Source: a virus (lineage: Duplodnaviria; Caudoviricetes). Taken from it: 61,293 nucleotides of DNA. Location: positions 1 through 61,293 of IMG/VR virus record IMGVR_UViG_3300030430_001440, one strand, 5' to 3'. The translations under genes were made by a program, and so were the position numbers. Positions 1-61,293 of this stretch are shown here, piece by piece. Within the stretch, counting starts at the first letter, position 1. The number at the start of each line of letters is the position of its first letter. A model generated the notes under the pieces. It was not told where the DNA came from, did no database searches, and worked only from the letters and a program-made list of their open reading frames with translations.

Positions 1-136
1 CCAGAGGTGCAGCAAGAAAAAGCTACAAGTTTATTGGCACTATGCCAGAACAAAGTGGTTTTACACCACAAATGTATGCTTTATTACAAACAATTAGTGA
101 AGCTAAAAAGACTGAGCTAGACCCTAACAAGTTTAC
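1..136. repeat. Terminal direct repeat, left copy (contig circularisation overlap)
   Basis: Identical to 61158-61293 except T at 62 versus C (TTT/TTC, both Phe). Confidence 0.95.
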
Positions 137-260
137 TGCTCAAGACTTAGTTGCACTAGCTGTTAAAAGAGGATTCTTGTCTACATGCCAAGACCCTCTT
201 AGAATTTTCAGATTTTACAAAGATAGATTAGTAAGCGAAGGCTTCCTATCTGAAGTATAA
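1..260 (+). CDS. 3' part of the junction-spanning protein; putative DNA-binding (winged-helix-like) paralog family
   Basis: C-terminus TCQDPLRIFRFYKDRLVSEGFL matches the C-termini of ORFs 7993 and 8611. Confidence 0.8.
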   Translation, partial: RGAARKSYKFIGTMPEQSGFTPQMYALLQTISEAKKTELDPNKFTAQDLVALAVKRGFLSTCQDPLRIFRFYKDRLVSEGFLSEV

Positions 261-269
261 TTTGAAAAC

Positions 270-449
270 TGTGAGACTGTGATACCTATTAGATATTATC
301 GCAGTTTCACATGATAAGGTTAGCGGAAAAGTGGATAGCTATTAAAGTATAAATCCAGTTTGACTAGGAATTGATGTTTGTAATCTACAATAGAGGATAT
401 ATACTCTGTAGGTTAGGCTAGGTGACGTCATATGAACAACGCCTTATCA
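270..449 (+). ncRNA. Candidate structured RNA element
   Basis: 15-bp stem 270-284/297-311 with two G-U pairs; TGATAAGG 312-319 pairs with CCTTATCA 442-449. Confidence 0.35.
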
Positions 450-474
450 CTTATTATTTAAATGGGAGTAAATA

Positions 475-666
475 ATGCAAATCACAATAACTAAAGATGA
501 CGGCACAGTTATCGAAACTAATGCGATAGTTCTCGCACGTAAGCTCAACAGTAATGTAGTATCTAAAATGGAAGATCAATATATGACTGGTTGGGACGAA
601 GCTGAGTTTATAAATTGTATGATTGATACTATTGATGCTATGTATACTGAAAAGGTAATGAAATAA
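475..666 (+). CDS. Hypothetical protein
   Basis: ORF with GGGAG RBS. Confidence 0.75.
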   Translation: MQITITKDDGTVIETNAIVLARKLNSNVVSKMEDQYMTGWDEAEFINCMIDTIDAMYTEKVMK

Positions 667-672
667 CGTTGC

Positions 673-701
673 TTTACTTTCGGTTTATTGGTAAGTAAAG
701 T
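673..701 (+). promoter_or_regulatory. Early sigma70-like promoter
   Basis: TTTACT-N17-TAAAGT; motif repeated across the genome. Confidence 0.75.
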
Positions 702-733
702 ATAAGTATAACTATTTAAGAAAGGAGAAAGTT

Positions 734-1120
734 ATGAAAGCAATATTGATTGATCCGTTCGACCAATCTGTTTCAGAAGTCGATTACAACGGTGATTATA
801 AAGAAATACACAATTTATGTAATTGTAGCACATTCGACGTAGTGCAGTTGCGAGACGGCGAAAACGACATATATATAGATGACGAAGGTTTATTGAAAAC
901 TAATCGTTATTTTAAATATGTAGATGGGGATTATACACATACGCTAGCAGGTAGAGGTTTGATACTAGCCCATGACGATGAGGGTTGTAGTATTGATACT
1001 ACATTGAACTCTGCAGATGTTGCGTGTGTTGTAGAATTTTTACCAGAAGGTCATATAGAAGAGCCTATGATGAATTTCTTTATAACAAAAGACCCAAAAG
1101 ATTTAACACCATACGATTAA
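734..1120 (+). CDS. DUF3846-like protein
   Basis: MKAILIDP...IYIDDEGLL pattern; AGAAAGGAG RBS. Confidence 0.6.
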   Translation: MKAILIDPFDQSVSEVDYNGDYKEIHNLCNCSTFDVVQLRDGENDIYIDDEGLLKTNRYFKYVDGDYTHTLAGRGLILAHDDEGCSIDTTLNSADVACVVEFLPEGHIEEPMMNFFITKDPKDLTPYD

Positions 1121-1129
1121 GGAGGAATT

Positions 1130-1609
1130 ATGCCAAATCATTGTTTTAATAAAGTAGAAATACATTGTAAGTCGAAAGAACAGGCTAAAGAAATTGCAGA
1201 ATTTTTAGAGTCTGAAGAAACTTGTTTCGATTTAAATAATATTGTTCCAGCACCTAATTGGTTAATAACACCTTTGACAGATAAGAAACTAGGTGAAGTT
1301 GGTGAACTACCTGTAGAAGATGATAGTTTTCCTGAAGAACTAGGTGTTTCTTACATATTTGCCAGCACTGGTAAACAAGACGATAGGTGGTATGACTGGA
1401 ATATCGAAAACTGGGGGACTAAGTGGAATACTTATGACGCTGAGATACTCGATATCAATGAGTCGATAGAATACACTTTTAATACCGCATGGGCTCCACC
1501 AGAAATGGCGATTGCTGCTTTACGTGAGATATATAAAGAAGAACGTGATGGTGTCACTATTACTGCGTTTTATGACGAGCCTGGAGTGCAAATGGCAGGG
1601 TATTACTAG
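1130..1609 (+). CDS. DUF1281/YubB-like ferredoxin-like domain protein
   Basis: MPNHC.N, WYDWNIENWGTKWN and FNTAWAPP motifs. Confidence 0.75.
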   Translation: MPNHCFNKVEIHCKSKEQAKEIAEFLESEETCFDLNNIVPAPNWLITPLTDKKLGEVGELPVEDDSFPEELGVSYIFASTGKQDDRWYDWNIENWGTKWNTYDAEILDINESIEYTFNTAWAPPEMAIAALREIYKEERDGVTITAFYDEPGVQMAGYY

Positions 1610-1612
1610 TGC

Positions 1613-1641
1613 TTTACTTTGGCGTTTATGGTAAGTAAACT
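1613..1641 (+). promoter_or_regulatory. Early promoter
   Basis: TTTACT-N17-TAAACT. Confidence 0.75.
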
Positions 1642-1654
1642 ATATAGTAAGTTT

Positions 1655-1783
1655 TAGTTGTGGTTATCTGTATTCATAATTGCCACGACTACAACAGAGT
1701 GCGTGGTCAGTCTCTTAAATGAGCATGGGTAGTAGCAGTTGTGTCGACACAAACCACGAAAAAATCCTACGTGGCACGCACTC
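1655..1783 (+). ncRNA. Candidate structured RNA (hairpin plus multi-arm junction)
   Basis: Stems 1655-63/1683-91, 1697-1705/1775-83 and 1754-58/1770-74; palindrome 1739-52; lies directly downstream of a promoter. Confidence 0.45.
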
Positions 1784-1818
1784 GACTTTAGAAAGAAGAA
1801 TTTTTTAGGAGAAATGTT

Positions 1819-2016
1819 ATGGATAATTTTAGAGCGATTATATGTGAGATGGATTACGATGAACTTGTAAACCTACGCAAATGGGCTAAACAACAATGTG
1901 GTAGCACGAGTTATGAAGGTAGCCAACATTGTAAAACTTTAGTAGAAGCTATTGATAGTAACCCGATATATATTAAATATCAGCGTATACAGGAGAATGA
2001 AAACTCATGGGCTTAG
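1819..2016 (+). CDS. Hypothetical protein
   Basis: ORF with AGGAG RBS. Confidence 0.7.
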   Translation: MDNFRAIICEMDYDELVNLRKWAKQQCGSTSYEGSQHCKTLVEAIDSNPIYIKYQRIQENENSWA

Positions 2017-2306
2017 AGGAAATTAAAGAACAAACACTACGGCATATCAGTAGTTTAACACGCTATTTAGATATGTCTGATGATGATAGGCTAATAGCCT
2101 ATGATTGGGTTTATACAGTATTGTGGGATTACCACAGGATACATGGACCTTACGAATATTTGTCGATAGGGGATGTAAGCCACTTTTTTGACATCTGGTA
2201 TGACGACTACTATGGGGATGTAGACGAAGATAACAGATGTCTTTGTGGCTTACCATTAGACGCTAACGGCAGAAACTGTTATGAACATATGACAAGGGGG
2301 TGTTGA
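2007..2306 (+). CDS. Hypothetical protein with C-terminal Cys/His cluster
   Basis: AGGAG RBS; CLCG...CYEHM. Confidence 0.7.
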   Translation: MGLEEIKEQTLRHISSLTRYLDMSDDDRLIAYDWVYTVLWDYHRIHGPYEYLSIGDVSHFFDIWYDDYYGDVDEDNRCLCGLPLDANGRNCYEHMTRGC

Positions 2307-2554
2307 TGAAAGCAGAAATAGCATCGTATAAAAAACTAGATCATTTAGAATTAAGTATTAGTATTGAACTAGAAGATGTTCAAACAATACTACCAGAGTT
2401 AGATTTATGGAGTTGCGAACACGTAATAGCTATGGTTGCAAGAAACCATAAGGAGATATTATATGCAGGAATGTTACAAACAATCGAAAAATATGGAAAA
2501 GAACTGTTCCCACGAACAGAAGTCAATTCCCAAACACCTGAGATATCTGAGTAA
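2306..2554 (+). CDS. Hypothetical protein
   Basis: TGATG overlap with previous gene. Confidence 0.65.
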   Translation: MKAEIASYKKLDHLELSISIELEDVQTILPELDLWSCEHVIAMVARNHKEILYAGMLQTIEKYGKELFPRTEVNSQTPEISE

Positions 2555-2607
2555 AGAAAAACTTAATATTTTAGCAAAATTATTTACACCGAGATTTTGA
2601 GGAAAAA

Positions 2608-2997
2608 ATGAAAAATTATGATGAAAAAGACGAAATAGGTTATTTAGATGATAATAGTGGTTATCACTGGCACGGTGGTAAATGGAACTATAGACGAGTA
2701 GAACTATGGGCTGAAGAACGTGGTTTATTAGGAGAGTCTAACTTAGCTTCGATACTAACGCCCAAACCTTCTAACGCTCAAACCTTGAAGCTAATGGAAG
2801 AAGTAGGCGAACTAGCTCACGCTGTTGCCTATCGTGACGAACAAGGATTAAAAGATAGTATAGGTGATTGTGCCGTAGTATTGATTATACTAGCAGCACA
2901 AAACGGCATGAAGTTTGAAGATTGTCTCAACTATGCTTGGGATGAAATAAAAAACCGTCAAGGTAAATTGGAGGATGGATTATTTAAGAAAGATTGA
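2608..2997 (+). CDS. MazG-like nucleotide pyrophosphohydrolase
   Basis: KLMEEVGEL...DSIGD...AWDEIKNRQG acidic EExxE..DxxD motif. Confidence 0.8.
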   Translation: MKNYDEKDEIGYLDDNSGYHWHGGKWNYRRVELWAEERGLLGESNLASILTPKPSNAQTLKLMEEVGELAHAVAYRDEQGLKDSIGDCAVVLIILAAQNGMKFEDCLNYAWDEIKNRQGKLEDGLFKKD

Positions 2998-3000
2998 ACA

Positions 3001-3290
3001 TTATATGCTACCTACAAAGCAGAGGGATAAGCTCCTCAAATAAGGGTAGGCTAAGATACTAGTTTAAAATACGATGCGTGGCGAGAACTAGATGGCATAT
3101 AAGATAGGTGGTTGGATTGGTAGTATACGACAAGCAGTCCCTGAGGAGCCAACTGCACAACCACCGAACTTTTTTGGGAAAGTAGGTTTCCTCGGGGAGA
3201 AAAAAACTCCCTCATTCATTTTATACCTACTTTTCCTGTGGGCTGTAGTTCCTCCTAACTGTGAAGTTATCATAACAACTACAGTCCACA
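3001..3290 (+). ncRNA. Candidate ~290-nt structured ncRNA (four consecutive stem domains)
   Basis: Stems 3001-10/3093-3102, 3107-14/3158-65, 3177-87/3225-36 and 3237-50/3277-90. Confidence 0.5.
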
Positions 3291-3296
3291 CCTTGT

Positions 3297-3325
3297 TTTA
3301 CTTTGGGGGTAATGGTAAGTAAACT
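3297..3325 (+). promoter_or_regulatory. Early promoter
   Basis: TTTACT-N17-TAAACT. Confidence 0.75.
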
Positions 3326-3355
3326 AGTTATAGTGGTATTTTAGAAAGGAGACTT

Positions 3356-3574
3356 ATGGAAAGATTATACGAAATTAAAGTAAAAGTGACAGAAACTCAT
3401 CGTATTTACAAAAGAGCAAATTGTTATAAAGAAGCTCAACACGCAATAGAAGACAGTTTACATGCACAAGAAGAGGGACGTGATGTACAGGTTGTCTATG
3501 TAAGAGATGTAAGAGCAGATAAAAGAATGCTAGTAGGTGATACTAAAAGTTATCGGCATTTAGACAAAGTATGA
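3356..3574 (+). CDS. Hypothetical protein
   Basis: AGAAAGGAG RBS. Confidence 0.75.
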   Translation: MERLYEIKVKVTETHRIYKRANCYKEAQHAIEDSLHAQEEGRDVQVVYVRDVRADKRMLVGDTKSYRHLDKV

Positions 3575-3774
3575 GTAAAGATATTACACAATTAGAAGAC
3601 GTCAGGTGTTGTATTTGTAGCAAATATATTGAGCCACTAAAAAACGCTAAAGGCGATATAGTTTGGAAATACGGTCATAACGCCGACCCTGTAAAAGAGG
3701 GCAGGTGTTGCGATCAATGTAACTTTGAAGCCGTGCTACCCGCACGGATGGAACAATTAATAGGAGGAAGATAA
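3571..3774 (+). CDS. Small Cys-rich (zinc-binding) protein
   Basis: CCIC...GHNADP...RCCDQCN. Confidence 0.75.
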   Translation: MSKDITQLEDVRCCICSKYIEPLKNAKGDIVWKYGHNADPVKEGRCCDQCNFEAVLPARMEQLIGGR

Positions 3775-3975
3775 ATGGTTACAGGTATTGAGGTGCATAT
3801 GTTTATTTTAATTTGCAGACTGCAAATTGATAAGCATAGATATCATTATAAACATAATTGGGATTATTACTACGAAAATGATCTTGGTTCTGAAATTTGT
3901 AAATTAGAGAGACAAATATCCGCTCATGTTAAAGCGTATATGAATTGTCTGCCAGTTTTTAAACAGGAGGATTAA
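3775..3975 (+). CDS. Hypothetical protein
   Basis: GGAGG RBS; abuts neighbours. Confidence 0.6.
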   Translation: MVTGIEVHMFILICRLQIDKHRYHYKHNWDYYYENDLGSEICKLERQISAHVKAYMNCLPVFKQED

Positions 3976-4428
3976 ATGGGATTAGATTGTTATATGGTAC
4001 ACGCTAGTGACCAAAAGAAAGCTTTTACAAGCGAAGATGATCAGCGTCTAGCAGATATACAACTATGTGCTGGTTTATTCAGTGGCGACGGTAGCGACGG
4101 TTCGTTTAGAGGAAAATACTACGAGCCACTAATTGATCATTTATGCGGTGGCGAATATGTTTGGCATAAAGAAAGTAAAGACCCTACTATTATGCCAATA
4201 GTTAGGAACGATGAACTTGCTGATCAAGCTAAAGGGCTACGTGATCTACTAGAAGCTTCGCAAGAAGTTGCTGAACAAAACGAGGAGATTCTACAAGACG
4301 ATACTATTATTATACAAGTTGAACAACGAGGTTCAATTATTGAATATACCTATAAAGAAGTGCGTGATCTAGAAATATTACTTCGTGCTACTGTCGAAGG
4401 CGGTGGCGTTATGCAAGTATGGTGGTAG
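3976..4428 (+). CDS. Hypothetical phage protein (MGLD-start type)
   Basis: MGLD N-terminus and WW C-terminus; GGAGG RBS. Confidence 0.75.
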   Translation: MGLDCYMVHASDQKKAFTSEDDQRLADIQLCAGLFSGDGSDGSFRGKYYEPLIDHLCGGEYVWHKESKDPTIMPIVRNDELADQAKGLRDLLEASQEVAEQNEEILQDDTIIIQVEQRGSIIEYTYKEVRDLEILLRATVEGGGVMQVWW

Positions 4429-4431
4429 TAG

Positions 4432-4460
4432 TTTACTTTCGTTATAATGGTTTATATACT
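4432..4460 (+). promoter_or_regulatory. Early promoter
   Basis: TTTACT-N17-TATACT. Confidence 0.8.
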
Positions 4461-4502
4461 ATATATAGGTAGTAATTAACGACAAAAAGAAAGGAGAAAG
4501 TT

Positions 4503-4703
4503 ATGCGATGTTCTTATTGCAAAGACCCAGACTGTGTAGTTCCTGAGCCACGTGCTCGATTAGGTTATACTACATGTATTGATTGCGGCGAGCGAGTCGC
4601 TGCCGACCTTGCGGAGAGACGCAAAAAACAGATTGCACCAGCTTATAACAAAGGTGCATATCAGTATATTACAATTAACGATACTAAGACTATTGGGAGG
4701 TAG
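4503..4703 (+). CDS. C4 zinc-finger protein (DksA/TraR-like finger)
   Basis: CSYC...RARLGYTTCIDC. Confidence 0.55.
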   Translation: MRCSYCKDPDCVVPEPRARLGYTTCIDCGERVAADLAERRKKQIAPAYNKGAYQYITINDTKTIGR

Positions 4704-4705
4704 TT

Positions 4706-4885
4706 ATGAGTGATAAAACTTTGTGTTGCTCAGTTTGTAAGCGTGATAATATTACTTGGCGAGTATGGGCTGATGAATTTGATAATGTCAAAAATAGTTG
4801 CGATGAAAAATATTGCTACTGTGACGATTGTGAAGAAGAAACTAAGCCTATGTTTAAAGAAGCACTAATTAAGAGGATTAGCTAA
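4706..4885 (+). CDS. 59-aa Cys-rich protein (not in ORF track)
   Basis: MSDKTLCCSVC...CYCDDCEEE; GGAGG RBS; TAATG overlap with next gene. Confidence 0.7.
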   Translation: MSDKTLCCSVCKRDNITWRVWADEFDNVKNSCDEKYCYCDDCEEETKPMFKEALIKRIS

Positions 4886-5076
4886 TGAATAGTTATACAG
4901 CAGTAGGTATTGCGGAAGGCTTCATTGAGCCGACTGATGAAGATCAAGTTTTACAAGCGTGGCAATATTTAGTTGATACGGGCTTGGCTTGGCGACTACA
5001 AGGAAGCTTCGGAAGAATCGCAACGGATTTAATAGAAAGAGGTTTGATAAACAAAAAGGTGAATAATGAAAAGTAA
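4885..5076 (+). CDS. Hypothetical phage protein
   Basis: AWQYLVDTGLAWRLQGSFGR motif, of a kind common in phage early genes. Confidence 0.75.
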   Translation: MNSYTAVGIAEGFIEPTDEDQVLQAWQYLVDTGLAWRLQGSFGRIATDLIERGLINKKVNNEK

Positions 5077-5347
5077 TAAAGATTATCAACCTACGCTAGA
5101 GTGTGATACTTGTGGCTATACGCTGTTTGGTGATATGCCACAAATAGTTAGAACTTGTAATGATTGTATACAAGAAAAAGAAATGTTTGAAAACATGAAT
5201 ACTAAAGAACGATTAGAAGAAGTTGTTATGTGGGTTATAGAAGATTTATGGGAAGAACTGTCTCAAAGAAGTAAGTTAAGAGTTATAAGACAATTAAAAT
5301 TTATGGGTTATCCTGTTGAAGATTTAGAGGAGGTAAATGATGAATGA
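5066..5347 (+). CDS. Hypothetical protein with zinc ribbon
   Basis: CDTC...CNDC. Confidence 0.7.
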   Translation: MKSNKDYQPTLECDTCGYTLFGDMPQIVRTCNDCIQEKEMFENMNTKERLEEVVMWVIEDLWEELSQRSKLRVIRQLKFMGYPVEDLEEVNDE

Positions 5348-5477
5348 ATGTAAAGGTAGACGCATTAGTATCGGCGACTGTTATTTAGTTAACGATATTA
5401 AAATTAATAAAGACGGAGTTCTTGAAAGCTGGGTTTATTGCGAATATTGCGGTAGGCGAGAGTCTAAGATATCTTAA
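5340..5477 (+). CDS. 45-aa Cys-containing protein (not in ORF track)
   Basis: GAGGAGG RBS; MNECKG...YCEYCGRR. Confidence 0.55.
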   Translation: MNECKGRRISIGDCYLVNDIKINKDGVLESWVYCEYCGRRESKIS

Positions 5478-5495
5478 AATGGCTTGCCCCCTTGC

Positions 5496-5524
5496 TTTAT
5501 AATGGTTTAAATGGTAGTTATACT
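5496..5524 (+). promoter_or_regulatory. Early promoter
   Basis: TTTATA-N17-TATACT. Confidence 0.65.
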
Positions 5525-5566
5525 TATATAGTAAAAAAATAATTATTCGAAAGAAAGGAGAAAGTT

Positions 5567-5890
5567 ATGGAGAATAATATATACGATAGGTTTGATCATG
5601 TCAACGCTCCGAGCGAGCCGTTGACAGATTTTGTTTTTATGAAATATTACCCTAAGCGATTGTCGGAAGTATTGAACGGTGGCACTCCTATATGTATGGA
5701 GTTTTATTACCAAGACGGCAATACTTGGATGAAGATAAACGGCAACGACGGAAAGTTTGCAGTTTATCAATATATGATTGCTAGAGGAGAACTACCGAAG
5801 TTTATGTGTGAAGAAATGTATGCACATTGTGTAGCCGTCGATAGACTTTGGGTGGAAGATATGGCGGATAAGTTTGAGGAGAAGTCATGA
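5567..5890 (+). CDS. Hypothetical protein
   Basis: AGAAAGGAG RBS. Confidence 0.75.
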   Translation: MENNIYDRFDHVNAPSEPLTDFVFMKYYPKRLSEVLNGGTPICMEFYYQDGNTWMKINGNDGKFAVYQYMIARGELPKFMCEEMYAHCVAVDRLWVEDMADKFEEKS

Positions 5891-6132
5891 GTAATTGTGA
5901 AGAAAAATGGAAAGACCTGAAAAACGGTGGGGAAATATTCGAGGGAGACGATGCTTCTGATTTTCCCGAAGCACCGTTAGGTGATGAGATAGGTAGATAC
6001 GAAAGTGACAAAGAATTTATAGTCACTCATATCACCGAAGACGATAACTATACTTATATCACTCATAGATTCCCTGGAGGTGGGGGTGATACAGGGATAG
6101 TAATTAGATTGGAGAAGATGTTATGTGGATAA
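5887..6132 (+). CDS. Hypothetical acidic protein
   Basis: ATGA overlap; GAGGAG RBS. Confidence 0.7.
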   Translation: MSNCEEKWKDLKNGGEIFEGDDASDFPEAPLGDEIGRYESDKEFIVTHITEDDNYTYITHRFPGGGGDTGIVIRLEKMLCG

Positions 6133-6416
6133 GTATTAACTCACAGGTAGACTACGGTGAGGGAAATAATTGGGCTAGTCAACTCTATGTAGGTAGTCCG
6201 AAAGAAGGTAATCCACCGAAAGAACTGCGAGGTGATGACGGCTATATTAATTACGATATATGTAATGAACTACTCAACTCTGTAGAAGGTGTGAGTTTAT
6301 ATACTTGTTCATTAAATGGATGGAAGTATATTATTAACGAGATATGGGCAGGTGATTATCCTGGTCATTATATAGTTTATAGACACGAAGAAAAATGTAG
6401 TCCAGGAAGAACATAG
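6123..6416 (+). CDS. Hypothetical protein
   Basis: Overlapping ORF with GGAG RBS. Confidence 0.65.
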   Translation: MWISINSQVDYGEGNNWASQLYVGSPKEGNPPKELRGDDGYINYDICNELLNSVEGVSLYTCSLNGWKYIINEIWAGDYPGHYIVYRHEEKCSPGRT

Positions 6417-6499
6417 TCATGGTCAGTAACTAGGATAACAAGGAGATGCGACTAGTCTAAGTAACGAAGAGTGCAAGAAAAAGCTGACCGCCTCCAACG

Positions 6500-6525
6500 A
6501 CCCTCGCCTAGTGCGGGGGTTTTTT
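6500..6525 (+). terminator. Rho-independent terminator
   Basis: ACCCTCGC-loop-GCGGGGGT followed by a T run. Confidence 0.75.
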
Positions 6526-6549
6526 ACGTTCGATATACTCTAAGCTTGC

Positions 6550-6581
6550 TTTACTTTCGCTTGTAAAATCTAAGGTATAAT
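6550..6581 (+). promoter_or_regulatory. Early promoter-like motif with atypical spacing
   Basis: GCTTTACTTT copy; TATAAT lies 20 bp downstream rather than 17. Confidence 0.45.
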
Positions 6582-6632
6582 ATAAGGGTAAAAAATTACT
6601 TTTACGATTTTATTTAGAAAGGAGAAATTATT

Positions 6633-7010
6633 ATGAACGATAAAATATACGAAAATATACAGCGAGAGTTGGATAAAAACCGAGTGGACGAGTGGCATTC
6701 GGTGATACCTTTGTCGGAAGACGGAGCGTGTTTGTTAGACGAGCTTGATGAAATTACCGAGCCAAATGTATTGAGTGGAGAAAACGGTTTATTCTTACAC
6801 GAGAACGAGCAAGGAAATATCGAGCCTAAGAACGCTTACACTAGTAGAGCGACTACTGGAGTAATGGAAGATAACGATTATATATACTTTATAATTACTG
6901 TAGAGTCGGGCGACCCAAATGCAGGGAGATTGGCTCAGATAACAAGACACGATAAGCAAAAACATATAGTGACTCGTGAAGAATGGGAAAATAGTTACAC
7001 TTGTGGATAG
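6633..7010 (+). CDS. Hypothetical protein
   Basis: AGAAAGGAG RBS. Confidence 0.75.
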   Translation: MNDKIYENIQRELDKNRVDEWHSVIPLSEDGACLLDELDEITEPNVLSGENGLFLHENEQGNIEPKNAYTSRATTGVMEDNDYIYFIITVESGDPNAGRLAQITRHDKQKHIVTREEWENSYTCG

Positions 7011-7032
7011 AAAATAAGATTATCTACTAAAT

Positions 7033-7068
7033 ACCCTCGTGTCGTTGTCTACGGCTCGGGGGTTTTTT
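7033..7068 (+). terminator. Rho-independent terminator
   Basis: ACCCTCG...CGGGGGT stem followed by a T run. Confidence 0.7.
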
Positions 7069-7084
7069 ATTATTGAATGTATCG

Positions 7085-7164
7085 TATTAGTGTTTTTAAA
7101 AATAAAAAATTTTAATGAAAGAAATTTACAAAACTACTAATATCTCTAATATAGTAATAGAATC
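7085..7164. repeat. AT-rich element, copy 1 (inverted homolog of 47083-47168)
   Basis: Ungapped ~70-nt alignment with three TAATA units. Confidence 0.55.
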
Positions 7165-7333
7165 GTTCTGAAAGTCTCTTTGCTACTGTGTTTCTTTAGT
7201 TTACGAAAGTAATAGATTTGCTATTAGTTATTACAAACTAGTGGTAAGATACCTAGAGGGCACGAGAAAAGTAATTTAGAAATTATCTTTTTCAATAATA
7301 TTGTAATATCATTTGTTACAGCGAGGTATTACA

Positions 7334-7861
7334 ATGAAAAAACTTACTTATACCAATTTAGTGCCAACCGAAGACGGTAAAGCTTTCGTAGATCAGAACG
7401 GTAAGATATGGCAACCACTCAACTCAAAACAAAAAAGATTCTGTAAAGAGTATATTAAAGGACAAACAGCTACTGAATCAGCTATTAAAGCAGGCTATAC
7501 AAAGGATAGAAAGGGTGCTAAGACGCAAGGCAGCGTATTACTCAATCATAACCCAGTCGTGCGAAACTACCTCATAGACTTGGAAATCGCAGCCTCAGAG
7601 AAGGAAGCAGTTTCCCTAGAGAATCACCTGTCCACTCTACACGACCTGCGAGAAGAAGCCAAGGACCAAGGACAGATATCCGCTGCCATAACCGCCGAAG
7701 TACATCGAGGCAAGGCTGGTGGACTCTACATCGACAGGAGAGAGATATTGACTGCAAAAATCGACCTGATGTCTAAAGACGACATACTCACTCGGCTCAA
7801 AGAATTGATTGCAAAAAAGACCGACAATGTTGTCGAAGGCGAGTTCACCAAGAAACACTGA
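7334..7861 (+). CDS. terS: Terminase small subunit
   Basis: LNSKQKRFCKEY...ATESAIKAGY helix-turn-helix signature; start moved to ATG 7334 after GAGG. Confidence 0.85.
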   Translation: MKKLTYTNLVPTEDGKAFVDQNGKIWQPLNSKQKRFCKEYIKGQTATESAIKAGYTKDRKGAKTQGSVLLNHNPVVRNYLIDLEIAASEKEAVSLENHLSTLHDLREEAKDQGQISAAITAEVHRGKAGGLYIDRREILTAKIDLMSKDDILTRLKELIAKKTDNVVEGEFTKKH

Positions 7862-7904
7862 GCGACGGAGCGATTGAGCGACTTTCGCACCTATCTTTTA
7901 GTGC

Positions 7905-7933
7905 TTTACTTTGGTACCAATCTCAGGCATAAT
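7905..7933 (+). promoter_or_regulatory. Early promoter
   Basis: TTTACT-N17-CATAAT. Confidence 0.7.
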
Positions 7934-7992
7934 TACTTTGTTATTTAGGCGGTTATAGGTTTAACCTCCGATTATCTAGAAAGGAGAAAGTT

Positions 7993-8292
7993 ATGTCAAA
8001 GATAGATAAAAACTTCACCGCAGCGACTCAAAAGGGTTCTGCTAATTTTAACGCAGTTGTTACATTAGTAGCGACGCCTTCGGGTAAATTCCCAGCACAA
8101 GCAGGGAAAATTATCGAGGCTCTGCTTGCCGCTAAAGACTATTCGCTGACCGTTGGCGAGTTAGTTGGTAAAGATGGTTCGACTGAGTCTGCCCTCGAAA
8201 AAGCGGGATTGGTTACAGTCCAAACACCGATGGACATCTGGTCTCACTACAAAGCCAGACTCGTTAAAGAGGGTTTGATAACAATTAGCTAA
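7993..8292 (+). CDS. Paralog-family protein (putative DNA-binding)
   Basis: C-terminus TVQTPMDIWSHYKARLVKEGLITIS; own promoter and terminator. Confidence 0.8.
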   Translation: MSKIDKNFTAATQKGSANFNAVVTLVATPSGKFPAQAGKIIEALLAAKDYSLTVGELVGKDGSTESALEKAGLVTVQTPMDIWSHYKARLVKEGLITIS

Positions 8293-8307
8293 CTGCTGAC
8301 TGTTTCC

Positions 8308-8335
8308 AAAAGGGCGGCTTCGGTCGCCCTTTTTT
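8308..8335 (+). terminator. Rho-independent terminator
   Basis: AGGGCGGC-TTCG-GTCGCCCT followed by a T run. Confidence 0.9.
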
Positions 8336-8337
8336 GT

Positions 8338-8470
8338 GCTCTACTCTAGTCTATCGCTCTAGTCTATCCGTCGCTCGCTCGCTCGCTCCGCCTCCTCTAC
8401 CTCTACCTTCTACTCTATCGCTCTATCGCTCTATCGCTCTATCGTTGTGTTTTCGTTCGTTCGTTCGCTC
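8338..8470. repeat. Pyrimidine-rich microsatellite-like tract
   Basis: Runs of TCGC, CTCTATCG, CTCTAC and TTCG repeats. Confidence 0.85.
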
Positions 8471-8502
8471 CAGGAAGCCAGGAAATTGAAATTGTTGAGA
8501 TA

Positions 8503-8566
8503 TTAACTAACTTAGTTAAGTTAATTAATTTAATATATAACTTAATATATAACTTAAATTAATTAA
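8503..8566. promoter_or_regulatory. AT-rich palindromes and direct repeats (candidate operator)
   Basis: TTAACTAA-C-TTAGTTAA; inverted repeat 8521-33/8554-66 around two TTAATATATAAC copies. Confidence 0.5.
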
Positions 8567-8575
8567 TATTAGCTA

Positions 8576-8603
8576 TTGACATTCAGCTAAATATCAGTAT
8601 AGT
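8576..8603 (+). promoter_or_regulatory. Sigma70 promoter, probably giving a leaderless mRNA
   Basis: TTGACA-N16-TATAGT; ATG at 8611; no SD. Confidence 0.65.
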
Positions 8604-8610
8604 TAACATT

Positions 8611-9015
8611 ATGAATACAGAAAAAAAGGTTAGCACGCCTAAAGGTGCTGAGGTTAAAGCAACCAAGAAACAAAATGCTAAAGAAGTAAGAGAAGCTATT
8701 GCTAACATTGATAGTAAAAAAGCTCTTATTGATACTAACTTTGTAGCTAAGTCTGGTTATATACCAAATGCTACTGTGACTTTATTAACCACAGATAAAG
8801 CTTACTTGCTACCACAACAAGCACAATGTTTCATACAAACATTAGCTAGTATAGATGGACATACTGCTACTGTTGATGAGCTATGTGGCGGTGATGTTGC
8901 AGGTGAAAGTTTAGTATATAAACATTCTAATTTTAAAACTGTACAAACAGCTGTTAGAGTGTTTAATCATTATAGAGAAAGATTAGTTAAAGAAGGTTTT
9001 ATAACTGTTAGCTAA
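8611..9015 (+). CDS. Paralog-family protein (putative DNA-binding)
   Basis: C-terminus TVQTAVRVFNHYRERLVKEGFITVS. Confidence 0.8.
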   Translation: MNTEKKVSTPKGAEVKATKKQNAKEVREAIANIDSKKALIDTNFVAKSGYIPNATVTLLTTDKAYLLPQQAQCFIQTLASIDGHTATVDELCGGDVAGESLVYKHSNFKTVQTAVRVFNHYRERLVKEGFITVS

Positions 9016-9041
9016 TTAAATTAACTTACTTATTCATAGTC

Positions 9042-9070
9042 AAGGGCTAGTCTATACTAGCCCTTTTTTT
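9042..9070 (+). terminator. Rho-independent terminator
   Basis: AAGGGCTAG-loop-CTAGCCCTT followed by a T run. Confidence 0.9.
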
Positions 9071-9082
9071 ATGCCTATTATT

Positions 9083-9210
9083 TACTACCCTATACCCCCC
9101 TAGCCTACGCCGCCGTCCGTGCCCTCCGCCGTCCCTTAGTTTCAGCCTCAAAATGCTATCTACTTTACAAATAAGTCCCTAGTGAAAAAATTTTGCAAAA
9201 AAATTTTTAT
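9083..9210. other. Candidate packaging/terminus signal region
   Basis: C-rich tract (TATACCCCCC, two CGCCGTCC copies) then AAAAAATTTTGCAAAAAAATTTTT; lies between terS and terL. Confidence 0.4.
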
Positions 9211-9256
9211 GAATTATACTTTTGCTATGTCTTTAGTTATTTAACAGGAGTCATAC

Positions 9257-9733
9257 ATGAAAAAATTACTAAATATAGTTGGAGCCGTCGCACCCACACT
9301 TGGTACGGCATTAGGCGGTCCACTTGGTGGTATGGCGTCAGGCGTTATATCTAAAGTTTTAGGTGTTGATAATAATCAACAAGCTATAGAACGTGCAATA
9401 CAATCCGCTACCCCCGAACAACTATTAGAAATCAAAAAAGCAGAAAAAGAGTTTGAAGTTAAAATGCAAGAACTTCAAGTAGACGTTTTTAAATTAGAAA
9501 CACAAGATAAACAAGATGCACGGTCCAAGTTTGGTAAAGATTGGACTGCACGTATTATAGGTATAGCTATGATAGGTGGCTTTCTTGGTTATATATTTTT
9601 AGTCACAATTCAACCACCAGAACAAAACAGTGAAGCACTAATTAATTTAGTGCTCGGTTATTTAGGAGGATTAGCTAGTGCAGTAATAAGTTTTTATTTC
9701 GGTGCGTCGCATAAGGATAAAGATAGCCAGTAG
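9257..9733 (+). CDS. Holin-like membrane protein
   Basis: VAPTLGTALGGPLGG N-terminus; two C-terminal TM helices ending in FYFGAS. Confidence 0.6.
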   Translation: MKKLLNIVGAVAPTLGTALGGPLGGMASGVISKVLGVDNNQQAIERAIQSATPEQLLEIKKAEKEFEVKMQELQVDVFKLETQDKQDARSKFGKDWTARIIGIAMIGGFLGYIFLVTIQPPEQNSEALINLVLGYLGGLASAVISFYFGASHKDKDSQ

Positions 9734-9779
9734 ACCGCCGACAAAGAAACTCATTCAACGTTTAAACTACTTTACTTAA

Positions 9780-10982
9780 ATGAGATACGAAACAACTGTA
9801 ACAAAAGAAACCCCTGCGGCAATAGCAGAAGCTATAACTTCCCCCTATGAGGATTTGTTTAATGAATTTGGTGTTCCTTTAGAAAGTCTTGGACCGTTTC
9901 AAAGATTTATTACCGAGCCTGGACTTGTAGGTGATAAAAAGACCCAACGTGAACGATTAGGTAATATTGCATCATTTATACCTTTTGTAGGTCAAAAAGT
10001 AGCACAAGCTAGAGGTGATACATTAGGAGAATATTTAGGTTACTTAGACGCATTAGGTGGAAAATTAGCCGTATCTCCTTTATTAATCGCTAAACAAAAA
10101 AAGTTAAAACAAACATTAAAAGAATTAGATAATGATCCAATACTTAAAAATGATCCAACAGCTAAAACTACTATAAAAAGACAATTAGACGAAACAGAAG
10201 CAGAAATTAAACAACAAAAAGAAGTAGATAAACGGTACGCAAAAATACAAGAAAAACAACGAGAAAAACAGTCAAGAAAATTTTTAGAAGATTATAATCG
10301 TGACGCCTATGCAAGAAGAGCACGGGAAGGTATGGATATTACAGGTTTTGATTTTGAAACAGGTTTAGGTAGAGTTTATCACGGGGGACCTTCTGGTATA
10401 ACTTCATTAAGAACACCTAAATTTGTACTAGATGATATAAATAATTTAAATAAATCTACAGGCGGTATTTATACAGTAACTAGTAAATTTGATCCACGTT
10501 TAACAATGTTTGGAGCAAATGATAGAGCATTTGAAAGATTCGCAAGGTCTAGACCTAAAGAAAGGGTAGATAAACTTTTAGAAGATTTACCACAAAAATC
10601 TATATATGTAGGAAGACCTAACTTTAGTAATATTGCAGATACTATGGATTTACCACCAGAAGTTATTGATCGACTTACTGATATTAGAAATGCAGCCGTA
10701 ACTACAAAAGGTAATCCTTATGATATTGCTTTAAACTCTAGAACTAAAGGAGCTTTAGATATGATTTTACGAAACCCAGAAAGAGGGGCTCCTGCAATGA
10801 TTAATAAAGCTGTAGGCGATGCATTTAGAGAATTAGGGTATGACGCAATACGTTTTCCAACTAGAAAACCAAAAACAGGCGGACAACCTTTAGAAAGCGA
10901 CACGATACTTTCACTTTACGATGAATTATTAAAAGATTTTGACGAAACAACGTTAGCGGAATTACTACAAACTATTGACTAA
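9780..10982 (+). CDS. Protein with a putative ADP-ribosyltransferase (ART-PolyVal-like) C-terminal domain
   Basis: VYHG...GIYT...GYDAI motif order after a coiled-coil region. Confidence 0.45.
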   Translation: MRYETTVTKETPAAIAEAITSPYEDLFNEFGVPLESLGPFQRFITEPGLVGDKKTQRERLGNIASFIPFVGQKVAQARGDTLGEYLGYLDALGGKLAVSPLLIAKQKKLKQTLKELDNDPILKNDPTAKTTIKRQLDETEAEIKQQKEVDKRYAKIQEKQREKQSRKFLEDYNRDAYARRAREGMDITGFDFETGLGRVYHGGPSGITSLRTPKFVLDDINNLNKSTGGIYTVTSKFDPRLTMFGANDRAFERFARSRPKERVDKLLEDLPQKSIYVGRPNFSNIADTMDLPPEVIDRLTDIRNAAVTTKGNPYDIALNSRTKGALDMILRNPERGAPAMINKAVGDAFRELGYDAIRFPTRKPKTGGQPLESDTILSLYDELLKDFDETTLAELLQTID

Positions 10983-12489
10983 ATTAACAGATTTAAAAAA
11001 GATAGATGTATCTCATCTAACTACCCAAGAAGCTAAAGAGTTTACGCTTTTACTAGAAGAACTAGAAAAACGTGAACATCAAATAAAAGCTACTAGTACT
11101 TTTATGGATTTTGTAAAAGGTATATGGGCAGAATTTATAAACGGCGACCATCATGAAAAAATGGCAAAAGCTTTTGATGATATCGCTAGCGGTAAATTAA
11201 AACGTTTAATAATTAATATGCCGCCCAGACATACAAAATCAGAATTTGCATCACATCTGTTTCCTGCCTACTTGTTAGGTAAAAACCCAAAACTAAAAAT
11301 TATCGAGGCGACTCACACCGCAGACCTTGCAATTAATTTTGGTAGAAAAGTAAGGGATTTAATTGATAGCGACGAGTATAAAGACTTGTTTCCTGAAACA
11401 GAACTAAAAGCAGATAGCAGAAGTGCGGGAAAATGGTTAACAAATAAAGGCGGGGAATACTACGCTGCAGGTACGGGAGGTGCTTTAGCGGGTAGAGGTG
11501 CCGATTTGTTTATTATCGATGACCCGCACTCCGAACAAGACGCTATGTCTGATAAAGCATTAGACGAAGCTTACGAATGGTTTATGACAGGACCTCGACA
11601 AAGACTACAACCTGGAGGTGCAATAGTAATAGTTATGACCCGTTGGTCTAAAAAAGACCTTACAGGTAGGTTAATTAAGAAAATGGCACAAGAAAAAGGT
11701 GCAGATCAATGGGAAGTTATTGAATTTCCTGCAATTTTACCTAGTGGAAACCCACTTTGGTCTAATTTTTGGTCAAAAGATGAGCTAGAAAGTATAAAAG
11801 CGTCGGTAAGTCCATCAAAATGGGCGGCACAATACATGCAAAGACCTACAGGAGAGGGTATTTCTATCATACCTAAAGACTGGTTTATGGTTTGGGACCA
11901 AGAAAAACCACCAACTTGCGATTATTTAATACAAAGTTACGATACTGCGTTCTTAAAAAGTGAAAGAGCTGACTTTACAGCTATTACAACGTGGGGTGTT
12001 TTCTATCCAGAGGGTAAAATAGGCGATGAAATCTATAATGGCGACGAAGCCCACCTGATTTTAATAGACTGTATCAAAGAAAGATTCGATTTTCCTGAAT
12101 TAAAAGCAGAAGCGTTACGGTTATACGAATATTGGGCTCCTGATAGCGTAATTATTGAAGCAAAAGGGTCAGGATTGCCACTTATCCAAGAATTAAGACG
12201 TATTGGTATACCTGTAAACACATTTAGTCCAGGAAAAGGGCAAGATAAAATAGCAAGACTAAATTCTGTGTCACCAATTTTCCAAGATGGACGTGTTTGG
12301 GTACCTGATAACCGTTTTGGTGAAGAACTTATGGAAGAAGTTAGTGATTTTCCTGGAGGTGAACACGATGACCTTGTCGATGCTACAACTTTAGCGTTAG
12401 CACGGTTTAGACAAGGTGGATTTTTACAACTTTCGACAGATATGGGAGATACACCTAGTTACTATCCACCTCAAAGGGTTTATTATTAA
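10975..12489 (+). CDS. terL: Terminase large subunit
   Basis: MPPRHTKS Walker A, IIDDP Walker B, RNase H-like SYDTA...HDDLVD. Confidence 0.95.
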   Translation: MTKLTDLKKIDVSHLTTQEAKEFTLLLEELEKREHQIKATSTFMDFVKGIWAEFINGDHHEKMAKAFDDIASGKLKRLIINMPPRHTKSEFASHLFPAYLLGKNPKLKIIEATHTADLAINFGRKVRDLIDSDEYKDLFPETELKADSRSAGKWLTNKGGEYYAAGTGGALAGRGADLFIIDDPHSEQDAMSDKALDEAYEWFMTGPRQRLQPGGAIVIVMTRWSKKDLTGRLIKKMAQEKGADQWEVIEFPAILPSGNPLWSNFWSKDELESIKASVSPSKWAAQYMQRPTGEGISIIPKDWFMVWDQEKPPTCDYLIQSYDTAFLKSERADFTAITTWGVFYPEGKIGDEIYNGDEAHLILIDCIKERFDFPELKAEALRLYEYWAPDSVIIEAKGSGLPLIQELRRIGIPVNTFSPGKGQDKIARLNSVSPIFQDGRVWVPDNRFGEELMEEVSDFPGGEHDDLVDATTLALARFRQGGFLQLSTDMGDTPSYYPPQRVYY

Positions 12490-12516
12490 TAAAATAAAGG
12501 GTATACTGCTGAAATT

Positions 12517-14919
12517 ATGGCTATAGAAAAACAAGCGATACCCCAACCACTTCAACCTGAAGAAGAATTAGAACTAGAAGTACTTCCTGAAGAAAATTTA
12601 GAAGAAACCGAACTTACAATTAACCCAGACGGTAGTGTTAGTCTAGGTGCAGTCGAAGAAAACCTAAATGTTGGTAAATTTGGAGAAAATTTAGCTGAAG
12701 TTATAGACGATAACGAATTAAATACCATAGCACAAGAATTAATACATAGTTACGAAGAAGATTTAGATTCTCGTAACGATTGGTTTAGAACTTATAGTGA
12801 GGGTTTAGATTTATTAGGTATTAACAGCGACAATAGATCAGAACCATTTATTGGTGCATCAGGAGTACACCATCCGATACTTGCAGAAGCAGTAACCCAG
12901 TTCCAAGCACAAGCATACAAAGAAATGTTGCCTGCAGGCGGACCTGTCGATACAGAAGTTTTAGGTGTAACAGATAATGCTAAGTTAGAAAAAGCGAATA
13001 GAGTAAAAAACTTTATGAACTATCAAATAACTTACAAAATGGAAGAATATGACCCAGAAATGGATCAATTACTTTTTTATCTTCCATTATCAGGTTCAGC
13101 ATTTAAAAAAGTTTATTACGACCCTGCCGTAGGACGTGCAGTAGCAAGATTTGTAAAATCTGAAGATTTAGTAGTCCCTTATTACGCTGTAGACCTTCTT
13201 ACATCCCCTAGAATTACACACGTAATACATATGTCGCCGAATGACCTGAAAAAGTTACAAATATCAGGTTTATATAAAGATATGGATATGATGGACCCTG
13301 AAGGTGGTTACGATAATACTGATGTTGATTCAAAAATAGATGAATTACAAGGATTATCAAGAACAGCGAACGACGAAGAATATACTTTACTAGAAATGCA
13401 CGTAAATTTAGATTTAGAAGGCTATGAAGATGTAAATGATGCTGGAGAAGAAACAGGACTAGCATTACCGTATATCGTAACGATTTGTAAAGATAACAGC
13501 AAAATTTTAGCTATAAGACCAAACTACAGTGAAACTGATCCTATGCGTAAAAAGATAGAATATTTTACACATTATAAATTTCTTCCAGGATTAGGTTTTT
13601 ATGGTTTTGGTTTAATACATATGATGGGTGGTTTAACTAAATCTGTAACAGCTATACTTAGACAACTTATTGACGCAGGCACACTAAGTAATTTACCCGC
13701 AGGATTTAAATCAAGAGGTTTAAATATACAAAGACACGATGATCCCCTACAGCCTGGAGAATGGAGAGATGTTGACGCTCCTGGAGGAAGATTACAAGAT
13801 GCATTTTTACCATTACCATATAAAGAACCAAGTGGAACATTAAACGCTTTGTTAGGTGGTTTAGTTGATGCAGGAAAAAGGTTTGCTTCTACTGTAGAAA
13901 ATCCAACAGGAGACGGTAATAGTGAAGCACCCGTAGGTACAACAGTAGCTCTTATGGAAAAAGGACAAAGAATTATGTCTGCTATCCATAAAAGACTGCA
14001 TTACGCACAACGTAATGAATTTAAAATACTTAAAAGGGTTTTTGGTGAATTTTTACCACCCGAGTACCCTTATCAAGTTCAAGGTAATAATGAAAATGTT
14101 TTTAAAGAAGATTTTGATAATAGCGTAGATGTAATTCCTGTTAGCGACCCTAACATATTCAGTATGACACAAAGAATTACTTTAGCACAAACACAACTAC
14201 AAATGGCACAAGCGGCTCCTGATATACATAATTTAAAAGAAGCTTATCGTAAAATGTATATTGCACTTAACGTTAAAGATATAGACGCTATATTACCGCC
14301 CGATGAGGAAATACCACCACGTGATCCTATATCCGAACAACAGTCTGCGATGAAAGGTGAACCTATAAAAGCGTATGATTTTCAAAATCAAGAAGCATAT
14401 ATTGCAGCACATAGTGCATTTTTACAAAATCCTATGATTCAACAAAACCCTGTAGCAACACAAACCATAGGAGCTAATATACAAGAAAGACAAGCAATAC
14501 TTTATAAACAACAAATAGAACAAGCTATGGGTCAACCGTTACCGTCAATGGATGGACCTATGCCACCAGAAGTTATGAATCAAATAGCGATGATGGCAGC
14601 CCAAGCAACACAACAAGTTACAGGTCAAGCACAAGCTATGGCACAGGCACAAGCTATAGCACAACAAAACCCACAAATGGAGATGTTCCAACAACAATTA
14701 CAATTAGAAAAAGAACAATTAGCACAAAAAGAACAAGAAGATTTACGTGATAAAGAAATAGACATGCAACGTATAAATGCTCAAAGAGAAGCAACACAAA
14801 TAAAAGCTGCTGTAGACTTACAAGAATTAGAGGCTAAGACTAAATCTGACGCCGATAAGAACTTTACCGAACTTGTCAAAACAGTTCGAGAGAGTAATAA
14901 TAATCCAAACGGAGAATAA
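12517..14919 (+). CDS. Portal protein
   Basis: 800 aa directly after terL; LPLSGSAFKKVYYD; Gln-rich C-terminal coil. Confidence 0.85.
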   Translation: MAIEKQAIPQPLQPEEELELEVLPEENLEETELTINPDGSVSLGAVEENLNVGKFGENLAEVIDDNELNTIAQELIHSYEEDLDSRNDWFRTYSEGLDLLGINSDNRSEPFIGASGVHHPILAEAVTQFQAQAYKEMLPAGGPVDTEVLGVTDNAKLEKANRVKNFMNYQITYKMEEYDPEMDQLLFYLPLSGSAFKKVYYDPAVGRAVARFVKSEDLVVPYYAVDLLTSPRITHVIHMSPNDLKKLQISGLYKDMDMMDPEGGYDNTDVDSKIDELQGLSRTANDEEYTLLEMHVNLDLEGYEDVNDAGEETGLALPYIVTICKDNSKILAIRPNYSETDPMRKKIEYFTHYKFLPGLGFYGFGLIHMMGGLTKSVTAILRQLIDAGTLSNLPAGFKSRGLNIQRHDDPLQPGEWRDVDAPGGRLQDAFLPLPYKEPSGTLNALLGGLVDAGKRFASTVENPTGDGNSEAPVGTTVALMEKGQRIMSAIHKRLHYAQRNEFKILKRVFGEFLPPEYPYQVQGNNENVFKEDFDNSVDVIPVSDPNIFSMTQRITLAQTQLQMAQAAPDIHNLKEAYRKMYIALNVKDIDAILPPDEEIPPRDPISEQQSAMKGEPIKAYDFQNQEAYIAAHSAFLQNPMIQQNPVATQTIGANIQERQAILYKQQIEQAMGQPLPSMDGPMPPEVMNQIAMMAAQATQQVTGQAQAMAQAQAIAQQNPQMEMFQQQLQLEKEQLAQKEQEDLRDKEIDMQRINAQREATQIKAAVDLQELEAKTKSDADKNFTELVKTVRESNNNPNGE

Positions 14920-14921
14920 TT

Positions 14922-15137
14922 ATGCATAGAAATAAAGACTATCCAAATCCTAAAGCACAAGGAGCAAAACAAAAAATGTCTGTTCCTTCTGCGTTTGAGG
15001 ATACATCAAAGTCTCAAGACGTTAAAGCTGGCGAACTTATAACAGATAATGACGGCAAAGTTGTTGGTCAAGAATCTAAAGTAAAAGCTGCTTACGGACA
15101 GACAAAAGGCTTACTTTGGTACAACTATATTAAATAG
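14922..15137 (+). CDS. Hypothetical protein
   Basis: GGAG RBS; head operon. Confidence 0.7.
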   Translation: MHRNKDYPNPKAQGAKQKMSVPSAFEDTSKSQDVKAGELITDNDGKVVGQESKVKAAYGQTKGLLWYNYIK

Positions 15138-15334
15138 TGGATCATATAAGACTATTGGAGCATTTGCTCCAAAAATATCGTGCGAGAATAGACTCTCTCA
15201 CGCAAACGCTTGCAGCAGGTGGTATTGAAAACTTTGAACAATACCAACGGATTGTAGGTGAAATAAACGGTTTGAGTTTTGCAATAGCAGAACTACAAAC
15301 TATTCATTCTAATATGGAGGATGCAGATGAGTAA
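15137..15334 (+). CDS. Hypothetical head-module protein
   Basis: Overlapping GTG start; YQRIVGEINGL. Confidence 0.7.
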   Translation: MDHIRLLEHLLQKYRARIDSLTQTLAAGGIENFEQYQRIVGEINGLSFAIAELQTIHSNMEDADE

Positions 15335-15770
15335 CAAAAATGTTATTCCAAACACAGTAGATAATTTTGGCAGTAAAGGTAAGGTCAGGGATTTAGAGCC
15401 TGATGAAAACACGATAACGCCAGAAAACTACGAATCTCATGCAGATAAGTTACCACGTCCTACGGGGTATCGTATCTTAATTTTACCATTCACACTGCCT
15501 AGTACAACTAAAGGTGGAATACAACTTGCTAGACAAACTATTGATAAAGAAAGGCTGTCAACAGTTGTAGGACACGTTGTTGCATTAGGTCCAGACGCAT
15601 ACGGAGATACAATTAAATTTCCAGAAGGTCCATGGTGTAAGAAAGGTGATTGGGTCATATTTGGCAGATATGCTGGTGCACGTTTTCAAATAGAAGGTGG
15701 CGATATGCGACTTTTAAACGATGACGAAATACTAGCCGTTGTTGATGATCCAGAAGCAATAATATCATAA
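15327..15770 (+). CDS. groES: Co-chaperonin GroES-like protein
   Basis: PTGYRILI...TKGGIQL...VVALGP...KGDWVIFGRYAG...LLNDDEILAVV. Confidence 0.9.
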   Translation: MSNKNVIPNTVDNFGSKGKVRDLEPDENTITPENYESHADKLPRPTGYRILILPFTLPSTTKGGIQLARQTIDKERLSTVVGHVVALGPDAYGDTIKFPEGPWCKKGDWVIFGRYAGARFQIEGGDMRLLNDDEILAVVDDPEAIIS

Positions 15771-15785
15771 TTAACAGGAGAAATT

Positions 15786-16655
15786 ATGCAAAATAATGAA
15801 GCAGAAAATATAGAACTGGTTTTACCAGAAGAAGAACAAGAAACAACAACAGAAGTTGTTGAAGAAGTTGTTGAAGAAAACGTTCAAACAAAAGATGAAC
15901 TAGATGAAGTAAGTGATAACGTCAAAAAACGTATAGACAAACTTACTTATAAAATGCGTGAAGCTGAACGTCAAAGAGACGAAGCGTTAAACTATGCAAA
16001 ATCAATTAACCACACTAATACAGAATTACAAGAAAAATTAAAAAATTCTGACTCTTCTCTTTTCAAAGAGTACGATAGTAGGGTACAATCAGACATTGAA
16101 AGGGCTAAAATTCATTTGAAAGAAGCCCAAGATGCTGGAGATGCAGAAAACATAGCAAATGCTACTGAAGCATTATCTCGTGCAAGTGCTGAAGCAGAAA
16201 ATTTAAAAAGGCTGCAAGCACAACAAGCGATTAGAGATAAAAAAGCAGAGCAATCTGTGCAATCACATCAAGAACAAGTACAGCTACAGGCAGATACGCC
16301 ACCTGCTCCTGATCCAAAAGCAGAAGCATGGGCTAAGAACAATACTTGGTTTGGTGAGGATACTGTGATGACTTTTGCAGCTTTCGGTATACATAGACAA
16401 TTAGTTGAAGAACAAGGATATGACCCAACCTCAGATGAATATTATAAGGAAGTAGATAAACAGATGAGAAAAAACTTCCCAACAAAGTTTTCGCAAGAGC
16501 AACAAGCCCCCGTGCAACAAGTTGCTGCCTCGACTCCTGGAGTCGCAGGTAAGAAAGGTGCACGCAAAGTAAAACTGACACCTAGTCAAGTAGCTATTGC
16601 TAAAAGACTCGGCGTTCCATTAACAGAATATGCAAAGCATATTGAAGGAGTATAA
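15786..16655 (+). CDS. Capsid scaffolding protein (putative)
   Basis: Acidic coiled-coil upstream of the capsid gene; C-terminal LTPSQVAIAKRLGV. Confidence 0.65.
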   Translation: MQNNEAENIELVLPEEEQETTTEVVEEVVEENVQTKDELDEVSDNVKKRIDKLTYKMREAERQRDEALNYAKSINHTNTELQEKLKNSDSSLFKEYDSRVQSDIERAKIHLKEAQDAGDAENIANATEALSRASAEAENLKRLQAQQAIRDKKAEQSVQSHQEQVQLQADTPPAPDPKAEAWAKNNTWFGEDTVMTFAAFGIHRQLVEEQGYDPTSDEYYKEVDKQMRKNFPTKFSQEQQAPVQQVAASTPGVAGKKGARKVKLTPSQVAIAKRLGVPLTEYAKHIEGV

Positions 16656-16656
16656 A

Positions 16657-17157
16657 ATGACAGATGATATTATAAAAACTGAAGTCGTCACAGACAGAAA
16701 CTCTAGGTCTGCAGAGACACGAGACTCTCAAACTCGCAGTAAACCTTGGACACCCCCATCTATGTTAGATGCACCCGAAGCACCTCCTGGATATCAATTC
16801 AGGTGGATACGTGAATCAACTAGAGGCAACGATGATAAATCTAATATGTCTAAACGTATTAGAGAAGGATATGAGCCTGTAAGAGCAGAAGATTATCCTG
16901 ATTTCGAAGCACCTAGTATTGACCACGGAAGAAACAAAGGGGTTATTGGTGTTGGAGGACTAATACTTGCAAAAGTTCCTGTAGAAACCGCAAAATCAAG
17001 AAATGATTATTTTACGCAGCAGGCGAAGTCTGCAATCGACGGTGTTGACCAGAATCTTATGCGAGAAAGTGACCCTAGAATGCCTTTGAAACCAAGTGAT
17101 ATTCAAAGAAGTACTAAGGTCGAATTTGGTAGTAGGAATAATTCTGACAAGGGTTAG
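16657..17157 (+). CDS. Hypothetical head-module protein
   Basis: PPGYQFRWIR...REGYEPV; start at ATG after AAGGAG. Confidence 0.7.
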   Translation: MTDDIIKTEVVTDRNSRSAETRDSQTRSKPWTPPSMLDAPEAPPGYQFRWIRESTRGNDDKSNMSKRIREGYEPVRAEDYPDFEAPSIDHGRNKGVIGVGGLILAKVPVETAKSRNDYFTQQAKSAIDGVDQNLMRESDPRMPLKPSDIQRSTKVEFGSRNNSDKG

Positions 17158-17208
17158 GATAATTTCGACGATTAATATTAACTATAATAAAACTTAGGAG
17201 AAATCAAC

Positions 17209-17748
17209 ATGGCAAATACAAACGCCCCTGATGGTTTTACCCCTGCGTATCATATTTATGGTGGTGTTATTCGTCCTGCAAAGATGAGAATCGCAAGTGG
17301 TTATGGCACTTCCATATTTAGTGGAGATGTTGTTACTCTTTCAAGCGGTTATGTACAACAAGCAGGAGCGACTGATACACCTGTAGGTGTGTTTTACGGG
17401 GTATTTTTCACAGCGTCTGATGGTGAACCTACGTTTTCTAAAGTGTGGACAGGAAGTACCGCAACACTAGGTAGTGCTGACGCCGAAGCTTTAGTATACA
17501 ATGACCCTGGAATTGTATACGAAGCACAATTTACAGCTGGAACTCCAGCAGTAAGTTTTATCGGTAACAAATACACTCTTTCTACAACTGCTGGTAGTAC
17601 AGTTACTGGTAGGTCTAAAGAGGGTGTTACAGCAACTACATCAAGTGGTGTGGCATTATGTGTAGGCTTTGCGTCAAACCCAAGCAATTCGATTGGTGCT
17701 AACGCAAGAGCTCTATTCACGTTCCCAACAAACACTTTTGCAGTCTAA
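17209..17748 (+). CDS. Putative capsid decoration/minor head protein
   Basis: Small-residue-rich beta protein directly before the capsid gene. Confidence 0.55.
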   Translation: MANTNAPDGFTPAYHIYGGVIRPAKMRIASGYGTSIFSGDVVTLSSGYVQQAGATDTPVGVFYGVFFTASDGEPTFSKVWTGSTATLGSADAEALVYNDPGIVYEAQFTAGTPAVSFIGNKYTLSTTAGSTVTGRSKEGVTATTSSGVALCVGFASNPSNSIGANARALFTFPTNTFAV

Positions 17749-17762
17749 TATAGGAGAATAAC

Positions 17763-18671
17763 ATGGCAATTAACAGAGCACAACTAGTCAAAGAGCTAGT
17801 TCCTGGCTTGCACGCTCTCTTTGGATTAGAATACGACAGTTATGAAAACCAACATGAAGAAATCTTCGACACAGAAAGTTCAGAAAGAGCTTTTGAAGAA
17901 GAAGTTATGCTTTCAGGTTTTGGCGAGGCACCGACTAAAGGTGAGGGAGCTGCTGTTGTTTATGATACTGCACAGGAATCGTTTACATCTAGGTACTCAC
18001 ATGAGACTATAGCCTTAGCTTTTGCATTGACAGAAGAAGCGATAGAGGATAATCTTTACGATACTCTTTCTTCAAGATATACAAGAGCACTAGCAAGGTC
18101 GATGAATACTACAAAGCAAGTTAAAGCAGCTAATGTTTTAAACAACGCTTTTAATTCATCTTTTGTTGGAGGCGATGGTAAAGAGTTGTGTGCAACTGAT
18201 CACCCAACTGTAGGTAACATTGATTTAAGAAATGAATTATCTACAGCTGCGGATTTAAACGAAACTTCTTTAGAACAAGCATTAATTGATATTGCTGACT
18301 TTAAAGATGAAAGAGGTTTAAAAATCAATGCACAAGCAACTAAACTTATAATTCCACCAGCACTACAATTTGTTGCTGATAGACTTATGGAGTCTCCTGG
18401 ACGTGTTTCAACATCAGATAACGATATCAACGCAATCAGAAATATGGGTATGGTCCCACAAGGTTACGTTGTTAACAACTATTTGACTGACACAGACGCA
18501 TTCTTCCTAAAAACAGATGTCCCTAATGGCTTAAAACATTTTGTAAGAACACCAGTACAAACAAGTATGGAAGGTGATTTCGAAACAGGTAATGTTAGAT
18601 ATAAAGCTAGAGAAAGATATAGTTTTGGGTTTAGTGATTGGAGAGGTATTTTCGGCTCTCCTGGAGCGTAA
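17763..18671 (+). CDS. Major capsid protein
   Basis: MAINRAQLVKEL.PGL.ALFGLEY...FETGNVRYKARERYSFG; followed by a terminator. Confidence 0.9.
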   Translation: MAINRAQLVKELVPGLHALFGLEYDSYENQHEEIFDTESSERAFEEEVMLSGFGEAPTKGEGAAVVYDTAQESFTSRYSHETIALAFALTEEAIEDNLYDTLSSRYTRALARSMNTTKQVKAANVLNNAFNSSFVGGDGKELCATDHPTVGNIDLRNELSTAADLNETSLEQALIDIADFKDERGLKINAQATKLIIPPALQFVADRLMESPGRVSTSDNDINAIRNMGMVPQGYVVNNYLTDTDAFFLKTDVPNGLKHFVRTPVQTSMEGDFETGNVRYKARERYSFGFSDWRGIFGSPGA

Positions 18672-18690
18672 ACAAGCTTATTTGTTTAAT

Positions 18691-18718
18691 AAGGGGGCTT
18701 CGGTCCCCTTTCTTTTTT
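18691..18718 (+). terminator. Rho-independent terminator after the capsid gene
   Basis: AAGGGGGC-TTCG-GTCCCCTT followed by a T-rich tail. Confidence 0.85.
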
Positions 18719-18824
18719 GTATTTAATAATATAAAATGTAGACAGAACTAGGGATATATATTAATTATCTATCGACTGCCCTAGCAGACAAGCCAAGACG
18801 ATAGATTTATTAAGGAGACTTAAT

Positions 18825-19331
18825 ATGGCAAAAAGTACATTTTCAGGTCCCGTACAATCATTAGCGGGATTTATTTCAGCAGGTAATGCTAACGTAGTTA
18901 GCTTGACAGCAGATACTTCACTTACTGTTGCAGCACACGCAGGAAAAGTATTAACGTGTAATGATGCAGATGGTAAATTTACTTTACCTAGTATTGTAGC
19001 AACTGCTCCAGGAAGAGACGATGATCCTAATCAATTAAATAATTTAGGTGCTTCCTTCTTCTTTGTAGTAGAAACTGCAGCCACAGATATGGATATTTTA
19101 ACAGATGGAACTGATAAGTTCGTTGGTGGGCTTTACACTGGTAAAGATGACGCTACAGGTAAAACATTTATATCTGGTGCTAGTAACGATGTTATTACTT
19201 TAAATGGTTCTACTAAAGGTGGTCTTGCAGGTAGTATTATAAAAGTAACTGCCATAGCATCTGCAAAATACGCAGTAGAAGGAATAATTTTAGGCTCAGG
19301 TACTATAGTTACACCATTTGCTGACGCATAA
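18825..19331 (+). CDS. Putative virion structural protein
   Basis: MAKSTFSGPV start; position; TAAGGAG RBS. Confidence 0.6.
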   Translation: MAKSTFSGPVQSLAGFISAGNANVVSLTADTSLTVAAHAGKVLTCNDADGKFTLPSIVATAPGRDDDPNQLNNLGASFFFVVETAATDMDILTDGTDKFVGGLYTGKDDATGKTFISGASNDVITLNGSTKGGLAGSIIKVTAIASAKYAVEGIILGSGTIVTPFADA

Positions 19332-19343
19332 TAGGAGATCACT

Positions 19344-19670
19344 ATGAGTTCATCAGATGTAAAAGCGTCTAAGGCTTTGACTGCAACTGGTCAATTACAA
19401 GGTTTTATTGGTAGTGGTGCAGGCACTGCAACTAATTTAGGACCTATTAGAATCCAATCAATACAAGCACAATCTAGTGCAGCTGATGGTGAAATTAAAA
19501 TCTATGACGGCACTGGTGCTTCAGGCACTAAACTGTTAATACATTTTAAATTTGGTTCAGCAGCAAATGAAAGTTTCGACCACTATATACCTAATGACGG
19601 TGTAAAGTTTGGAACTGGTGCTTATGTTGTTTTAGCTAACTGTGATTTCTTTGTAGCCTATTACAACTAA
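19344..19670 (+). CDS. Putative virion structural protein
   Basis: Position and composition. Confidence 0.55.
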   Translation: MSSSDVKASKALTATGQLQGFIGSGAGTATNLGPIRIQSIQAQSSAADGEIKIYDGTGASGTKLLIHFKFGSAANESFDHYIPNDGVKFGTGAYVVLANCDFFVAYYN

Positions 19671-20341
19671 TGGCGACATCGGGCACAAGAGCTTTTTCAG
19701 TTAATGTTGCAAACGCAATCGAAGAGGCGTATGAGCTTGCAGGTTTAGAAGCTCGTACGTCTTATGATGCAATAACTGCAAGACGTTCATTAAATATTAT
19801 GTTTGCCGACTGGAATAACAGAGGCATACAAATGTGGGAAGTCGCTAAAGTAGAATTATCTTTAGTCGAAGGTACTAACGAATATAATTTAAATAGTTTC
19901 GATATAGATATTCTTGACGCATATATATCTAAAACTGTAAACGACGTAGTTACAGACCTTAGTGTCAGCAGAATAGACAGAAACGAATATGTTGGTATAC
20001 CAAATAAATCAACAAAAGCAAGACCTACCCAATATTGGTTAGAAAGAAAAACCACACCGATTTTACATCTTTATCCAACACCAGAGAACTCAACGGACAA
20101 ACTCATTTACTATGTTTGGAGAACTATAGAAGATATAGACGCTTCAGACCAAGACATAGACGTACCTAATAGGTTTTTACCTTGTCTAACATCAGGGTTA
20201 GCTTATTATTTATGTCTTAAGAAAAATACACAAAAACTGCCTATTTTAAAACAGCAGTATGAACAAGATTTATTAAACGCTATTAAGTACGACGAAGACA
20301 GGTCGCCACTTAAAATAGTACCAAAAAGGCAATATATTTAA
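19670..20341 (+). CDS. Putative head-tail adaptor
   Basis: AIEEAYE...ARRSLN...PTQYW...LYPTP pattern. Confidence 0.6.
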   Translation: MATSGTRAFSVNVANAIEEAYELAGLEARTSYDAITARRSLNIMFADWNNRGIQMWEVAKVELSLVEGTNEYNLNSFDIDILDAYISKTVNDVVTDLSVSRIDRNEYVGIPNKSTKARPTQYWLERKTTPILHLYPTPENSTDKLIYYVWRTIEDIDASDQDIDVPNRFLPCLTSGLAYYLCLKKNTQKLPILKQQYEQDLLNAIKYDEDRSPLKIVPKRQYI

Positions 20342-20682
20342 TGGCTTACGCTTCTGGTAAATATGCTTACTTTATTTGCGATACTTGTGGTTTTAGATAC
20401 AAATATACGCAAGCTAGACAAGAGTGGAATAATTCAAAAGTATGTCGGGAGTGTTATGAGCCTAAACACCCACAATTAGACCCACCACCAATATCAGCAG
20501 ACGCAGAAGCTTTACATCAACCTAGACCAGAAGTCACTTTACCGCAATCACAACTAGGTTTAGTAAAAACAACTAATGCATCAGCAGGTGGTATGACTTT
20601 TCAAAGTGATCCAATCGGTAGTAAACTAGAAGGACTACAAACAAGCGGTAACGTTGGTAGCGTAACAGTGAGTATAACATAA
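20341..20682 (+). CDS. Zinc-ribbon protein in the tail module
   Basis: CDTC...CREC.EPKHPQ. Confidence 0.7.
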   Translation: MAYASGKYAYFICDTCGFRYKYTQARQEWNNSKVCRECYEPKHPQLDPPPISADAEALHQPRPEVTLPQSQLGLVKTTNASAGGMTFQSDPIGSKLEGLQTSGNVGSVTVSIT

Positions 20683-21347
20683 TGGCAGGATTTACCTATA
20701 GTACTTTGAAAACAGCTATTCAAGATTATTTAGATAGCTCTGAAACAACTTTTGTTAATAATTTAAACAATTTCATTACAACAACCGAAGAAAGGATACT
20801 TAAAAACGTACAACTTCCTGTATTTCGTAAAAATGTTACAGGAACATTAAGCCAAACAAACACATATTTAAGTACACCTGATGATTATTTATCATCATTT
20901 AGTTTAGCTGTAATAGACGGCAGTAATAATTATTCTTATCTTTTACTAAAACAAGTTTCATTTATAAGAGATTTCACACCACAAGCCGCAACAACAGGCA
21001 AACCCCTTTACTATGCACAGTTTGATGAAGATAGTTTTATCGTTGCACCTACACCAGATACAGATTATAGTGTAGAACTACATTATTACTACAGACCTGC
21101 TTCTTTAACTACTTTAGCAGATAGTGGTCAAAGTTGGTTATCTAAAAACGCACCTAACGCAATGCTTTATGGTTCTTTAGTAGAAGGAGCTTATTTTCTT
21201 AAACTTGATCCCCAAAGTATATCGCTTTATGAAAATAAATTTCAAGAAGCATTAAGTACATTAAAATTACTGGGTGAATTTAAGAATGTTAGAGATGAAG
21301 CTAGAAATGATCAAATAAAATTAAATCCTGGAGGAGCTAATGTTTAG
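20682..21347 (+). CDS. Putative second head-tail adaptor
   Basis: TYSTLKTAIQDY...APTPD...LYGSLVE pattern. Confidence 0.6.
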   Translation: MAGFTYSTLKTAIQDYLDSSETTFVNNLNNFITTTEERILKNVQLPVFRKNVTGTLSQTNTYLSTPDDYLSSFSLAVIDGSNNYSYLLLKQVSFIRDFTPQAATTGKPLYYAQFDEDSFIVAPTPDTDYSVELHYYYRPASLTTLADSGQSWLSKNAPNAMLYGSLVEGAYFLKLDPQSISLYENKFQEALSTLKLLGEFKNVRDEARNDQIKLNPGGANV

Positions 21348-21630
21348 TGTTGAAGTAACACCTAAAATTGGAAATGTTAGTGTAAAAACTACACAAAACG
21401 AAGGTTTAAGTCCAGAATACTGGACTGAAAGAATAATGGAAAGACTTATTAGTATTAGTGATAATGCTGACCCAATGGTAAAAGCACAAGCTAATGCTTT
21501 TGCAAATAATATGGCACAAGTCGTTTTATTATATTTAAAACAAGCTATAGCTAGCGATAGAGCAACAGTAGCAGGTTTATTAGAAAAACAAGGTCATAAA
21601 GATATGGCTGAAATTATAAGGAGACTATAA
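21340..21630 (+). CDS. Hypothetical protein
   Basis: GGAGG RBS; overlapping. Confidence 0.7.
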   Translation: MFSVEVTPKIGNVSVKTTQNEGLSPEYWTERIMERLISISDNADPMVKAQANAFANNMAQVVLLYLKQAIASDRATVAGLLEKQGHKDMAEIIRRL

Positions 21631-22061
21631 TGGCAATTTCACAAGCGATGTGTACATCTTTTAAAAAAGAATTATTAGAAGGCGTACATAATTTTAAAAA
21701 CTCAGGTGGCAGCACTTTTAATTTAGCACTTTACACAAGTTCAGCTAGTCTTGATGCTTCTACAACTGCGTACACCACTTCTAATGAAGTATCTGGTACA
21801 AACTATACTGCAAAAGGTGCCTCATTAACTAGGGTAGACCCATCTACATCAGGAACTACTGCATTAACAGATTTTGCAGATTTAACATTTAGTACGGCTA
21901 CTGTTACTGCTAGAGGTGCTTTAATATTTAATGATAGTGCTTCAGGTGATCCTGCTGTATGTGTATTAGATTTTGGTGGAGATAAAACCTCAACAGCAGG
22001 TGATTTTACAATTCAATTTCCAACAGCAGACGCATCAAACGCTATTATAAGAATAGCTTAA
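21630..22061 (+). CDS. Putative tail/virion structural protein
   Basis: SFKKELL...LALYTS...VLDFGGDK...FTIQFP. Confidence 0.65.
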   Translation: MAISQAMCTSFKKELLEGVHNFKNSGGSTFNLALYTSSASLDASTTAYTTSNEVSGTNYTAKGASLTRVDPSTSGTTALTDFADLTFSTATVTARGALIFNDSASGDPAVCVLDFGGDKTSTAGDFTIQFPTADASNAIIRIA

Positions 22062-22065
22062 ATAA

Positions 22066-22890
22066 ATGTCCGTAGGTTGGGGGCGAGGTACATGGGGCTC
22101 TGATGTATGGGGAGGAACCTCTGTATCCGTATCAGTAACAGGACTTAGTGCAACATCTGCTCTTGGTGATGAAACTGTAATAGCCAAAGCTTTAGTATCA
22201 GTTACTGGAGTTGCAGGAACTACTGCACTTGGTAGCGAAACAGTAATAGCTAAAGCTTTAGTATCAGTTACTGGAGTAAGTGCTACATCAGCTTTAGGAA
22301 GTGAAACTGTAACAGGAATAGCTAATATCTCTGTTACGGGTAATGTAGGTACATCAGTATTAGGATCAGAAACAGTTGCTGCAGCAGCTAATACTTCAGT
22401 AACAGGAAATACTGGAACTTCAGCTTTAGGTGATGCTATTACCATGGGGGCTGCTGTTACAGGAGTTTCTGGTTCAGCATCAGTAGGAACTCTTGGTGAT
22501 GAATCTGTATCTGCAGCAGCTAATGTAGCAGTAACAGGTATTTCTGCTACAAGTTCTCTAGGAAGTATATCTTTAGTTACTAACAATATACTTACAGTAA
22601 CAGGTTTTTCAGGAACTTCAGCTTTAGGTTCTGTTACAAATATAGCTACTGCTGTAGTCACGCCTACGGGAGTATTAGCCACTGGTGAAACAGAAAAAGT
22701 AAATGTTTGGAGTCTCGTTAATGATAGTCAAACACCAAACTATTCTAATGTGAGTAATACACAAACACCAAACTACTCTAATGTTTCAGAAAACCAAACA
22801 CCAAACTACTCTAATATAAGCACTACACAAACACCAAGTTTTTCTAATGTTTCAGAAAACCAAACACCTAATTGGAAAGAAGTTGCTTAA
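22066..22890 (+). CDS. Repetitive Ser/Thr/Val-rich fibre-like virion protein
   Basis: ~22-aa VSVTG.S.T.ALG.ETV repeats and five 11-aa QTPN repeats. Confidence 0.65.
   Translation: MSVGWGRGTWGSDVWGGTSVSVSVTGLSATSALGDETVIAKALVSVTGVAGTTALGSETVIAKALVSVTGVSATSALGSETVTGIANISVTGNVGTSVLGSETVAAAANTSVTGNTGTSALGDAITMGAAVTGVSGSASVGTLGDESVSAAANVAVTGISATSSLGSISLVTNNILTVTGFSGTSALGSVTNIATAVVTPTGVLATGETEKVNVWSLVNDSQTPNYSNVSNTQTPNYSNVSENQTPNYSNISTTQTPSFSNVSENQTPNWKEVA
22729..22875 (+). repeat. Coding 33-bp tandem repeat, five copies (QTPNYSNVSxx)
   Basis: CAAACACC at 22729, 22762, 22795, 22828 and 22861. Confidence 0.9.
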
Positions 22891-22935
22891 AATTTCGGTA
22901 AATATAGTGTACAATCAAAATAGTCGGAGGCACAA

Positions 22936-25383
22936 ATGGCTACATATGTAAATGATTTAAGATTAAAAGAAATAGCAACAGGTGATGAGTCAGGTACTTG
23001 GGGGACTTCAACTAACACTAATTTAGAGCTGATTGCTGAGGCGTTTAGTTTCGGTACAGAGGCTATAACAACCAATGCAGATACCCACACTACTACTATT
23101 GCAGACGGTTCTACTGATCCTGGAAGGTCTTTGTATCTTAAATATACAGGTACACTTGATTCAGCTTGTACCATAACCATAGGACCTAATACTGTATCTA
23201 AACTATGGTTGATTGAAAACGGTACATCAGGATCACAAAACATTATTATTTCACAAGGCAGTGGTGCTAATGTAACAATTCCAGCAGGTCATGTAAAAGC
23301 AATATATTCGGACGGTGCAGGCTCTAGTGCTGCTATGGTTGATGCTTTTACTAACTTAAATCTAGGTGGAACTACAACAGTAGATGATTTAACTATCTCA
23401 GATGATCTTACAGTCACAGATGATTTAATTGTTAATGGCGATATTGATTTAGAAGGCAATATGGATATTAACGGATCACTAGAAACAGATGCTTTGTCAT
23501 TAAACGGCACTACTGTTTCGTCAACCGCAGCTGAACTTAATATTCTTGATGGAGTTACTTCAACCACTGCAGAGCTTAATATCCTTGATGGTGTTACAAG
23601 CACTGCAACAGAATTAAATTTATTAGATGGCTCTACAGCTAACACAGTTGTAAATAGCAAAGCAGTTATTTATGGGTCTAGCGGAGAGTTAGCAGGAACT
23701 TTATCAACAGCAGCACAAACTAATATTACAAGTCTTGGAACACTTACCACTCTTACAGTAGATGATATAACAATTGATGGTTCTACTATTTCAGATAGTG
23801 GAGATTTTACACTAGATATTGGTGGAGATATTAGTCTTGATGCAGCTGGAGACCAAATAAGATTTAAAGATAATGGTACAGAAGTTGGTCATATTAATAT
23901 GGATTCTTCAAATCTAACAATAAGGTCAACTATATCAGATAAAGATATTATATTTACAGGAAATGATGACGGTGTTTCGGTAACTGCCCTTACCCTTGAT
24001 ATGTCAGCTTCTGGTGCTGCAACTTTTAATGCAGGTGCAACTTTTGGAAGTCATACAAGAGTTAATGGAGACTTTTCTGTAAGTGCTACATCAGGAGAAG
24101 ATAGATTTGCAATACTTCCACAATCAGCAGGTTCAGGAACTATTTTCTTTTCAGGTAATGAGGGCTTAACAGGTTATGAGCCACTTACAATAGATTTTGA
24201 AGATTTAAGATTACGAACTTCAGGCACAGAAAGAATGCGTATAACTTCAGGTGGTGCAGTTGGCATAGGGCTTACAAGTCCACAAGGCAACCTTCATGTT
24301 GAAGGAGCAGCAGGTGCATCAGGTGGTGGTATTATATATGTTACTGATGCCGATAATGGTAGTACAGCAAGTGATGCTTTACATATTTCAAAATCTGGTG
24401 ATACAGCTTTTGTTTATAATAGAGAATCATCAGGTGACTTACAACTAGGTGCTGGAAATACAGCAAGTCATATTGTAATTAAATCAGATGGGAAAGTAGG
24501 ATTAGGAACTACAAGTCCAACAACTGTACTAGAAGTAGTTAATGCTTCTGCAGGTGATACAGTTGCTACATTTGTAGGACAATTTAGTAGTAGTGGGGAT
24601 GTAAAATTAGCAAATTTTGAAAGATATGGTAGTGCAGTTGCAGCAGCTATTGAATACAACGATGCTACAACAGACATGGAGTTTGGGACAACAACAAGCC
24701 ACGCCTTTAGCTTAAAAACTGCTGATACAAGAAGATTAACTATTGATACTTCAGGTAATATTACTCAAACTGGTGGCGATTATATATATTCTGCTGGTAT
24801 TAATTTTAATATAAAACATACTGGAGGTGGTCAAAATATAACTTTTGATACAACTCCTAGTGGTGGTTCTACAACAGAAAGGATGCGTGTTAATACTGAT
24901 GGTCATGTTCTTATAGGAACCACAACCAATCAAGGTGTAGGTGGTATATCTTTTCAACATACATCTACTGGAGTAAACATTCAACAAAATATGGATGGCA
25001 CTTCTGGAGGAGCTGAATTATATGTATTTAGAAGAAACAGTACACAGATTGGCTCAATCAACCAAAGCTCAACAAATGCCGTAACTTATAACACATCTTC
25101 AGATTCAAGACTAAAAGATGTTACAGGATCATCAAGAGGATTAGATGTAATCAATAACCTTAATCCTGTTGCCTATAATTGGAAAGCTGACAACCATGCA
25201 GATGAAGGATTAATAGCACAAGAGGTTGAGGAACTTGTGCCGAATGCAGTAAACAAAGATGAAGATGGTTATTACTCAATGGATTATAGTAAACTTGTTA
25301 CGCATCTTGTAAAAGGTATGCAAGAGCAACAAGAACAAATAGAATCACTGAAAAGTGAAATTGCGAGTTTAAAGGAGAAATAA
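22936..25383 (+). CDS. Tail fibre with C-terminal intramolecular chaperone (peptidase S74)
   Basis: GTWGTSTNTNLE N-terminus; ERMRI/VGIGT repeats; SDSRLK cleavage motif and terminal coiled coil. Confidence 0.85.
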   Translation: MATYVNDLRLKEIATGDESGTWGTSTNTNLELIAEAFSFGTEAITTNADTHTTTIADGSTDPGRSLYLKYTGTLDSACTITIGPNTVSKLWLIENGTSGSQNIIISQGSGANVTIPAGHVKAIYSDGAGSSAAMVDAFTNLNLGGTTTVDDLTISDDLTVTDDLIVNGDIDLEGNMDINGSLETDALSLNGTTVSSTAAELNILDGVTSTTAELNILDGVTSTATELNLLDGSTANTVVNSKAVIYGSSGELAGTLSTAAQTNITSLGTLTTLTVDDITIDGSTISDSGDFTLDIGGDISLDAAGDQIRFKDNGTEVGHINMDSSNLTIRSTISDKDIIFTGNDDGVSVTALTLDMSASGAATFNAGATFGSHTRVNGDFSVSATSGEDRFAILPQSAGSGTIFFSGNEGLTGYEPLTIDFEDLRLRTSGTERMRITSGGAVGIGLTSPQGNLHVEGAAGASGGGIIYVTDADNGSTASDALHISKSGDTAFVYNRESSGDLQLGAGNTASHIVIKSDGKVGLGTTSPTTVLEVVNASAGDTVATFVGQFSSSGDVKLANFERYGSAVAAAIEYNDATTDMEFGTTTSHAFSLKTADTRRLTIDTSGNITQTGGDYIYSAGINFNIKHTGGGQNITFDTTPSGGSTTERMRVNTDGHVLIGTTTNQGVGGISFQHTSTGVNIQQNMDGTSGGAELYVFRRNSTQIGSINQSSTNAVTYNTSSDSRLKDVTGSSRGLDVINNLNPVAYNWKADNHADEGLIAQEVEELVPNAVNKDEDGYYSMDYSKLVTHLVKGMQEQQEQIESLKSEIASLKEK
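23521..23631 (+). repeat. Coding 39-bp tandem repeat, three copies (STxAELNILDGVT)
   Basis: Visible in both DNA and protein. Confidence 0.85.
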
Positions 25384-25384
25384 T

Positions 25385-25729
25385 ATGGCAATATCTTATA
25401 CATGGAATGTAAACACCTGTGATACATACCCATCAAAAAGTGGTAAATCAAATGTGGTGCATACTGTTCACTGGAGACTTACTGGCACTGATGATAGCAA
25501 TAATGATGCAGATGGCAATCCACAAGCTTCATCTGTTTATGGATCACAAGCTTTAGATACGAGTGATTTATCAAGTTTTATTAATTGGTCAAATCTCAAA
25601 GCTAGCGATGTACAAGGTTGGGTAGAAGCTGCTTTAGGTAGTGATGAGGTTACTGCACTAAAAGCAAGCATTGATGCAAGTATAGCTGAAAAGGTATCAC
25701 CAACATCAGTTACAAAAATATTAAGTTAA
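25385..25729 (+). CDS. Tail-fibre-associated protein
   Basis: YTW...VHWRL...VQGWV; directly after the fibre gene. Confidence 0.6.
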   Translation: MAISYTWNVNTCDTYPSKSGKSNVVHTVHWRLTGTDDSNNDADGNPQASSVYGSQALDTSDLSSFINWSNLKASDVQGWVEAALGSDEVTALKASIDASIAEKVSPTSVTKILS

Positions 25730-25748
25730 TTTAAATAAGGGGATTAGG

Positions 25749-25991
25749 ATGAAAAATACTTTAAAAATAGATACTTTAGTGCAAGAAGACGGCACTGAAA
25801 TTAAAATAGAAGATTTAGCTCCAGAGCAAAAATATCTTCATTCACAAATATTAGATTTATCTAATAAACAAAGGAGAGCACAGTTTGAACTTGATCAAGT
25901 TAATGCAAGTTTATCTGTTTTCCAAAAAGCTTTTGTTGATTCTTTAGAACAAGAAGAAACAGAAGAAAACACAAAAAAGGAGAGTGACTAA
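25749..25991 (+). CDS. Hypothetical coiled-coil protein
   Basis: ORF in operon. Confidence 0.7.
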   Translation: MKNTLKIDTLVQEDGTEIKIEDLAPEQKYLHSQILDLSNKQRRAQFELDQVNASLSVFQKAFVDSLEQEETEENTKKESD

Positions 25992-26260
25992 TGAAAAACA
26001 TATCATTAATATTAATACCTTTATTTATAACTTCTTGTGCCAGTATTGGGGCGGTTATAGATGGCGGTCAAGATTTAGTAACCAGTGTTGTTGACTCATC
26101 TGTTGAAACAGCAGGTAATATAACTAATGCGGTGCTAGATGATGTTAGTTCTGTTGTTGATACAGTTGGAGATTCCGTATCCGATGTAGTTGATACTGTT
26201 GTTGAAGAAGTAGACGAACAAACTAACGAATTACAAAACGAAGAAGAACAGGAGGAATAA
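25991..26260 (+). CDS. Putative acidic lipoprotein
   Basis: Signal peptide with ITSC lipobox. Confidence 0.65.
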   Translation: MKNISLILIPLFITSCASIGAVIDGGQDLVTSVVDSSVETAGNITNAVLDDVSSVVDTVGDSVSDVVDTVVEEVDEQTNELQNEEEQEE

Positions 26261-26421
26261 TGGTCTGGTTAAACGTATTAGTATGGATTACTGCAATTAT
26301 AGCTGTAGCTTCGGTAATAGCAGCTATCACACCAACACCTAAAGACGATGTCTGGTTTGGTAAACTATATAAAATTATAGATTGGTGTGCTTTAAATGTA
26401 GGTAAAGCTAAAGATAAGTAA
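26260..26421 (+). CDS. 53-aa holin-like membrane protein (not in ORF track)
   Basis: MVWLNVLVWITAIIAVASVIAAITPTPKDD...; GGAGG RBS; TAATG overlaps at both ends. Confidence 0.7.
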   Translation: MVWLNVLVWITAIIAVASVIAAITPTPKDDVWFGKLYKIIDWCALNVGKAKDK

Positions 26422-26603
26422 TGCCAACAGTCAAAGACGCTTTAGCAGAGTTAAATGCACACGAAAGAGAGTGTGCTATTCGCTATGAATATATAGAAAA
26501 AAGATTAGATGAAGGCTCTGCTAAATTTAAACGATTAGAAATGTTACTTTGGGGGGTTTATCCGTTTATACTAGGCTCTATAGTGTTTGCTAGTTTTATA
26601 TAG
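26421..26603 (+). CDS. Small membrane protein (coiled coil plus C-terminal TM helix)
   Basis: HERECAIRY...KRLD...hydrophobic tail. Confidence 0.65.
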   Translation: MPTVKDALAELNAHERECAIRYEYIEKRLDEGSAKFKRLEMLLWGVYPFILGSIVFASFI

Positions 26604-26611
26604 GAGATTAA

Positions 26612-28480
26612 GTGCCTTTACAAAAATTTTTATTCAAACCAGGAATTAATAAAGAACTTACAGCATATTCTAACGAAGGTGGTTGGTTCGATAGTAATTT
26701 AATAAGATTTAGAAAAGGGCTCCCCGAAAAAATAGGTGGTTGGGCGAGAAGAAGCGATAATAATTTCATATCTCGTGGTAGAGCTTTACATGCATGGCAA
26801 TCACTCGCTGGCACACAGTTTATAGGAATAGGTGCCACACAAAAGTATTATATTGTAGAGGGTGTTAATTATTACGATATAACGCCTATAAGGAAAACAT
26901 CTACAAACAGTATTACCTTTTCTGCTACTAACGGAAGTGCTGATATAACTGCAACTGATAGTGGTCATGGTGCGGTTATAGGAGATTTTGTTACTATAAG
27001 TGGTGCTGTTAGTTTAGGCGGAAATATAACAGCAACTGTTTTAAACCAAGAGCACCAAATTACAGCTGTACCAAGTTCTAACACTTATACTTTTACTGCT
27101 TCAGCAACAGCTAATTCTAGCGATACAGGAAATGGTGGTTCAGGAGTTGATGGTGCATATCAACTAAATGTTGGATTGGATGTTTTCATAGCATCAACAG
27201 GCTGGAGTGCTGGTGCTTGGGGAGAAGGAACTTTCGGTTCAGTTTCTCCATTATCTTTTGCTACACAATTACGATTATGGTCGCACGATAACTTTGGTGA
27301 AGATTTAATTATAAATGCTAGAGGTGGTGGCGTTTTCTATTGGGATACAAGCACTGGAACATCTACTAGAGCAGTAGCATTACCAGATTTATCAGGAGCA
27401 AATTTAGCACCTACGGTAGCACTTCAAGTTTTGGTAAGTGATATTGATAGACACGTTATTTGTTTCGGAGCTGACCCTATAGAAGGTGGAGCAAGGTCAG
27501 GAACATCTGATCCATTACTTATAGCTTTTAGCGACCAAGAAGATGTAACACAATGGGAACCTTTACCGACTAATACTGCAGGTTCATTACGTTTATCTTC
27601 AGGTTCTCTAATTATAGGTGCAATTAGAGCAAGACAAGAAACATTAGTTTGGACAGATACTGCTCTTTATTCTTTAAGTTTTATAGGACAGCCTTTTACG
27701 TTCGGTGTTAATCTAATAAATGAAGGTATAAGTATGATAAGTCCAAACGCAGCTGTTAACACCACTAAAGGTATTTTTTGGATGGATAAAAAAGGGTTTT
27801 ACGTTTATACAGGTAGAGTTGCTACAGTTCCTTGTTCTGTTTTAGATTATGTTTTTAGTGATATGAACATATCGCAATCATTTCAAGTTTTTGGATTTTC
27901 TAATAAGGCTTTTGATGAAGTAGGGTGGTTTTATTGCTCATCAGGTGTAACTAATATAGATAGGTATGTTGTTTATAATTACGAAGAAAACGTTTGGTCA
28001 ATAGGACAACTATCTAGAAATGCATGGTTAGACGAAGGCACTTTAGACAACCCTATAGCGACACATGAAATATCAACTAATAGTAGTTGTGTTTTTAATC
28101 ACGAAGTAGGTCATGACGATAATGGTTCAGCTATGCAAAATGTTTTTATTGAATCTAGTGATTTTGATATAGGAGAGGGAGATTTTTTCCAATATGTTAA
28201 TAGAATTATTCCTGATATAAAATTTATAGGTAGTGGCTCCTTAGGTTCGTCAGGACAAAAAGTTGATTTTGTTTTGAAAAAAAGAAATTTTCCAGGAGAA
28301 GATTTAACGACAGTAACTACAGCCTCTTGTTTTTCTAACACTACAAAATTAGATACACGATTACGAGGTAGACAAGCAGTAATACGTGTGCAATCTAACG
28401 ACGATAACACAAACGATACTGGTATGAGTTTTAGATTAGGAGCTACTCGTTTAGATTTAAAACCTGACGGTCAAAGGTAA
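26612..28480 (+). CDS. Putative tail nozzle/stabilisation protein (P22 gp10-like role)
   Basis: 622-aa beta-rich protein; FKPGINKE...GGWFD.NLIRFR N-terminus. Confidence 0.65.
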   Translation: MPLQKFLFKPGINKELTAYSNEGGWFDSNLIRFRKGLPEKIGGWARRSDNNFISRGRALHAWQSLAGTQFIGIGATQKYYIVEGVNYYDITPIRKTSTNSITFSATNGSADITATDSGHGAVIGDFVTISGAVSLGGNITATVLNQEHQITAVPSSNTYTFTASATANSSDTGNGGSGVDGAYQLNVGLDVFIASTGWSAGAWGEGTFGSVSPLSFATQLRLWSHDNFGEDLIINARGGGVFYWDTSTGTSTRAVALPDLSGANLAPTVALQVLVSDIDRHVICFGADPIEGGARSGTSDPLLIAFSDQEDVTQWEPLPTNTAGSLRLSSGSLIIGAIRARQETLVWTDTALYSLSFIGQPFTFGVNLINEGISMISPNAAVNTTKGIFWMDKKGFYVYTGRVATVPCSVLDYVFSDMNISQSFQVFGFSNKAFDEVGWFYCSSGVTNIDRYVVYNYEENVWSIGQLSRNAWLDEGTLDNPIATHEISTNSSCVFNHEVGHDDNGSAMQNVFIESSDFDIGEGDFFQYVNRIIPDIKFIGSGSLGSSGQKVDFVLKKRNFPGEDLTTVTTASCFSNTTKLDTRLRGRQAVIRVQSNDDNTNDTGMSFRLGATRLDLKPDGQR

Positions 28481-28806
28481 TGTCTAAACTGTTAGAAACA
28501 AAATTACCTGTCGCAGTAGGACCTCTTGATCCTGCAATATTTAATAGATTAGTAAGAGTATTAGAATTATCTTTAGGTAGTAAAGATATAGACGCAACGC
28601 AAACTGTAAATGAAAACCAAAGAAATTTAAATTTGTTTAATAAAGGAGATATAATTTATAATTTAAGTACGGATCAATTACAACTATGGACTGGAACACA
28701 ATGGATAGATTTATACGTTGGGGAAGAAAAAGGAGTACAAGGCAATATGGCTTTGGGAAAAGTAAGCATAAAAACCAATGGAGCAACAACGGTGCCAATA
28801 TTATGA
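28480..28806 (+). CDS. Hypothetical tail-associated protein
   Basis: GDIIYN...LQLWTG.QW motif. Confidence 0.6.
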   Translation: MSKLLETKLPVAVGPLDPAIFNRLVRVLELSLGSKDIDATQTVNENQRNLNLFNKGDIIYNLSTDQLQLWTGTQWIDLYVGEEKGVQGNMALGKVSIKTNGATTVPIL

Positions 28807-29252
28807 ACATTGATAAATTAAGAGAAGAACTTACTTTTGATGAGGGGTGTATTGATAAAATATACTTAGATCATTTAGGCTATCCAACTTTTGGTATAGG
28901 TCATCTTATTCTAGAAACAGACCCAGAACACGGAAAAGAAGTGGGTACGCCTGTTTCTAACGAAAGAATTAAAGAATGTTTTGAAAACGATATCAATACA
29001 GTAACAAAAGAATTAGATAGAAATCTTTCATGGTGGATACATCTGCCAGAAGATATTAAAAGAGTTTTAGCAAACATGGGTTTTAATTTAGGTATAACTA
29101 GATTATTAAAATTCAAAAAGTTTTTAACTGCATTAGAAGAACATAATTGGGAAACTGCTGCGGTTGAGATGATGGATAGTCGTTGGGCTACACAAGTAGG
29201 ACCAAGAGCGACTAGACTTAGAGATAGGGTTCTCTTAGGAGGGCAAGGTTAA
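28803..29252 (+). CDS. Endolysin, GH24/T4-lysozyme-like muramidase
   Basis: DEG...YLDHLGYPTFGIGHL catalytic E-D-T; M.FNLG; DSRWATQV..RA.RL; start at ATG 28803. Confidence 0.9.
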   Translation: MNIDKLREELTFDEGCIDKIYLDHLGYPTFGIGHLILETDPEHGKEVGTPVSNERIKECFENDINTVTKELDRNLSWWIHLPEDIKRVLANMGFNLGITRLLKFKKFLTALEEHNWETAAVEMMDSRWATQVGPRATRLRDRVLLGGQG

Positions 29253-29332
29253 ACAAAAATTATTAGCATGGATTGATAGACTTATAGAAAAGTCATGGCA
29301 AAACTACGCTAATAAATTACATAGGAAAAATA

Positions 29333-29440
29333 ATGAAAAAATCTAAATACATGAGAAGAGGCGGAGCTTTAAAGAGTTCTAAGTATAAGAAACGTGGTGG
29401 GGCTAAAAAGAAAGTAATGAGAAGAAAAAGAAGGAAGTAG
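29333..29440 (+). CDS. 35-aa extremely basic peptide (not in ORF track)
   Basis: MKKSKYMRRGGALKSSKYKKRGGAKKKVMRRKRRK; AGGA RBS; stop overlaps next start. Confidence 0.65.
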   Translation: MKKSKYMRRGGALKSSKYKKRGGAKKKVMRRKRRK

Positions 29441-30114
29441 TGCCTCATCTCATAAGTAATATCCCGCACTTTAAATGTTGGGTGCGAAGGGAATTCACAG
29501 CTAATCACACAAGATATCACGGCGAGTTTTTACACGCAATAGCTTTCGCCGTTAACACAATACCAGATAGGTCTTTGAGTTTTCAGGTAGTTTTCACAGG
29601 TTGCGAAAACGAATACGATGACTGGGACGAGGGTAATATACATGGTGGTGCAATGTGGGCACGTATGCCTATACAGGGTCTTATAGCAGATATACCTGTA
29701 GAGGATTGGGCGGTGCCTATGGAAGACCATCTATGTCAGCCTTGGGATTGTGAATCAAGAGACCATTCGGTTATAGTTATGGATAGAGTAAGTTCTTCTC
29801 CATGGCTTTGCAAAATAGACGGAAAGTTTTATACTGGTAAGTATATGTTTACAGTAGATTATACAAATAACGCTATTGCCGATTGTCCTGCACAGCACAA
29901 ACAGTCGCACGTGCTTTATATAACAGAAGATTGTGAGTGGAAAGGAAACTTGGTTGCTTTACCTAATAATAGGGTTAGAGCCACAAGTCCTGCCTTATGG
30001 GTAACAGGTGAGGGTGCACCAGACTTTACACCATCACAACACTTACATTCTGCAGAGGGTCATGAAAGTTATCTTGACCCATCTATAACTTTTAATAATT
30101 TATACGAGGATTAA
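29440..30114 (+). CDS. Hypothetical protein rich in Cys/His/Trp
   Basis: HGGAMWARMPI, QPWDC and LPNNR motifs. Confidence 0.75.
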   Translation: MPHLISNIPHFKCWVRREFTANHTRYHGEFLHAIAFAVNTIPDRSLSFQVVFTGCENEYDDWDEGNIHGGAMWARMPIQGLIADIPVEDWAVPMEDHLCQPWDCESRDHSVIVMDRVSSSPWLCKIDGKFYTGKYMFTVDYTNNAIADCPAQHKQSHVLYITEDCEWKGNLVALPNNRVRATSPALWVTGEGAPDFTPSQHLHSAEGHESYLDPSITFNNLYED

Positions 30115-30116
30115 AT

Positions 30117-30314
30117 ATGCCTAGAAAACCTACTAAAGCAAAAAAGAAAACTACTAAGAAAAAGAAGAAGAAAAAAGGAGCAACACCTACAAACCCTAGT
30201 TTATACGCTAGAGTGAAGGCTGAGGCTAAACGTAAATTTAAAGTGTATCCAAGTGCTTATGCGAATGGGTGGTTGGTACGTGAATATAAAAAACGTGGTG
30301 GAGGGTATAGATAA
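30117..30314 (+). CDS. Basic protein, DUF5872-like
   Basis: PTNPSLY.RVK...YPSAY...LVREYKKRGG. Confidence 0.65.
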   Translation: MPRKPTKAKKKTTKKKKKKKGATPTNPSLYARVKAEAKRKFKVYPSAYANGWLVREYKKRGGGYR

Positions 30315-30472
30315 TGGCAAGAAAAGGTTTATGGGCTAATATACACGCTAAACGTAAAAGAATAAAAGCAGGCTCTGGTGAGCGTATGCGTAAAAAAGGT
30401 GCAAAAGGTGCACCTACAGCAGCACAGATGAGACGTGCTAGAAAAGGAACTAAAAAACGTGGCAAAAAGTAG
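30314..30472 (+). CDS. 52-aa basic protein (not in ORF track)
   Basis: MARKGLWANIHAKRKRIKAGSGERMRKKG...; GGAGG RBS; TAATG overlap. Confidence 0.75.
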   Translation: MARKGLWANIHAKRKRIKAGSGERMRKKGAKGAPTAAQMRRARKGTKKRGKK

Positions 30473-30761
30473 ACGTAAAAAAGACCCTAAAAAGGGAACT
30501 GGTAAAAAACCTAAAGGTAGTGGAAGAAGATTATACACAGATGAAAATCCGAAAGACACAGTACGTATTAAATTCGCTACTCCTGCAGACGCAAGGGCAA
30601 CAGTTGCAAAAGTTAAAAAAGTTAACAAACCTTTTGCAAGAAAAATACAAATTCTTACTGTCGGTGAACAGAGAGCGAAAGTGATGGGTAAAACGCAAGT
30701 AGTAAGTATATTTAAAAAGGGTAAAGAAGCTATAAGAAAAGCGAGGAAAAAACGTGGCTAA
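30459..30761 (+). CDS. Basic protein
   Basis: GTG start after AAGGA; GKKPKGSGRRLYTDENPKDTV. Confidence 0.75.
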   Translation: MAKSRRKKDPKKGTGKKPKGSGRRLYTDENPKDTVRIKFATPADARATVAKVKKVNKPFARKIQILTVGEQRAKVMGKTQVVSIFKKGKEAIRKARKKRG

Positions 30762-31062
30762 ACCAAAAGGAGGTCTTACTGCATGGTTTGGTAAAGGCAA
30801 AAAAGGAGACTGGGTAGATATAGGTGCTCCTAAGAAAAAAGGCAAGTTCCAAAAATGCGGTAGAAAGTCTGCTAAAGGTAAAAGCAAACGTAAATACCCT
30901 AAATGTGTTCCACGCAGTAAAGCTAGAAGTATGACGGCGGCACAACGTAGAAGTGCTGTAAGAAGAAAAAGAGCTGCTGGTAATCCTGGAGGTAAACCAA
31001 GAAACGTAAGAACATTCGTTAGGAAGAAAAGGAGAGCAAATGGCAAAAAGAAAAAAAGCTAA
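30754..31062 (+). CDS. Basic protein with a Cys pair
   Basis: GLTAWF...WVD...CGR...YPKCVP. Confidence 0.75.
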   Translation: MAKPKGGLTAWFGKGKKGDWVDIGAPKKKGKFQKCGRKSAKGKSKRKYPKCVPRSKARSMTAAQRRSAVRRKRAAGNPGGKPRNVRTFVRKKRRANGKKKKS

Positions 31063-31339
31063 AGCCATAAGAAGAACAACAGGTAAGGGAGGTAATTATC
31101 GACCCACTAAAAAAGGGGCGGGAATGACCAAGAAGGGAATTAGGGCTTACAGAAAAGCTAATCCTGGAAGTAAACTAAAAGGAGCTGTTACAGGTAAAGT
31201 AAAGAAAGGTAGTAAAGCAGCCAAAAGACGTAAGTCATATTGTGCTAGGTCTTTAGGACAATTAAAAAGAAGCTCTGCTAAAACTAGAAATGATCCTAAT
31301 TCAAGAATACGTCAAGCAAGACGAAGGTGGAAATGTTAA
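31040..31339 (+). CDS. Basic protein, DUF6321-like
   Basis: NPGSKLK...RRKSYCAR...RRRWKC. Confidence 0.7.
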   Translation: MAKRKKAKAIRRTTGKGGNYRPTKKGAGMTKKGIRAYRKANPGSKLKGAVTGKVKKGSKAAKRRKSYCARSLGQLKRSSAKTRNDPNSRIRQARRRWKC

Positions 31340-31720
31340 ATGGCTAAAGCACCAGAATCATTTGTATATAATGCTACTTTAGATAGAGTAATAGATGGAG
31401 ACACATTTGATTGTGTTTTAGATTTAGGTTTTGATGTAAAACTTCATAAACAACGTGTAAGACTTGCAGGTATTGATACGCCAGAATCTAGAACACGAGA
31501 TAAAGCTGAAAAAGTTTTAGGCTTGGCTGCTAAAGAAAGACTTAAAGAACTATGTGTAGGAACTTTTCAGGTTAAATCTCTAGGCAAAGGTAAGTATGGT
31601 AGAATACTAGGAATACCTTATACAGAAGATGGTAAAGATATTTGTCAAATACTTATTAAAGAAGGTCATGCGGTTGAATATGACGGCGGTAAGAAAACTA
31701 AAGTTTGGGGCGATTATTAG
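31340..31720 (+). CDS. Thermonuclease (staphylococcal nuclease-like)
   Basis: RVIDGDT, RVRLAGIDTPE and KYGRILG motifs. Confidence 0.9.
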   Translation: MAKAPESFVYNATLDRVIDGDTFDCVLDLGFDVKLHKQRVRLAGIDTPESRTRDKAEKVLGLAAKERLKELCVGTFQVKSLGKGKYGRILGIPYTEDGKDICQILIKEGHAVEYDGGKKTKVWGDY

Positions 31721-32070
31721 TGGAAAGTGCTGTAACTCTTATTCAGGAAGTTGGTTTTCCAATAGCTGCTGCTATAGGTTTAGGTTGGTTTATTTATAAA
31801 CTTGTAATTCGTATAGTAGATGGTATGGAAACAAAATTAGATATCGTAGATGAAAAAGTAGCACAACAAATTAGTGCGATAGAAGAAAGGTTAGGAACTA
31901 AATTAGATTCACAACATGGTATTTTAGTAGCTCTTATAGATAGAGTGCGTAGTTTAGATAATGAAATTATTAGACAAGATACTTTAATTAAAACAATATT
32001 AGGTGTACCAAACTTAATAGATAGTAATAAAATTGCAAAGGCGGATAGAGATGATCAAAGAAAAGATTAA
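31720..32070 (+). CDS. Membrane-anchored coiled-coil protein leading the curli cassette
   Basis: GTG start; VGFPIAAAIGLGWFIY TM segment. Confidence 0.7.
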   Translation: MESAVTLIQEVGFPIAAAIGLGWFIYKLVIRIVDGMETKLDIVDEKVAQQISAIEERLGTKLDSQHGILVALIDRVRSLDNEIIRQDTLIKTILGVPNLIDSNKIAKADRDDQRKD

Positions 32071-32548
32071 AGAAGAAGCAGAAAAACAGTTCTTATTAAG
32101 AATAATAGCGTTATTAGGTGTGATCCTGTTTTTAGGTATTTTTATAACTAATGTAAAAGCAGATACTATAACTTTTAAATTTAAAAATCCTAGTTTCAGT
32201 GGTGTTAATACGTCATCACATTATTTAACAATTGAAAACCAAGAGTTTAATAGAAAAATGACTATTAAAGCAGAGATTAAAGCTTTACAAGATGAAATAG
32301 AAAGAGATAAAGAAAATACAACACTTGCTAGATTTATTAGGAATCTAGAGAGCCGTATCTATGCACAGTTATCTAGACAACTTGTAGAAAATTTATTCGG
32401 TGAAACTCCAAGTGATAGTGGTACATTAGAATTAGAAGGTAATACTATTGAATACAGTATAGTAGATGGAATTATAACGTTAACAATAACAGACCCAGAT
32501 GGAAATATTACAACGATACAGTTGCCTGTTGGTGATTTTTCTTTCTAG
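32051..32548 (+). CDS. csgF: Curli assembly protein CsgF-like
   Basis: Signal peptide (VKA/D), then FKFKNPSFSG; LESRIYAQLS; C-terminal ITDPDG..TTIQLP. Confidence 0.75.
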   Translation: MIKEKIKEEAEKQFLLRIIALLGVILFLGIFITNVKADTITFKFKNPSFSGVNTSSHYLTIENQEFNRKMTIKAEIKALQDEIERDKENTTLARFIRNLESRIYAQLSRQLVENLFGETPSDSGTLELEGNTIEYSIVDGIITLTITDPDGNITTIQLPVGDFSF

Positions 32549-33371
32549 CTGTAGCGTAGCTCCCGTACTACAACAGTTTGAACAAAAAGGCGAATGTATA
32601 AAATATAAAGTTAGTTTAGAAGGCACCGTTGTTAGAAGGTGCGTAGAAAGGGAACCCTATGTAGAAAACTTACCTAAAGTTTTAGAAATACAATCGCAAG
32701 AATTATTAGAAGTAGAGGTTCCTAAAATCCCCATAGTTGTTGCTGTTTACCCAACAGCATTTACTGATCAAACAGGTCAACGTAAAAGTAATAGTGAGTT
32801 TGCTTTATTTAGTAGTGCTATAACGCAAGCACCAAGTCATCTTCTTATTCGTGCATTAAAACATACAGCGAATGGAAACTTTTTTAGAGTAGCGGAAAGA
32901 GTTGGTTTAGATAACCTAACTAAAGAAAGACAATTAATACGTTCTGCTAGACAAGATGAAGATGATGCAAAACCTTTAATGCCTTTATTATTCGCAGGAG
33001 TTCTTATGGAAGGAGCCGTAGTTGGTTATGATACTAATATTAAAAGCGGTGGTGTTGGAGCTAGATATCTAGGTTTAGGAGCAAGTAAACAATACAGGAT
33101 AGATAGCGTAACTTTATCTTTGCGTATGGTTAGCGTGGCTACAGGAGAAGTATTAATAGATGTTTTAGTTAGTAAACAAATATACAGCTACGGAAAATCA
33201 CAAGACGTTTTTAAATTTATAGAAGCAGGAACAGAATTAGTAGAATTAGAGGGCGGTGATGTAGAAAATGATTCAGTAACAATAGCTTTACAAAGAGCGA
33301 TTGAAGATGCTGTTTTGCAAATAATAAAAATAGGGTATGATAGAAAATATTGGGAGAAAAAATATGAATAG
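32499..33371 (+). CDS. csgG: Curli secretion channel CsgG-like lipoprotein
   Basis: LSSC lipobox; FTDQTGQRK, ER.GLDNLTKERQLIR and GGVGARYLG motifs. Confidence 0.9.
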   Translation: MEILQRYSCLLVIFLSSCSVAPVLQQFEQKGECIKYKVSLEGTVVRRCVEREPYVENLPKVLEIQSQELLEVEVPKIPIVVAVYPTAFTDQTGQRKSNSEFALFSSAITQAPSHLLIRALKHTANGNFFRVAERVGLDNLTKERQLIRSARQDEDDAKPLMPLLFAGVLMEGAVVGYDTNIKSGGVGARYLGLGASKQYRIDSVTLSLRMVSVATGEVLIDVLVSKQIYSYGKSQDVFKFIEAGTELVELEGGDVENDSVTIALQRAIEDAVLQIIKIGYDRKYWEKKYE

Positions 33372-34068
33372 ATTAATTAGTTTTATTTTAGTATTACCTT
33401 TTCTGATTACAGCAGACAATGAAATATATGTTGATCAATCAGGAGCAACTGCTAACATAGATTTAGAACAACTTGGTTCATCTAATATCATTGGTGGTCT
33501 AAATTCTGTAGCTGGAACTTTAACAGCTTTAGATTTAGATGGCGATTCTTTAACTTTAGATATTAACCAAATAGGTGATAGCAACAAATTTCTAGGTGAT
33601 ATTTTAGCAGGTAGTTTAACAGGCTTTTTTGAGTTTGATGGTGATAGCAATACTTTTACTATACAAGTTGATCCTACGAATACCTACGGTGCAGATAATT
33701 CTGATCTAAACGTAGATGTAACAGGTAGTTCTAATACATTTACTTTAGATTTAGCTACTACAGCGTTAGCAAGTACTACAGACCTAGATTGGATTATTCA
33801 AGGCGATAGTAACGTTTTTGATTTTGATATTAATTACGATACAGGTACAAGTTATGTTGACGTAGATGGAGATAGCAACACAGTAAATTTTGAAGGAAGT
33901 GGTTATGCGGGAGGTTATTTCTATCTTGACCAAACAGGTAATAGTAGAACATTCGATATTACGCAATCTTCAACTTTGGCACTTGATTGGCTTAAAATCA
34001 CATCTACTGGTTCTAATGGTACTGTCTGCGTGGTTCAAGACGACAGCGGTACAAGCGTCAGTTGTTGA
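33364..34068 (+). CDS. Secreted curlin-like beta-repeat protein
   Basis: Signal peptide; NEIYVDQSG; repeated xDxxGxSNx units at beta-arc spacing. Confidence 0.6.
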   Translation: MNRLISFILVLPFLITADNEIYVDQSGATANIDLEQLGSSNIIGGLNSVAGTLTALDLDGDSLTLDINQIGDSNKFLGDILAGSLTGFFEFDGDSNTFTIQVDPTNTYGADNSDLNVDVTGSSNTFTLDLATTALASTTDLDWIIQGDSNVFDFDINYDTGTSYVDVDGDSNTVNFEGSGYAGGYFYLDQTGNSRTFDITQSSTLALDWLKITSTGSNGTVCVVQDDSGTSVSC

Positions 34069-35098
34069 TATAGGCGATATTGCTGAATTATCGGGTAACG
34101 CTCAAATAGTTCGTGATCAGCCGTATACTGCAGAGTTAGATTTTGCAATACAAAGTAATGATCAAGCCATAACGAATAATGGTCGTTTAGGTATAAAATT
34201 CCTTGATGACTCTGTTGTAAGGCTTACAGAACATTCACAACTTGTAATAGACGAATATATATACGACCCTGATCCTAGTAAATCTAAAATGTCCCTTAAT
34301 TTTGCTTTAGGTACAGCTAGATTTATAACGGGTAATTTAAGCCGCATAGATAAACAAAACATAAAACTTAGTACTCCTACTGCAAACATTGCGATTCGTG
34401 GTACTGATTTTACTGCGACAGTAGACGAACTAGGTCGTTCTTTAATAATCTTGTTACCTGATGCATTTGGTCTTTCTAGTGGTGAAATAGAAGTAGTAAC
34501 GGCTATGGGCTCTGTTTTACTTAATAGACCTTATCAAGCTACAACAGTGAGTGTTTTTGAAGCAGCACCAACAAAACCAGTAATTTTAGATTTATCTTTA
34601 GATATTATAGATAATATGTTAATAGTTACACCGCCTAAAGAAGAAACTTTACAAGAAGAACAAACAAGTACAACACAAAACGATAGTGTTTTAGATTTTA
34701 ATGATTTAGATATTGATTATTTAGCTGAAGATTTTCTAGAAGAAAGTAATTTAGAATTTACAGAACTAGATATCAACTATCTAGATGTAAATTTTCTAGA
34801 AGATTTACTTGATGTTATAGACGCTTTAGAAGTAGAGGAAGAAGAAGAACAGCTAGGTTTAGCAACTAGTGTAAATCTTACAGGCACTAATTTTGGACAA
34901 GATACTCAAACACAAATAACAACAATAATCGCAGGTCAAGTAATTAGTTTACAAAGAAAAGTAAACCAAAATTTACAACTTGATTTAAATTCTGGTAATG
35001 CTTATACGCTTATTTTAATACAAGACGGAGTATCTAATATAATTAAAATAAACGGCGGTAGCGACTCTGTTATCACTATTACACAAGGTAGTGGATGA
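34016..35098 (+). CDS. FecR-domain periplasmic protein with acidic low-complexity C-terminus (start uncertain)
   Basis: FLDDS.VRL.E.SQL and TPTANIAIRGTDF FecR signature. Confidence 0.8.
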   Translation: MVLSAWFKTTAVQASVVDIGDIAELSGNAQIVRDQPYTAELDFAIQSNDQAITNNGRLGIKFLDDSVVRLTEHSQLVIDEYIYDPDPSKSKMSLNFALGTARFITGNLSRIDKQNIKLSTPTANIAIRGTDFTATVDELGRSLIILLPDAFGLSSGEIEVVTAMGSVLLNRPYQATTVSVFEAAPTKPVILDLSLDIIDNMLIVTPPKEETLQEEQTSTTQNDSVLDFNDLDIDYLAEDFLEESNLEFTELDINYLDVNFLEDLLDVIDALEVEEEEEQLGLATSVNLTGTNFGQDTQTQITTIIAGQVISLQRKVNQNLQLDLNSGNAYTLILIQDGVSNIIKINGGSDSVITITQGSG

Positions 35099-36831
35099 AA
35101 AAAATATATTTAATACTTACTGTTTTATTAACACTACCTCTAATATTCCAAACCACACCGCTTGAAATACTTAAATTAAAAACCTATGATGCGTTTATAC
35201 AAACACCAGAACCCAGTGGTAATTTTGTAATCCTAAATATTACCGAAGAAGATGTAGAGCGTGAAGGTGGTTATCCTTTTCCTCGTAAACGTTTAGCTGA
35301 TATAAACATAGAGCTTCTAAGTAAAGGTGCAATAGGCGTAGGTTGGGCTATATCTTTTCCACAAGCCGATAGGTTTGGCGGTGATAATGATCTAGCTAGG
35401 TCGTTAGGTTATGCCCCTTCTGTTATTGCGATGTTCGAAGATGGAAAAGGTCTTTATCCTGCCTCTCCTGGAACAGTTGTTATAGGCAACAGTGTAGGCG
35501 GTATTAGTAGTTCAGGAGTTAAGGCTAACCATTCATCTTACGACGAAGTTCTGCAGGGTTTAGCCATAGCTCCTACTGATGTTGATCAGCTAGTAAGAAG
35601 AATGCCTTTATTAGTTAAAACACCTAATAACGAATGGATACCTAGTTTTGGTACACAAATATATAAATCATTGTTTGGTATAAAAACTTATATTATAAAA
35701 ACTAATGAAAACGGTATACAAGAAATATCAATACAAGGTATACCACCGATTAAAACAGATAGTTTTGGTCGTAAATGGATTAGTTGGGTAGATACACCAC
35801 AAACAGATTTACAAGAAATGGATGTTAACGGTAAATTCGTTATTGTTGGTGTTACAGCTAATGGTGTAATGCCACAAATCGCTACGCCTGTTGGACTTGT
35901 TGAGCCACATAAGATACAAGCAGCACTTGCAGAAAGTATTTTAATACAAGATAGCCCTTATATACCTGATTACGCTTTAATTGTAGAGCTTAGTATAGTT
36001 TTAGTTTTAATAAGCCTTATATGGGTCGCTATAGTGCGTTTAGGTATTTATTTAGGGTTAGGTATTACTTTAGTTTTACTAACGGCTACGGGTGTTTACG
36101 GCGTTTATACGATAGGTCAAGGTTTTTTAATAGACGTTACATGGGCTTTAGTAAGTGGTTTTATAACTGCAAGTGTAGCGTTTTATTTAAGATTTAGAGA
36201 ACAATATAAATTACGGTTACAAATTAAAAAACAATTCGAACATTACTTAGACCCAAGACAAGTAAAACAATTACAAAATAATCCTGATTTATTAAAACTA
36301 GGCGGTGAAAAAAGAGAGTGTACTTTTTTATTTACCGATGTCAGAGGTTTTACTGCACTATCAGAAACATTAGAGCCAGAGGAAGTAACACATATAATGA
36401 ATAGAGCTTTAACTATACAGTCTGATGCAGTGAAAGAATACGGTGGAATGGTAGATAAGTATATAGGTGATGCAATGATGGCTATATACAACGCTCCTAT
36501 TGATCTAGTAGATCACGCAGATAGAGCTATAAAAACAGCTGTAAAGATAATGCAAGATATGGAAAAAGCTAATATAGGTGTAACAATAGGTATCGGTATT
36601 AATACAGGGGAAGCTGTAGTAGGTAATATGGGAAGCGAAACAAGGTTCGATTATAGTGCTATTGGAGACGCTGTAAATACTGCTGCTAGACTAGAATCAG
36701 CTACAAAAGAAGTAGGCGTAGATGTAATAATAGGGCACAACAGTAAAAAACAAACTAGTTTTAAACTCAAATTGTTAAAACCAATCAAAGTAAAAGGTAA
36801 AGAAAAAAGTTTAACAATATATACACTTTGA
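35095..36831 (+). CDS. CHASE2-domain class III adenylate cyclase
   Basis: N-terminal TM and CHASE2-like YPFPR region; 3 TM helices; FTDVRGFT, DKYIGDA and SAIGDAVNTAARLES. Confidence 0.92.
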   Translation: MKKIYLILTVLLTLPLIFQTTPLEILKLKTYDAFIQTPEPSGNFVILNITEEDVEREGGYPFPRKRLADINIELLSKGAIGVGWAISFPQADRFGGDNDLARSLGYAPSVIAMFEDGKGLYPASPGTVVIGNSVGGISSSGVKANHSSYDEVLQGLAIAPTDVDQLVRRMPLLVKTPNNEWIPSFGTQIYKSLFGIKTYIIKTNENGIQEISIQGIPPIKTDSFGRKWISWVDTPQTDLQEMDVNGKFVIVGVTANGVMPQIATPVGLVEPHKIQAALAESILIQDSPYIPDYALIVELSIVLVLISLIWVAIVRLGIYLGLGITLVLLTATGVYGVYTIGQGFLIDVTWALVSGFITASVAFYLRFREQYKLRLQIKKQFEHYLDPRQVKQLQNNPDLLKLGGEKRECTFLFTDVRGFTALSETLEPEEVTHIMNRALTIQSDAVKEYGGMVDKYIGDAMMAIYNAPIDLVDHADRAIKTAVKIMQDMEKANIGVTIGIGINTGEAVVGNMGSETRFDYSAIGDAVNTAARLESATKEVGVDVIIGHNSKKQTSFKLKLLKPIKVKGKEKSLTIYTL

Positions 36832-36859
36832 TATATAATCAAACAAACGGAGAAATTCA

Positions 36860-37630
36860 ATGCTGGGGACATTACTAGCTACAATACTTGGTGGAGCAAT
36901 AGTCGGAGAAATTAACCGACGTAGAGCACCTGAACCTAAAGGAGTTATTGGCTCTGGTACTGCACCTTCATTAGACTCAGGTATACCATTAGAATTAACA
37001 GATATAGCGGGTAGTGTAGTTACTGATCCCGAAGATAATGTGTCAGATGAATCAGGCAAAACTATATCAGATTTAGATGAAGAAAAACTACTAGAGCTTC
37101 TTAAAAATAATCCTGATGGTATTATGGGATTATATCATGGGGGAAAAATACCAAATTACGCCGATGGCGGAGGTATTTTAGGGTTAGGTCTTTTTGATAA
37201 TTTAGATACGGTAGTAGATTTAGAAAATTTTTATAATTCACAATCAGAAGAAGTTCAAGATATAATAGATAGTAGTCTTGCAGAAGGTATTCTTGCAATG
37301 ATTAAACAATATGATGAACCACAAGGTAGTTTAGTATCTACACGAACGCTACCTGTAGCAGGTAATGCAAATAGAAGAAGATTACAATTTAAACCTATAG
37401 GGATGGATGATGGTGGTGTTTTAGATAGAAAAATGTTCAAACCTATGTTAAGCGGTGGTGAGCTTGACGGTCCAGGAGGACCTAAAGATGATTTAATTCC
37501 TGTAATGGCTAGCGATGGTGAGTTTATGTTATCTAAAGCTACGGTAGATTTAGTAGGTGGTGGTAATCATAATAAAGGTATAGCTGCACTAGAAAAGTTA
37601 AATAATAGAGGCAACAGAGTATATGGCTAG
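36860..37630 (+). CDS. Putative internal virion protein
   Basis: GPGGPKDDLIP.M.SDGEF motif; repeated xxxGG motifs. Confidence 0.6.
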   Translation: MLGTLLATILGGAIVGEINRRRAPEPKGVIGSGTAPSLDSGIPLELTDIAGSVVTDPEDNVSDESGKTISDLDEEKLLELLKNNPDGIMGLYHGGKIPNYADGGGILGLGLFDNLDTVVDLENFYNSQSEEVQDIIDSSLAEGILAMIKQYDEPQGSLVSTRTLPVAGNANRRRLQFKPIGMDDGGVLDRKMFKPMLSGGELDGPGGPKDDLIPVMASDGEFMLSKATVDLVGGGNHNKGIAALEKLNNRGNRVYG

Positions 37631-38714
37631 TAGAGAAGAACAAGAATATTCCAGTCAAGCCCCCGCAGGGTATATAGGAAGTTTATTATCGGGAACAATA
37701 TTCCCTTACGCACAATCTTATTTTAAAGACCAGTTTGCTAATTTAGGTAGAGAAGATTCTAGTCCGTTTACCTATACAGGACAAAGGGTAGCTGATTTTG
37801 ACCCTAGAGAATTAGCTGCTATGCAAATGTCTGATGCTGCTATCGGTAGTTATAGACCTTATTTAGATAGATCAGCTCAACTTTTTGATAGAGCTGATTT
37901 ACAAACACGTGCAAGCACACGTGAGTTCGACCCTAGTAGAATCGATAGGTTTTATAATCCATTTGAAGAAGACGTTGTTCAACAAACATTAGCAGATATA
38001 GATAGAAACTATGCTACACAAGATAAAAGTTTACGTGATAGAGCTGTAAGTCAAGGAGCTTTTGGTGGTTCTAGAGGTAGAATCGCACAAGAAGAACTAG
38101 CTAGACAAACAGGTAGAGGTGCAGCAGAAGCCGTTGGTAAAATTAGAAGTGGTGGTTTCGGTCAAGCTTCGCAACTTGCATCGAATGCTTTTGAACAAGC
38201 ACAGCGTAGAGGATTACAAGGTGCGGGACAAATAGCAGGTATAGGGTCTAATTTTCAAGGGTTAGGTCAACTATTCCCACAACTACAATCACAAGATATA
38301 CAAAGAACTATGGGTTTTGGTGGGTTAGGTAGAGGTCGACAACAATCTCTAATGGATTTAGCGTATCAAAACTTTACAGGTCAATACAACTTACCTATGC
38401 AATTAATACAAAACTTAGGTTCACTTACCGCTTCGCTTGGTCCTTTAGCAGGTGGTTTCGGTTATGCTGGTGCTGAGCCTGCAACACAGTCAAGTTACCT
38501 TCCAAGAACTACTATGGGTATGCTTCCGAATCAAAACTTTTTACCATTCCAACAAGGAACTAACACACAAACAGCAGGTATGCAGGGCGGTGGATTACCA
38601 AGTATAGGTGGTGGTATGATGTTTGCAGGTGGTAGTCCTGGATTTAATTTTAGAGGACCATCGTTTGGAGCAGGTATTACAGGTGGAATGATGCCTTACG
38701 GACCAGTTTATTAA
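37623..38714 (+). CDS. Putative DNA ejection/pilot protein
   Basis: Gln/Gly/Ala-rich; YTGQRVA, FYNPF and GAFGGSR motifs. Confidence 0.65.
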   Translation: MASREEQEYSSQAPAGYIGSLLSGTIFPYAQSYFKDQFANLGREDSSPFTYTGQRVADFDPRELAAMQMSDAAIGSYRPYLDRSAQLFDRADLQTRASTREFDPSRIDRFYNPFEEDVVQQTLADIDRNYATQDKSLRDRAVSQGAFGGSRGRIAQEELARQTGRGAAEAVGKIRSGGFGQASQLASNAFEQAQRRGLQGAGQIAGIGSNFQGLGQLFPQLQSQDIQRTMGFGGLGRGRQQSLMDLAYQNFTGQYNLPMQLIQNLGSLTASLGPLAGGFGYAGAEPATQSSYLPRTTMGMLPNQNFLPFQQGTNTQTAGMQGGGLPSIGGGMMFAGGSPGFNFRGPSFGAGITGGMMPYGPVY

Positions 38715-38722
38715 AAATATTT

Positions 38723-40375
38723 ATGAAATTTACACCTTTTCCAACATTTACTAATAAACAAGGAATTACGGGTATACAACCTATACAACTTCCACAGGCA
38801 AGACCATCGTTTCCAACAGCACGTAGACAAGCTCCAAGACGTGCACCTGAGCCTTCTACTAAAGAAGCAATAGCAGGTCTTTTACCACTTATACCAGAGT
38901 TTTTTGCGAAACGTAGGCGGGGTAAACAACCCTTGATGAATATGGCTGATTTTTATACAAGTATAGGTGCTAATCCTCTAGCACCAAGTAGAGAAGAAGA
39001 AGCTCAATATAGAGCATATTTATCATATGGACCGCAACGAGATACAAACAGGTTAGGCGGAACAGAATTATTTAATCTAGTTGCTGCTTCTCAAATGGGT
39101 AGAGGTGCACCTGCTTTCGTACAATCAGCTCTTGCTCTTAAAAAAGGTCGTGATGCACAAGCTGCCGCTATAAACCAACAAAGAGGGCAACTAATAAAAG
39201 AGGCTACTAAACCTGATACTTACGACTATGTAAATTTAATAGATACAGAAGCTGCTGCACTAGGTATGAATGCAACTGTATCGGGTAGAAGAAATACAAG
39301 AACAGGTAGTTTACAAGTACAATTACCTGAACAAGACGCTAGAGGTAACTATTTGTATAGAAATGCAGGTCCGAACTATTTAGTACAAACATCAACCACT
39401 GCAGACATAACACCTCCCGAGGACCCAACAGTCAAAGAATTTAAAAACGAATTTAAGTTAATCGACGAAAAAGAGAATGCTCTTGTTGGTTTTAATAATG
39501 TTGTTCAAAACACTATAAAGACACTAGATAGTATAGGTGAGGGTGATTTAACACCTAATACATTAACTTCTGCTTTAGTAGGCTTAGGTGATAGAGCTAG
39601 AATTGAATTTAATAATGTTTCTCAACTAATCGGTCGAGAAGGTAGATTATTCGGTAACGTTGACGATTTTGCTGCTGGTAAATCAGGAGCAGTAGGTAGA
39701 GAAGGCACAGGTATGGTAGCAGAAAAACTATATAAGGCTACGCAAGTTTTATTACAAGACCCAACTAATGAAGAAGCAATTAGAATGCAAGAAGAAGCAT
39801 TACAAGAATTAGATGGAATAACACAAACTTCTTATGGATATACGTTACGTGATAAAATGGATAAAACTGTTTTTAACGATGTTAGATTAAGGTCGCAATT
39901 TTTACAACTAGGTTATACTGCTGCTGCTATTAACGGACAAACAGGTAGAACACTTTCTGATAAAGACTTAGCTTATCACTTAGAAATAGTAGGTTTAGGT
40001 CAAACAACTAACCCTAGAGTTCTAAAGAAAAATCTGTTTGATTATATGAGACAAAGTTTAGATGGTGTTGATGCTGAGATTAATCTTAAGTTACAACAAC
40101 TTTATCCAAGATATAAAGACGAAATACTGAGAAATCCAATACTACAAAGTTATATAAACCCATATTACATAGTTCCTAAAGACGGTGAAAGATATCTTTA
40201 TCCTGAAAATATAGGAACACTTGATTATAGAAACTTTGCTACAAGACGTCCAGGATTTGGTTTCGAATTGTATTACGATGATATCGACTACAATAATTCA
40301 GCTTCATCAGGTGGTAGCTCAGATTTATTAGATTTGAACACTTCTTTAGACAATATTCTTGGCGTAGATAAATGA
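38723..40375 (+). CDS. Putative internal virion/ejection protein
   Basis: 550-aa ORF in the ejection cluster. Confidence 0.55.
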   Translation: MKFTPFPTFTNKQGITGIQPIQLPQARPSFPTARRQAPRRAPEPSTKEAIAGLLPLIPEFFAKRRRGKQPLMNMADFYTSIGANPLAPSREEEAQYRAYLSYGPQRDTNRLGGTELFNLVAASQMGRGAPAFVQSALALKKGRDAQAAAINQQRGQLIKEATKPDTYDYVNLIDTEAAALGMNATVSGRRNTRTGSLQVQLPEQDARGNYLYRNAGPNYLVQTSTTADITPPEDPTVKEFKNEFKLIDEKENALVGFNNVVQNTIKTLDSIGEGDLTPNTLTSALVGLGDRARIEFNNVSQLIGREGRLFGNVDDFAAGKSGAVGREGTGMVAEKLYKATQVLLQDPTNEEAIRMQEEALQELDGITQTSYGYTLRDKMDKTVFNDVRLRSQFLQLGYTAAAINGQTGRTLSDKDLAYHLEIVGLGQTTNPRVLKKNLFDYMRQSLDGVDAEINLKLQQLYPRYKDEILRNPILQSYINPYYIVPKDGERYLYPENIGTLDYRNFATRRPGFGFELYYDDIDYNNSASSGGSSDLLDLNTSLDNILGVDK

Positions 40376-43300
40376 GCCAACAAGCAACACAACAAGTTAT
40401 AGATGCAGTTTATAGTTCACCTTTAAATAATAATCCTAATTTAACTTATGGCAGTGTGTTGTCGCCAATGGAAGTTAAAATACTAGCTATAGCTAGAGAT
40501 GAAAATACAAGAAATAGAGAAATACAAGCAGGCAATCTTGATACAGAAACTTATAATAGAATATTACAAGCTGTTCCCGTAATAGAAGAAAAACTAAAAG
40601 TATACAATATAGCCCCTATTTCGTATACTTTAGAAGAACGTGAACCTGAAACATTTGCAGCGATGCAAAGAGATCAAGAAGCAAGTCAACAACGACGAAT
40701 AATGGCAGGAGTACGTGGTAATTATCCGCAAGGCTATACACCTTTTGAAATTAAACCACCCATAGGTTTTGAAAAAAGACAAAGAATAGCAAGTTATGGT
40801 ATAGACCCTGATAACCCATATGAATTCGAAGATAGAACAAAAGAAAAAGCATTTTATAATGCATTAGCTTTTGGACCTAGAAGGTTATCAAAAGAAAACG
40901 TTCAATATGTTTTAGATAAATCAGATATAAAAGGTGATTTATTATACGTAGACCCAACAAAGCCTAATTTAGGTTTTAGATTTAAACCAGAAGGTAGCGA
41001 TCAATATCAAATATTACGAAACCCTAGATTAACAAGAGATGATATAAGAAAATTTGTATTACAAGAATCTCCTGCAATAGTAGGTGATATCTTAGGAATC
41101 GCTACTGCTGCTGCATTTACCAGAGGTCCTGTAGGCTCTGCAAATATACCTAATGCTTTTAAAAATATTTTAAAAACAACAGCAGGTTCTACTGCAGGTG
41201 CTGTAGGTGGTGATGTAGCTAGGTTAGTTTATGGTCAACAACAAGGTTATAACGACCTTACTCCAGAAGAAATAGTAGACGAAGCACAATTAATGGGTCT
41301 TTATGCAGGATTAGGGACAGGTGCTGTAAACATTGCTATGAAAGTTGTACCTGCTTTTTATAGAGCATTATCAGGCGAATTAATTCCTGCAGATGTATTA
41401 GCTAAAATACAAGGAGTAATAGATAGACAAGGTGCTATTTTACAACGTAAAGGTACAGAACAAACTATATACGGCGTAGACGTTGCAACCGTAGACGAAA
41501 TAAACGACCAAATACGTTATTTTGTAAAAAAAGCAGGTGAAGAATATAAAGGTTATAACCCTTCCCTAGCAGGAGCTAATCCATTAGATCAAGACGCAGC
41601 AGATTTAGAATTTATATGGCTGAAATTAGCAAAAGACCCAAACCTAACGAATTTATATGGGGAAATGAAAAGCCGTAATCAAAGTGTTATAAATTTATTA
41701 ATGAGAGAATTAGGTCAAGAATTCGAAGGTAAAGCATTAAAAGATATACCTGTAGGCACCGATGTTGACGAAGCAGTTCGTGCTAGTGCCCAAGAACAAA
41801 TAGATCGATATGTTACAGAAGGGTCAGCAGCTATTAACCGTATTCTTAAAGAAGCTGATGAAAGTATACCTACATCAAATACAACTTTATTCGATAAAAC
41901 TGTAAAAGGTGATGCAGATATTTTACCGAAAACGACCTCTAACTTAGCAGCCGTTAGAGATTTTTATTTAAAAGACTATCAAGACAATTTTAATAAAATA
42001 CTTAATGACCCACGTTATGCAGAATTTTCTACAGGTGCAGGTTTTACTAAAAATATTGCTAAAGAATTTAAATTGTTGCGTGACAATACAACAAGACAAT
42101 TTAAAAGACCAGAAGCTGTTAAAGAAATAGAACAAACATTAGGATTAGGTAATAAAGAAAAAACATTATTATATAGATTAGCAGGTCAATCCCCCGATGG
42201 TAGTGCTGTGTTTAAAAGTCCAGATTTTACGTTAAGAGAGTTATTTGAATTACAAATTGTTTTAAATGAATTAAGGGTAAATTCTAAAATTCAAAAATCA
42301 AGAGCTTTTGCTCGTACAGCTATAGAAGATATAAATAAACAAATAGATAAAAGTTTTAATGATGAAGTAGCTAAACGTTTAGGTATAACTGTAAGAACTA
42401 ACTATGGTAAAAAAGATTTAGATAAAATACAAGAATATAGGAGAGAAAACAACTTTGGTAATGATTTAACATTAGCTTATAGAGAAATGGATCAAGCGTA
42501 TACCGACGTTAATAATCAAGTTTTAAAACAATTAATAGCTAATGAAAGACCAGAAGAATTAATTCCTGCACTATTAAACAGTAATGTTCCTAATGCTAGA
42601 ATTAATACACCTGTTACTAATTTTATTAAAGTTTTAGAAAGCGGTGGTAATGATGGCGTTTTTTACGTTCAAAAACAGATGTTTGATTATATACAAAATA
42701 CAGTAATAAAACCTGATAATACTCCCTTACAAAATAATAAAGCCGTAAAGGATTTTATAAATAAAAACAAAGGCACGTTAGATGCAATATTTAAAGATGA
42801 TTTTGGAACAGTCATAAATAAAAATCAACTAGATAAAGTTGGTAGAAAAATAGCAGAACAAGACCGTCAAATAAATGTTTTAAGAAATACTTTTGGAGTA
42901 GATGCAGATTCTGTTAATCCTGTTTACGATATAGTAAATAATATTATTAGAGCAGGGTCTGATGTTAGAAGTAGCGGACAACTACAAAATGATATAGATT
43001 TTTTAATGACCACTATAGGTGATAATCCTATTTTAGAAGAACAAGTTGCAGCACTAACAAGAAATATTTTATTAAGAGATTTTTTAGGTTTACGTAAAGG
43101 AGCAGGAGGTCAGTTTGAAATAAACCCACAAGCCCTAAACAGTATTTTAAATGAAGGTTTTGGACCAGACGAACTAGCAGGTAGATTAACTTTTGAAGAA
43201 TCTTTTGGTAAATTATTAGGAAAAGATTCTGCAGATAATATAAAAGCTTTTAAATTATTAAATGATTTAGTACAAAGAGAAGTTGGGCTTGACCCTTCTG

Positions 43301-43743
43301 AAGGGTTAAGTTTAGCAATGATGAATGTAGATCAAACCTCAGCAGTGCCTGGATTTAAATTATTACAAAGAATGTTAATACCACCGCTTACGCAAACAGG
43401 TAGAAGGGTTACTGCCATTGATTTACTTATGAACACTCGTTCTGAAAATTTTATTAGACAAATGATAGCTGACCCAAAACTTGCTAGACAAGTAGTTAGA
43501 GCAGCAGAAGGCAGGATGTCAATACAACAATTAGCTAATTTCCTAGCTGCTTATAATATTACAGCAGGTAATGTAAAGATTGATAAATTTAATTTTCATA
43601 TCGAAGATATGGCAGATGAGTTACAGTATTATGATACAAAACTAAAAGAACTAAAAATAAATCAAAAAGAAGAACTTACATTAGAAGATGAACAAGCGAT
43701 ACTCGATGTAGTTACAGAGTATATGAACAATAGAAGAAAATGA
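40372..43743 (+). CDS. Large putative internal virion/ejection protein
   Basis: 1123 aa, helical character, Gly/Ala-rich hydrophobic segments. Confidence 0.6.
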   Translation: MSQQATQQVIDAVYSSPLNNNPNLTYGSVLSPMEVKILAIARDENTRNREIQAGNLDTETYNRILQAVPVIEEKLKVYNIAPISYTLEEREPETFAAMQRDQEASQQRRIMAGVRGNYPQGYTPFEIKPPIGFEKRQRIASYGIDPDNPYEFEDRTKEKAFYNALAFGPRRLSKENVQYVLDKSDIKGDLLYVDPTKPNLGFRFKPEGSDQYQILRNPRLTRDDIRKFVLQESPAIVGDILGIATAAAFTRGPVGSANIPNAFKNILKTTAGSTAGAVGGDVARLVYGQQQGYNDLTPEEIVDEAQLMGLYAGLGTGAVNIAMKVVPAFYRALSGELIPADVLAKIQGVIDRQGAILQRKGTEQTIYGVDVATVDEINDQIRYFVKKAGEEYKGYNPSLAGANPLDQDAADLEFIWLKLAKDPNLTNLYGEMKSRNQSVINLLMRELGQEFEGKALKDIPVGTDVDEAVRASAQEQIDRYVTEGSAAINRILKEADESIPTSNTTLFDKTVKGDADILPKTTSNLAAVRDFYLKDYQDNFNKILNDPRYAEFSTGAGFTKNIAKEFKLLRDNTTRQFKRPEAVKEIEQTLGLGNKEKTLLYRLAGQSPDGSAVFKSPDFTLRELFELQIVLNELRVNSKIQKSRAFARTAIEDINKQIDKSFNDEVAKRLGITVRTNYGKKDLDKIQEYRRENNFGNDLTLAYREMDQAYTDVNNQVLKQLIANERPEELIPALLNSNVPNARINTPVTNFIKVLESGGNDGVFYVQKQMFDYIQNTVIKPDNTPLQNNKAVKDFINKNKGTLDAIFKDDFGTVINKNQLDKVGRKIAEQDRQINVLRNTFGVDADSVNPVYDIVNNIIRAGSDVRSSGQLQNDIDFLMTTIGDNPILEEQVAALTRNILLRDFLGLRKGAGGQFEINPQALNSILNEGFGPDELAGRLTFEESFGKLLGKDSADNIKAFKLLNDLVQREVGLDPSEGLSLAMMNVDQTSAVPGFKLLQRMLIPPLTQTGRRVTAIDLLMNTRSENFIRQMIADPKLARQVVRAAEGRMSIQQLANFLAAYNITAGNVKIDKFNFHIEDMADELQYYDTKLKELKINQKEELTLEDEQAILDVVTEYMNNRRK

Positions 43744-45059
43744 TATTATTAAATAATAGAAACGGCATTATTTCGTTAGCCAACGCTAGGCGAGACGCTA
43801 ATATATCTAGGAATAGAGCAAGAGATCAGTACGAATCAGACGTAGCTGATTTTAAAGATGCCCGTGTTAGAGAAATAGAAAACGATTTTATGTCTACTGG
43901 GGGTTTTTCTGATAACCCTGTATTTATGCAATCCCCTTTAGTTGAAGAACTCCCAAGCGACATGATAGTACCTCCTATGCCTGATGAATTTAGTATACCT
44001 TTTAATCCGATAGATGATCTAGGACCTATAGAAAACCCATATGTCCCTATTTTTGAACAACCTGTATCAGGTAAACCCGAGCCACCACCTTCTATTGGTG
44101 GTCCAGGTCCAGGTCCAGGAGACCCATTTGATCCAATAAATCAACCACCTATAAAACCACCTGTTGAACCTTCTCCAATACGACCTCCAGATGATCCACC
44201 TTTTTACGGAGGACCTGTGCCACCACCTCCAGGAGTTGAGCCACCAGTTTTTATACCACCTGATCTAACACCACCTCCAGAAGGCTTTCCTATCATAGTC
44301 AGAGATAAAAGACCTTTTTACGAGCCACCAACATCTTTTGAAAGTGGTGTGCCTGCATTTAAACTTCCGTCAGGACTTTCTATCGACAGGTTTGGAAGAG
44401 CTCCAGGAGACTATGGAAGACCAGAGCCAACTCCTTTGCCTCCGAAACCAATAAAACCAATACCAAAACCAGAGCCACCGATTTTTTGTTTTGTAAGAGG
44501 AACAAAAGTTGATATGGCTAATGGTACGCAAAAACCTATTGAAAATATAAAAGTTGGTGATATAGTTTTAGCACAAGATAATGCTTCTGATGTAGTTTCT
44601 TACGTACATGATATACCAAAAGATAATAGAAACTTATGGACTATAAATGATAGAATAACAGCTACAGATGCACATGCATTTTTAACAGAAGACGGTTGGA
44701 AATCTAATAATTCTAAATTATCAAATACCGTGTACAATGCTTATGGGATTGAAGTAAAAGATTTACAAGTAGGGGATAAATTAATTACTAAAGAAGGTGT
44801 AGAAGAAGTAACTAAATTAGAAAATTCAGAAGCTTTTGTAAAAGTATATAACTTTACTACCTCATCAACACATACGTATTTGGTTGATGGTGTTGTATCA
44901 CATAATAAACAACCACCAATTATACCTCGTCCTCTTGAGCCTGTAGAGAAAAAATTCGGTGGGCGTTTAAATAAAGGGATTATGCGGTTGCCGCAAAGTC
45001 AACAAGGGGATATAATGACAACAAGAATATTCCAAAATGCATTTAAGCCAAGGAGATAA
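43740..45059 (+). CDS. Pro-rich protein with a Hint (intein-like) domain
   Basis: CFVRGT.V.M block A, TDAH block B, VYNF...Y.VDGVVSHN end. Confidence 0.9.
   Translation: MILLNNRNGIISLANARRDANISRNRARDQYESDVADFKDARVREIENDFMSTGGFSDNPVFMQSPLVEELPSDMIVPPMPDEFSIPFNPIDDLGPIENPYVPIFEQPVSGKPEPPPSIGGPGPGPGDPFDPINQPPIKPPVEPSPIRPPDDPPFYGGPVPPPPGVEPPVFIPPDLTPPPEGFPIIVRDKRPFYEPPTSFESGVPAFKLPSGLSIDRFGRAPGDYGRPEPTPLPPKPIKPIPKPEPPIFCFVRGTKVDMANGTQKPIENIKVGDIVLAQDNASDVVSYVHDIPKDNRNLWTINDRITATDAHAFLTEDGWKSNNSKLSNTVYNAYGIEVKDLQVGDKLITKEGVEEVTKLENSEAFVKVYNFTTSSTHTYLVDGVVSHNKQPPIIPRPLEPVEKKFGGRLNKGIMRLPQSQQGDIMTTRIFQNAFKPRR
44487..44906 (+). other. Hint/bacterial intein-like domain (140 aa)
   Basis: Runs from Cys250 to His-Asn389; the next residue is Lys; no endonuclease insert. 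Confidence 0.9.
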
Positions 45060-45062
45060 ACT

Positions 45063-45536
45063 ATGATGCAACAAGGTATAATGAGCAAACTAGATCAACT
45101 TAGACAAGGTAGCGGAGCAGCACCTATGGCAGGTCCAGCACCTATGGCAGGTCCAGCACCTATGCCACCAACAGCACCTTCTCCAGAACTAATGCAAGAT
45201 CAAGCACCTGAAATGGTAGCAGAAAGACCTGAGCCTGTAGATGCAGGACAAGATGCACAAAACTTGGCTTCAGCTGTTATACAAAGATCACAAGGTGATC
45301 CTCAACTAGCTTTAAATATTATAGAAGGAGCCAAAGGCATAATAATACAAAGTATAGAGGGTAGTCAACGTGAACCACAGATGATGGAAGATGGTGGTCC
45401 ACTAAAACCAATACCAGAAGATAATAAAGGTTTAGCAAAACTACCAGAAAAGGTTAGAAACAAAATGGGTTTTATGGCTGAAGGTGGTGATGTACAAAGT
45501 GCATTAAACAGATTAAATTATTTAAGAGATAATTAA
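45063..45536 (+). CDS. Putative internal virion protein
   Basis: AGPAPM repeats; MEDGG and MAEGG motifs; NKGLAKLPEKVRNKMG. Confidence 0.65.
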   Translation: MMQQGIMSKLDQLRQGSGAAPMAGPAPMAGPAPMPPTAPSPELMQDQAPEMVAERPEPVDAGQDAQNLASAVIQRSQGDPQLALNIIEGAKGIIIQSIEGSQREPQMMEDGGPLKPIPEDNKGLAKLPEKVRNKMGFMAEGGDVQSALNRLNYLRDN

Positions 45537-46981
45537 TTAATCCAATCTTTCCATTTTTCGTCGCCTAATACTTCTTGTGCTAAATTAAGTTTACTTCTAA
45601 GTGCTTTTACAATTTTTTCATCAACTGTTCCTTTAGCGACTAAATCTATATAGGTAACTTTATTACTTTGTCCTATACGATGAGCACGGTCTTCAGATTG
45701 TAAACGTTTTTCTAAATCGTAATTATTACTATAATAAATTACATTTTTAGCTTCTGTTAATGTAATACCGTAACCACCTGTTTGTACATTACTAATTAAA
45801 TACTGTAGTTGTGAATTAGGGTCTTGAAACCTACGTATAATTTCTTGTCTTTCTTCATCAGGTGTTTCACCATAATAAGTAGCTACACTATCTGTTCCTG
45901 TAAATTCTTGTAAAGTTTTTAATATTCTTTTTATATCGTATTGATAGTTCGCCCATATAATAGTTTTACCTTGCGTTTCTTGTAAAATATTTATAAGTTC
46001 ATCTAACCTATTATTTTTAATTTCAACTTCTTCCCCTTGATCGTGTTTTACGAAACCGCAAACAACTTGATGTAATCTAAGTATTTGTGTAAGTATTGAA
46101 GTTACACTTACTGTTTCATTCGATTCTAATTCAGCTATGGCATACTTTGCAATATCTTTATAAACTTTCTTTTGTTCAGGTGTTAGTTCTACTTCACGAG
46201 TTGTATAGATTTTATCAGGTAAATCTAAACATTCTTTCTTTAAAACTCTATAAGAAAAACTATCTAAAGATGAAGTTAGTTCCTCTAAATTTTGATAACC
46301 CACGACTTGTCTAAAACTATGTGTTCCTAATTTTCTATTCAAAACTTGTGCATATCTATTTTGAAAAGAATAAAAAGAACCGTATCCGAGCAGGTGTGTA
46401 TTAAGAAAAGCACATTGACTATATAAATCAAGTGGTGAGCGTGTAACAGGAAAGCCTGTAAGTATTCTACGATACTTTGTATTTACCGCTAGTTTAATTA
46501 AATTTTTAGTTCTTTGTGCTTTCGGGTTTTTTATTGTTGTAGATTCATCTACCGCCATTAAACATAAATTACCCATAATAAACTTATCAACATAAGCTAC
46601 ACCTTTTTTAGTGCTAAACGCTTCTACATTAATAATAAGTATTTTGAGTTCGTAACACGGGTCAAACAGTTCTACTAAATCTTTCTTTTGTTTTTTATTA
46701 GGTGCGGGATTCCAAATAGCCGTTTTATATTCTACGTGGTCAGGCATATGTGCAGGTATTTCTTTTTCTAACCAGTTCCTATAAACTCCTTTAGGGGCGA
46801 TTATAATAGCAGAATTAATAACACCTTTATTATAAAGAATAGCAATATTATCTATTAATACTTTAGATTTACCTGTGCCCATTTCCATAAAATAAGCGTA
46901 TTCGTGTTTCTTCCACGATTTCTTTAACGCTTGTAATTGGTGTGCGTATGGCTTAGTTTTAAACTTATAATTTATTTCCAT
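45533..46981 (-). CDS. SNF2-family (SF2) helicase
   Basis: MEMGTGKS, DEST, LTG.P, GGYGITLT and QSEDRAHRIGQ motifs. Confidence 0.95.
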   Translation of the reverse strand: MEINYKFKTKPYAHQLQALKKSWKKHEYAYFMEMGTGKSKVLIDNIAILYNKGVINSAIIIAPKGVYRNWLEKEIPAHMPDHVEYKTAIWNPAPNKKQKKDLVELFDPCYELKILIINVEAFSTKKGVAYVDKFIMGNLCLMAVDESTTIKNPKAQRTKNLIKLAVNTKYRRILTGFPVTRSPLDLYSQCAFLNTHLLGYGSFYSFQNRYAQVLNRKLGTHSFRQVVGYQNLEELTSSLDSFSYRVLKKECLDLPDKIYTTREVELTPEQKKVYKDIAKYAIAELESNETVSVTSILTQILRLHQVVCGFVKHDQGEEVEIKNNRLDELINILQETQGKTIIWANYQYDIKRILKTLQEFTGTDSVATYYGETPDEERQEIIRRFQDPNSQLQYLISNVQTGGYGITLTEAKNVIYYSNNYDLEKRLQSEDRAHRIGQSNKVTYIDLVAKGTVDEKIVKALRSKLNLAQEVLGDEKWKDWIN

Positions 46982-47082
46982 CTATACTTTCTAATTTCTA
47001 AGTAATAATATAATCTATATCTAATAGAAAATATAGCCCAAAATAATAATCCTCTTATCCGATTAGTAGAGGATAATCTATA

Positions 47083-47168
47083 GAATCTATTAAAATATTA
47101 ACGATATTAGTAAATCTCTAAAATTTTTTATATAAAATAAAATATTTTTAAAATAAATAATACTAATA
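47083..47168. repeat. AT-rich element, copy 2 (inverted homolog of 7085-7164); candidate origin
   Basis: Reverse complement aligns to 7085-7164; lies in the divergent replication intergenic region. Confidence 0.55.
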
Positions 47169-47170
47169 AC

Positions 47171-47199
47171 TTTACTTTGGTATTAGTCGCCTATATATT
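47171..47199 (+). promoter_or_regulatory. Promoter of the replication operon
   Basis: TTTACT-N17-TATATT. Confidence 0.7.
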
Positions 47200-47228
47200 A
47201 ATAGCCTAGAAATAAGAAAGGAGAAAAA

Positions 47229-47555
47229 ATGACAGTATATGTTGTTCAAGAAGTTCCAGGACGAAACATCGCAGGTGCTAGACAGTATGGCGATTTTGAA
47301 GTTTTGTTACCTTCTAATACACAAATCATGTTAAGCTCTGGACCTTCTGTTCGTAGAATGAAAAAACTACTACAAGACTATAAAGAGGGCGATTACTTAT
47401 TGTTGATAGGAGACCCTGCGGCTATTGGCGTAGCGTGTTCTTTAGCTGCATTTTTTAATCGAGGTAAATATAGTATATTAAAGTGGGATAAACAAGAAGG
47501 CTTGTATTATCCTGTAGAAATAGATATACATCAGAAAGGAGAATTAAATGAGTGA
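47229..47555 (+). CDS. Hypothetical replication-module protein
   Basis: VYVVQE...DYLLLIGDP...LKWD. Confidence 0.75.
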   Translation: MTVYVVQEVPGRNIAGARQYGDFEVLLPSNTQIMLSSGPSVRRMKKLLQDYKEGDYLLLIGDPAAIGVACSLAAFFNRGKYSILKWDKQEGLYYPVEIDIHQKGELNE

Positions 47556-48117
47556 AAAACCTACTTTTGAAGAACTTGTTGGTAATACTAAACCAGATTC
47601 ATGGGATAGTGAAGTTACTGACAATGAATTAGCTACAGTTTCTAGTTTAGCTCAAAAACAATTAGCCCTTGCGAACGAAGTTTCAGGGTTAGAAGATATG
47701 TTAAAAGCTAAAAAAGAAGAGTTGCGTTTAACCCAAGAACAAGAGCTACCTGACGCTATGTCAGCAGCAGGACTTACGCAGATAACTTTATCTACAGGAG
47801 AAAAGATATCTATTAATGAGTTCTATAGTGCTCATATTTCTAAGGCAAACCAACAACAAGCTTACCAATGGCTTTTAGATAACGGTCATGAGGGAATTAT
47901 AAAGAATGAAGTTTCTTTAAAATTTGGTCGTGGTGAGAGTGCTATTGTTGATGAAACAGTATTAGCTCTTAAATCTAGAGGTCTATCGCCAGAGGTAAAA
48001 CAGAGTATTCATCCGTCTACGTTAAAAGCTTTTGTAAAAGAACAGTTAACGACGGGGAATGATATACCAACTGAGCCTTTCGGAGTCTATATAGGCACGA
48101 AGGCTATCATCAAATAG
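47548..48117 (+). CDS. Hypothetical replication-module protein
   Basis: WL..NGH..IIK...IHPSTLKAFVKE. Confidence 0.75.
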   Translation: MSEKPTFEELVGNTKPDSWDSEVTDNELATVSSLAQKQLALANEVSGLEDMLKAKKEELRLTQEQELPDAMSAAGLTQITLSTGEKISINEFYSAHISKANQQQAYQWLLDNGHEGIIKNEVSLKFGRGESAIVDETVLALKSRGLSPEVKQSIHPSTLKAFVKEQLTTGNDIPTEPFGVYIGTKAIIK

Positions 48118-48126
48118 GAGTAGAAC

Positions 48127-48891
48127 ATGATTGATGAAAATAAAGAAGTAGCTCCAAAAGCTACAACCGATGTAGTAACTTTCGATGATACTTTGTTATC
48201 GGAAGGAACTGGATTAGAAGAAACTACGGTAGAGGATTTTGCGATTCCTTTTATCAGAGTTTTACAACCCATGTCGCCACAACTTAATAAAGCTAGTGGC
48301 TCATATGTAGAAGGTGCAAGTGCAGGTGATCTTTATAACACAGTTACTAACAGTGTTTATTCAGGTGATAAAGGAATTGTTTTAGTTCCTAGTGCTTATA
48401 TCAAAAAATATATTGAATGGGTGCCAAGAGAGAAAGGTGGTGGTTTAGTTAACGCTAACCACGATATTTCTATTTTAAGTGAGTGTAGAAAAGACCCAGA
48501 GTCTAGAAAATACTATACTAAAGATGGTAATGAGATTGTAGAAACTGCACAGTTTTATGTGTTAGTTCTTGATCCAGAACCACAACAAGCTGTTATAGCA
48601 TTTACTTCTACACAACTAAGTGTAGCACGTAAATGGTTAACTATGATGAGAATGGCTAGAGTACAAAACTCACAAGGTCAACACGTAGAAGCACCTATGT
48701 TTGCTTATACTTATAGACTTACTACTACTTCGCAATCTAATGATAAAGGCACATGGAATAGCTTTAGCGTAAGCCAAGAAGGTCAGACTTCTTTAGCAGA
48801 TGCACAAATTGCTAAAACTTTTATGACTGCCGCTAGATCAGGAGAGGTTGAAGTTAAAGAAGAACAGTTAGACGACACAGTTACACTGTAG
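48127..48891 (+). CDS. Putative single-stranded DNA-binding protein
   Basis: IPFIRVLQ.MSPQ, YIEW and NDKGTW motifs; acidic tail; position. Confidence 0.55.
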   Translation: MIDENKEVAPKATTDVVTFDDTLLSEGTGLEETTVEDFAIPFIRVLQPMSPQLNKASGSYVEGASAGDLYNTVTNSVYSGDKGIVLVPSAYIKKYIEWVPREKGGGLVNANHDISILSECRKDPESRKYYTKDGNEIVETAQFYVLVLDPEPQQAVIAFTSTQLSVARKWLTMMRMARVQNSQGQHVEAPMFAYTYRLTTTSQSNDKGTWNSFSVSQEGQTSLADAQIAKTFMTAARSGEVEVKEEQLDDTVTL

Positions 48892-48893
48892 CC

Positions 48894-50417
48894 ATGTCGT
48901 TAGCTGAAGCGTTCGCAAAACGGTATGCAGGACTACGTTCTGCATACGGAACGTTTACATCTACTAATGAAACACGAGAAGACGGTAAAGCCAGTGGTAG
49001 AAACATTACCATTTCTAAAAATTTAGAAGAAAAAGATGTTATAGATTTATGGACTAAACATCTTAACGGACAACAAAGTTTAGGGATAGTACCTATAAAT
49101 GAAAATAATGAGTGTGTGTGGGGAGCCATCGATGTTGATGAGTATCAATTAGATTTAAAAAGTCTTGCTATCCGACTTGCTCAACAAAAACTCCCACTTG
49201 TGCTTTGTAGAAGCAAAAGCGGTGGTGCTCATATATTTATTTTCTTACTAGAGCCTATCCCTGCCTCTATGTTACAAAGAAAACTTAGACAAGTAGCAGC
49301 ATCCATAGGGTATGGTCAAGCAGAAATATTTCCTAAACAAACAAAACTATTATTAGATAGGGGCGATAGGGGCAGCACATTAAATATGCCTTATTTCGGC
49401 GGAGAAAACTCAACAAGATACGCTTATGGTGAAGAAGGGCAAGCACTTACGCCTAACGAGTTTATAGAGTATATAGATAAAATACAGATAGCACCAAAAC
49501 TTTTAGAACAACTAGAAGCTAGTCCCCTTAATGAAAAACAAGAATGGTTAGATCAGGCACCTCCGTGTATACAACATTTAATAGTACAAGGTTTTCCAAA
49601 AGGCACACGTAATTCAGGCTTGTTTAATGTAGGTGTGTTTTTACGAAAGAAGTTTGCAGACGATTGGGAAAAAAGGTTAGAAGATATAAATATACAATAT
49701 ATGCAACCACCTCTAGGTGCACAAGAAGTTTTAACAGTTATTAAACAACTTAAACGCAAAGATTATTTTTATAAATGTAACGACCAACCCATAGCTAGTC
49801 ATTGCAATAGTCCCTTATGTAGAACTAGAAAATATGGTATCGGTGCTAACGGTGGTACACCTTTATTTAGTAATTTAACAAAACAAGATAGTGATCCACC
49901 CATATGGTTTTTAGATGTTGAAGGTGGTAGACTAGAACTAGAAACAGATGACTTATTAAACCAAAATAGATTTCAACGTAAATGTATGGAAGCCCTTAAT
50001 AAAATACCACCTAAAGTTAAAGATAATGTGTGGAGACAAATAATACAACAATTATTAGATGTTATTACCATAGTAGAAGTTCCTGCCGAAAGTTCTACTG
50101 AAGGACACTTCATGGAATTACTAGAAGCTTTTTGTACTGAACGACCTGCTAGAGAAAGAGATGAGTTATTATTACATAAACCTTGGACTAATAAAGGTAA
50201 AACATATTTTAGACTAGCTGATTTGATGGACTATTTACATAGAAATAATTTTAAAGAATATCAAAGAAATAAACTTACATCTAAACTAAAACAATTAGAA
50301 GGAGAGCCATACTTTTTTAATATAAAAGGCAAAGGTGTAAACGTATGGCATATAAACGAATTTACTACTCAAAGTGAGCCCCACGACTTACCAGAGTTTA
50401 ATGATATGAAAATATGA
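48894..50417 (+). CDS. Primase (AEP-type with PriCT-like domain)
   Basis: WGAIDVD, RSKSGGAH and EIFPKQ motifs; PPC...G.RN..LF. Confidence 0.85.
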   Translation: MSLAEAFAKRYAGLRSAYGTFTSTNETREDGKASGRNITISKNLEEKDVIDLWTKHLNGQQSLGIVPINENNECVWGAIDVDEYQLDLKSLAIRLAQQKLPLVLCRSKSGGAHIFIFLLEPIPASMLQRKLRQVAASIGYGQAEIFPKQTKLLLDRGDRGSTLNMPYFGGENSTRYAYGEEGQALTPNEFIEYIDKIQIAPKLLEQLEASPLNEKQEWLDQAPPCIQHLIVQGFPKGTRNSGLFNVGVFLRKKFADDWEKRLEDINIQYMQPPLGAQEVLTVIKQLKRKDYFYKCNDQPIASHCNSPLCRTRKYGIGANGGTPLFSNLTKQDSDPPIWFLDVEGGRLELETDDLLNQNRFQRKCMEALNKIPPKVKDNVWRQIIQQLLDVITIVEVPAESSTEGHFMELLEAFCTERPARERDELLLHKPWTNKGKTYFRLADLMDYLHRNNFKEYQRNKLTSKLKQLEGEPYFFNIKGKGVNVWHINEFTTQSEPHDLPEFNDMKI

Positions 50418-51001
50418 TAGATTATAAACCAGAGTATTTTAAAAACCAAAACCCAATAATTACTGAATGGGACGAGCCAACTATAAGAGAGTTTAAAGGT
50501 CATAAAGTTTTAGGCAGAAAAACAGCAGGATACGGCAATACATTCGCATACGCAGGTAAAAATTATAAAGGACGTCCATGGTCAGATAATCACCGTATTT
50601 TTAGAATAAAAACTTTAACAGAGCATATGTTGTCAAAAGAATATAACATGGACGTTGAATTTTCTTTTTGTTTATGTGGCTACTACGGCACAAACGGCAA
50701 AGGTATACCACATCACTCAGATACTGTTCCAACACTAGACGATTTAGTTGTTTCTATATCTTTTGGAGCACCTAGAGTTTTTACATGGAGACATTATCAA
50801 AACGCAGTTAAAGTAAAAACAAATACAAGTGAGATAGATACAGTATCAGAAAATTTTATAAAGACAGAAGATACTTATATTTTAAATCATGGCGATGTGT
50901 TAATTTTTGATGGTCATAGCCAAATGAAATCTACTCACGCAGTTCCTGATATGATCGGTGCAGGAGAGAGAATAAATTTAACGTTTAGAACAGGTATATG
51001 A
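50414..51001 (+). CDS. AlkB-like 2OG-Fe(II) dioxygenase
   Basis: HSD, ISFGAPR.F, HAVP and RINLTFR motifs. Confidence 0.9.
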   Translation: MIDYKPEYFKNQNPIITEWDEPTIREFKGHKVLGRKTAGYGNTFAYAGKNYKGRPWSDNHRIFRIKTLTEHMLSKEYNMDVEFSFCLCGYYGTNGKGIPHHSDTVPTLDDLVVSISFGAPRVFTWRHYQNAVKVKTNTSEIDTVSENFIKTEDTYILNHGDVLIFDGHSQMKSTHAVPDMIGAGERINLTFRTGI

Positions 51002-52494
51002 CTTTACCAAACCATACACAAGTTATTCTTGGACCTCCTGGAACGGGAAAAACTACAACACTATTAGAGCTTATAGAAAAAGAATTAGAATCAGGCACGG
51101 AGCCTACAAACATAGGTTTTTTTACTTTTACACGTAAAGCAGTAAATGAAGGTAAAGAAAGAGCTATGACAAAATTTGGTATAACTAATAAAGAATTACC
51201 TTATTTTAGAACACTACACTCATTAGCGTTTAGACAACTAGGATTAACTAGAGAAAATGTAATGGGCAGAGAAGATATAGCAGAACTAAACGAGAAACTA
51301 AATTTAAAACTAACAGGTAGAACACAGTCAGAAGAAGGTCATTTATTTGCTATGACTCACGATGACAGGTTAGCGTTTATAGAAAACTTAGCAAGGATGA
51401 GGTATGTGTCGCTAGAAGAACAATGGCACGATGTAGACGAAGCTGTAGGGTGGTTTGAATTAGAACGTTATGCAAGAGGATTAAAGTTATTTAAAGAAGA
51501 TAAATTATTAGTTGACTATACTGATATGTTACATAAGTTTTTACACGAAGGAACTATACCAAAACTAGATGTTATGTTTGTTGATGAGGCACAAGATTTA
51601 TCACCGATACAGTGGGCGGTGGTGCGTAAACTAGCAGAAAGAGCAAAACGTATTTATGTTGCAGGAGACGATGATCAAGCTATCTATAAATGGGCGGGTG
51701 CTGACGTTGACTACCTTATAAGTAATTCTAAAAACGCTATGGTGCTAGAGCAATCTTATAGAATACCCGCAAGCGTACATGAGTATGCTAAGAAATGTAT
51801 ATCACAAGTTAGTTCACGAATACATAAAACGTGGCACCCAAGAAAACAACAAGGTCTTGTAAGATGGGAGCCAAGTATAACATTGTTAAATATGGAACAA
51901 GGTGACTGGTTAGTATTAGCTAGAACAAATTATTTATTAGAAGAAGTAGATGAGTATTGTAGAAACGAGGGATGGTTTTTTGAAGTTAAAGGTAAAACAA
52001 GTCTACCAGAAAGCAAAGTAAGAGCTGTTATAAATTGGGAGAAATTAAGAAAAGGATTACAAATATCTTTAGCAGAGTGTGCGAATATATTGAAATATAT
52101 AAAGGTTAAAGATTATAAAAAGTTAGATTTATTAGAAGCGTCTATAAAACCCAGCTTAGATACATTACAAGAACAGTTTCCAGATTTACCAACTGGTCAT
52201 TGGTATGACGTATTTACATTACTTAGACCAAAAGAAATAAGTTATATACGGGCTATGTTACGTAGAGGAGAAAAAATTACAAAACAGCCTAGAATACGGC
52301 TATCTACTATACATGCAGCAAAAGGTGGTGAAGCAACTAACGTTGTATTACTTACCGATATAACTACAAGAGTTTATAAAAATTATCAGAAAAATCCTGA
52401 TGATGAAAATAGGGTGTTCTATGTCGGTATGACTAGAGCTAAAGAAAACTTATATCTAATAGAGCCAAAAACAACACGCTGTTTTCAGATATAA
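50998..52494 (+). CDS. UvrD/Rep-like SF1 helicase
   Basis: GPPGTGKT, DEAQD, GDDDQAIY, STIHAAKGGE and YVGMTRAK motifs. Confidence 0.95.
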   Translation: MTLPNHTQVILGPPGTGKTTTLLELIEKELESGTEPTNIGFFTFTRKAVNEGKERAMTKFGITNKELPYFRTLHSLAFRQLGLTRENVMGREDIAELNEKLNLKLTGRTQSEEGHLFAMTHDDRLAFIENLARMRYVSLEEQWHDVDEAVGWFELERYARGLKLFKEDKLLVDYTDMLHKFLHEGTIPKLDVMFVDEAQDLSPIQWAVVRKLAERAKRIYVAGDDDQAIYKWAGADVDYLISNSKNAMVLEQSYRIPASVHEYAKKCISQVSSRIHKTWHPRKQQGLVRWEPSITLLNMEQGDWLVLARTNYLLEEVDEYCRNEGWFFEVKGKTSLPESKVRAVINWEKLRKGLQISLAECANILKYIKVKDYKKLDLLEASIKPSLDTLQEQFPDLPTGHWYDVFTLLRPKEISYIRAMLRRGEKITKQPRIRLSTIHAAKGGEATNVVLLTDITTRVYKNYQKNPDDENRVFYVGMTRAKENLYLIEPKTTRCFQI

Positions 52495-52499
52495 AGTTC

Positions 52500-52529
52500 T
52501 TTACTTTGCAATAAAAAGTAAAGTATATT
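52500..52529 (+). promoter_or_regulatory. Promoter of the DNA-modification/polymerase operon
   Basis: TTTACT-N18-TATATT, then AGAAAGGAG RBS. Confidence 0.65.
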
Positions 52530-52552
52530 ATTAATAAAGAAAGGAGGGACGT

Positions 52553-53392
52553 ATGTCTTCGATTAGAAAGAAACTACTCGTTAATGAAAACGATAGTAAA
52601 AATACAAGAATGGATATAGCTAGTGCGGGTGTATTAGCTAATTGGCGACCAGATGAGATAGCTCATATGAGTCGTTTCGACAAGATTGCTTCTATGTGTA
52701 TAGAGGAGTCTAGAAAACTAGGTAGACCACTAGATACTTTTGAAGTTGGTTGTGGGGAGTGTTGGGCTCTTAGAAACTTATACAAGGCTTATGTAATTAA
52801 AAAGTCTGATGTTATACGGTCGTTCTATGGAACAGATATAGACCCTGCTTGTGAAAAAGAATTACCTTATTGGTCGAACGCAGGTGGTAATCTTATGGAC
52901 TCTACATGGTTTAAGAACTTTAATCCACAAATAGTAATACAAGATTTAACAGTTGACCCTGTGTTTAAACTAGAGGACGAAAGTATAGATTTCTTTTGGT
53001 CTACGGAAGTTATTGAACACATGGGTAGAGAGTTTATTCCTGCATGGTTAGATGATGTAGCTAGGGTTATGAGACCTAATGCACTTGGATTCGTGTCTAC
53101 ACCTAACCATGACGGGTCTAACGATAAACTACCTGAAGACCACGTATACGAGTGGGGCTTTCAGGAACTAAAAGAAGAACTAGAAAGAAACTTCGATATA
53201 GTTGCCGTCACAGGAACGTTTATACAGCTACCTAATTTAAAGAAAGCTATGAAAGAGCCCAGTCTAGGGTGGACGCCTGAACAGTTTCAGATGTTACAAA
53301 ATAGATACGGTAAACAGTTTTTAAGAGTAGTTGCTGCTACGTTTTATCCAGAGTATGCAAATAACTGTTCATGGGTGTTACGTAAAAAGTAA
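52553..53392 (+). CDS. Class I SAM-dependent methyltransferase (small-molecule type)
   Basis: EVGCGE motif I, GTDID, STEVIEHM and STPN. Confidence 0.85.
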   Translation: MSSIRKKLLVNENDSKNTRMDIASAGVLANWRPDEIAHMSRFDKIASMCIEESRKLGRPLDTFEVGCGECWALRNLYKAYVIKKSDVIRSFYGTDIDPACEKELPYWSNAGGNLMDSTWFKNFNPQIVIQDLTVDPVFKLEDESIDFFWSTEVIEHMGREFIPAWLDDVARVMRPNALGFVSTPNHDGSNDKLPEDHVYEWGFQELKEELERNFDIVAVTGTFIQLPNLKKAMKEPSLGWTPEQFQMLQNRYGKQFLRVVAATFYPEYANNCSWVLRKK

Positions 53393-54291
53393 TGTTTATT
53401 CAAGAAGAACTTGATAGATACTTGTATTGGCAAGTAGAAAGAGAAAACATCAGACTACAGAAGGAAGTCTCTAACCTTCCCGCTCCTTGGACTGATGATC
53501 GGATACTACAACAATATAAGTTCTGTCAAGTTTTTCGTGAAGAAGATAGGACTACTAGGTGGTTTAAAAAACATATTAGAGAGCCTATGCGAGAAAATAC
53601 AGATGTTCTTATGGCTACTGTAATTTTTAGATGGTTTAATTGGATACCTACAGGAAGAACTCTTATAGAACATAATTTACTTACAAATTGGGATAGGAAG
53701 AAAGCTATAAAAGAAATAAGTAAACAAGATAAGTGGGTAACAGGAGCATATATAGTAAAGTCTCCTAATGGTATGGATAAAGTTACAGGAGTAGCAGAGT
53801 GTATTACTCATATGTGGGAACGTAAAAATTATATGCTAGAAAAACTAGAGGAAGCAGTAATGAATAATACAAGCACATTAAAGTATTGTTGGGATTTATT
53901 GAGAGAATACCCATACATGGGACCATTTATGGCGTATGAAGTTGTAACAGATTTACGATTTACTTATTTATTAGATGAAGCTAAAGATAAACTAACATGG
54001 GCTAATGCAGGTCCAGGAGCAATGCGAGGGCTAAATAGATTAACAGGTAGACCATTAGATTTTTGTCAACGTAGTCATGATTGGTGTAGTGAGATGACAG
54101 CTCTATACGATATAGCTAAAGAACGATTACCCGCACACATAACAAAAAGGAACGATTTACCTTATGAACTTAGAGAGATAGAAGGCGGTCTATGTGAGTT
54201 TGATAAATACTCACGTATATATAAAGGGGAAGGTAGAACGAGGTCAATTTATAAACACGATGATACATTACCATTAATAGAGGGTTTATGA
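53392..54291 (+). CDS. aGPT-Pplase1 / 5-hmdU DNA kinase-family protein
   Basis: ERE.IR...PWTDD.IL..YKFC.V.RE.DR.T, FRWFN, GPFMAYEVVTDL, GPGA.RGL and E..LCEFDKY motifs. Confidence 0.85.
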   Translation: MFIQEELDRYLYWQVERENIRLQKEVSNLPAPWTDDRILQQYKFCQVFREEDRTTRWFKKHIREPMRENTDVLMATVIFRWFNWIPTGRTLIEHNLLTNWDRKKAIKEISKQDKWVTGAYIVKSPNGMDKVTGVAECITHMWERKNYMLEKLEEAVMNNTSTLKYCWDLLREYPYMGPFMAYEVVTDLRFTYLLDEAKDKLTWANAGPGAMRGLNRLTGRPLDFCQRSHDWCSEMTALYDIAKERLPAHITKRNDLPYELREIEGGLCEFDKYSRIYKGEGRTRSIYKHDDTLPLIEGL

Positions 54292-54437
54292 ATTGTTGGC
54301 ATTGTAATACAGAATTAATATGGGGTGCAGACCATGATATAGAACAAGAAGATTCAGAATATATGATGGAAACCAATTTAAGTTGTCCGAGCTGTGGCTC
54401 TTTTGTCATGGTTTATTTACCAAAGGAGAAAGTATGA
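54288..54437 (+). CDS. 49-aa zinc-ribbon protein (not in ORF track)
   Basis: MNCWHCNTELIWGADHD...LSCPSCGS; ATGA overlaps at both ends. Confidence 0.8.
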   Translation: MNCWHCNTELIWGADHDIEQEDSEYMMETNLSCPSCGSFVMVYLPKEKV

Positions 54438-55468
54438 AAATTATAACAGCAAGAAATGTAAATGGTGCTATACTTAGAGGCATTGATTTATTTAAAGATG
54501 AAATAAATTATAGAGAACAAGAAAGTAGAAACGGTAAAACTTTAGAGGCAGTAGAGCCTGTTACAACGACATACCTTAGACCTACAGAAAGAGTTTGTTT
54601 AATACCTGAAAGAGACGCTAATCCTTTTTTCCATTTTATAGAAAGTATGTGGATGTTAGCAGGTAGAAACGATTTAGAATCATTGACTTATTATGTAGCA
54701 AGTATGTCTAATTTTTCAGATGATGGTGAAACTCTATGGGGTGCTTATGGTTATAGGTGGCGACAGTATTTTCATAAAGACCAACTAGATATGATTGTAA
54801 AACTATTAAAAGAAAATCCTGATGATAGACGTGCAGTATTACAAATGTGGGACGCTAATAAAGATTTAGCTAGAGTAAGTAAAGACGTGCCATGTAATAC
54901 GAATATATATTTTAAAATAAGAGACGGTGTCTTAAATATGACAGTATGTAATAGGTCTAACGATATGTTATGGGGTGCGTATGGTGCTAACGTGGTACAT
55001 ATGTCAGTTTTGCAAGAACTTATAGCACACAGACTTGGTGTGCCTGTTGGTGTTTATAGACAAGTAAGTGATAGCTTTCATGTCTACCTTAATGAGGTAT
55101 GGGATAGAGTAAAAGATTTATCTTTAGATGCATACGCTATTAGATCAGCAGCAAACCCATATGATACGCTTTATAATTACAAACCCAGTGATTTATTTAT
55201 AGAACATGATTGTTTAGATTTTGAGCATGAAAGGTTTTTTAATTATCATCCTGCTGATATCGTAGCTGCTGATAATTGGGTAAATCCATGTTATAGAGAT
55301 ATTGCAGTTCCTATGGCTCATACATACTACTTATATAAAACAGGTAAGTATACAGAGGCTTACGAACATTGTAACAAAATAGTTCCAGAAGATTGGAAAG
55401 ACGCTTGTCTTAGTTGGCTCCGCACACGAGAAGAGCGTAGAAATAAACTAGCGGAAAAAGGAGAATAA
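54434..55468 (+). CDS. Thymidylate synthase-family enzyme, likely dUMP hydroxymethyltransferase
   Basis: DVPCN catalytic Cys; RSNDMLWGAYGAN with the dUMP-type Asn; SFHVY; start at ATG 54434 after AAAGGAG. Confidence 0.85.
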   Translation: MKIITARNVNGAILRGIDLFKDEINYREQESRNGKTLEAVEPVTTTYLRPTERVCLIPERDANPFFHFIESMWMLAGRNDLESLTYYVASMSNFSDDGETLWGAYGYRWRQYFHKDQLDMIVKLLKENPDDRRAVLQMWDANKDLARVSKDVPCNTNIYFKIRDGVLNMTVCNRSNDMLWGAYGANVVHMSVLQELIAHRLGVPVGVYRQVSDSFHVYLNEVWDRVKDLSLDAYAIRSAANPYDTLYNYKPSDLFIEHDCLDFEHERFFNYHPADIVAADNWVNPCYRDIAVPMAHTYYLYKTGKYTEAYEHCNKIVPEDWKDACLSWLRTREERRNKLAEKGE

Positions 55469-55469
55469 T

Positions 55470-55820
55470 ATGAGTGCAGATTTTAATCTTATGAAAGAGG
55501 TCGCACAACAAGATTTACAAGCTCTACAACGAGCTGAACAATCTTACGGCGATTCTTGGAAAAGACGTGGCGGTGTCGGTGCTTTTATGATGTTAGCCCG
55601 TAAGTTCGATAGGATAGAACACCAGTCGAAAAAACACGGGTGGGACGTCTTCGAAGCTGGTGCTGTCTATAGTGGCGAAGCAGGTCTACTAGACGATATA
55701 CGAGACTTGCGTAGATACTTATTACTTGTAGAACAAGAAATACTAGCACAAGAAATAGAAGAAAATATTCCTTACGAAAACGAAGGAGACAATACTAACG
55801 AACAGGAGGAAACATCATGA
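55470..55820 (+). CDS. Nucleotide-modification-associated all-alpha pyrophosphatase-like protein (Nmad1/DUF1599-like)
   Basis: YGDSW...RKFDRIE...DDIRDL..Y motif. Confidence 0.6.
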   Translation: MSADFNLMKEVAQQDLQALQRAEQSYGDSWKRRGGVGAFMMLARKFDRIEHQSKKHGWDVFEAGAVYSGEAGLLDDIRDLRRYLLLVEQEILAQEIEENIPYENEGDNTNEQEETS

Positions 55821-56122
55821 GTTGGTTTAAAAAGATAATAGACTTTTTCACACCTAAAATGGAAGGTGAAGCAGAAGTAGCGAAAGCAAAAAAACTTTTA
55901 AAAGAGGCAGAAGTCTTAGATGCAGCAATTGAAGAGGCTACGATAGAACTAGAGCCTATTACAAAAGCAGCAGGTAAGGTAGAAAAAATAGTACCTGTAA
56001 AACCTAAACGTGCAAGAACTAAAAAAGGCAGATATAAAGCAGACGATAAGTCTACTCCAGATTTTAATGAAGCATGGGAAGGCGGTAAAGCACCTAAGAA
56101 AAAGACTAAAAAGAAAAAGTGA
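55817..56122 (+). CDS. Hypothetical protein with basic tail
   Basis: RAR.KKGRY.ADD.STPD.NEAW. Confidence 0.75.
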   Translation: MSWFKKIIDFFTPKMEGEAEVAKAKKLLKEAEVLDAAIEEATIELEPITKAAGKVEKIVPVKPKRARTKKGRYKADDKSTPDFNEAWEGGKAPKKKTKKKK

Positions 56123-57990
56123 TTTTACAGACGCCTATGCCTTTATTTACACCTAAAAGTTCTTGGTCAGTTCCTGATGTATTTCCTCAATTTACTCCTG
56201 ATGAAACAATAGCAATCGACCTTGAAACATATGATCCTGACCTCACTATTAATGGTCCAGGATGGGCTACAGGAAAAGGTTATATTGTCGGTGTAGGTGT
56301 AGCTACTCAAGACTGGGTGGGTTATTTTCCTATCAGACACGAGGGTGGTGGTAATTTAGATGAGGGTATGGTTTTACGGTGGCTCAAAAACGTTTTATCT
56401 ACTCAACGTAAAGTAATTTTCCACAATGCTTTATATGATGTTGGGTGGTTAAAAAGGGAGGGCATTGATATTCACGGACGAGTTCTGGACACTATCATTG
56501 CCGCTCCTCTTTTAGACGAAAATAGATTTTCATATTCATTAGACAATCTTGGTAAAGATTGGTGTGATGAAACTAAAGACGAGAGTTTATTACAAGACGC
56601 TGCACTAGCTTATGGTTGTAATCCTAAAAGTGAGATGTATCGTTTACCTGCAAAATTTGTTGGACCGTATGGAGAACAAGACGCTAAACTTACGTATAAG
56701 CTATGGCATACTTTAGAACAACAAATTAAAGAACAAAGTTTAGAAAAAGTTCTAGAAATGGAACTTAATCTTATACCTCTACTTATCGAAATGAGATGGA
56801 GAGGAGTGAGGGTAGATACTAATAAAGCAGATGAAATAAGTGATCGTCTATCTAAAGAAGAACAATTAATACAGGTAGAAATAAAAAGAAAGTATGGCAC
56901 AGATGTAAATCTATGGGCTAACGCTTCTTTACAAAATATTTTCGACAACAACGATTTATGGTATCCACGAACAGAAAAAGGTACGCCTAGTTTTCAAAGG
57001 CAGTGGTTAGAAGGACACGAACATGAGTTGCCTAAATTAATTGTTAGAGCTAGAAAACTTAATAAAGCAAGGACAACGTTTATAGATAAAATGATAGGAG
57101 ATCATATATTTAACGGTCGTATACACGCTGAAGCTCACCCTATGCGTAATGATAGAGGTGGCACAGTAAGTGGTAGATTTAGTTATAGCAATCCTAATCT
57201 ACAACAAGTTCCTGCTCGTGATCCAGAAATAGGTAATTTAATTAGGTCGTTGTTTATACCAGAAGATGGTTGTCAGTGGGGAGCTTTCGATTATTCTCAA
57301 CAAGAGCCAAGACTGACAGTGCATTACGCTAACGAAATGAGTTTAGTAGGGGCGAAAGAAGCCGTACAACAATATACAGAAGAAAGTGCAGACTTTCATC
57401 AAATAGTTGCAGATATGGCTAATATACCACGTAAACAGGCAAAGACGATTAACTTAGGATTAAGTTACGGAATGGGAAAAGAAAAACTAATTAATGAATT
57501 AGGACTAGACGAGTTCGAAGCAGAGAAGCTATTTCAACAGTATCACGAAAAGGTGCCGTTTATCAAAGCTCTACAAGATCAATGCACTCGGATAGCTAAT
57601 CTAAAAGGATTTATAAAAACTATTGGTGGACGTAGATGTCGTTTCGATTTATGGGAGAGTAAATTTGAAAGAACTACACCACTAGCAAAAGAAGAAGCAA
57701 TTAATAAATATGGCGATGAACTTAAACGTTCATTTACTTATAAAGCACTCAATCGTTTGATACAAGGCTCTGCGGCAGACATGACTAAACTAGCTATGAT
57801 AGAACTATGGAAGGAAGGCATTGTCCCACACTTGCAAATACATGACGAGGTAGATATATCTATTGAAAATCATGCTCAGGCTAAAAAAGTCGTAGAGGTT
57901 ATGGAGAACTGTGTAAAAATCGCAGTACCTCTATTAGTCGACGCAGAGCTTGGTCAATCGTGGGGGGAAGTTAAGGAGATAACTCTATGA
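56119..57990 (+). CDS. polA: DNA polymerase family A with 3'-5' exonuclease
   Basis: DLET and HNALYD (exonuclease); DYSQQEPR, KTINLGLSYG and QIHDE (polymerase). Confidence 0.95.
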   Translation: MILQTPMPLFTPKSSWSVPDVFPQFTPDETIAIDLETYDPDLTINGPGWATGKGYIVGVGVATQDWVGYFPIRHEGGGNLDEGMVLRWLKNVLSTQRKVIFHNALYDVGWLKREGIDIHGRVLDTIIAAPLLDENRFSYSLDNLGKDWCDETKDESLLQDAALAYGCNPKSEMYRLPAKFVGPYGEQDAKLTYKLWHTLEQQIKEQSLEKVLEMELNLIPLLIEMRWRGVRVDTNKADEISDRLSKEEQLIQVEIKRKYGTDVNLWANASLQNIFDNNDLWYPRTEKGTPSFQRQWLEGHEHELPKLIVRARKLNKARTTFIDKMIGDHIFNGRIHAEAHPMRNDRGGTVSGRFSYSNPNLQQVPARDPEIGNLIRSLFIPEDGCQWGAFDYSQQEPRLTVHYANEMSLVGAKEAVQQYTEESADFHQIVADMANIPRKQAKTINLGLSYGMGKEKLINELGLDEFEAEKLFQQYHEKVPFIKALQDQCTRIANLKGFIKTIGGRRCRFDLWESKFERTTPLAKEEAINKYGDELKRSFTYKALNRLIQGSAADMTKLAMIELWKEGIVPHLQIHDEVDISIENHAQAKKVVEVMENCVKIAVPLLVDAELGQSWGEVKEITL

Positions 57991-58331
57991 GAGGTATAAC
58001 ACCACAAAAGAAAGCAGAAAGTCAAGAAAAATATACAAAAATATTTGAGCAATGGAAACTTCAAGATACTACTCTACTCGAATTAGCAATAGAATATGAT
58101 TTGACTAAACAACGTATATGGCAAATTATAACAAGATGTAAACTCGGTGATGGTGATTACTATGTTGGTGTTCAAGTTGCACGTAATAAATGGAACGAGT
58201 TAAATAAAACGTACGATGATTTTGAGGAAGTATCTACTAAATATAATACATGGTTAAAGACTAAAGGTGTAAAAACTAGTGTAAATAACCAATCAGTTGT
58301 TCCACATAGCGGATGGGACTGGAAATACTAA
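57987..58331 (+). CDS. HTH protein (sigma region 4-like)
   Basis: TLLELAIEYDLTKQRIWQII. Confidence 0.65.
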   Translation: MRGITPQKKAESQEKYTKIFEQWKLQDTTLLELAIEYDLTKQRIWQIITRCKLGDGDYYVGVQVARNKWNELNKTYDDFEEVSTKYNTWLKTKGVKTSVNNQSVVPHSGWDWKY

Positions 58332-58477
58332 ATTTAGGGCTAAATCGAAAAAATCGGTCTCTTAAAACGCCACGTAGTGCGTTTTGACGAGGTGGTTAAG
58401 GTAATCGCCTCAGATTATAAAGTAGAGCCTTATATGCGATCCTAATAAGTTTAAAGCTTGTTTTTACGTTTTACTCC

Positions 58478-58506
58478 TTTACTATGTCTAAAATGAGGTG
58501 TATATT
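58478..58506 (+). promoter_or_regulatory. Promoter, probably giving a leaderless mRNA
   Basis: TTTACT-N17-TATATT; ATG at 58513. Confidence 0.65.
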
Positions 58507-58512
58507 ATATAT

Positions 58513-59022
58513 ATGGCTAAAAAAGAACCATACTCAGCACAGTATAAAGGAGTTCATAAAGAATACGGTTCATTCAGAAGGATGGTGAGCCCTAGCTCTA
58601 TTAAAAAAGATGAAGTATTAGCTGCAGGAGACGGTAGGTTTGCTCTCGATGACATACCACTCGATCATCAAATTTGGGAAGCAGTTGAGTTTCAAGATGA
58701 ATTACATAGGCAAGCGTGTGTAGAACATGAAAGTCGAGTAGTTTTTGATGCTCTTATGGAAATGACAAAAGCATACGATGAAAACCACGATGTGCTCTAC
58801 ACCACAGATAGACAACATAGAATGATAAAACAAGGTCGTTTTGATCGTGAAGCACATAACAGACGAATGAGAAAATATTATTCAGAACATAAAGAAGAAC
58901 GCAGAGCTTATAGTAGAAAATATAGACAACTTAAAAAGGCGGAGTTAAAAAATGGCAAAAGAAAAGGGATTGTGGCTGTTGCTAAGGGAAAACCTAGAGG
59001 GAGTTCACCTACAGAGGATTGA
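58513..59022 (+). CDS. Hypothetical protein with basic C-terminus
   Basis: Start reassigned to ATG 58513. Confidence 0.65.
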   Translation: MAKKEPYSAQYKGVHKEYGSFRRMVSPSSIKKDEVLAAGDGRFALDDIPLDHQIWEAVEFQDELHRQACVEHESRVVFDALMEMTKAYDENHDVLYTTDRQHRMIKQGRFDREAHNRRMRKYYSEHKEERRAYSRKYRQLKKAELKNGKRKGIVAVAKGKPRGSSPTED

Positions 59023-59341
59023 AACAGGTATGACTGGTTCAGGTGTTCCTGACGTTAATGGTTGTGGTTGGGGTAAAGAATTTTGGATAGAATTAAAAGA
59101 AATACACAGTGGTAATCAACTTACTCTACGACCAATGCAAGTTTCTTGGTTAGCAAAAAGGGCTATGCACGGCGGTCAAGTATTCGTTCTTGCACGTAAG
59201 AACGATGAACTTAAACTTTTTCATATAGATAGTCTATCAGGAATAAAAGAACTTGTTAGTGAGGGTTTTAAACATAAAGCTCTCGTTACGCTCACAAAAC
59301 CTTACGAATGGGAGCGTCTTACTGGTGCTTTACTATCGTAG
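58952..59341 (+). CDS. PD-(D/E)XK nuclease (VRR-NUC/Holliday junction resolvase-like)
   Basis: GVPDV...FWIELK...LRPMQ..W. Confidence 0.8.
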   Translation: MAKEKGLWLLLRENLEGVHLQRIETGMTGSGVPDVNGCGWGKEFWIELKEIHSGNQLTLRPMQVSWLAKRAMHGGQVFVLARKNDELKLFHIDSLSGIKELVSEGFKHKALVTLTKPYEWERLTGALLS

Positions 59342-59357
59342 GTTTGCTAAGTACTAT
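59329..59357 (+). promoter_or_regulatory. Early promoter
   Basis: TTTACT-N17-TACTAT. Confidence 0.65.
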
Positions 59358-59413
59358 ATATAAGGTAAGCGTGGGGCTTACGACCATATGAACTATCAGA
59401 AAGGAGAAATTAT

Positions 59414-60439
59414 ATGGCACATAATATAGAAACAATGGCGTGGGCTAACGATGTACCTTGGCACGGATTAGGTGTTAAGGTTGAAGATAGTCTTACTCCA
59501 TTGCAGATGTTGGAGGCGGCAGAGTTAGACTGGACTGTAAGTAAACGTCCAAGCTACACTATCGACTCTCCAAACTGGAGCGACGACGTAGGCTTAATGC
59601 AAGCTGAGGATACTTTCCATATCGTTCGTGACAGTGACAATACAATACTATCCCATTGTGGTAAAGGTTATATACCTATACAGAATGAGAAAGTATTTGA
59701 GTTTTTCAAACGCTTTACAGAAGCTGGTCATATGACCATGGAAACTGCAGGTAGTTTGAGAGACGGCAAAGAAATTTGGGGTTTAGCTAAAATCTCAAAC
59801 GACTTTGAACTTGCTGGTGGTGATGAGATTAAGGGTTATCTCTTAATTAATCAACCACACGTAGCAGGTAAATCGATGACGATAAAACTTACACCTATTC
59901 GTGTAGTATGTAATAACACACTTACGATGGCTTTAGAGGCAGGAGGACCACAGTTCAGAATGCCTCATATACGAGCTTTCGATGACGATGTTGTGCAGAA
60001 AGCCGAAGAAGCGTTAGGTCTATCGGATTCTAAAATGCAAGAGTTTCAGCAATACGCTACAACTCTATCGAAGGCTAAAGCCAAGCATTCTGACGTAATT
60101 GACTATGTTTCAGAAATATATCAACCCGATATGTTAATGCAATATAAGTTAGAAGAAAAATTACGTGCAGAGGGTAAAGCTGTCGGCATACAAGAACCAC
60201 TAGCTGAGAAACTTAATAAGTTTCCTACATTAGCTATGGAAGGGTATTACAACTCTCCAGGTGCAAACCTTAAATCAGCTAAAGATACGTGGTGGGGAGC
60301 CTTCAATGCAGTGACTTACGTAGAAGACCATCTAAGAACTTCGCAAGTTAAAGGTAATGCTTTACATAGTGCGTGGTTTGGTGCAGGAGCTAATAGAAAA
60401 GCTAAAGCACTAGAGATGGCTCTATCGAGGGCAGCCTAA
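59414..60439 (+). CDS. DUF932-family protein
   Basis: PWHGLG, LDWTV, ETAGSL..G, TPIRVVCNNT and WGAFNAVT motifs. Confidence 0.9.
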   Translation: MAHNIETMAWANDVPWHGLGVKVEDSLTPLQMLEAAELDWTVSKRPSYTIDSPNWSDDVGLMQAEDTFHIVRDSDNTILSHCGKGYIPIQNEKVFEFFKRFTEAGHMTMETAGSLRDGKEIWGLAKISNDFELAGGDEIKGYLLINQPHVAGKSMTIKLTPIRVVCNNTLTMALEAGGPQFRMPHIRAFDDDVVQKAEEALGLSDSKMQEFQQYATTLSKAKAKHSDVIDYVSEIYQPDMLMQYKLEEKLRAEGKAVGIQEPLAEKLNKFPTLAMEGYYNSPGANLKSAKDTWWGAFNAVTYVEDHLRTSQVKGNALHSAWFGAGANRKAKALEMALSRAA

Positions 60440-60660
60440 TGCCAGAAGATTACAAGATTCCCGCAGAGCTGCTAGGCAGACTGTGGGAAGCTGTATTTAG
60501 TAAAGCTCATGAGAGTGAACTAGCTCAAGAGTTAGCTGACCACATGATATCGCAAGGCTGTGAAAGACTAGAGGGGGTCAATGATCCCGCTCTAGTTTTT
60601 ATGTTTTGGAAAAAATACTTAGAAGATGAAAAAATAATTAAAATAGAGGACATACACTAA
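60439..60660 (+). CDS. Hypothetical protein
   Basis: TAATG overlaps. Confidence 0.7.
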   Translation: MPEDYKIPAELLGRLWEAVFSKAHESELAQELADHMISQGCERLEGVNDPALVFMFWKKYLEDEKIIKIEDIH

Positions 60661-60953
60661 TGACTGATTTTATTATACAAAAAGGCTATCCTATTCCTGA
60701 AGATATCAGGGGTAGAACGTCGCAATATAAATGGGGCGATATGGAAGTTGGAGACTCAGTGTTTATACCATTGAGAGATAACGACAACGCTAATCGTGCT
60801 AGAAATAGATTACAACAATCTACTCGGACTTTCTGTAAAAAGAATCAGCCCGATTGGAAATTTGTATTACGTTATAGACTTGAAGAATATGAAGACCCTG
60901 CTAAACCTACTTTGTTAGAGGTTTCTGGTATTCGTGTTTGGCGAGTCGCTTAA
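60660..60953 (+). CDS. Small putative DNA-binding protein
   Basis: KGYPIP...MEVGDSVF...GIRVWR. Confidence 0.6.
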   Translation: MTDFIIQKGYPIPEDIRGRTSQYKWGDMEVGDSVFIPLRDNDNANRARNRLQQSTRTFCKKNQPDWKFVLRYRLEEYEDPAKPTLLEVSGIRVWRVA

Positions 60954-60966
60954 TGAAACTTGCTGC

Positions 60967-60995
60967 TTTACATTCGTAAGTATGGTAAGTATAGT
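60967..60995 (+). promoter_or_regulatory. Early promoter
   Basis: TTTACA-N17-TATAGT. Confidence 0.75.
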
Positions 60996-61048
60996 TAAGG
61001 CTGGTGTCTGCTATTAGCAGATAGAACTAAAATAGAAAGGAGAAAGAT

Positions 61049-61293
61049 ATGCGAACAGCAACTACTTCTAAAACGAAAAAAATGCCACCAAAGGTTGTTG
61101 CAGACAAACCTTTAAGTAAGGCTTCAGTGACGAAAGTCCCAAAGCCTGTTGCAAAAACCAGAGGTGCAGCAAGAAAAAGCTACAAGTTTATTGGCACTAT
61201 GCCAGAACAAAGTGGTTTCACACCACAAATGTATGCTTTATTACAAACAATTAGTGAAGCTAAAAAGACTGAGCTAGACCCTAACAAGTTTAC
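61049..61293 (+). CDS. 5' part of a 122-aa protein spanning the circular junction (continues at 1..260); paralog of 7993 and 8611
   Basis: ATG 61049 after AGAAAGGAG; reads MRTATTSKTKKMPPKVV...SYKFIGTMPEQ in frame with ORF 42..260. Confidence 0.85.
   Translation, partial: MRTATTSKTKKMPPKVVADKPLSKASVTKVPKPVAKTRGAARKSYKFIGTMPEQSGFTPQMYALLQTISEAKKTELDPNKF
61158..61293. repeat. Terminal direct repeat, right copy
   Basis: Matches 1-136 with one mismatch. Confidence 0.95.

What the first reader, a model, noticed from the sequence alone, without database searches (positions are those of the whole stretch)
52500..57990. Thymidine-hypermodification operon with a SAM methyltransferase in place of the usual amino acid:DNA transferase
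Seen: one promoter precedes tightly coupled genes for a SAM methyltransferase, an aGPT-Pplase1/5-hmdU-kinase-family protein, a 49-aa zinc ribbon, a thymidylate synthase-family enzyme with the dUMP-specific Asn (RSNDMLWGAYGAN), an Nmad1-like protein and PolA. The methyltransferase stop overlaps the kinase start. Known: phages such as ViI, M6 and PhiW-14 incorporate 5-hmdU, phosphorylate it on DNA, then displace the phosphate using an amino acid:DNA transferase, often with PLP or radical-SAM tailoring enzymes. I recognise none of those downstream enzymes in this complete genome. The methyltransferase has small-molecule-type motifs (EVGCG, EVIEH, STPN) and no DPPY/NPPY or C5 methyltransferase motifs. 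Inference: the phage may make an undescribed thymine derivative, for example a methyl-capped 5-phosphomethyl-dU or 5-methoxymethyl-dU.
Basis: partly seen in the sequence, partly recalled or inferred. Interest (0 to 1): 0.88.

Follow-up and report, generated by a model that had tools for sequence, protein, structure and literature searches.

The report
Kinase-less thymidine-modification cassette with a methyltransferase
A marine phage carries a small gene cassette that probably replaces thymine with a 5-hydroxymethyluracil-derived base, and where related phages use a DNA kinase or a sugar transferase it has a virus-specific methyltransferase, which points to a DNA base that has not yet been described.

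Summary
The reading is only partly right.

**What the genes are**
- The 299-aa protein is Pfam PF18723, the old "aGPT-Pplase clade 1". It is an all-helical, DNA-glycosylase-like paralogue of the amino acid:DNA transferase (AADT).
- It keeps AADT's catalytic Glu-x3-Cys. It is not a kinase.
- The complete 61.3-kb genome has no P-loop 5-hmdU DNA kinase, no clade-2 AADT and no radical-SAM enzyme.
- Its single thymidylate-synthase homologue belongs with the dUMP hydroxymethylases of M6, PaMx11, ViI and PhiJL001, and has the uracil-type Asn.

**The methyltransferase**
- It sits exactly where PaMx11 has its kinase.
- It lies directly upstream of PF18723 in 80 of 80 related viral contigs.
- Among 79 PF18723 loci, methyltransferase (42), kinase (16) and glucosyltransferase (8) never occur together.
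- Distant relatives of the methyltransferase lie beside TS-family genes in 4 of 4 other phages (cytosine-type in the two aligned). Two are fused to C5 DNA methylases.

**Best reading**
This is a new variant of thymidine hypermodification. 5-hmdU is made and then tailored by methylation. 5-methoxymethyl-dU is the simplest product, and it is unproven. The synthase/PF18723 pair in these pelagiphages is already published. The methyltransferase partner and the lack of a kinase appear not to be.

The parts
52495..52552 (+). 58-nt gap before the cassette. It holds a 9-bp inverted repeat, a sigma-70-like match (52500-52529) and a strong ribosome-binding site 6 nt before the ATG.
   Evidence: The promoter match is at chance frequency, so a function is not shown. 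This is the only gap longer than 9 nt between 47229 and 58331.
52553..53392 (+). Virus-specific class I SAM-dependent methyltransferase, 279 aa. Proposed tailoring enzyme.
   Evidence: Pfam Methyltransf_11 31.3 bits (cut-off 21.2) and Methyltransf_23 27.6 bits (cut-off 27). AF2 model pLDDT 81.7 with a Rossmann fold. Nearest solved folds are small-molecule, sugar-O and RNA methyltransferases, TM about 0.5. Directly upstream of PF18723 in 80 of 80 loci.
53392..54291 (+). PF18723 protein (aGPT-Pplase clade 1, named 'HMUDK_hel' in Pfam), 299 aa. Helix-hairpin-helix glycosylase-like paralogue of the amino acid:DNA transferase.
   Evidence: PF18723 at 157 bits, E 8e-46. 43% identical to PaMx11 gp50. 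AF2 pLDDT 91.2, all helical. VIA Z 10.5 to PaMx11 gp46 (8z2n), tied with DUF2419 and MjOgg. E264 and C268 invariant in 17 diverse homologues.
54288..54437 (+). 49-aa CxxC...CxxC zinc-ribbon-like ORF. Not a fixed part of the cassette.
   Evidence: Only sub-threshold Pfam zinc-ribbon hits. Found at this position in 1 of 80 relatives (L004). In 11 others a homologue lies between the oxygenase and helicase genes instead.
54434..55468 (+). Thymidylate-synthase-family enzyme, 344 aa from the ATG. Predicted dUMP 5-hydroxymethylase.
   Evidence: PF00303 E 3.8e-24. Best solved relative is MilA CMP hydroxymethylase at 2e-27, against 8e-15 for the best true thymidylate synthase. 44% identical to PaMx11 gp51 and 42% to PhiJL001 gp24 over the full length. 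Asn at the base-specificity position. The only TS-family gene in the genome, and no ThyX. The ATG at 54434 matches the N-termini of the relatives; the ORF listing offered TTG at 54383.
55470..55820 (+). 116-aa acidic ORF that travels with the cassette.
   Evidence: Present after the synthase gene in 77 of 80 loci; the 3 misses are at contig ends. Also found in many non-methyltransferase PF18723 loci. No credible Pfam family. DUF1599 is a lead only.
55817..56122 (+). 101-aa basic, Lys-rich ORF, poorly conserved.
   Evidence: No Pfam or PHROG hit. 40-96% identity where it is found, and absent from the more distant relatives.
56119..57990 (+). Family A DNA polymerase with 3'-5' exonuclease. It must accept the modified dNTP.
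   Evidence: PF00476 E 3e-62 and PF01612 E 3.9e-10. Nearest records are phage 023Pt_psg01 at 54% and Pelagibacter phage HTVC023P at 48.5%.

Best explanation
Bases 52553-56122 are an accessory cassette of about 3.6 kb. It lies between the helicase and polymerase genes of an HTVC023P-type marine phage and changes the thymine of the phage DNA.

Step 1 (inferred from family membership): the thymidylate-synthase homologue turns dUMP into 5-hydroxymethyl-dUMP.

Step 2 (inferred): host kinases and the phage PolA put it into DNA as 5-hmdU. The phage encodes no nucleotide kinase.

Step 3 (inferred from gene linkage and comparative genomics): the SAM methyltransferase tailors the base. It may act alone or with the translationally coupled PF18723 protein, which I read as a base-flipping enzyme that attacks C6 through a thiol. 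The simplest product is 5-methoxymethyl-dU, by O-methylation of the hydroxymethyl group. That is the same hydroxyl that kinases phosphorylate and glucosyltransferases glycosylate in sister cassettes.

No phosphorylated intermediate and no amino-acid transfer are involved, because the kinase and the clade-2 transferase are absent. I put about 0.5 on 'methyltransferase-tailored 5-hmdU-derived base' and about 0.3 on the specific product 5-methoxymethyl-dU.
For: **Synthase homologue**
- It falls in the clade of T-hypermodifying phages and has the uracil-type Asn.
- It is the only TS-family gene in the genome, and there is no ThyX.

**Missing enzymes**
- No PF18748 kinase, PF18724 transferase, thymidylate kinase or radical-SAM match in the 100%-complete genome.
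- The only P-loops are the two helicases.
- The same kinase and transferase models do hit PaMx11 and Rhodoferax phage P26218. They miss two further complete or near-complete genomes of this lineage.

**Methyltransferase linkage**
- It lies directly upstream of PF18723 in 80 of 80 loci, at 61-96% methyltransferase identity.
- The arrangement, with the two genes still adjoining, holds in a sister lineage at 52-55% identity.
- PaMx11 has its kinase in exactly this position, also with a 1-nt overlap.

**Alternative partners**
- In 79 PF18723 loci, within +/-5 kb, 42 have this methyltransferase only, 16 a kinase (9 of them with AADT), 8 a PhiJL001-type glucosyltransferase and 13 none of these. There were no mixed cases.

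**Accessory nature**
- The nearest deposited relative by PolA (023Pt_psg01) goes from helicase to PolA without the cassette.

**Wider methyltransferase family**
- All 4 distinct phages that the 50,697-record phage collection returns for this methyltransferase have it next to NTP pyrophosphatase, sometimes a dNMP kinase, a TS-family gene and dCMP deaminase.
- Two long relatives are fusions to a C5-cytosine DNA methylase domain and carry the family's own motifs.
- The nearest Atlas clusters are 95-100% viral.

**PF18723 protein**
- It keeps the Glu-x3-Cys that is essential in AADT (mutagenesis in PMC8989533, passages read).
Against: - Nothing here shows a modified base. No raw reads or native-DNA data were available.
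- The methyltransferase is acidic (pI 5.3) and has no recognisable DNA-binding domain. It resembles small-molecule methyltransferases most, so it may act on a free nucleotide or on something unrelated to DNA.
- The link to the AXL3-type genes rests on 23-26% identity. The two synthase homologues of that group that I aligned are cytosine-type, so the shared substrate is an extrapolation.
- The PF18723 homologue was not needed for hypermodification in vitro in M6 (PMC8989533). Its role is unknown.
- Many of the 80 and 42 loci are close relatives, so the counts are not independent events.
- The 80 PF18723 loci are the best 80 of at least 575.
- O-methylation of a DNA base hydroxymethyl group has no described precedent in the papers I could search.
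Confidence: 0.5

Rival explanations
1. The PF18723 protein is the real transferase. Like its clade-2 paralogue, it attacks C6 with Cys268, expels water (or methanol after O-methylation) from 5-hmdU without prior phosphorylation, and adds an unknown nucleophile. The methyltransferase then methylates the appended group, for example giving an N-methylated aminomethyl-dU, or it prepares the leaving group.
For: - Glu264 and Cys268 are invariant across 17 diverse PF18723 proteins. They align with E243 and C247 of PaMx11 gp46.
- A second collinear motif aligns in the profile-profile comparison.
- gp46 is the top Foldseek hit, and VIA gives Z 10.5 over 221 residues.
- The ADDT model weakly hits the PhiJL001 PF18723 protein, E 7.8e-4.
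- PF18723 occurs without any kinase in this lineage and in PhiJL001.
Against: - Profile-profile probabilities are low, 0.4% and 5%.
- The structural Z is tied with unrelated glycosylases.
- AXL3-type phages have the methyltransferase relative without PF18723 (0 of 4), so that methyltransferase family does not need it.
- No donor for the nucleophile is encoded nearby.
Confidence: 0.15
2. Methylation happens before replication. The methyltransferase converts 5-hm-dUMP (or the di- or triphosphate) into a methylated nucleotide that PolA incorporates. The PF18723 protein has a separate job on DNA.
For: - The fold is closest to small-molecule methyltransferases, and there is no DNA-binding domain. 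The pI is acidic.
- Relatives in AXL3-type phages sit within a pre-replicative nucleotide cluster of NTP pyrophosphatase, dNMP kinase, TS homologue and deaminase.
Against: - This phage encodes no nucleotide kinase for an unusual dNMP.
- The gene is translationally coupled to a DNA-glycosylase-like protein.
- Two family members are fused to a C5 DNA methylase, which acts on DNA.
Confidence: 0.15
3. Ordinary reading. The DNA carries plain 5-hmdU or even normal T, because the synthase homologue is a true thymidylate synthase. The methyltransferase has an unrelated target, such as a host or phage protein, RNA or a metabolite.
For: - No chemical data exist.
- The methyltransferase fold is generic.
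- The region occurs in contigs of 20 marine short-read runs from 7 studies, so the DNA is not hard to sequence.
Against: - The synthase homologue is far closer to hydroxymethylases and to the homologues of T-hypermodifying phages than to true synthases.
- The cassette moves as a unit.
- The methyltransferase family is tied to TS-family genes in four further phages, and two members are fused to C5 DNA methylases.
Confidence: 0.12
4. The PF18723 protein phosphorylates 5-hmdU on DNA and the methyltransferase caps the phosphate, giving a methyl-phosphomethyl-dU.
For: - Pfam names PF18723 '5-hmdU DNA kinase, helical domain'.
- 3 of 5 long homologues are fusions of a thymidylate-kinase-like P-loop domain with PF18723.
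Against: - The 299-aa protein has no Walker A motif. It is all-helical with a glycosylase fold.
- The proven kinases are the P-loop proteins (PMC8989533). In the fusions the P-loop part is a separate domain that is absent here.
- PF18748 and PF02223 give no match in the genome.
Confidence: 0.04

Closest known systems
Thymidine hypermodification clusters of Pseudomonas phages M6 and PaMx11 (Lee et al. 2018, 2021; PMC5889632 and PMC8989533, passages read)
   Same: Same core and order next to PolA: PF18723 protein (43% identical to PaMx11 gp50), then the TS-family hydroxymethylase (44% identical to gp51), then small ORFs, then PolA (39%). The gene upstream of PF18723 overlaps it by one base in both.
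   Different: PaMx11 has a clade-2 transferase (gp46), an FAD lyase, an acetyltransferase, a P-loop kinase (gp49) and an HD nucleotidase. None has a homologue here. Here a SAM methyltransferase occupies the kinase position.
Thymidylate synthase plus aGPT-Pplase1 'partner genes' of HTVC023P-type pelagiphages (PMC9599517, passages read)
   Same: The same two genes lie near PolA, and the paper already links them to M6-like hypermodification.
   Different: The word 'methyltransferase' does not occur in that paper's main text, and the two 'kinase' mentions I saw concern a histidine kinase. The kinase-less state and the methyltransferase partner are not discussed there. I could not see its supplements.
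Alphaproteobacteria phage PhiJL001 cluster
   Same: PF18723 (40%) plus the TS homologue (42%) plus PolA, with no P-loop kinase and no clade-2 transferase above cut-off.
   Different: PhiJL001 carries a T6-like glucosyltransferase and an Nmad5 protein instead of the methyltransferase.
Stenotrophomonas phage AXL3 nucleotide cluster (PMC7504290, passages read)
   Same: It has a methyltransferase of the same family, with shared family-specific motifs and 26% identity, next to a TS-family gene. AXL3 DNA resists 35 of 37 restriction enzymes by an unknown modification.
   Different: Its synthase homologue has the cytosine-type Asp. The cluster adds NTP pyrophosphatase, a dNMP kinase and dCMP deaminase, and has no PF18723. 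Only the two enzymes whose recognition sites contain only A and T cut its DNA, which points to a C or G modification rather than a T modification.
T-even phage 5-hydroxymethylcytosine glucosylation (textbook knowledge, recalled)
   Same: Same logic: a TS-family hydroxymethylase makes a hydroxymethyl pyrimidine that is incorporated, and its hydroxyl is then decorated on DNA.
   Different: There the base is cytosine and the decoration is glucose from UDP-glucose. Here the base is uracil and a methyl group from SAM is proposed.

Membership tests
5-hmdU DNA kinase (P-loop, Pfam PF18748), tested for the 299-aa protein and for the whole genome | P-loop / Walker A nucleotide-binding fold | tested here: not met
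   No Walker A in the 299-aa ORF. The only convincing P-loops in six frames are the UvrD and SNF2 helicases. The model is all-helical.
5-hmdU DNA kinase (P-loop, Pfam PF18748), tested for the 299-aa protein and for the whole genome | Match to the family model | tested here: not met
   PF18748 gives 0 matches at E <= 10 in the genome. The same model hits PaMx11 at 9.4e-5 and P26218 at 3.2e-8. PF02223 gives none.
aGPT-Pplase clade 1 (Pfam PF18723 'HMUDK_hel') | Match to the family model over the curated cut-off | tested here: met
   157 bits against a cut-off of 25, covering profile positions 4-276 of 281. Six-frame search gives 156.8 bits.
aGPT-Pplase clade 1 (Pfam PF18723 'HMUDK_hel') | Helix-hairpin-helix DNA-glycosylase-like fold | tested here: met
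   VIA Z 8-11 to DUF2419, PaMx11 gp46, MjOgg, EndoIII and MagIII over 170-232 residues. The invariant Gly-Pro-Gly hairpin motif is present.
Amino acid:DNA transferase (clade 2 aGPT-Pplase, Pfam PF18724) | Match to the family model | tested here: not met
   0 matches at E <= 10 in the genome. The model hits PaMx11 at 3.3e-29 and P26218 at 4.8e-50.
Amino acid:DNA transferase (clade 2 aGPT-Pplase, Pfam PF18724) | Catalytic Glu and Cys (E243 and C247 of PaMx11 gp46) | tested here: met
   E264 and C268 align to them in the only hhalign segment. They are invariant in 17 PF18723 proteins. The alignment probability is low, so the equivalence rests on motif, order and fold.
Amino acid:DNA transferase (clade 2 aGPT-Pplase, Pfam PF18724) | Works on 5-phosphomethyl-dU made by a co-encoded kinase | tested here: not met
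   No kinase is encoded.
dUMP 5-hydroxymethylase (thymidylate synthase superfamily) | TS fold with the catalytic Cys | tested here: met
   PF00303 at 85.7 bits. The Pro-Cys of the active-site loop is invariant in the 5-way alignment.
dUMP 5-hydroxymethylase (thymidylate synthase superfamily) | Uracil-specific Asn rather than cytosine-specific Asp | tested here: met
   Asn here, in PaMx11 gp51 and in PhiJL001 gp24. Asp in the AXL3 and MW202510 homologues and in MilA.
dUMP 5-hydroxymethylase (thymidylate synthase superfamily) | Product is 5-hm-dUMP, not dTMP | not testable with these tools
   Only indirect evidence. The best solved relative is a hydroxymethylase. Full-length relatives are confined to phages with known or predicted 5-hmdU-derived bases.
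Class I SAM-dependent methyltransferase | Rossmann fold with a Gly-rich SAM loop and an acidic residue after strand 2 | tested here: met
   Pfam hits over cut-off. GCG and the Asp of the DID segment are invariant in 28 sequences. The model is a seven-strand Rossmann fold with at least 500 Foldseek matches to class I methyltransferases.
DNA amino- or C5-methyltransferases | (D/N/S)PP(Y/F/W) motif, or the PF00145 C5 core with a target-recognition domain | tested here: not met
   No such motif in the sequence or its 28-way alignment. No PF00145 or N6/N4 family in the Pfam scan.
Nmad1 / DUF1599 (the 116-aa ORF) | Match to the family model | tested here: inconclusive
   No DUF1599 hit at E <= 10. 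One neighbouring Atlas cluster, score 0.97, has DUF1599 on 11% of its members. That Nmad1 equals DUF1599 is recalled, not checked.

The most novel reading that the evidence does not exclude
This virus-specific class I methyltransferase family O-methylates 5-hydroxymethylpyrimidines of phage DNA. The result would be 5-methoxymethyluracil in an abundant group of marine HTVC023P-type phages, and possibly 5-methoxymethylcytosine in AXL3-like phages. That would be a new natural DNA base and a third way, besides phosphorylation and glycosylation, of decorating the hydroxymethyl handle. The PF18723 protein would act as a kinase-independent base-flipping partner.
Probability: 0.25. Interest if true: 0.85.

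Novelty: new variant of a known kind. Interest (0 to 1): 0.7.

Why it matters
Thymidine hypermodification is so far understood as kinase, then amino acid:DNA transferase, then tailoring. This cassette keeps the hydroxymethylase and the still-uncharacterised clade-1 paralogue, but drops the kinase and the transferase and adds a methyltransferase.

If the prediction holds, three things follow:
- It would add a new DNA base chemistry.
- It would give a first functional handle on PF18723, which Pfam currently labels as part of a kinase although it occurs without one.
- It would give a function to a methyltransferase family that also sits in the unexplained, restriction-resistant genome of the cultured phage AXL3.

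The lineage is common in marine metagenomes. At least 119 viral contigs carry this methyltransferase, and 20 runs from 7 studies hold part of the stretch. The base could therefore be widespread in the ocean virome, and it could matter for restriction evasion and for reading native-DNA sequencing signals.

Tried and rejected
**Complex prediction.** The methyltransferase was folded with the PF18723 protein, each as a 28-row alignment. The result was 'no answer', score 0.00 in two runs, and the controls were not folded. I draw nothing from it.

**Context of the intermediate methyltransferase relatives (P0006-P0050).**
- It found nothing for P0017.
- With the smaller alignment A4 it returned mostly the same lineage.

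**Methyltransferase substrate from structure.**
- Foldseek gives only generic class I matches, TM about 0.5.
- Sequence search of solved structures found nothing better than E 0.07.

**PF18723 protein against solved structures.**
- No sequence match at E <= 1.
- Foldseek E >= 0.22.
- VIA cannot separate the transferase gp46 from DUF2419 or Ogg; Z is 10-11 for all.

**Profile-profile comparison of PF18723 with the transferase family.** Low probabilities, 0.4% and 5%. Only two short collinear motifs align.

**Other searches.**
- PADLOC: the methyltransferase hits 'mad2' at 1e-9. I read this as generic methyltransferase-domain similarity.
- Upstream ORFs of 10 other PF18723 loci: 9 had no Pfam family and one was an HD nucleotidase.
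- Sequencing runs: all 24 listed are kept as contigs, not raw reads. No signal of modification could be sought, and read laying was not used.

**Literature.**
- No paper in the library holds all three of '5-methoxymethyl', 'bacteriophage' and 'deoxyuridine'.
- 'methoxymethyl' did not occur in any of the 15 listed phage-modification papers.
- Iyer et al. 2013, which defined these families, is not held. What I say of it comes from Lee et al.'s summary and from recall.
- Supplementary files were not consulted. Those of PMC9599517 (orthogroup tables, trees) and PMC8989533 (contig maps) might already list this methyltransferase.

Full report
**What the window is.** The window is a whole virus record of 61,293 bases, rated 100% complete. 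Its last 136 bases repeat its first 136 with one mismatch. G+C is about 36%. Its PolA is nearest to phage 023Pt_psg01 (54%), Phage DSL-LC04 (48.6%) and Pelagibacter phages HTVC023P (48.5%) and HTVC027P (46.6%). Parts of the finding's stretch occur in contigs of 20 marine runs from 7 studies.

**The observation.** From 52553 to 58331 eight + strand genes follow each other with junctions of -1, -4, -4, +1, -4, -4 and -4 nt. They are preceded by the only sizeable gap of the region, 58 nt. That gap holds a 9-bp inverted repeat, one sigma-70-like match and a strong ribosome-binding site. The promoter match is no better than chance: 29 matches against 33.8 +/- 5.9 in shuffles.

Pfam gives the following:
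- Methyltransferase: Methyltransf_11 and Methyltransf_23, both over cut-off.
- 299-aa protein: PF18723, E 8e-46.
- 344-aa protein: Thymidylat_synt, E 3.8e-24.
- Polymerase: DNA_pol_A with its exonuclease domain.

The 49-aa ORF gives only sub-threshold zinc-ribbon hits. The 116-aa ORF gives no credible family even at E <= 10. A language-model neighbour cluster has DUF1599 on 11% of its members, which is a lead only.

**The 299-aa protein is not a kinase.** Lee et al. showed that the 5-hmdU DNA kinases are P-loop proteins and that clade-2 aGPT-Pplases are the amino acid:DNA transferases (PMC8989533, passages and Table 1 read). In PaMx11 the kinase is gp49. Its Pfam hits are AAA_33, Zeta_toxin and a weak PF18748. 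The homologue of the 299-aa protein is the next gene, gp50, which is PF18723 and 43% identical.

The 299-aa protein has no Walker A motif. Its AF2 model (pLDDT 91.2) is all-helical. Its best structural matches, at Z 10-11, are the queuine-salvage enzyme DUF2419, the transferase gp46 of PaMx11 (Z 10.5, 221 residues, rmsd 4.1) and archaeal Ogg, followed by many helix-hairpin-helix glycosylases. gp46 is also the top Foldseek hit, though only at E 0.22.

Evidence that the fold is related to the transferase:
- The only hhalign segment between the family and gp46 aligns E264 and C268 with gp46's E243 and C247. Both residues are invariant in 17 diverse PF18723 proteins.
- A second, collinear Gly-Pro-aromatic motif aligns in the profile-profile comparison.
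- The ADDT model weakly hits the PhiJL001 PF18723 protein, E 7.8e-4.

Mutating that Glu or Cys abolishes transferase activity in M6 gp51 and ViI gp247 (PMC8989533). I therefore read the 299-aa protein as an active clade-1 paralogue of the transferase. Its reaction is unknown. Lysates containing only the M6 kinase (gp54) and transferase (gp51), without the M6 PF18723 homologue gp55 among others, were sufficient to form the glycinylated intermediate in vitro.

The Pfam name has an explanation. 3 of 5 long homologues are fusions of a thymidylate-kinase-like domain with PF18723. In those fusions the kinase part is a separate domain that is absent here.

**What is missing.** All of these gave no match in the genome: PF18748 at E <= 10, PF18724 at E <= 10, and thymidylate kinase, ThyX, dCMP deaminase and radical SAM, each at E <= 1. 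As controls, PF18748 and PF18724 do find the kinase and the transferase of PaMx11 and of Rhodoferax phage P26218. They find nothing in two further genomes of this lineage, rated 95% and 100% complete. tblastn with the PaMx11, PhiJL001 and P26218 accessory proteins found nothing in the window at E <= 0.01.

**The synthase homologue.** It is the only TS-family gene in the genome.
- Its best solved relative is the CMP hydroxymethylase MilA, at 2e-27. The best true thymidylate synthase scores 8e-15.
- Full-length matches in the phage collection are confined to M6-like phages (42-44%), P26218 (37.5%) and PhiJL001 (42%). Ackermannviridae follow at about 35%. True phage synthases match only partly, at 25-30%.
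- At the base-specificity position it has Asn, as do PaMx11 gp51 and PhiJL001 gp24. MilA and the AXL3-type homologues have Asp.

That it makes 5-hm-dUMP is an inference from this placement.

**The methyltransferase.** The deep search found 265 clusters at E <= 1e-3 and 19 at E <= 1e-30 among 1.84 billion representatives. The ten nearest Atlas clusters are 95-100% viral. The AF2 model (pLDDT 81.7) is a Rossmann fold. Two highly conserved segments, residues 11-29 and 188-198, are modelled with low confidence. Structural neighbours are small-molecule, sugar-O-, lipid and RNA methyltransferases at TM about 0.5, which does not name a substrate. It has no DNA amino-methyltransferase motif and no C5-methylase core.

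**Linkage within the lineage.** IMG/VR holds at least 119 relatives of the methyltransferase. In the 80 loci kept (61-96% identity):
- The PF18723 gene follows directly in 80 of 80.
- The synthase homologue follows in 78 of 80. The two misses end at the contig edge.
- PolA follows in 77 of 80. The three misses are also at contig ends.

These are one lineage with a syntenic replication module, so the counts are not independent. Two further facts help. The nearest deposited relative by PolA, 023Pt_psg01, goes primase, helicase, two small ORFs, PolA, with no cassette. So the cassette is accessory. A sister lineage with only 52-55% methyltransferase identity and 55-57% PolA identity keeps the methyltransferase and PF18723 genes adjoining.

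**Linkage across lineages.** A scan with a PF18723 alignment found at least 575 relatives and kept the best 80. I classed 79 of them by tblastn within +/-5 kb:

| Partner found | Loci |
|---|---|
| This methyltransferase only | 42 |
| P-loop kinase (9 of them also with the clade-2 transferase) | 16 |
| PhiJL001-type glucosyltransferase | 8 |
| None of these | 13 |

No locus combined the methyltransferase with a kinase, a transferase or the glucosyltransferase. The gene immediately upstream of PF18723 (less than 200 nt away) was the methyltransferase in 38 loci and the kinase in 11. One related lineage without this methyltransferase has an FkbM-type methyltransferase (PF05050, 3e-13) directly after PF18723, plus a weak glycosyltransferase match.

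The picture is a constant core of hydroxymethylase plus PF18723 with interchangeable enzymes. Where those enzymes are understood, they act on the hydroxymethyl group.

**The methyltransferase family elsewhere.** In the 50,697-record phage collection the window's methyltransferase hits 3 distinct phages (4 records). Intermediate relatives add one more. In all 4 the gene lies next to an NTP pyrophosphatase, a TS-family gene and a dCMP deaminase. In two of them a dNMP kinase lies between. None has PF18723 (0 of 4). The synthase homologues of the two that I aligned (AXL3 and MW202510) are cytosine-type.

AXL3 DNA resisted 35 of 37 restriction enzymes and was cut only by the two enzymes whose sites contain only A and T. 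The modification is unknown (PMC7504290, passages read). Two long relatives (849 and 878 aa) fuse an N-terminal domain with this family's own motifs to a C5-cytosine DNA methylase domain. A 2026 paper lists O-methyltransferases among domains that co-occur with phage thymine and 5mC dioxygenases, without naming a product (PMC13229309, passages read).

Three kinds of association therefore tie the family to C5-substituted pyrimidines of phage DNA. The remote members share only 23-26% identity with the window's enzyme.

**Mechanism proposed.**
- Shown: gene content, order, coupling, family membership, conserved residues, absences and co-occurrence.
- Inferred: dUMP is hydroxymethylated, phosphorylated by host enzymes and incorporated by PolA. 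The methyltransferase then methylates the 5-hydroxymethyl group, or a group installed by the PF18723 protein. The PF18723 protein flips the base and may use Cys268 at C6.
- The MazG-like gene at 2608-2997 may help to bias the nucleotide pool. This is untested.

**Comparison and novelty.** The synthase/aGPT-Pplase1 pair of HTVC023P-type phages and its likeness to M6 are in print (PMC9599517). I found no mention of the methyltransferase partner in its main text, and no paper on a methoxymethyl pyrimidine in phage DNA. Supplements could not be seen, and Iyer et al. 2013 could not be read. I class the finding as a new variant of a known kind of system. It has a testable prediction, and a cultured handle in AXL3 for the wider methyltransferase family.

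Noticed in passing
window 50414-51001 (+): An AlkB-like 2OG-Fe(II) oxygenase (PF13532, E 7e-18) lies between the primase and helicase genes. It is not TET/JBP-like by Pfam. It is variable (46-99% identity) or absent among relatives.
   Followed up: partly
window 2608-2997 (+): A MazG-type nucleotide pyrophosphohydrolase (PF03819, E 3e-7) in the early region. It could clear dTTP or dUTP from the pool in a phage that lacks the HD nucleotidase of M6-like phages.
   Followed up: no
L085 (Stenotrophomonas phage AXL3) 6851-9993; also L084, L094, L095: A conserved cluster of family-related methyltransferase, NTP pyrophosphatase, sometimes a dNMP kinase, a TS homologue (cytosine-type in the two aligned, L084 and L085) and dCMP deaminase, in 4 phages. 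AXL3 DNA is known to resist 35 of 37 restriction enzymes, and the base responsible is unidentified.
   Followed up: partly
proteins P0120 (849 aa) and P0139 (878 aa): Fusions of an AXL3-type class I methyltransferase domain with a C5-cytosine DNA methylase domain (PF00145). Their genomic context could not be fetched.
   Followed up: partly
L109 4980-8096 (and L110, L112-L115): A related marine lineage has PF18723 followed by an FkbM-type methyltransferase, a p116-like ORF and a 445-aa protein with a weak glycosyltransferase match, then the synthase homologue. This may be a methylated-sugar thymidine modification.
   Followed up: partly
Pfam PF18723 in general; L003 (PhiJL001), window, G001, G002: The family that Pfam names '5-hmdU DNA kinase, helical domain' occurs in complete phage genomes that have no P-loop kinase. 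The name is misleading for stand-alone members.
   Followed up: yes
window 54288-54437, and e.g. L021 4296-4439: The 49-aa zinc-ribbon ORF changes place among relatives. It lies between PF18723 and the synthase gene here and in L004, but between the oxygenase and helicase genes in 11 other loci.
   Followed up: partly
window 1-136 and 61158-61293: The last 136 bases repeat the first 136 with one mismatch. This indicates a circular or terminally redundant assembly, although the record is classed as linear.
   Followed up: yes
window 52495-52552: A perfect 9-bp inverted repeat lies in the gap just before the methyltransferase gene, overlapping the promoter-like match. It could be an operator or an RNA hairpin. 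Its conservation was not examined.
   Followed up: no
L097 (Rhodoferax phage P26218) 4555-7562: A minimal cassette of clade-2 transferase, P-loop kinase, synthase homologue and HD nucleotidase, without PF18723. All four genes are annotated as hypothetical or as thymidylate synthase.
   Followed up: partly
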